Part shown: in pieces, positions 1 to 24,461 of the stretch
Position numbering within the stretch: position 1 is the stretch's first letter
How the letters are laid out: each line of letters begins with the position of its first letter
Origin: a virus
Taxonomy: Duplodnaviria; Caudoviricetes
Virus record (IMG/VR): IMGVR_UViG_3300017645_000119
Coordinates: 1 to 24,461 of that record
Direction: 5' to 3' (one strand)
DNA: 24,461 nt
Made by a program: the position numbers and the translations under genes
Notes under the pieces: model-generated
Databases searched by the model: none
Told to the model about the DNA's origin: nothing
The model's input: the letters and a program-made list of their open reading frames with translations, nothing else

Positions 1-571
1 CAGACTTCGCTTTGCATGGAAACACGCGCCACACATTTGATCGCCGTCCAAACTCAGCTATCGCCCGCTTGCCGTACCCTGTAGTTTTCCTAACGGAGCC
101 ATCCGCCTGTCGGATGGAGCCATGCTGCATTTCACCTGCGCGCTTATTAGGCTTGTCTTTAATTACGTTAGTAGAAGATGGCGCGCCCTTACTTAGAACA
201 AACATGAACTCGAACGTGTTCTCATATCTGCTCATTGCACCAACAGACGAGCAGTTTTGTTTATCCCAGATCATCGTGTCATGCAAGTTAAACCCGCACA
301 CATCCTTGAAATACAAAGCCTGCCGAAAGCTCGTTCCTGTCTCACTGCCCTTGATCGTCGCATCCCCGACAACCCATACCACCACGCCGCCTTGCTTGGT
401 CACGCGGTATAGCTCTTGCGCGATACCTTCAAAGTCGAACGTATACCCGTTGTACGTGCGTAGGTTGTCGTATGGCGGGCTTGTCACGGTCAAATCCACG
501 CTGCCGTCAGGCATGCCACGCATAACCTCCAGGCAATCGCCGTGATGCAGTTCGTACAAAGCGGGACTCAC
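1..571 (-). CDS. DNA methyltransferase, N4-cytosine/N6-adenine beta class (3' end outside window)
   Basis: Own translation of the minus strand from GTG at 571: VSPALYELHHGDCLEVMRGMPDGSVDLTVTSPPYDNLRTY...LYRVTKQGGVVVW; GDC and TSPPY catalytic motif; not in the ORF track because it is truncated; start could also be TTG at 559. Confidence 0.9.
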   Translation of the reverse strand, partial: MSPALYELHHGDCLEVMRGMPDGSVDLTVTSPPYDNLRTYNGYTFDFEGIAQELYRVTKQGGVVVWVVGDATIKGSETGTSFRQALYFKDVCGFNLHDTMIWDKQNCSSVGAMSRYENTFEFMFVLSKGAPSSTNVIKDKPNKRAGEMQHGSIRQADGSVRKTTGYGKRAIAEFGRRSNVWRVFPCKAKS

Positions 572-574
572 AAT

Positions 575-610
575 AAAAACGCCCGCCGAATCGTTAAGAC
601 TCAGGCGGGC
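575..610 (-). terminator. Intrinsic terminator-like hairpin
   Basis: Minus strand GCCCGCC-(loop)-GGCGGGC followed by GTTTTT. Confidence 0.65.
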
Positions 611-648
611 CGGGAAGGCTGCGGTTAGGCAGCAGGAGGAGACAAACG
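575..648 (-). ncRNA. Candidate small RNA with anti-SD motif (Betaproteobacteria toxic-sRNA-like architecture)
   Basis: Minus strand TTTGTCTCCTCC, then a GCTGC/GCAGC hairpin, then a terminator; lies between two terminators. Confidence 0.4.
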
Positions 649-682
649 AAAAAGCCCGCTCAATCGAATGACTGGCGGGCTT
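649..682 (-). terminator. tR'-like intrinsic terminator
   Basis: Minus strand AAGCCCGC-N15-GCGGGCTTTTT, about 35 nt downstream of the predicted late promoter. Confidence 0.7.
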
Positions 683-719
683 CGCAAATTTTAGGCGCAA
701 CTGTGCTGCCTTACCGACT

Positions 720-748
720 ATTTTACGCCGCCCGATCCGCCTTTACAA
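720..748 (-). promoter_or_regulatory. pR'-like late promoter
   Basis: Minus strand TTGTAA-N17-TAAAAT overlapping the end of the Q-like gene and followed by a terminator, the lambda pR'/tR' layout. Confidence 0.6.
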
Positions 749-1193
749 GCCCCTTGCGCCGAAGGATTGGGAATAGTCGCTCTTTCGCGTCAATGTATGC
801 CCTGTGCTGTTGCTCCACAGTGCCAAGCCTTGGGTTGCGGTGCACTGCCTGAACCTTGTTGCGTAGATGCACCTCAATGGCGGCCCTTTCCAGAACCTTC
901 AGATCGTTCAGGCAGGAGTCCACCATCTCCGCCGTGATGTTGTGCAGCCTCGCGTCAATATCGCCACCTGTGTCGTGCACCTCGCTGGAATCGACGTTGC
1001 GAAACATCGGAGATACCCGGCTGTGGCCCAGGAACTCACGCTGCGCCCTCGCCCATCCGTACCACTCATCGAGTAGACCCTCCACCTCAGCACTTTGGTC
1101 TTGCGTCATTACCGATTCCCTCCTTGCTCGCATCTGCTCCATCCGCTCATACACCCTTGCCGGATCTCCCATCATCCAGCGCTCCATTACCAC
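723..1193 (-). CDS. Putative Q-like late antitermination protein (start may be Met at 1109)
   Basis: Last gene of the early-right operon; LLDEWYGW N-terminal motif and VDSCLNDL...ERAAI helical C-terminus typical of proteobacterial phage antiterminators. Confidence 0.6.
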   Translation of the reverse strand: MVMERWMMGDPARVYERMEQMRARRESVMTQDQSAEVEGLLDEWYGWARAQREFLGHSRVSPMFRNVDSSEVHDTGGDIDARLHNITAEMVDSCLNDLKVLERAAIEVHLRNKVQAVHRNPRLGTVEQQHRAYIDAKERLFPILRRKGLVKADRAA

Positions 1194-1540
1194 ACCACCG
1201 GCCTAAACCCGCCCGGCTGCTTGTCGTTGCCAATGCCGTTTGGGGTAATCATCGGCGGCTGTGCGGCGTCGATATCCGCCATCCGCGTTGGGCGCCAGCT
1301 GAATTGGCCGAACGAGTTACGCCGGTAGGGCGGCGGCGTAGTGTTCGCTGGCTTCTCAACCTTCGGCTCGGCGGCAATGCCCAGCCAACGCTCGATGTGC
1401 CAGCGCTGTGTCCGGTGCCCATAGAAGCTTTTGATACCGATGGCTTCGTTGATCTGGGCCATGTTGGCGTTGGACTTTAATTTAATGCCCTGCTCTTTCA
1501 GTTTGGCGATGGCCAGGCGTTTGAGTTCGTTGTGGGTCAT
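1187..1540 (-). CDS. Hypothetical phage protein
   Basis: MTHNELKRLAIAK...; start overlaps the upstream stop (TGATG) with a GGAGG RBS. Confidence 0.7.
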   Translation of the reverse strand: MTHNELKRLAIAKLKEQGIKLKSNANMAQINEAIGIKSFYGHRTQRWHIERWLGIAAEPKVEKPANTTPPPYRRNSFGQFSWRPTRMADIDAAQPPMITPNGIGNDKQPGGFRPVVW

Positions 1541-1992
1541 CAGATCACCTCCGGGGAAAATGTCGCAGGCAGCTTTTCGCGCAACCACTGCATCGCAGCA
1601 TCCCAGTCCAGCGTGACCGTATACCTGCCGGCAACAGGCCAGTGAGCGGGATTAACGTGGTGGGCGTCAAGCATGATTTGTATCGGCCCTCGCGTCTGTC
1701 GGTACACAAGGACAGGTAGGCTCTGGCGCGCCGCGCCGTGATCAATGACGAGTGGCGGGATGCGTCGATATGCCTGATCCTGCGCCTGGCGCCACCATTC
1801 GGGCAGCCGTAGGGTATTGGCATGCTTGCATTCGATAACTATGTGCGACATCGCTGGATCATCTGACACCAGATCGCTGTCGCCCTGGTGGTTCCGAACC
1901 CGACGCCGCCATAGCGTGCCGGTAGACTCTGTCAGCTTGTTGGCAATGAATCGTTCGAAGCTTGCGCCTTTCGTGCGGGATAGCGCGCTCAA
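1540..1992 (-). CDS. Holliday junction resolvase, PD-(D/E)XK (Hjc-like)
   Basis: SRTKGASFER...DSDL...IVIECK...WWRQAQDQA...PVLVYRQ pattern; TTG start coupled to the upstream stop. Confidence 0.8.
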   Translation of the reverse strand: MSALSRTKGASFERFIANKLTESTGTLWRRRVRNHQGDSDLVSDDPAMSHIVIECKHANTLRLPEWWRQAQDQAYRRIPPLVIDHGAARQSLPVLVYRQTRGPIQIMLDAHHVNPAHWPVAGRYTVTLDWDAAMQWLREKLPATFSPEVI

Positions 1993-2180
1993 TTCTGCTT
2001 CTCCTTCCACTGTTTCATGATTTCCCGCTCCAATATCCTGCGGGCGGGTTCGCCACGTTTCTTCTCCACCATGTCCAGATACTGGCGGCGGGCCTCGCGT
2101 GTGGGGAATCCCAATACGTGCCTGGCTTCACACGCAAGACGGTGCTGGTCGGTGTAAAAGGCGTGTTCGGCGGGGGTCAT
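1989..2180 (-). CDS. Small conserved phage protein
   Basis: HRLACEARHVL...RRQYLDMVEKKRG; ATGA overlap with the DnaC-like stop. Confidence 0.75.
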   Translation of the reverse strand: MTPAEHAFYTDQHRLACEARHVLGFPTREARRQYLDMVEKKRGEPARRILEREIMKQWKEKQN

Positions 2181-2929
2181 GCGGCCTGCCTGCGGTACGA
2201 TGGCCAATCGAAAACAACCATCTTCCCGCCACCTTCGCGCATGCGGTCGATAACGCGCTCGCCCAAGTAGTCGCCCAGCCTGTCCATGGCAAGATTGCTG
2301 ATCAAGATCGTTGACCTGCGGTTCTCGTATCGCCCGTTGATGATTTCGAACAGGATCAGCTTTTCGGTATCGCTGCCAAACTGCACGCCCACCTCATCCA
2401 AAATCAGCAAATCCGGCTTGATGAGATTCTCGATAGCCTCTGTTTCGCTCACATCACTGCCGCGCCGGTATGTGTCCTTCACCGTCCTGATGGCGCCCAT
2501 TACAGACATGAAGATCGCCATGCGCTGACGCTCGATCAGCTCTCGGGCGATGCCGACAGCCAAGTGAGTTTTCCCGGAGCCTACGCCGCCGCAGAAAATG
2601 AGGCTCGTCCCTGCGGACTCATCGAACGTGGCCGCGTAGTTTCTGGCCACTTCCAGCGCCTTTTGCTGTCCTGGCAACTTCGCCTCGAACGTAGACAAGC
2701 TGCGATCCGCAAAGCGAGGCGGAATTGCTGCGCGGTCGAAAAGGTACTGAATGCGCCGTTGTACACGCTCGGCCTCATCCTTCTTGCGCTGCTCGGCATG
2801 CTCGGCTTCCAGCTTTTCCTGCCAGCAGTCTGGGCAAGGAGCCACGCCCCACTTGTACTCACGGGCCTCGTATTCGCCATGCTTTTCGCACACCTTGGTC
2901 ATGGTCGATAACACGTTAGAAACTCCCAT
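2177..2929 (-). CDS. DnaC/IstB-like AAA+ ATPase (helicase loader)
   Basis: CEKHG...CPDC Zn motif, IPPRF, Walker A GGVGSGKT, Walker B LLILDEVG, INGRYE, DRMRE, SYR; start chosen at Met 2929. Confidence 0.93.
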   Translation of the reverse strand: MGVSNVLSTMTKVCEKHGEYEAREYKWGVAPCPDCWQEKLEAEHAEQRKKDEAERVQRRIQYLFDRAAIPPRFADRSLSTFEAKLPGQQKALEVARNYAATFDESAGTSLIFCGGVGSGKTHLAVGIARELIERQRMAIFMSVMGAIRTVKDTYRRGSDVSETEAIENLIKPDLLILDEVGVQFGSDTEKLILFEIINGRYENRRSTILISNLAMDRLGDYLGERVIDRMREGGGKMVVFDWPSYRRQAA

Positions 2930-3650
2930 CCGCTGCCACCCCTGCTCGGTAGTCCTGTTTTGCAAAGTTCCCATGCTGCGTTGCTCCTGTCGCTCTATCG
3001 TTTTCCACCCACTTCGCCTCAAATCCCTGCCAGCCACGCTCGACGCATTTGCGTAGCGCTGCATCCAGCGTCATACCGGCCCGGCCAGCCTCCCGGCGTA
3101 TGCCTTCAAGGGCCAGCGGTGTCAGCGGGCTGCGTTTTCGTTTTCGGATTGCAAGGAACTCGGTTGCCAACTGCTCGTCAATGCCTTCGGTTTTCAGATC
3201 GGCAGCAGACAGCGACGCGGAACGCGTTGCGGGTTTATTGTTTTTCTTCTGTTCTGTATCTGTTCTGTTCTGTATCTGTTCTGGGGCGTTACTGGAACGT
3301 TTCGGTAACGTTTCCTCTGTTTCTTGTGCCTGTCTCTTTGCCTCTCGATGCTTGCGAACCCGCGCCGTGCTTGAGTCTGAGACGTATTGGCGCTTATCCC
3401 AATTGGCTAGCGTCCAGTCTTCATTGATGAAGCCGCGCAGCAAAAACAACGCTTTTGTTTCTGCCACATCGGCTTCGGAAATGCGCAACGCAAACGCTAT
3501 TGCCGTTTCCCTTTCTGTTTCACGAAACGTTTCAATACCGTTACTACATTGAAGGCACAGCAACATTATGAGCCGGCGCTGCATGACCTCGGGCATCATC
3601 TGCACCTTAGGGTCGGTAGCGAACTCCGCATAGAGCCTGAACCATTCCAT
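2916..3650 (-). CDS. Phage replication initiator (O-like / replisome organiser)
   Basis: MEWFRLYAEFATDPK N-terminus, NWDKRQYVSDSSTARVRKHR, C-terminal RGWQGF; directly upstream of the DnaC-like gene; contains internal repeats. Confidence 0.85.
   Translation of the reverse strand: MEWFRLYAEFATDPKVQMMPEVMQRRLIMLLCLQCSNGIETFRETERETAIAFALRISEADVAETKALFLLRGFINEDWTLANWDKRQYVSDSSTARVRKHREAKRQAQETEETLPKRSSNAPEQIQNRTDTEQKKNNKPATRSASLSAADLKTEGIDEQLATEFLAIRKRKRSPLTPLALEGIRREAGRAGMTLDAALRKCVERGWQGFEAKWVENDRATGATQHGNFAKQDYRAGVAADGSF
3249..3314. repeat. Tandem and short repeats inside the initiator gene (probable phage origin region)
   Basis: CTGTTCTGTATCTGTT x2 plus CTG (3249-3283); AACGTTTC at 3296, 3307 and again at 3526. 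Confidence 0.5.
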
Positions 3651-4507
3651 CAGGCCACCTCGCCATTAAGAGCAACATAGAACGCAAGGCCGGCACGAGC
3701 GGTTTTCGTCAGATGAACAGTCTTGGCCCAGCGAAGCGCCGCCTCTGTGCCGCCAAGTTTCTCCGCAAGTCTCGCGGTGCACTCCAGCCACGAAACAAGG
3801 GCATCGCCTTCGCCATTTGTGGGTTTCGGCGCGCTATCCCTGGCGCTCACCTTCTCGCCAGCCTTCGCTCGCTCGATCAGTTCCTTGCGCTCCGGCTCCG
3901 GCTTTTTCGCCAGTGCGTCAAGCTCTACACCCTTATCCAAGCTGGTGCCGACAACTTCGTTAATGTCGTCGCCAAGGGCTTCGGCGCGCGCGACGTGGCG
4001 GTTTACTGAGGCTTTCGACTCGCCGCTTACTTCTGCGGTTTCGGATGCGAAGCCTTTTTCTTGAGGGCGGCCATGTTTCTTGACTTCAACAGGCGGCTCA
4101 AGTTGCGCCACCTGTTCCGCAGGATGCAGCGCCTCCCAAATTTCCTTGCGCCGTTTGATGTGGCTGGCACGTTGCGCCGGGGTCAATTCGGAACGGCACA
4201 GGTTTTCATCAATCTCGATTAGCTCGATATTCTTGATGTCCGTATCAGCGCTTAGAACGTGCGCCGGAATCTCGCGCCAGTTAAGTTCGACGGCTGCGCA
4301 GTATCGGTGCCGGCCTGCAATCACTTCATAGCCATCCACCAGGCTTGCGCCGCGAACGACGCGAGCCTTAATCACAGTGATGGGCTGCAGCAAGCCCATT
4401 TCACGCATGCTTGCCATCAATTGCTTGACGTTATCTTTGGATATGTCACGCCCGCCTGATCGCGGGCGCACCACGGACATATCGATCGTTTCGTGTGCGC
4501 CCATCAT
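3650..4507 (-). CDS. ParB N-terminal (ParB/Srx) domain protein with HTH
   Basis: LMASMREMGLLQPITV...YEVIAGRHRY...EIDENLCRSELT. Confidence 0.88.
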   Translation of the reverse strand: MMGAHETIDMSVVRPRSGGRDISKDNVKQLMASMREMGLLQPITVIKARVVRGASLVDGYEVIAGRHRYCAAVELNWREIPAHVLSADTDIKNIELIEIDENLCRSELTPAQRASHIKRRKEIWEALHPAEQVAQLEPPVEVKKHGRPQEKGFASETAEVSGESKASVNRHVARAEALGDDINEVVGTSLDKGVELDALAKKPEPERKELIERAKAGEKVSARDSAPKPTNGEGDALVSWLECTARLAEKLGGTEAALRWAKTVHLTKTARAGLAFYVALNGEVA

Positions 4508-4509
4508 GA

Positions 4510-5484
4510 TTACGCTTCTCCGTTGATTGGTGTGCCATGCAGCCGCACGGGGCGATCTTCATAGACCTTGATGATCTTCAATTGGCGGCCATCAAAAAAC
4601 GCATTCCATGCCGCAGCGGGCGCGAAAGTACGTTGCAAAATCGTGCCTGTGTTCAGATTGCGTGCCAGAAGATCGGATATGTAGGTGTGGCGAGGGTCGC
4701 CCCGGCGAAGTCCGTCGTTATCGGCCACGCCCTTCCAGAACTGGCGCGCCTTCTCGGGCTGATAACGAAGCGTGAAAAATGCGACTGCGATAACCCCGCC
4801 AGCCAGCAGGCGTTTTCTAAGCTGCGGCTCGGCCTTCGAGATCAGAGACAAATACTCGTGCGCCTCTTTCGCCCATTCCGCGATAACCGAAATCTTGAAA
4901 TTGGGGTCAGATGCCTTGAGCGGGTCAGTGTGATAGTTGGGCTGAGACAGGTTGTTCGAAAGGAGTCCCGCAGCGTCATAAATCTTCTTGATGAACGGTT
5001 TTGGTAAACCGGTCTGCTCGGATACTGTCGATGCGTTGATAATGTCGGAGACAGAGCGTTTGCGTGCCGCCACGTCATAGCTGTAGTAAATCTCCCCGAC
5101 TTCCGCCAATGTCCTGGCTTGATGGATCTTGACCTGAAACGATTGCGGCATGTCAGATTCGATGACGGACTCCATACGATGGTGGCCGTTCACGAAATGC
5201 AGCTTACCTTTGCATTCCGCAAAGGCTATCTGTCCGCCCCCTACCCACTCGCCGCGGCGCATGATCGACGCCAAGAGCGTTACGTGCCAGGGCGAGATTG
5301 CGCGCTGGCCCTCCCAACTGGATTCGTCGATGATCCTGCGCGCTAAATGCGGCGTGATCTTGATCGTTGCGTCATTGGCACGCGCAAGCATCGAAGTGAT
5401 GGTGTATTCAAGATCGGTCTTTTCAGCACGGTTGAACTTTGATAGAATATCCATAAGATTTAGCACCTTGTTAAACATGCCCAC
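4510..5484 (-). CDS. ParB/DGQHR-like domain protein
   Basis: QRAISPWHV...M.RGEW...FVNGHHR motif equivalent to DGQHR; C-terminal AWNAF; start uncertain. Confidence 0.65.
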   Translation of the reverse strand: MGMFNKVLNLMDILSKFNRAEKTDLEYTITSMLARANDATIKITPHLARRIIDESSWEGQRAISPWHVTLLASIMRRGEWVGGGQIAFAECKGKLHFVNGHHRMESVIESDMPQSFQVKIHQARTLAEVGEIYYSYDVAARKRSVSDIINASTVSEQTGLPKPFIKKIYDAAGLLSNNLSQPNYHTDPLKASDPNFKISVIAEWAKEAHEYLSLISKAEPQLRKRLLAGGVIAVAFFTLRYQPEKARQFWKGVADNDGLRRGDPRHTYISDLLARNLNTGTILQRTFAPAAAWNAFFDGRQLKIIKVYEDRPVRLHGTPINGEA

Positions 5485-5842
5485 GCGCCAACGTGGGCTT
5501 TTTGTTGCCTGCCGTTATCGCCGCAGACTTCGCGTACAACTTCTGTTCGCGCACCGGCTCCCACCGTGCGTATGCCGCCCGCCACATAGAAAACTTGGCG
5601 GCGCGGGTAAATAAGCGCCCCTGGTCGTATTGAGCGTGACAAGCAAAGCAAGCCGGGACCGAATACCGGTCGTCAGCCTTGCGCCCCATCGCCTTGCCGT
5701 GGGCCTGCTCGTTCGAGTGCGCGGGGACTGTTGTCTCGGTGCCGCCGATGCAGATGCCAGGGATGCGCAGATAACAAGGTTCGCCCTTACAGGCTTGGAG
5801 CATCTTCTTGTCGCGATGGGCGGAGGACTTGGGGAACATCAT
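5471..5842 (-). CDS. DUF1364/YbcO-like Zn-binding nuclease-fold protein
   Basis: C.LRIPGIC...TTVPAHSN...HGKAMGRKADD...AC..CH. Confidence 0.85.
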   Translation of the reverse strand: MMFPKSSAHRDKKMLQACKGEPCYLRIPGICIGGTETTVPAHSNEQAHGKAMGRKADDRYSVPACFACHAQYDQGRLFTRAAKFSMWRAAYARWEPVREQKLYAKSAAITAGNKKPTLARGHV

Positions 5843-6282
5843 GCCGCCACCTCCTGCTCAGGAAACGCCAGGATCACGCCCTTGTCGTAAAAATCACGCT
5901 GGACCGCCTCGGCGTACTTGCTCAATTGCTCCTTGCTCATGAGGCTTGTTACGGGCCAGTGGCGCATGGCGATCAGTTTCTTTTCATAGGCCAAGGGTTT
6001 GATCACAGTGTCATACGCCTCGCGGAATTCGCCGTCCTCAGCCCGCAGGATCGGGACACCGTGATGCAGCTTGCAATAGCACTTCCAGCCCAGTGCATCG
6101 TCCTCGCGCAGTTCGCGGGCAAGCTGCTCATACCAGGCGTGGGTGATGTTGTTCTGCTGCAGGCTCCTGGCCTTGCCAGTCTTGACAGACAGGCGAAGGA
6201 AACGATGGCGCTGGTACATTTCGCGCAGTTGCCCGAAGACACTTTGCAGTGACTGGTCGCTGTTGATGATGGCGGTTGTCAT
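5839..6282 (-). CDS. NinB/YbcN-like recombination protein
   Basis: KARSLQQN..HAWY..LA and TSLMSKEQLSKY motifs. Confidence 0.7.
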   Translation of the reverse strand: MTTAIINSDQSLQSVFGQLREMYQRHRFLRLSVKTGKARSLQQNNITHAWYEQLARELREDDALGWKCYCKLHHGVPILRAEDGEFREAYDTVIKPLAYEKKLIAMRHWPVTSLMSKEQLSKYAEAVQRDFYDKGVILAFPEQEVAA

Positions 6283-6674
6283 GCCGCCCTCCGCCCTTTC
6301 AGACTTTGGATTTCGCGCTCAAGCCGGACAATCTTCTCGGCTGGTGATTCTGTGATCTCTGCCATCATCCGCTCGCGAGATTCACAGTACTGGCGGATCG
6401 ACCAGTTCGAACACAGGTATTGCAAGATGACCTCCTGATCGCTGGTCAGGTAGCCCTGGCCGTTCTTGACCTTAGTCAGATGCGGCGGCTTGAACCCGAG
6501 GCAAGCAGCAATTTCGGATTCAGAGATTCGACGCAACCTCTTGTCCAGGCACAGCCTCACAGCCGCGCCATAGTCGTTGCAGGACTGAATGAGCACATCA
6601 TCCAGAAACATTGGCTTCGGCACTTCTGACAGCAGGGGCAGGCTGTATTGCAGCAGGTCATTAATATTTTTCAT
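6279..6674 (-). CDS. CII-like HTH regulator
   Basis: Directly after cro; HTH-like SESEIAACLGFKPPHLTKVKNG. Confidence 0.6.
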   Translation of the reverse strand: MKNINDLLQYSLPLLSEVPKPMFLDDVLIQSCNDYGAAVRLCLDKRLRRISESEIAACLGFKPPHLTKVKNGQGYLTSDQEVILQYLCSNWSIRQYCESRERMMAEITESPAEKIVRLEREIQSLKGRRAA

Positions 6675-6679
6675 GGGAA

Positions 6680-6726
6680 TTAACCGTTGTTAGCCATTGC
6701 ATTAACCATTGAGCGACGGATAAATT
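6680..6726 (+). promoter_or_regulatory. PRE-like region: three imperfect 10-bp direct repeats and a possible promoter towards cI
   Basis: TTAACCGTTG (6680), TTAGCCATTG (6690), TTAACCATTG (6702); TTGCAT-N18-TAAATT; same position as lambda PRE. Confidence 0.45.
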
Positions 6727-6752
6727 TTTTTGCCATGAACACAACGCAAAAA

Positions 6753-6971
6753 TTACGCATGCTCAGCCTCTTTGGTGGGGCGGTACACGTCATCAAAGGT
6801 CAAAGAGACCCCAAGCGTGCTTGCGAACTCGATCAGCCGGGCCGCCACATCAGGAGGCACTGTTTGCCCCTTTTCGTAATGGGACACGTTTCCTTGAGTG
6901 ACGCCGATACCGCGCGCCAGCGCGGCTTGGCTGAGTCCTAACCTGGAGCGGATTTGATATATGGGCTTCAT
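6753..6971 (-). CDS. cro: Cro-like XRE HTH repressor (probably leaderless)
   Basis: IRSRLGLSQAALARGIGVTQGNVSHYEKG; divergent from cI. Confidence 0.88.
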   Translation of the reverse strand: MKPIYQIRSRLGLSQAALARGIGVTQGNVSHYEKGQTVPPDVAARLIEFASTLGVSLTFDDVYRPTKEAEHA

Positions 6972-6978
6972 AAATACA

Positions 6979-7046
6979 AATAGTGCCACTAGTTACGACG
7001 GCAGTCAATAGTGGCACTCGTTGCAGATATTACTAGCGCAGCTAAT
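6979..7046. promoter_or_regulatory. OR operators and PR promoter
   Basis: AATAGTGCCACTAGTT (6979-6994), AATAGTGGCACTCGTT (7007-7022), weaker site 7031-7046; minus-strand TTGACT-N17-CACTAT. Confidence 0.75.
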
Positions 7047-7541
7047 ATGTTTCCTATGCCACGCACAGAGCCGAGAAAAGCGAAGATCGAGCCGATTCAC
7101 AAAGAGGAAGCGGCGGCCCTTAAGCGCCTGTACGATGCAAAAACCGATGGGCTGTCTCAAGCGGCATTTGCGGCTGAATATGGACTCGGATCGCAGGGGA
7201 ACCTTTGGCAATACCTTAATGCCAGAAGCCCATTGAACGCCTCCGCAGCGTCTAAATTTGCTGCGGCTCTTGGGGTAAAAGTTAGGGATTTCAGCCCTCG
7301 CCTTGCTGATGAGATTGATGCGCTGGCTGGCGCTGAGCAGGATATGAGGGCTACGCCGAGCTATCGACCATGGCCGTTCAAGCGGCTAAGTCAAGACAAG
7401 ATATGCGCCCTGGACCACAAGAACTTCCTGCTTTTAGAGGCGGCTTTCATGGACGCCGCCCTGGGCGTAGGCTTGGATGTGCTGGCCCCGATGACGCCTA
7501 AACGAGCATCCTCCCCTCCGGCGAAGAAGAACACGGCTTGA
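7047..7541 (+). CDS. cI: CI-like repressor; lambda-type N-terminal HTH, no recognisable S24 peptidase domain
   Basis: LKRLYDAK..GLSQAAFAAEYGLGSQGNLWQYLN...PLN...KFAAALGVKVRDFSPRLADEI; short C-terminal WPF domain; start 7047 or 7056. Confidence 0.85.
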   Translation: MFPMPRTEPRKAKIEPIHKEEAAALKRLYDAKTDGLSQAAFAAEYGLGSQGNLWQYLNARSPLNASAASKFAAALGVKVRDFSPRLADEIDALAGAEQDMRATPSYRPWPFKRLSQDKICALDHKNFLLLEAAFMDAALGVGLDVLAPMTPKRASSPPAKKNTA

Positions 7542-7582
7542 TTTATTGGTGAAGAGGGATTTTTTACCCGCGAGGTAACGAA

Positions 7583-8161
7583 ATGAGAAAAACAATACTA
7601 AGTTTGATTGCGACGGTGTTGCCATGGATTTGGCAATCCGCGCCCGCCCAATCTATGGTCGCAGCGTTCATGGGCGCCCAAACACAAATGCACGTAGGGA
7701 AAGACGGAAAGGTTGAGGCTTGCGGCATGAGAGTCACAGGCTTTGATGACGCCGCAGAAGTGAGAACCGTCTTTGACACTTCCCTGACTCTCAGGGCGGC
7801 GGGCTTTGGCCTTGGCAAGCTGACTGGGTCAACAGGCCCGACGAGCGGCGATCTGAGTAAGTTCAAGTCGAAGCAAGTGTATGGGGGCTGGTTTCGAAAA
7901 CAAGGAGGGGTGCCCACTACGCCCCTCAAACCCTACTTTCCCGGTGAGGACCCGAAAACGAGGCTATTCATAGCTGATGCCACCCCGACCATGGAGGTGC
8001 TGGAGGCAATTGTCTTAAAACAGCCCATTCATATAGCAATTTCCTGGCGCGAAGGGAGTAGCACAATCTATTACGGCACTCCCGAGTTGGAAAATTCTCA
8101 GCGAGATCAGTTTTGGGCGTGTTTTGAGGACTTGATAAAGGTCATCAAGGCATCGCATTAG
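7583..8161 (+). CDS. Hypothetical exported protein (lysogenic conversion position)
   Basis: MRKTILSLIATVLPW...APA signal-peptide-like N-terminus; GAGG RBS; two Cys; directly downstream of cI. Confidence 0.75.
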   Translation: MRKTILSLIATVLPWIWQSAPAQSMVAAFMGAQTQMHVGKDGKVEACGMRVTGFDDAAEVRTVFDTSLTLRAAGFGLGKLTGSTGPTSGDLSKFKSKQVYGGWFRKQGGVPTTPLKPYFPGEDPKTRLFIADATPTMEVLEAIVLKQPIHIAISWREGSSTIYYGTPELENSQRDQFWACFEDLIKVIKASH

Positions 8162-8246
8162 CCCTCTTGGGGGGGGGTTGGGTTTGGGCTGGTGACTGGC
8201 TGGATGCGAGTGAGCCGATCTAGGGTTTCCACCTATTAAATGACTA

Positions 8247-8275
8247 TTGACACCGCTACAATGTAGCGGTAAACT
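8247..8275 (+). promoter_or_regulatory. acr-aca promoter with palindromic operator
   Basis: TTGACA (8247)-N17-TAAACT (8270); perfect inverted repeat ACCGCTACA-A-TGTAGCGGT (8252-8270) fills the spacer. Confidence 0.85.
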
Positions 8276-8334
8276 GTAGTTATGGTGATCAACACCAAAC
8301 CGCGCCTCGGGATTCAGGGGCCAGGAGATGAAAA

Positions 8335-8496
8335 ATGAGCCAACAACACACCTACGCTGAAATCGCTGCCGACTACCATCTGTGGATTGAATTTGTAGAC
8401 ACTGACGCCGTCATGACAGAAGCCGAATTCAATGATCTGACCATCGATCAAAAGGTGGTCTTGCAGATCGAGGCATTTGGTCCTGAGAATGCCTAA
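8335..8496 (+). CDS. acrIE4: Anti-CRISPR protein, AcrIE4 homologue (53 aa)
   Basis: Own translation MSQQHTYAEIAADYHLWIEFVDTDAVMTEAEFNDLTIDQKVVLQIEAFGPENA; aligns without gaps to AcrIE4 as I recall it; AGGAG RBS; acidic; followed by an Aca-like HTH. Confidence 0.88.
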   Translation: MSQQHTYAEIAADYHLWIEFVDTDAVMTEAEFNDLTIDQKVVLQIEAFGPENA

Positions 8497-8998
8497 TCAC
8501 CCGAATCGAGGGCCGAAAGGCCCTGCCGCAAACCCTGCGCCTGATGATATTTCCGCCGCACGCATGGCTGCGGGTTTGACCCAGCGCCAGGCTGCAAACC
8601 TGATACATGGCACCGAGGCGGCGTGGCGGTCGTGGGAGTCTGGGTTGAGGCGCATGCCCCCTGGACTGTGGGAACTATTCAACATCAAAACTGGTTGGCC
8701 ATTGGCCGCCAAGGGAAACGACATGGCTGACAAGCTGAGCGCTCTGCTGGATTCGATCATCGAGGCGAATCCTGAGCTGGCTGAGAATCGTGTGTATCTG
8801 ACGTCCGTCGCCAGAGGCTCCCGGCTCATGAAACGCTACGGGAAAAACGGAGGAAGCGATGCGCCCGCCCCTGGCCCAGGTTTTGATGAGTGGTTTGCTG
8901 GGAATGCGTTGTACGTCGGCGCTTGCAACCAGGTGCGCAAGATTGTGGGCAACGTTGAGCCCAACATCACCCGCCAGATTGTGGCGCTGGTACAATAA
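8489..8998 (+). CDS. Aca-like XRE HTH regulator fused to an unknown C-terminal domain
   Basis: NPAPDDISAARMAAGLTQRQAANLIH...WRSWESGLRRMPPGLWELFNIK resembles Aca10-type regulators as recalled; start overlaps the acr stop; in-frame internal ATG at 8723. Confidence 0.8.
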   Translation: MPNHPNRGPKGPAANPAPDDISAARMAAGLTQRQAANLIHGTEAAWRSWESGLRRMPPGLWELFNIKTGWPLAAKGNDMADKLSALLDSIIEANPELAENRVYLTSVARGSRLMKRYGKNGGSDAPAPGPGFDEWFAGNALYVGACNQVRKIVGNVEPNITRQIVALVQ

Positions 8999-9054
8999 GT
9001 CCAGCACGCTGAGGTTATGTTAGTTCCACCCAGTGCGCATATCCTAATCAGATC

Positions 9055-9080
9055 AGCCGCCTACGGGCGGCTTTTCTTTT
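9055..9080 (+). terminator. Intrinsic terminator of the acr-aca operon
   Basis: AGCCGCC-TACG-GGCGGCT followed by TTTCTTTT. Confidence 0.85.
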
Positions 9081-9152
9081 GCCCGCTCATTCTGGGTGGG
9101 GTTTTTCCTGAACGAAATCGCCGTCTCCCCGCCCCGCTTGCCGCTGCCGAAT

Positions 9153-9172
9153 CTATCCACAGGTTATCCACA
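9153..9172 (+). promoter_or_regulatory. Tandem DnaA boxes
   Basis: CTATCCACA (9153) and perfect TTATCCACA (9164), 11 bp apart; a degenerate third at 9176. Confidence 0.6.
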
Positions 9173-9187
9173 GAGTTATCTCTTGTA

Positions 9188-9203
9188 CTGTATAAATACA
9201 CAG
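9188..9203. promoter_or_regulatory. LexA (SOS) box
   Basis: CTGTATAAATACACAG = CTGT-N8-ACAG with AT-rich core. Confidence 0.85.
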
Positions 9204-9271
9204 TGCAATATAGGGATGCAACTCGATACCGCTGCCCCAGGAGGCGCACATACGACATAAAAAGGCAGACT

Positions 9272-9469
9272 ATGACAGCACAGAAAAACGAGAAACCACC
9301 TGATCTCCGCAAAATTGTACGGCTCATTCGCGAGCAGCCCACCTATACACCTAAAACCAGGCGCGCCCTGCTCCGTCAGTTTCTAGGCGAGATTCAAGAC
9401 CTTGCATACCAAATTGATGCTCTGTTGACCCTCGAAGAAGAACAAGAAAGCCGAAGTCGCCCAGATTGA
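9272..9469 (+). CDS. Small putative SOS-regulated protein (65 aa)
   Basis: MTAQKNEKPPDLRKIVRLIRE...; AAGG RBS; flanked by an SOS box and a terminator. Confidence 0.65.
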   Translation: MTAQKNEKPPDLRKIVRLIREQPTYTPKTRRALLRQFLGEIQDLAYQIDALLTLEEEQESRSRPD

Positions 9470-9487
9470 GCCGGCTCACTCCGAGAT

Positions 9488-9512
9488 ACCCGCTACGGCG
9501 GGTTTTATTTTT
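9488..9512 (+). terminator. Intrinsic terminator
   Basis: ACCCGC-TACG-GCGGGT followed by TTTATTTTT. Confidence 0.85.
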
Positions 9513-9528
9513 CCTGTTACAAAATAAT

Positions 9529-9572
9529 AACTAGCGGCACTATTGACAGTCCATTTAACTAGTGGCACTATT
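9529..9572 (+). promoter_or_regulatory. OL operators and PL promoter
   Basis: AACTAGCGGCACTATT (9529) and AACTAGTGGCACTATT (9557, exact reverse complement of the OR site at 6979); TTGACA (9543)-N17-CACTAT (9566). Confidence 0.85.
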
Positions 9573-9876
9573 ACACCAACACCCCACCCACCGCTTAGCG
9601 CCAAAGGCCAGCACAGGGGGAGGCAGAGCAAGCGCAAGCCCATGCGAGAGCGCCAGTACCCATACAGGATCTGAAGCGCTGAGGTCGAAAGAGGAATGCC
9701 CTAGCCCGAGCTGCAATCGGAGCGGACGCGAAGAAGGGGCCAGTAAACGGAAAGCCCCAGAGCCGACAGAGCCGTGTGGCAGTGAGCAAACTGGAACCGT
9801 CAGGAGCTTACTGTCCGGAGTCATCCGCAAGCCCTGCGAGTCAGGGTTTACTGATGACAACCATAAGGAGAGTGGC

Positions 9877-10185
9877 GTGACAGATATAGAAAAGGGCGCA
9901 TACGTCTATCTTGAAATTCGCGACGGGAAGCTCGTTGCGTCGGCTGGAGCCAGCAGCGACGAGGAGGAATTCGAGCGTGCGGCAACCCTTCACAACGAAG
10001 GGGAATACGTCAGCCTCTGGATGACATTCTCAGTAAGCGAGGTGCTTGATGGAACCATTGAAAGCTTCAGGCACGGCAACACGGCAGGCGTTGAGCTAGA
10101 TGCTGAAGCAAAGCCGCGCATTGATGCTCTGCGGGCCGAACTAACAGCAATGATTTCAAAGATCGATGCGATCACCTACTCCTAA
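9877..10185 (+). CDS. Hypothetical acidic phage protein (first PL gene)
   Basis: GTG start after AAGGAG; 102 aa; the upstream extension in the ORF track looks non-coding. Confidence 0.75.
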   Translation: MTDIEKGAYVYLEIRDGKLVASAGASSDEEEFERAATLHNEGEYVSLWMTFSVSEVLDGTIESFRHGNTAGVELDAEAKPRIDALRAELTAMISKIDAITYS

Positions 10186-10301
10186 CCCCCGCCCCTTCAC
10201 CGGGCCATATCTGAATCGCCTTTCACTGTGAGATCTGCGATTTTCATGTGAGGACAAGATGGAACCACGCCCAAAGATTGACGACGCCATGGAGGCTAAA
10301 G

Positions 10302-10622
10302 ATGAGTAATGTGCCGATGCCGGAGCCGGTGGGGTTCATAAAGCCCTTCAGCCTATCTGTTATCAAGGGCCTGTCAGATCAGGGCAGGCTCTACACGGAC
10401 ATCCAGCGGTGCGCAGACGATGAATTCACCGCCCCGCTCATCACCACCACCCAAGCCCAAGCCTACGCAGATGCGAGGGTTAGGGAAGCGTTGGAAGATG
10501 TTGTGGCCCTCATAAAAACAGAGACGACGCGGCATCTCCTTGCGTATTCCGCTGTCACGGAGATGGAGAGCGCAATCGGCTGCATCCGATCCATTATGCT
10601 GCCTACCAATCCTCCAGCCTAG
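10302..10622 (+). CDS. Hypothetical phage protein
   Basis: GGAGG RBS; MPEPVG...PLITTTQAQAYADARVREALE mosaic motif common in phage early genes. Confidence 0.75.
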   Translation: MSNVPMPEPVGFIKPFSLSVIKGLSDQGRLYTDIQRCADDEFTAPLITTTQAQAYADARVREALEDVVALIKTETTRHLLAYSAVTEMESAIGCIRSIMLPTNPPA

Positions 10623-10666
10623 CCAGCTAAAGCGGCTACAAGACGACCCAAAGGAGGTGATGCCCC

Positions 10667-10717
10667 ATGGAACCTCAGCGCAGGCGTTCTCGCGAGATCT
10701 ACGAGTCTATGACCTGA
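10667..10717 (+). CDS. Possible 16-aa Arg-rich peptide MEPQRRRSREIYESMT
   Basis: AAGGAGGTGAT Shine-Dalgarno at 10651 at normal spacing from the ATG. Confidence 0.35.
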   Translation: MEPQRRRSREIYESMT

Positions 10718-10719
10718 CA

Positions 10720-11321
10720 GGGGTGCGGCTGACACAACGCACAAGCCCTGCCCGCGTCGGTTGCGGCGCAGGGGCCATCAAGAAAGAGCGCGGCACAGCA
10801 AAAAGACTGCTGCCTGGGATCAATGCGAAAGCCGGTCGCACCCCGCCTACGGGCGTTATAGAGGCAGATACCGCTCTTTTTCTTGATGGTGTAGCGCGTA
10901 ACGCGCCGGAGCCAGAACCGGCAGCCAAAGGTGATGCATGCCCACCAACCAGAAGTAGAGGCTGCAAGCAGGTAGCCACCCCTGCCACCATCAATCGCAG
11001 TACGGCGGTGCCTCGTCTGGCACCCAACTACAGGCCACCCGGAGCCTGGCCCGAACAGGGCGAATCCGGGCAAGATTTCTGCTTCCGCGACATAGAGCAT
11101 ACCCCGATGACTGCGGATAAAGACGGGCGGGGGCCATCCCTGTAATGAGGCGCTGTCCCGGGCGCGAGACGATGGCTTAGCGGCAAGCTCGGCTTGGCGG
11201 TGGCTCGCCTTGCTGGGCTTGTCGTGGCGGGGGCCTTCCGGTCAAGACACCTTCCCTCTTACTCCTGGCGGAAATGCGGAGGGTTTACTGTGCGGTTCAG
11301 AGGTGTCTTGACCAGAGGGCC
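10720..11321 (+). ncRNA. Structured non-coding region with several closed multi-branch modules
   Basis: Inverted repeat pairs 10775-10790/10872-10889, 10883-10891/10986-10994, 10995-11001/11110-11116 and 11232-11252/11301-11321; no credible CDS. Confidence 0.5.
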
Positions 11322-11410
11322 GCTCAAACGCTGCACCTTCGCAGCATTTTCAATCATCTAGTACGTGAGGGTTGCGGCCCTCTATCCATTCCCAACTCAG
11401 GGAGATAACC

Positions 11411-11842
11411 ATGTATGCAACCAGTCGGCCCTATGCGGGCCAGGACGACCCTGCGCGTGTCGATCCGCCTGATGGGTGGAGCGCTGCTCAGGAAACCCAG
11501 TATTACGCCCGCCTGCACGAAATCGAGCGCGACACGCTGCAGAAAGTTCGCACATGCGTTGTCGCTGTACTCAAGGGCGATCTGCCCGAAACCGCAGTGC
11601 AAACACCCTATGGATTTCGCACTGTCAACGCTCGCGACATATTCGTCGGCACAGTTGAGGATATTGAGGACGAGACGCTGCCGGTCATCATACCCGGCTA
11701 CCGAGACGACATGACGTATACGCAAGCCGCGCTGCTGCTGGCGGTGGCCGGGACTCAAGAGAGCAAAGAGCTTATCGACGCCTATTGCTGGCCGACCGTG
11801 CGTGTTCTGGCGCATTGGCAAATGATCAAGGAGGCGGCATGA
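11411..11842 (+). CDS. Hypothetical phage protein
   Basis: GGGAG RBS before the ATG at 11411; ends in KEAA with ATGA coupling. Confidence 0.8.
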   Translation: MYATSRPYAGQDDPARVDPPDGWSAAQETQYYARLHEIERDTLQKVRTCVVAVLKGDLPETAVQTPYGFRTVNARDIFVGTVEDIEDETLPVIIPGYRDDMTYTQAALLLAVAGTQESKELIDAYCWPTVRVLAHWQMIKEAA

Positions 11843-11907
11843 GACTCCTGTTTTTGCTGATCTACATCGTGCAGTTGCCTATACAGATTACGGGGATACG
11901 CGGATGA
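11839..11907 (+). CDS. Small hydrophobic peptide (22 aa)
   Basis: MRLLFLLIYIVQLPIQITGIRG; AAGGAGG RBS; ATGA overlaps at both ends. Confidence 0.5.
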   Translation: MRLLFLLIYIVQLPIQITGIRG

Positions 11908-12053
11908 AGACACTACACAAGCTCTGGATGCGCCTCACGCAGCACTCCGGCGAGCCAGGAGACAGCATTCCGTGGTACGCGCCGCCGCTGATGGCGCTCT
12001 TTATGGTCGGCGCGTATGTGCTGATGTCAACGCTGGATAAGGCGGGGTTTTAA
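11904..12053 (+). CDS. Small membrane protein (49 aa)
   Basis: MKTLHKLWMRLTQHSGEPGDSIPWYAPPLMALFMVGAYVLMSTLDKAGF; ATGA coupling. Confidence 0.6.
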   Translation: MKTLHKLWMRLTQHSGEPGDSIPWYAPPLMALFMVGAYVLMSTLDKAGF

Positions 12054-12064
12054 AGGATAAGGAT

Positions 12065-13147
12065 ATGAGCGAAGTCATAGAAAAAGAATCGACCGAACTA
12101 GATCTGCTGCCAGCTGCCGAGACGGCTCTGCAAGTCTACCAGCAACCCAAAGGGCTAGACCCGTACATCGAGCGTATCCGGGCGGAAGTCACCGGCCACG
12201 TACCTGATCTGACCACCGACAAGGGTCGAAAAGCCATTGCGAGCCTCGCCTTTAAGGTGCGCAAGGCAAAGACAGCGCTGGATGCCCTAGGCAAAGAGCA
12301 GGTAGACAGGCTCAAGGAAATCCCGAAGCTGATCGACGCCGAGCGCAAACGCATGCGCGATGAGCTGGACGCGCTTGCCGGGGAGGTGCGCAGGCCGCTC
12401 GATGAATGGGAGCAGGCTGAGGATCGGCGTGTCACCATGCACAAGACCGGCATCGACTGGTTCCGGCTGCGCGCTGAGGAAAACCGCGACTTGGATAGCA
12501 CGGAATTGCGAGCAACCATTGCTGAGGTCGAAGGTATGGTTGTCGATGAGTCCTACGAGGAATTCGAGGCCGAAGCGCACCGAGTGAAGGCTCGCGCTCT
12601 AGACAGTCTGGCGCAAGCCCTGTCTGCTCGCGAGAAATACGAAGCGGAACAAGCCGAGCTTGCCGAACTGCGCCGCAAACAGGCCGAGCAGGAACAGAAA
12701 GACCGCGAAGCCCGCATCGCTCAGGAAGCCGCTGAAAAAGCCAAACGTGAAGCCGAAGCAAAAGCCCAGGCCGAGCGCGAAGCCGCAGCACGACGCGAAG
12801 CACAGGCCAAGGCAGCCGCAGAGCAAGCCGAACGCGAGAAGCTAGAAGCCGTCGAGCGCCAAAAGCAAGCAGAGGCACGCGCCGAGGCTGAAAAGCTGGC
12901 TGCCGAGCAACGGGCCAAACAAGCCGCCGAAGCCGCCCGACTGGCAGAGATTGAGCGCCAGCAGCAGGAAAAGGTCCGCATCGAAGCCGAGCAGCGCAAG
13001 CGGGAAGCCGACAAAGCGCACAAGGCGAAGATCAACCGCGCCGCCCTGGCTGCATTTGTGAAGGGCGGCATGCCCGAGGAATGCGCTAAGCAGGCCGTGA
13101 CGCTGATTGCTAAGGGCGAAATTCCGGCCGTAACGATTAACTATTGA
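12065..13147 (+). CDS. Coiled-coil phage recombination-module protein (often annotated TolA-like)
   Basis: PDLTTDKGRKAIASLAFKV...PKLIDAERK...PLDEWE; A/E/R/K-rich coil; IAKGEIPAVTINY end. Confidence 0.85.
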   Translation: MSEVIEKESTELDLLPAAETALQVYQQPKGLDPYIERIRAEVTGHVPDLTTDKGRKAIASLAFKVRKAKTALDALGKEQVDRLKEIPKLIDAERKRMRDELDALAGEVRRPLDEWEQAEDRRVTMHKTGIDWFRLRAEENRDLDSTELRATIAEVEGMVVDESYEEFEAEAHRVKARALDSLAQALSAREKYEAEQAELAELRRKQAEQEQKDREARIAQEAAEKAKREAEAKAQAEREAAARREAQAKAAAEQAEREKLEAVERQKQAEARAEAEKLAAEQRAKQAAEAARLAEIERQQQEKVRIEAEQRKREADKAHKAKINRAALAAFVKGGMPEECAKQAVTLIAKGEIPAVTINY

Positions 13148-13154
13148 GGACGCC

Positions 13155-13910
13155 ATGAGCGAAATTATCGAGATGGAACAGCGCGAAACCGCTGTTGCCA
13201 CACCACAAGATCAAGTCCCGGCCAACTCCCCCATGGGAATGATGATGGCGGCCATGAAACAAGGCGCCAGCCTTGAGCAGGTCGAAAAGATGATGGATCT
13301 GCAAGAGCGCTGGGAGCACCGAGAAGCCGAGAAGGCATTTAACGATGCCATGGCCGCCTTCAAAGCGGAAGCTGTCGAGATCATCAAGCGCAAAACAGTG
13401 GACTTCTCTAGCCAGAAGGGGCGCACCCACTACAAGCACGCGGAGCTGTCTGATGTGGTGGAGGCTGTAGGCCCAGCCTTGTCCAAGCACGGCTTTGCAT
13501 GGAGCTGGAAAACCGAGCAAAACGGCGGCAGCATCCGTGTGACCTGCATCTTGAAGCACCGGCAGGGCCACAGCGATTCAGTGTCGCTCGAATCGGCGGC
13601 AGACCAGTCTGGCAACAAAAACAGCATCCAGGCCATTGCTTCAACCGTCACGTACCTGCAGCGGCACACGCTCAAGGCAATCACCGGGGTATCAGAGAAA
13701 GGCGACGACAACGATGGCCGGCATGAAATCGACACCGAGCTTGGCGACTCGTGGGTAAGCCAGATGGCGCAAGCCGACACGACAGAAGCCATGGAGGCAA
13801 CGTGGGCGGCTGGCTGCAAAGACATTGACGGCAAGAACGATCTAAACGCCTTCAAGGTGTTTCGCCAAGCCTACGCCGACAAAAAGAAAATGCTCAAGGA
13901 GGAAAAGTAA
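13155..13910 (+). CDS. ERF-family single-strand annealing protein
   Basis: YKHAELSDV...PALSKHG...VTCILKH..GH...IQAIASTVTYLQRHTL...DDNDG. Confidence 0.9.
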   Translation: MSEIIEMEQRETAVATPQDQVPANSPMGMMMAAMKQGASLEQVEKMMDLQERWEHREAEKAFNDAMAAFKAEAVEIIKRKTVDFSSQKGRTHYKHAELSDVVEAVGPALSKHGFAWSWKTEQNGGSIRVTCILKHRQGHSDSVSLESAADQSGNKNSIQAIASTVTYLQRHTLKAITGVSEKGDDNDGRHEIDTELGDSWVSQMAQADTTEAMEATWAAGCKDIDGKNDLNAFKVFRQAYADKKKMLKEEK

Positions 13911-14545
13911 TGGACGGCCTAATCATCCACACCGACCCGCAAGGGTCAGACGCTTGGCTCCAGGCGCGTAAGGCCGTCATCACAGCCAGCCGCTTCAAAG
14001 ACTGCCGCGACAAGCTCAAAAACGGCGCTCCATCCAAGAAATGTATGGACTATGCCCGCGACGTAGCCCGCGAGCGCGAAGGCGGCGAGCCGATGCCTGT
14101 ATTTGTGAATGGGGCTATGCGCCTGGGCACCGAACAAGAGCCAGAAGCCCGCGCCATGTACGAAATGCGGACAAAGAATCTGGTTGACGAAGCCGGGTTC
14201 ATCACCACGGCAGACCGCTTGTTTGGGGTCAGCGTAGACGGCCTGGTTGGCGACGACGGCATCATCGAAATCAAGACGATGGTGTCCAGCGACACACTGT
14301 TCACGGCCTTTGTTGATGGCGATATCTCCAGCTATGTCGATCAATGCAACGGCGCAATGTGGTTACTTGGCCGCAAATGGGTCGATCTGGTCTTGTGGGT
14401 GCATGACCTGGGGCGAATGAAGATTATCCGTATCGACCGAGACGACGAGGAAATCGAGGCGCTGGAAGCCGATCTGATGGAGTTCGAGCGCACCGTCACC
14501 AAATACCAAATCGCATTACGCGAAGCACTGAAAGAGGCAGCTTAG
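13910..14545 (+). CDS. YqaJ/lambda-exonuclease family protein
   Basis: QGSDAWLQAR...ITAS...G.EQEPEAR..YE...SVDGLV...IEIK. Confidence 0.93.
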   Translation: MDGLIIHTDPQGSDAWLQARKAVITASRFKDCRDKLKNGAPSKKCMDYARDVAREREGGEPMPVFVNGAMRLGTEQEPEARAMYEMRTKNLVDEAGFITTADRLFGVSVDGLVGDDGIIEIKTMVSSDTLFTAFVDGDISSYVDQCNGAMWLLGRKWVDLVLWVHDLGRMKIIRIDRDDEEIEALEADLMEFERTVTKYQIALREALKEAA

Positions 14546-15025
14546 ATGGCAAATTTAACCGGAATCGGGCGCATCGGAAGGGATGCAGAAACCCGCTTTA
14601 CACCAGGCGGCGACGCAGTTACCGAAGTTTCCCTGGCATTCAGCTACGGAAAGAAGGACCCCAATACCAACCAGAAACCCACTCAATGGGTGAAGGCCTC
14701 TATATGGGGCCAGCGCGGCGAATCGCTTCGTCAATACTTGCTCAAGGGCACGCTCGTTTACGTAGTGCTGGATGATGTCCACATTCAGGCATTCGCCAAA
14801 CAAGACGGCAGCCAGGGCGTAGCAATGGTAGGCAAGGTGTCTACGATCGAGTTTGCTTCACGGCCTATTGACGGTGGCCAGCCGCAACAACAGCGTCAAG
14901 CCCCACCACAACGTCAGCCGCAGCAGCGACCGGCACAGCAAGCGCCCGCCGCGAATCTGGCTGATATGGATTCAGATATCCCATTCATGCGTGCTGGCCA
15001 CGGAGCGGCCTGGCGCTGCATTTAA
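14546..15025 (+). CDS. ssb: Single-stranded DNA-binding protein
   Basis: GRIGRDAETRFTPGG...YLLKGTLVYV; Q/P-rich linker; DSDIPF. Confidence 0.93.
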   Translation: MANLTGIGRIGRDAETRFTPGGDAVTEVSLAFSYGKKDPNTNQKPTQWVKASIWGQRGESLRQYLLKGTLVYVVLDDVHIQAFAKQDGSQGVAMVGKVSTIEFASRPIDGGQPQQQRQAPPQRQPQQRPAQQAPAANLADMDSDIPFMRAGHGAAWRCI

Positions 15026-15082
15026 CCCCCTTCCCCACCACCCCTGGAGCCCAGCGCCCCAATAAGGCGCTGGGAGAGATTT

Positions 15083-15655
15083 GTGCGCCCTGTAGCCGTG
15101 CTTTTCGCCAGAGTCGACAGTATATATAAGACGCTACCAGGCGTTGATGTGTATGACATCAACCGAGATGCTCGGACGTTCTCTGGCAGTATGCCGATCG
15201 TGGCGCACCCGCCGTGCCGCTCCTGGGGACGCTTGCGCCAGTTTGCCCAGCCGAGAGACGGAGAGAAGGAGCTTGGCCCCTGGGCGGTGGAACAAGTGCG
15301 CAGATGGGGCGGAGTCCTTGAGCACCCTGCAGAATCGACCCTATGGGCACATTGCTCCATGCCCGCACCTGGGCGTTTCCCTGACGAATGGGGGGGTTGG
15401 TCATTCGCTGTCGACCAGTTCCACTTCGGGCACAGGGCAGAGAAATCAACCTGGCTGTATGTAGTCGGGCTCGATCCGGACGCCCTGCCCCCGATTCCTC
15501 GACGTGAGGGACGCCCGACCCATTGTGTCAGGCCAACCAAGTCATATCCCCGCCTGCCATCGATCACGAAAGCTGAACGCGAGCATACCCCGCCTGCACT
15601 TGCTGTCTGGCTTGTGGAAACGGCAAGACGAACCCAAATACTGGAGTCAGCATGA
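15083..15655 (+). CDS. Miniature C5-cytosine methyltransferase-like protein
   Basis: AHPPC catalytic motif, LEHP, Q..FGH..K.TWLY; no clear FxGxG. Confidence 0.65.
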   Translation: MRPVAVLFARVDSIYKTLPGVDVYDINRDARTFSGSMPIVAHPPCRSWGRLRQFAQPRDGEKELGPWAVEQVRRWGGVLEHPAESTLWAHCSMPAPGRFPDEWGGWSFAVDQFHFGHRAEKSTWLYVVGLDPDALPPIPRREGRPTHCVRPTKSYPRLPSITKAEREHTPPALAVWLVETARRTQILESA

Positions 15656-15756
15656 AACTACCCCGCCGCATCCTACGCTGGGCATTAATCCCAGTCGCCC
15701 TTATTGCCACATCACCGCTGATTATCTTGGCCCTCTACTTTGGCGGGACGATATGA
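15652..15756 (+). CDS. Small membrane peptide (34 aa)
   Basis: MKLPRRILRWALIPVALIATSPLIILALYFGGTI; GGAG RBS; ATGA overlaps at both ends. Confidence 0.55.
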   Translation: MKLPRRILRWALIPVALIATSPLIILALYFGGTI

Positions 15757-15974
15757 AACGCTACGAACTATCCCGCGACTACCGCCACGGCATCGGCATG
15801 CCCGAAGTCATCGAGTGCGCAGATGGCCGGTTTGTACGGTGGGAGGATGTGCAGAGGCTTAGGGAGGCGCTGGCCGTCGCGCACGATCACATCGACATGA
15901 GCAGGCTTGAAATCAGCCACTGCAAGGATGCAACACTGATCCGCGCCGCCCTTTCACAGGAGCAGAAATGCTAA
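15753..15974 (+). CDS. Hypothetical phage protein
   Basis: MKRYEL...ECADGRFVRWEDV; ATGA coupling. Confidence 0.7.
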   Translation: MKRYELSRDYRHGIGMPEVIECADGRFVRWEDVQRLREALAVAHDHIDMSRLEISHCKDATLIRAALSQEQKC

Positions 15975-16347
15975 AACTGCCGCTCGAACACCCCAAGAAT
16001 GTTCCGTCAGATTATCGCCGCACCACATTTCCATGGGCAAGCTGCGCGCCATTCGTGGAGAACCGGCGAGGCCTATTGATCCACCGTCCCCGAACCGTTG
16101 CGACATTCACGCTGCTTAAGAAGCCTCACTTTGCGATTGGCTATTGGTGTGGCAACCACGCAAACAATAACAGCGGGAATATCACTTTCCTCGACGCACC
16201 GCCCGCCGGGGCAATCCTGTGCGAACGCTGCGAGGAACTGGCTGTCCGCGCTGGATTACCGAGCGCTGAGCAATTGGCAGGGCGACATGTCCATATCGGC
16301 AAAATCAAAGCGGTATTGACGTGCGGATGCGCCCTTTCACAGGAGCA
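15947..16347 (+). repeat. 18-bp direct repeat pair flanking one gene
   Basis: CGCCCTTTCACAGGAGCA at 15947-15964 and 16330-16347. Confidence 0.85.
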
Positions 16348-16357
16348 AGAGAGATGA
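15968..16357 (+). CDS. Hypothetical Cys/His-containing protein
   Basis: AGGAG RBS; H...WCG...CERC. Confidence 0.75.
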   Translation: MLKLPLEHPKNVPSDYRRTTFPWASCAPFVENRRGLLIHRPRTVATFTLLKKPHFAIGYWCGNHANNNSGNITFLDAPPAGAILCERCEELAVRAGLPSAEQLAGRHVHIGKIKAVLTCGCALSQEQER

Positions 16358-16692
16358 CAACCAATAACGAAGTCCTGTCAGTTGAGCAGATAGTTGGAAT
16401 TCTGCACAACACTCCCCCGGCCCCAAAGGAAGGCCACCACGTTGTTTTTGCCCGAGCCATCGAGCAAGCAGTGCTGGCAAAGGTTCAGTCCGCCATGCCT
16501 GCGAATGCTGAGGATACCAAGCGCCTGAACTTCCTAGCAGAGCATGCCCGAACCATTCGTCGCGCTGACAACGGCCGACAGAATCTGGTGATTTGGAGCC
16601 ATAACATGCCATTTGAAGGGGCCGGCCTGAGAGCCAACATGAACACCATGATTGACCACACCCGCCGCCGCCGCATAGAGGGGGAGTCATGA
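16354..16692 (+). CDS. Hypothetical phage protein
   Basis: FARAIEQAVL and EDTKRLNFL mosaic motifs. Confidence 0.75.
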   Translation: MTTNNEVLSVEQIVGILHNTPPAPKEGHHVVFARAIEQAVLAKVQSAMPANAEDTKRLNFLAEHARTIRRADNGRQNLVIWSHNMPFEGAGLRANMNTMIDHTRRRRIEGES

Positions 16693-16988
16693 TGCCCTGC
16701 TACAGCGGATTCACCAAGGGCGGCGACCGCTTCTTCATTTGCGGCGATCTTGGCCCGTACTGCGCTGACCATCGTTGCATGGACGTGGGCACGAACCTCT
16801 GCGATTACCCGGTTGACGAGGGGAAAACGTGCGACATGCCGATTTGCGACAACCACGCTTTCGAGGCTGCTCCCAATGTCCATTACTGCCCTGGCCATGC
16901 GGTCATGTGGCGGAAGTTCGTAGATGCGGGCGGCGTGGAGAAAGAACTGAAGAACGTTGTGCCGTTCGCGGCCAAGGAAAGGACTTGA
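16689..16988 (+). CDS. Cys-rich putative Zn-binding protein
   Basis: LCDYPV..GKTCDMPICDNHA...HYCPGH. Confidence 0.8.
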   Translation: MMPCYSGFTKGGDRFFICGDLGPYCADHRCMDVGTNLCDYPVDEGKTCDMPICDNHAFEAAPNVHYCPGHAVMWRKFVDAGGVEKELKNVVPFAAKERT

Positions 16989-17437
16989 AAGACCAGAATA
17001 TAGAACTGCCGCCGCTGCCAAAAGGCGTAAAGAATAGCTGGGACAAGAGCATTGGTCGGGCCATGCAAGACTACGCCCGCCAAGCCATCGCCCAAGACCG
17101 CCAGCAGCAAGCAGACTGGCACAAGATCGCCGATAAGCGAGCAGCGGAGATTGTGAGACTGGAGGAGCAGATTAATTCGCTTCGCCAGCAGCGCGGGGAG
17201 CCTGTGGCCGTGCTGCGATTCGACCGGACAACTCCGGGGCTAGAAAACGAAATGCCTACCGTAGTATCTTGCAACAGCCTGCCGGACGGTGAGTATCCTG
17301 TCTACACAGCCCCACAACCCGCCGAGCCAACTATCCGGAATTTCCGGACAGTTGCCGAGCCGGTGAAGGTGCCGAGCGCCCAGCCAGCCTCCCCAGACAA
17401 CTGCGACGCGGTCAACATTGCTGTTTTCGGAGAGTGA
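16985..17437 (+). CDS. Hypothetical Ea22/Eaa-type mosaic protein
   Basis: TTG start coupled to the upstream stop; ELPPLP, MQDYARQAI, GEPVA, VYTAPQP modules. Confidence 0.7.
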   Translation: MKDQNIELPPLPKGVKNSWDKSIGRAMQDYARQAIAQDRQQQADWHKIADKRAAEIVRLEEQINSLRQQRGEPVAVLRFDRTTPGLENEMPTVVSCNSLPDGEYPVYTAPQPAEPTIRNFRTVAEPVKVPSAQPASPDNCDAVNIAVFGE

Positions 17438-17438
17438 C

Positions 17439-17627
17439 ATGATCGAAACCGCCATCGACGCCAAAGGCCGCCAATGGAAGCCCTTTGATCTGGTGTGGGA
17501 CGGCCCGGACGGCCAGTTTTGCGCCACCATCCACGCAATCTCAGAGGACCACGCCCGCCTGATGCTGGCCGATATCAAGGCTACCGGGCGGATTGAGGGC
17601 GAGATTATCAAGGAGGTGCCGACATGA
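17439..17627 (+). CDS. Small hypothetical phage protein
   Basis: GGAG RBS; IHAISEDHARLMLADIKATG. Confidence 0.7.
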   Translation: MIETAIDAKGRQWKPFDLVWDGPDGQFCATIHAISEDHARLMLADIKATGRIEGEIIKEVPT

Positions 17628-17913
17628 GCCTCGGCCCTGATTGGTTGATAGCCCTGGATGCCATGGGCTACGCCTACCTGATTATGTATGTGGTGTGGGG
17701 GCAGGATTGACGATGGTCTGCTGAATGAGCTAGTGCATCTGGCCTCGGGCATGGATATCTGCACCCATACGCCTATCGGCATCCTGGGAAATCGGGTGCG
17801 GGATTTGGAGCGGCGGATGGAGACGATGATGGAGGCGGCAGCGTTAATTATTTGATAGCCATTTTTCTTCCGCCAATGATTCTATTTATGTTCAATTACT
17901 ACGAGGGTAAGAC

Positions 17914-18126
17914 ATGGCACAGCAAGCCACACAAGCCGATGACCGGCTAATCACTGATAAAGAAGTTGCCCACCTGCTGGGCGCTTCGCGTTCCTGGCCC
18001 TGGAAGCTGGCCCGCGACGGAAAATTCCCCAAGCCCATTCAACTGTCCGCCCGCTGTACGCGTTGGCGGCTGTCGGATGTCAAAGAATGGATGGCTGACC
18101 CACAGGGATGGAGAGACAAACATTAG
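17914..18126 (+). CDS. AlpA-family regulator / recombination directionality factor
   Basis: KEVAHLLGASRSWPWKLARDGKFPKPIQLSARCTRW. Confidence 0.92.
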   Translation: MAQQATQADDRLITDKEVAHLLGASRSWPWKLARDGKFPKPIQLSARCTRWRLSDVKEWMADPQGWRDKH

Positions 18127-18152
18127 GCAGTGCCCTCCCGGCAGTAACTGGT

Positions 18153-18177
18153 ACGCCCCGCCCGGGGCGTTTTCTTT
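18153..18177 (+). terminator. Intrinsic terminator between alpA and xis
   Basis: ACGCCCC-GCCC-GGGGCGT followed by TTTCTTT. Confidence 0.7.
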
Positions 18178-18188
18178 GGAGTACGATA

Positions 18189-18467
18189 ATGGTGCGATAT
18201 GTAACAATCGCCCGCTTCGCGGCCATGTCCGGCTATACCGAGAACGCCATCCGAACCAAACTGAGGGACGGAATATGGAGGCAGGGCTGCGAGTGGATAA
18301 AAGCCCCTGATGGGCGAATTCTCATCGACACGCAAGGATATGACACATGGGTAGGGACGGAAGGGGTGTTGCCCCCGCCTCGGAAAGCAGTATCCAGATC
18401 ACATTCCAGTACCGTGGGCAGCGCTGCCGGGAAAAAATTCGGATCAAGCCCACGCCCGCTAATCTGA
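18189..18467 (+). CDS. xis: Excisionase
   Basis: RYVTIARFAAMSGYTENAIRTKLRDGIW..G.EWIKAPDGRILID; GGAG RBS; overlaps the integrase start. Confidence 0.88.
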   Translation: MVRYVTIARFAAMSGYTENAIRTKLRDGIWRQGCEWIKAPDGRILIDTQGYDTWVGTEGVLPPPRKAVSRSHSSTVGSAAGKKFGSSPRPLI

Positions 18468-19519
18468 AGCGAGCCGAGCGGCACCGGGCTGCCATTCTCG
18501 TGGCGATTGAGTCCGGGACGTTCGACTACGCCGCCACGTTTCCCAATAGCCCCAATGCGGCCAAGTTCGCCGCCGTCCCAGGCCAGACAAAGACCGTTGA
18601 AACCTACCTGACTGACTGGCTAAAGTCAGCAGAAAAACACGTCAAGGCATCCACCCTTGATGGATATAGGAAGGTTGTCGACAACCTGCTAATCCCGAAG
18701 TTCGGCCAGGTTATGCTGGCAAGCTGGAGGCGGCCCGACGTGAAGGCGTGGCTTGAGGGCATGACGTGCAGCAACAAGCGCCTGGCCAATATTCAAAGCG
18801 TCATCCGAAAGGCCCTGGATGACGCTGTCGAGGACGAAGATCTGGAGTCAAATTTCATGAAGGGCTACTGCTACCAGAAAAAAGAGCCTCCAAAAGATGA
18901 GGATGACATTGATCCCTTCACCCCCGACGAACAGGCCGCTATTCTGGCCAGGTGCCCGCCGGAATTTGCCAACCAAGTGACCTTTTCGCTGTGGACGGGC
19001 CTGCGACCAAGCGAACTGATTGCGCTGAATTGGTCTGACATTGATTTCGTGCGTGGGCGCATCGTCGTCAGGAAAGCGATTACACAGGCATCCAAGGGCA
19101 AGGTTGAGGATACGAAAACATCGTCGGGCCGGCGTGAGGTGAAGATCCTGGCCCCTGCAGCTGCGGCGCTCAAAGCTCAGAAGCCGCGCACCTTCCTTGC
19201 AGGCGACCCCGTATTCAGGAACCCAGGCACTGGCGAGCGCTGGACGGGAGATCAGCAGATCAGGGATTTATGGGTGCGGGTGCTGAAGCTGGCCGGGGTG
19301 CGTTACCGCTGGCCGTACCAGATGCGCCACACCTACGCATCCATGATGCTGTCCGCAGGCGAGCATCCAATGTGGGTTGCCAAGCAGATGGGGCACAAGG
19401 ACTGGACGATGATCGCCAAGATCTACGGTAAGTGGATGCCTGCGGCAGATCTCGATGCAGGCGGGAAGGCCGAGGCACTTTTTGCGCCGGCCCAAACGAG
19501 GGATCGCCGGGCCGGCTGA
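18347..19519 (+). CDS. int: Tyrosine integrase with N-terminal arm-binding domain
   Basis: SIQITFQYRGQRCRE arm domain; TGLRPSEL, TKT, YQMRHTYAS, MGH, IYGKW catalytic motifs. Confidence 0.97.
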   Translation: MGRDGRGVAPASESSIQITFQYRGQRCREKIRIKPTPANLKRAERHRAAILVAIESGTFDYAATFPNSPNAAKFAAVPGQTKTVETYLTDWLKSAEKHVKASTLDGYRKVVDNLLIPKFGQVMLASWRRPDVKAWLEGMTCSNKRLANIQSVIRKALDDAVEDEDLESNFMKGYCYQKKEPPKDEDDIDPFTPDEQAAILARCPPEFANQVTFSLWTGLRPSELIALNWSDIDFVRGRIVVRKAITQASKGKVEDTKTSSGRREVKILAPAAAALKAQKPRTFLAGDPVFRNPGTGERWTGDQQIRDLWVRVLKLAGVRYRWPYQMRHTYASMMLSAGEHPMWVAKQMGHKDWTMIAKIYGKWMPAADLDAGGKAEALFAPAQTRDRRAG

Positions 19520-19606
19520 TCGTGTCATTTATCGTGTCATTCCGGAGCCAAAACAGCCCCAAAATACCCCAAAATAATGACACGGCAAATTCACAATGCC
19601 TTGATT
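19519..19606. promoter_or_regulatory. att arm: integrase arm-type repeats and IHF site
   Basis: ATCGTGTCATT at 19519 and 19531; inverted AATGACACG at 19576; minus-strand AATCAAGGCATTG (19594-19606) matches WATCAANNNNTTR. Confidence 0.65.
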
Positions 19607-19619
19607 TAATTGATTTTTA

Positions 19620-19710
19620 TGGCGGACAGAGGGGGATTCGAACCCCCGATACGCTATAAACGTATACACGCTTTCCAGGCGTGCGCCTTCAACCACTCGG
19701 CCACCTGTCC
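19620..19710 (-). tRNA. tRNA-Ser (anticodon GGA), prophage integration site
   Basis: GGACAGGTGGCCGAGTGG...CACGC-CTGGAAA-GCGTG, long variable arm, GGTTCGAATCC, encoded CCA. Confidence 0.97.
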
Positions 19711-19803
19711 TGCTCATGCCTTGACCGGTAATCAAGGCGAAGTCCGCTATTTTATCAGAATTTGGAAGGCATGCGCCAATGGCTGGGCCACGAGCGTCAA
19801 ATG

Positions 19804-20979
19804 TCAGGCAGAAACGGCCCTGGCCAGGGCCGCCCAGCGGCTGGCGTCGCGTGCGCGCAGGCGGATATCCTGCCCTACCATCAGATGTTCAGTGAACTCG
19901 AACCGGGTTGCCTGCGAAAGATCCTGCAATTCGGGCAGTCGCAGCATCCCCAGGCCGGGCCCCATCAGCATGGGCGCCATATAGGCCAGCAACTCGTCCA
20001 CGCAGCCCTCCTGCAGCAGTGCCCCGCTGAGCTTGGAGCCGGCCTCGGCGTGCACCTCGTTGACGTCGTGCTCGCCCATCCATTGCAGCACTGCGGCAAG
20101 ATCCACACGGCCATTGTCGCTGCGCGGCACCTGAATGACCCGCACGTTTCTGTCTGCCAGGCGCGCGGCCTTGTCAGAATCTGCGCTGCATGTGAATATC
20201 CATGCCTCATTGCCATCAAAGATGGCGGCAGACTCGTCCACCTCGAAACGGGTGTCGATGATGGCGCGTATAGGCTGTCGTAGTGTATCAACATAGCGCA
20301 CGTTCATCCGCGGGTTGTCCGCGACGACAGTGCCTGAACCCGTCAGAACGACACAGCTGCGCGCGCGCCAGTGATGGCCGTCGGCCCGTGCGGCCTCGCC
20401 GGTGATCCACTGTGATTTGCCGTTGGGCAGCGCAATACGTCCGTCCAGCGTGGCGGCGAGCTTCATCCACAGCCATGGTGTTCGGCGCGTCATGCGGGCA
20501 ATGAAGCCCGGATTCTGGGCCAATGCCTGCTGTGCGCCTACCCCGGTAACGACAGCAATGCCGGCCTCCCGCAGCCTGGCCACCCCCTGGCCGCCGACGA
20601 GCGGATTGGGATCGACCAGGGCAATCACGACCCGGGCAGGGCGCGCCTTGATGAGCGCATCAACACAAGGCGGCGTACGGCCATAGTGGCTGCAAGGCTC
20701 AAGCGTGACATAGACCGTGGCGCCTGCAACGTCCAGCCCACGCTCGGCCGCCTGGCGCAACGCCATCACCTCTGCATGCGGCCCGCCGGCACGCTGCGTG
20801 GAACCCTGAGCCAGCAGGCGGCCATCGCGCACGATGACGCACCCGACGCGCGGATTGGGGCTGGTAATGTAGAGCGCGCGCTCGGCCTGGGCCAGGGCGA
20901 GGTTCATCCAGTGCAGGTCAGGGTCCGCACCAGGGGCAGGCATCACCCCGCCATCAACGCGCGCAGATTCAATGCTCAC
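19804..20979 (-). CDS. ribD: Riboflavin biosynthesis deaminase/reductase
   Basis: [25 protein letters not shown]. Confidence 0.97.
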
Positions 20980-21437
20980 GACCTTGACCTGGGCTGGATC
21001 TCATCAATGGCCTTGACGAATTCGCCGATGTCCTCAAAGCTTTGGTACACAGAAGCAAAACGGACATAGGCCACGAGATCGAGCTTCTTGAGTTCAGCCA
21101 TGACAAGCTCGCCGATATAGCCTGACGGAACCTCTCGCCTGCCGCTGACCAGCAGCGCCTCTTCGATCCGGTCAACCGCGGCGTCGACGTCTTCGGTGCT
21201 TACCGGCCGCTTGCGCAAGGCCAGGCTCAGGCTGGCACGCAACTTGTCTATGCTGAATTCCGTGCGTGTGCCGTTGCGCTTGACCACCGCCGGCATGACC
21301 AGCTCGGCCCGCTCGTAGGTGGTGAAGCGCCGGTCACAAGCTGTACAGCGACGGCGACGCCGTATGGTGTCGCCCTCTTCCGAAACCCGGGAATCGATCA
21401 CCTGCGTATCGAAACTGCTGCAAAACGGACATTTCAT
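20976..21437 (-). CDS. nrdR: Transcriptional repressor NrdR
   Basis: MKCPFC...IRRRRRC..C..RFTTYE; [10 protein letters not shown]. Confidence 0.98.
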
Positions 21438-21473
21438 GGCTGGCTGTGCCCCGCTTTCGCGGGGCTGCTGGTG

Positions 21474-22718
21474 TCAGCGGTAGACCGGCAGGCGGGCGGT
21501 GAGCTCGTTGACCCGGGCGCGAACAGCGGCAATATTCGCTTCGTCGCGGGGGTTGTCGAGCACATCGGCGATAAGGTTGGCCGTGAGTTCAGCCTCGGCT
21601 TCCTTGAAGCCGCGCGTTGTCATGGCTGGCGTGCCGAGACGGATGCCGCTGGTGACAAAAGGCTTTTCGGGGTCGTTCGGAATGGCATTCTTGTTGACCG
21701 TGATATGGGCCTGGCCCAGGACTGCTTCGGCTTCCTTGCCGGTAATGCCCTTGGCGCGCAGATCGACCAGCATGACATGGCTTTCCGTATGGCCAGACAC
21801 AATGCGCAGCCCGCGGCTGACCAGCGTGCGAGCCAGCACATCGGCATTCTTGACGACCTGTGCCGCGTATTCCTTGAATTCGGGCTGCAGCGCCTCCTTG
21901 AAGGCAACAGCCTTGGCCGCGATGACGTGCATCAGCGGGCCGCCCTGAATGCCAGGGAAGATGGCGGAATTGATGATCTTCTCGAACTCGGCCTTCATCA
22001 TGATGACGCCGCCGCGTGGGCCGCGCAGCGACTTGTGCGTGGTGGAGGTGACGAAATCGGCATGGGGGAAGGGGTTGGGATATGCGCCGCCAGCGACCAG
22101 GCCCGCGTAGTGGGCAATGTCGACCATGAACAGCGCACCGTTGTCATGGGCGATGCGAGCCATGCGCTCGAAATCGATACGCAGGGAATAGGCAGATGCG
22201 CCGCCGACGATCAGCTTGGGCTTGTGCTTCTTGGTCAGGTTCTCGAGCTGGTCGTAGTCAAGCACTTCGTTTGCATCCAGGCCATACGACACGAAGTTGT
22301 ACAGCTTGCCCGAAGCATTGACGGGTGATCCGTGCGTCAAATGGCCCCCTTCTGCCAGGCTCATGCCAAGAACGGTATCGCCAGGCTTGAGCACTGCCAT
22401 ATATACGCCCTGATTAGCCTGCGAGCCCGAGTTCGGCTGCACGTTGGCCGCTTCCGCGCCGAAGATTTCCTTCAGGCGGTCGATGGCCAGCTGTTCGACA
22501 ATGTCCACGTACTCGCAACCACCGTAATAGCGCTTGCCAGGGTAGCCTTCGGCATACTTGTTGGTCAGCTGTGTTCCCTGAGCCTGCATGACGGCGGGGC
22601 TGGTGTAGTTCTCGGAAGCGATCAACTCAATGTGCTGCTCCTGGCGGACGTTTTCCTTCTGGACGGCAGCCCAGACGTCGGCATCGACTTGATCGAGAGT
22701 GCGTGAACGGTCAAACAT
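21474..22718 (-). CDS. glyA: Serine hydroxymethyltransferase
   Basis: [33 protein letters not shown]; start at MFDRS (22718). Confidence 0.98.
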
Positions 22719-22827
22719 GAGGGTAATCCTGGGTGAGATTGAGGCGGAAGCGTAGACAAACTGGAGCATTTTAGCCCGAATATCCGCGATCCCGATGCGA
22801 TCGGGGTGCAATGTGGGCCCCAAGCGG

Positions 22828-22856
22828 CGTAATCGGGCCAGATTGGCCCGATTACG
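22828..22856. repeat. Perfect 13-bp inverted repeat between the YbhB/YbcL gene and glyA
   Basis: CGTAATCGGGCCA-GAT-TGGCCCGATTACG. Confidence 0.7.
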
Positions 22857-22909
22857 GAAACCGCATTCATGTTGATGTGAGCCGCCCTCATGTTGAGGCG
22901 GCCGGCGCG

Positions 22910-23551
22910 TCAACCTGCCTGGTCGGCGATGACGCGCGGGTTCAGGCTGTAGATACCGGTGATCGCCGCCTGTCCCAGCACATGCCCTTGCATGGCCTTG
23001 AGCGCGTCGCTGCCGGTGAAACGCCCCTCGAAAGGCAGCTCGGCAATATCGAGGGCATAGACGGTGAAGACGTAGCGGTGGGCAATGGAATCATTCCACG
23101 GCGGGCAAGGGCCGTCATAGCCGAAATAGTCGCCGTTCATGTCGCGGTCGGCGGCAAACCAGTTGGTGTAGTCATTGACCCCCTGGCGCGTACCGTCCAG
23201 CGCAAGCGGGCCCGCCTTGCCGCGCGGCGTGATGCCGTCGGAATAGGCGCCCTCGGCAATCTCCTGGGTGCCGGAAGGAATATCCACGAGCACCCAGTGG
23301 AAGAAGTCCACGCGGGGAAGATCGCCCGGAATCTCGCGGCCCTCCTGGTTCACATCGTCGGGTTTGCTCGGGACATCGGGATCATGGCATATGACGACGA
23401 AAGACTGGGTGCCGACAGGTACGTCCGACCACGCCAGATGCGGATTGACGTTGCCAGCCAGCGCAACGTGGTTCTGGCCGTCGGGCTTGCCAAAGGCATA
23501 GCGCTCGGGTATGCGCCCGTTATCCGTAAAAGACTTGCTGGTTAGTTCCAT
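22910..23551 (-). CDS. YbhB/YbcL (PEBP) family protein
   Basis: [34 protein letters not shown]. Confidence 0.95.
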
Positions 23552-23574
23552 AACGTACTCCTGAACAAGTGAAT

Positions 23575-24461
23575 TCAGCCGGTAAGGGTAATGCGGGCAA
23601 ATTTTCGCTTGCCAACCTGGACGACATAGGTTCCCGCCGGCAATTGCAGGGCCTTGTCTTCGATTTTTCCACCATCTATGCGCACGCCGCCTTGTTCCAC
23701 ATTGCGCTGGGCCTCGGCGCCTGAAGCAGCCAGGCCCGCTTCGCGCAGCACCTTCAGTATGCCCAGCGGTGCGCCCGGGATACTGACCTCGGGCATGTCA
23801 TCGGGGATGACGCCATCGCGAAAGCGGGCCTCGAATGAGGCGAGCGCATCTTCGGCCGCCTTGCGGTCGTGAAAGCGCGCGACGATCTCCTGGGCCAGCT
23901 GCACCTTGGCCTGCCTGGGATTGAGCCCCTGCCGCACCTGCTCCTGCAGCGCGGCGATGTCGTCAAGCGAACGGAAAGACAGCAGCTCGTAGTAACGCCA
24001 CATGAGCGTATCCGAAATGGACATCAGCTTGCCGAACATGGAGTCGGGCGTTTCAGTGATGCCGATATAGTTGCCCTTGGACTTGGACATTTTATCGACG
24101 CCGTCTGTGCCTTCGAGCAGCGGCATGGTCAGGACGCACTGGGGCTCCTGGCCGTATTCCTTCTGAAGCTCGCGCCCGACCAGCAGGTTGAATTTCTGGT
24201 CGGTGCCGCCCAGCTCCAGGTCTGCCTTGAGCACGACAGAGTCATAACCCTGCATCAGCGGGTACAGGAACTCGTGCACCGAGATCGGAATGCCGCCCTT
24301 GTAGCGCTTGGTGAAGTCGTCGCGCTCCATCATCCGTGCCACGGTATAGCGCGACGCAAGCTGGATCATGCCGCGCGCGCCCAGCTTGTCGCACCATTCC
24401 GCGTTGTAGCGGATTTCGGTGCGGGCCGGATCCAGCACCATGCTGGCCTGCGCATAATAGG
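23575..24461 (-). CDS. tyrS: Tyrosyl-tRNA synthetase (5' part outside window)
   Basis: [27 protein letters not shown]-terminal S4 domain. Confidence 0.97.

Follow-up and report, generated by a model that had tools for sequence, protein, structure and literature searches.

A segment of 894 nucleotides in a lambdoid prophage, at positions 8187-9080 on the plus strand of the window (the whole 24,461-nucleotide stretch of viral DNA that was analysed), is best explained as a mobile cassette in which a homologue of AcrIE4 likely blocks type I-E CRISPR-Cas, a repressor of the Aca10 family likely shuts its own promoter, and a helical domain fused to that repressor likely serves as a second anti-defence protein. 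We hold this composite reading with somewhat better than even confidence, and it builds on directly observed sequence features and homologies, a second copy of the cassette and three domain architectures of the fused domain. The elements are arranged in the order promoter/operator, leader, acr gene, HTH fusion gene and terminator. The pairing of acrIE4 with an aca gene is an ordinary, well-understood kind of operon, whose core is strongly supported by sequence; the less ordinary and new part is the fusion of an Aca10-type regulator to a ‘cargo’ domain of no known family.

The fusion is encoded by a gene of 169 codons (8489-8998, plus strand), in which an Aca10-family HTH (approximately residues 1-69) is followed by a loose linker and then by a 91-residue, all-helical domain (8723-8998, plus strand). 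An earlier note on this DNA, made from its letters alone, had described an HTH gene overlapping the acr gene; the overlap exists (the ATG at 8489 overlaps the acr stop by 8 nucleotides), but the gene does not end after the HTH, its frame continuing through the additional domain. A homologue search with the 169-residue protein returned eight proteins, including a nearly identical copy from a metagenome locus (L002). P0002-P0004 display the same fusion of HTH and domain, at 57-61% over the full length, P0005 is a weaker instance of it, and in P0007 the C-terminal domain is preceded by an N-terminus of another kind. Two of the eight, P0006 among them, are HTH proteins with other tails. A search of 1.8 billion representative sequences produced 14 matches, of which five were kept; the other nine were lengthy or repetitive and aligned as numerous short fragments. 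Together with a profile search (eight matches), it contributed P0010 and a set of seven proteins, 94-124 residues long, in which the domain stands alone. The motifs R, A-G, M and DEW-N are invariant among them. The N-terminus of P0007 (residues 3-43 only) aligns with residues 9-49 of AcrIF25 (PDB 8JDH; E 2e-8), so that in P0007 and P0010 the domain follows an AcrIF25-type RHH module; the cargo itself has no sequence match to the active domain of AcrIF25. The domain therefore occurs in three architectures: alone (seven proteins), HTH-led and RHH-led.

Modelled by itself with AlphaFold2 (11 sequences), the domain adopts a confident all-helical fold with a pLDDT of 95.7, and in a model of the full fusion it forms one of two separate domains joined by a loose linker with a pLDDT under 50. 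It has no match in Pfam, NCBIfam or PHROG and no sequence match to a known Acr, and it is near neutral (pI 7.9); many Acrs are acidic. Fold searches with the domain gave generic helical matches, the best (Z 8.0, rmsd 2.6, 86 residues aligned) to a designed protein, an atlas search likewise yielded nothing specific, and such an outcome of fold, family and atlas searches does not show a new fold. A Foldseek search with the full-length model, which returned nothing under E 0.001, is uninformative because even Aca10 was not matched. Stretches matching the domain number seven in GTDB genomes and one in IMG/VR; none was found in phages, in plasmids or in five whole viral records, no loci of stand-alone or RHH-fused homologues were found in IMG/VR, and the domain is absent from 124 loci sharing the leader motif of the cassette and from 42 loci encoding RHH modules (both described below). 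Metagenomes provided three candidate homologue loci, two of them this same cassette and the third (L003) set aside as a weak match of 15 residues. For guilt by association, the domain thus has this cassette, the nearly identical copy of it and the modules to which it is fused.

The layout is that of the regulator-Acr fusions (AcrIF25, AcrIE10, AcrIF24 and AcrIIA1), which combine a DNA-binding module with a separate cargo domain, and on this ground the fused domain is a good candidate for a new anti-defence protein. According to PMC13551039, AcrIF25 does not need its RHH for Acr activity, and one homologue has an HTH in its place. This swap is mirrored here by a cargo that two proteins carry after the AcrIF25 RHH and other proteins after an HTH; the same paper also records non-Acr genes in Aca-controlled operons. 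AcrIE10, an RHH-Acr fusion, represses its own promoter, as PMC13530269 reports. The cargo differs from AcrIF25 in having no match to its active domain or to a known Acr fold, and the arrangement differs from AcrIF24, where the HTH is C-terminal.

The fused domain opens with an in-frame ATG at 8723, which is preceded at a distance of 6 nucleotides by a ribosome-site-like sequence of its own, AAGGGA (-5.3 kcal/mol). The strength of this site is only average for a real start (13 of 20 real starts in the window are as strong or stronger), and 11 of 105 other internal ATGs within window genes reach the same strength. A methionine is kept at the same boundary in P0002-P0004, P0007 and P0010. A survey of RHH junctions drew on 41 viral loci that encode this module plus L028 (42 loci in all) and found the RHH pattern in 38 of them, representing 34 distinct proteins, of which 32 are fusions belonging to six cargo families. 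At the junction, 31 of the 32 fusions, and all six cargo families, have an ATG in frame that is served by a ribosome site at least as strong as -4 kcal/mol, against a background within cargo bodies of about 20% for a methionine and 27% for such a ribosome site. These counts are not independent, as they descend from one shared ancestral module whose final VE codons themselves spell GGAG, and the feature is for that reason a pattern to test and not proof of use. One of the six cargo families is AcrIF25 itself (L159, E 1.5e-41), and the largest, which database look-ups of the L002/L179 family label only as ‘hypothetical protein’, we take to be AcrIC6. As a group, the RHH loci (L157-L197, for example L158, L162, L166, L171 and L182) join the AcrIF25-type RHH to six or more cargo families, including four that are uncharacterised, and nearly every junction carries a ribosome site and ATG of its own. 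Listings of openly accessible papers on Acr-Aca fusions, internal starts and the N-terminal domain of AcrIC6 brought up no description of Aca10 fused to another domain, nor of internal starts in genes of this kind.

These observations bear upon two quite different accounts of the fusion. In the first, which extends the preferred reading and which we offer tentatively, as something rather short of an even bet, the 91-residue domain would found a new family of anti-CRISPR proteins. Aca10 and the AcrIF25-type RHH would act as ‘plug-in heads’ that end in a ribosome site and ATG, such that one frame would yield two products, a fusion that represses its own synthesis and an inhibitor free of the head. 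In the second, the fusion is an accident, created when an aca10 gene lost its stop codon and ran into a downstream gene of 91 codons, leaving the small protein started at ATG 8723 as the working product and the long form as a repressor with a passive tail. The ribosome site and ATG at 8723 would suit such a history, as would the disagreement of gene callers, which start the protein so as to give 91, 114 or 169 residues, the loose linker, and the fact that the 16 viral relatives of the HTH all stop 67-82 residues past their conserved start while the window frame runs to 169. However, the lineages of P0002-P0004 have kept the linker open even though their halves are only 65-71% (HTH) and 54-57% (domain) identical to the window protein, and the domain has been fused a second time, to an unrelated RHH regulator; an accidental fusion consequently appears unlikely.

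The place of the cassette in the prophage might hint at a different purpose for the domain. Gene and family annotation shows that the window (from an IMG/VR record that is about 40% complete) covers host flank and that half of a lambdoid prophage which carries the early genes, as the earlier note had supposed in assigning the unit to a prophage immunity region: the cassette lies beside a cro-like HTH gene (6753-6989) and a cI-like repressor gene (7056-7541), replication and ninB-type genes occupy the minus strand, and ERF, YqaJ and SSB genes are also present. An integrase gene (18347-19519) adjoins an intact tRNA-Ser (GGA) gene (19620-19710), and the latter is likely the attachment site. The host probably belongs to the Burkholderiales, because the flanking glyA scores best (721 bits) against PDB 4N0W and 4MSO, which are Burkholderia enzymes, with the following entries at 601 bits or less.

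Several other features of this region may be recorded. Sites of the type TAGTGSCACTA are repeated at 6979-7044, between cro and cI, and at 9530-9572, before the next early promoter (10 matches, where 0.85 would be expected), and are likely the operators of the phage cI and Cro proteins. A LexA-box-like site (CTGT-N8-ACAG, 9188-9203) lies upstream of a 65-codon reading frame (9272-9469); a single match against 0.28 expected is weak when taken alone, and a similar site is found at the start of L002. Between cI and the cassette, a frame of 192 codons (7583-8161) has a hydrophobic N-terminus and no match in Pfam, NCBIfam or PHROG, and might possibly encode an exported or exclusion protein.

The cassette occupies the interval from cI to the early leftward-type promoter, a location at which exclusion genes are found in lambdoid phages, and the fused domain, with no match to a known Acr fold and a near-neutral charge, could on that account serve superinfection exclusion or host manipulation from the immunity region. 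The comparison with L002 points elsewhere. Locus L002:761-1653 is 98.5% identical to positions 8187-9080, with no similarity in the flanks on either side, and its setting is that of another phage, where the cassette lies 5' of Rz/Rz1-type lysis genes and 3' of another small gene; an identical copy is also present on a contig of 451 kb (L001). Because a 98.5% copy recurs in another phage setting, the segment is, as judged from these sequences, a cassette that moves as a unit. The limits of the cassette were drawn from this second copy, and the self-contained unit at 8247-9080 that the earlier note had delineated is thereby confirmed, with limits close to those found here. As the L002 copy sits beside lysis genes, the location next to cI appears to be incidental; in addition, an autorepressed promoter suits a short burst of expression and not steady exclusion in a lysogen, and both fusion partners of the domain are regulators of Acr operons. 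An exclusion or host-manipulation function is, on these grounds, distinctly unlikely. The gene that precedes the cassette in L002 (L002:388-714) is a stand-alone cargo, 64% identical to the cargo of the largest RHH-fusion family, and is itself preceded by a 75-codon frame (L002:32-259) with no assigned family.

The first gene of the cassette (8335-8496, plus strand) encodes an acidic protein of 53 residues (11 D/E, 1 K/R; pI 4.05), and begins 7 nucleotides downstream of an AGGAG Shine-Dalgarno sequence (8323-8327, plus strand; duplex -7.9 kcal/mol). Both the reading frame and its ribosome site had been correctly picked out by the earlier note, which also believed the frame to be hidden below the size cut-off of gene callers; that belief was mistaken, as the exact protein is present in JGI/IMG, Logan and ENA gene calls. 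Its proposed likeness to AcrIE4, for which a database comparison had been suggested, is clear. Residues 2-53 match the AcrIE4 domain of AcrIE4-F7 (PDB 7VZM) at E 6.6e-13, the sole PDB match up to E 10; the protein scores 70 bits against Pfam PF25703 (cut-off 27), and 29 phage records match it at 53-58%. Among the latter is orf31 of Pseudomonas phage D3112, which we take to be the founding AcrIE4 and with which 27 of 51 positions are identical without gaps, in keeping with the earlier estimate that about half would be. The label ‘AcrF31’ attached to PF25703 was rejected as a sign of a type I-F target, since the family matches D3112 orf31, and we read it as a gene number. A further apparent AcrIE4 match, in L004, was rejected as false.

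Mutational data on the AcrIE4 domain in PMC8887544 indicate that E19K and D22K each abolish binding to Cas8e, that Y20A causes an 18-fold loss and that D30K/E31K causes a 24-fold loss. The two essential acidic residues, E19 and D22, are kept in the window protein, as are E31 and the entire hydrophobic core (I10, L16, W17, F32 and F48), and the protein shares with AcrIE4 its acidity, its homology over the full length (53%, gap-free) and its place as the first gene of a small operon. It differs in its Aca10-family partner and in its probable Burkholderiales host (a range that is not new, because homologues from Chromobacterium and Burkholderiales are listed in PMC8887544). It differs also at three positions from the AcrIE4-F7 domain (Y20F, D30A and E12A), of which Y20 and D30 are Cas8e contacts; at position 30, D3112 orf31 departs from that domain as well. 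These substitutions could be taken to mean that the protein is now a poor inhibitor of type I-E systems, or that it acts on another Cascade subtype. That interpretation is very unlikely, considering that the residues at which one mutation sufficed to abolish binding, the core and the net acidic surface have been retained, that D3112 orf31 is matched over its full length, and that the frame and its signals are intact both in the window and in L002. The protein is, as far as such comparisons allow, likely functional against type I-E CRISPR-Cas.

The regulator that follows was recognised in the earlier note as something other than Aca1, and can now be placed in the Aca10 family: residues 13-72 of the 169-residue protein match Aca10 of Pseudomonas citronellolis (PDB 7XI5) at E 9e-15, the sole PDB match under E 0.1. 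Aca9 was rejected as an alternative identity, as its sequence in the supplement of PMC9410906 has, by eye, no shared motifs; a protein with the same NHPNRG start is found there near the Aca10 entry. As described in PMC9410881, an Aca10 dimer binds a repeat of 19-21 bp with a 1-nucleotide centre across the -35 and -10 elements, using R44 and Q22 to bind DNA and G49, E52, H30 and K57 to hold the dimer. All six residues are kept in the window protein (as R54, Q32, G59, E62, H40 and K67, respectively), whereas three read-out positions are changed (R34A, Q37R and Q38S), and the operator differs accordingly. The arrangement is otherwise that of the acrIC7-acrIC6-aca10 operon, with the HTH gene 3' of an acr gene, a hairpin-bearing leader and a 19-bp inverted repeat with a 1-nucleotide centre in the core promoter. 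The protein departs from the plain single HTH of about 65 residues that defines Aca10, and is better described as an Aca10-family domain in a fusion. The genes acr and aca are reported to pair freely in PMC9410906, where Aca2 is described as having a longer C-terminal dimerisation domain. That the C-terminal domain is, as in Aca2, simply a part of the regulator, for dimerisation or sensing, would agree with its position behind two DNA-binding modules, but is scarcely credible given seven stand-alone homologues with no DNA-binding part, dimer residues already contained in the HTH, and a model with two separate domains. Among the papers searched, none names both ‘Aca10’ and ‘AcrIE4’.

The sigma-70-type promoter TTGACA-N17-TAAACT, which the earlier note had proposed, is present at 8247-8275 on the plus strand and agrees with the consensus at 10 of 12 positions, a likeness that alone does not exceed chance (three such sites between 7000 and 10500, against 2.4 in shuffled sequence). 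The call is strengthened by comparison with related loci, where the position of the promoter relative to operator and leader is the same, and by a perfect inverted repeat between the hexamers. That repeat (8252-8270, on neither strand in particular), which had escaped the earlier note, consists of 9-bp arms around a 1-nucleotide centre and is the predicted Aca operator; it occurs once in the window, where perfect repeats of its type number three, against 0.5 in base-shuffled copies. Its 19 bp recur identically in locus L005, inside an otherwise different promoter, and L005 is the only one of the 16 viral HTH relatives with the same recognition helix; different perfect promoter repeats were found for five of the other 15, and none at the threshold used for ten. 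This agreement between helix and operator is, short of an assay, the best support for presumed autorepression. A search of IMG/VR for the palindrome returned five matching stretches, one of them the L005 promoter; the remaining four, with no HTH or acr gene within 1.5 kb, were taken as chance. Apart from its operator and recognition helix, the L005 operon (L005:631-1617) adds two anti-defence candidates, containing a 105-codon gene with no known family, an RHH fusion with an acidic, uncharacterised cargo and a solo Aca10-like gene. At the opposite end of the cassette, the terminator that had been predicted was located as an intrinsic-terminator-like hairpin (9055-9072) followed by a run of T (9055-9080 overall, plus strand), and it is kept in L002.

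Between the promoter and the acr gene, the leader is predicted to form a small hairpin (8283-8297, plus strand), and stems of other sequence are seen, by eye, at the same place in related loci; folding of the whole leader is not unusual (z = -0.61). The hairpin is followed, directly 5' of the acr ribosome site, by a conserved motif, CCGCGCCTCGGG-N-CAGGGGC (8300-8321, plus strand), that the earlier note had not mentioned and that has no Rfam match above the gathering score. A scan of IMG/VR for this motif returned at least 124 loci, from an estimated total of about 270 stretches. An ATG lies 11-13 nucleotides 3' of the motif in 90 of 126 distinct units, a repeat occupies the promoter position in 36 of 124 loci (against six in a control window), and an Aca10-like HTH gene in the same orientation follows the motif in 23 of the 72 units with enough flank, whereas one lies upstream in one of 70. 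PMC13551039 describes a predicted RNA motif in aca10 leaders, for which binding is not shown there, and prints the P. citronellolis leader, in which an element of loose similarity comes after a hairpin. What is seen in the window is probably this already known acr-operon leader. The motif was rejected as a feature specific to Aca10, being found also in a promoter labelled Aca3, and may possibly be a marker for anti-defence genes. More widely, it is present in numerous small phage operons whose promoters are strong (L030-L153), most of them with no nearby Aca10 gene, and is present in two or three copies on some contigs (L037, L078, L082 and L093); in L039, an Aca10-like HTH located 256-760 nucleotides past the motif has a different tail of about 95 residues.

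These elements can be assembled into a sequence of events. When the phage enters a cell or is induced, the sigma-70 promoter, still free of repressor, would be highly active, by analogy with Aca1 and Aca10 operons, and the 53-residue acidic protein would, with good probability, occupy the PAM-reading site of Cas8e, as demonstrated for the homologous AcrIE4 domain. Translational coupling at the acr stop would supply the HTH. In what we regard as the most secure of these steps, its dimers, held together by helix 4, would then settle on the 19-bp repeat that separates the -35 and -10 elements and close the promoter. The C-terminal domain would be made both as the 169-residue fusion and, fairly probably, alone from ATG 8723, and it would, with slightly less assurance, act against a host defence; a CRISPR-Cas system would be the likeliest single target, a specification to which we attach a little less than even confidence.

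The pair of operator and recognition helix is a clean one and is open to immediate testing, and the fused domain, compact, confidently folding and found behind two regulators of Acr operons, is a ready candidate for Acr and anti-defence screens. If the internal starts are used, then genes now annotated as ‘Aca’ or ‘RHH-Acr’ would each make two proteins, and both the reading and the dose control of AcrIF25- and AcrIC6-type genes would change. If the regulators do behave as plug-in heads, scanning for internal starts behind such heads, which already precede at least six cargo families, would offer a new way to find anti-defence proteins.
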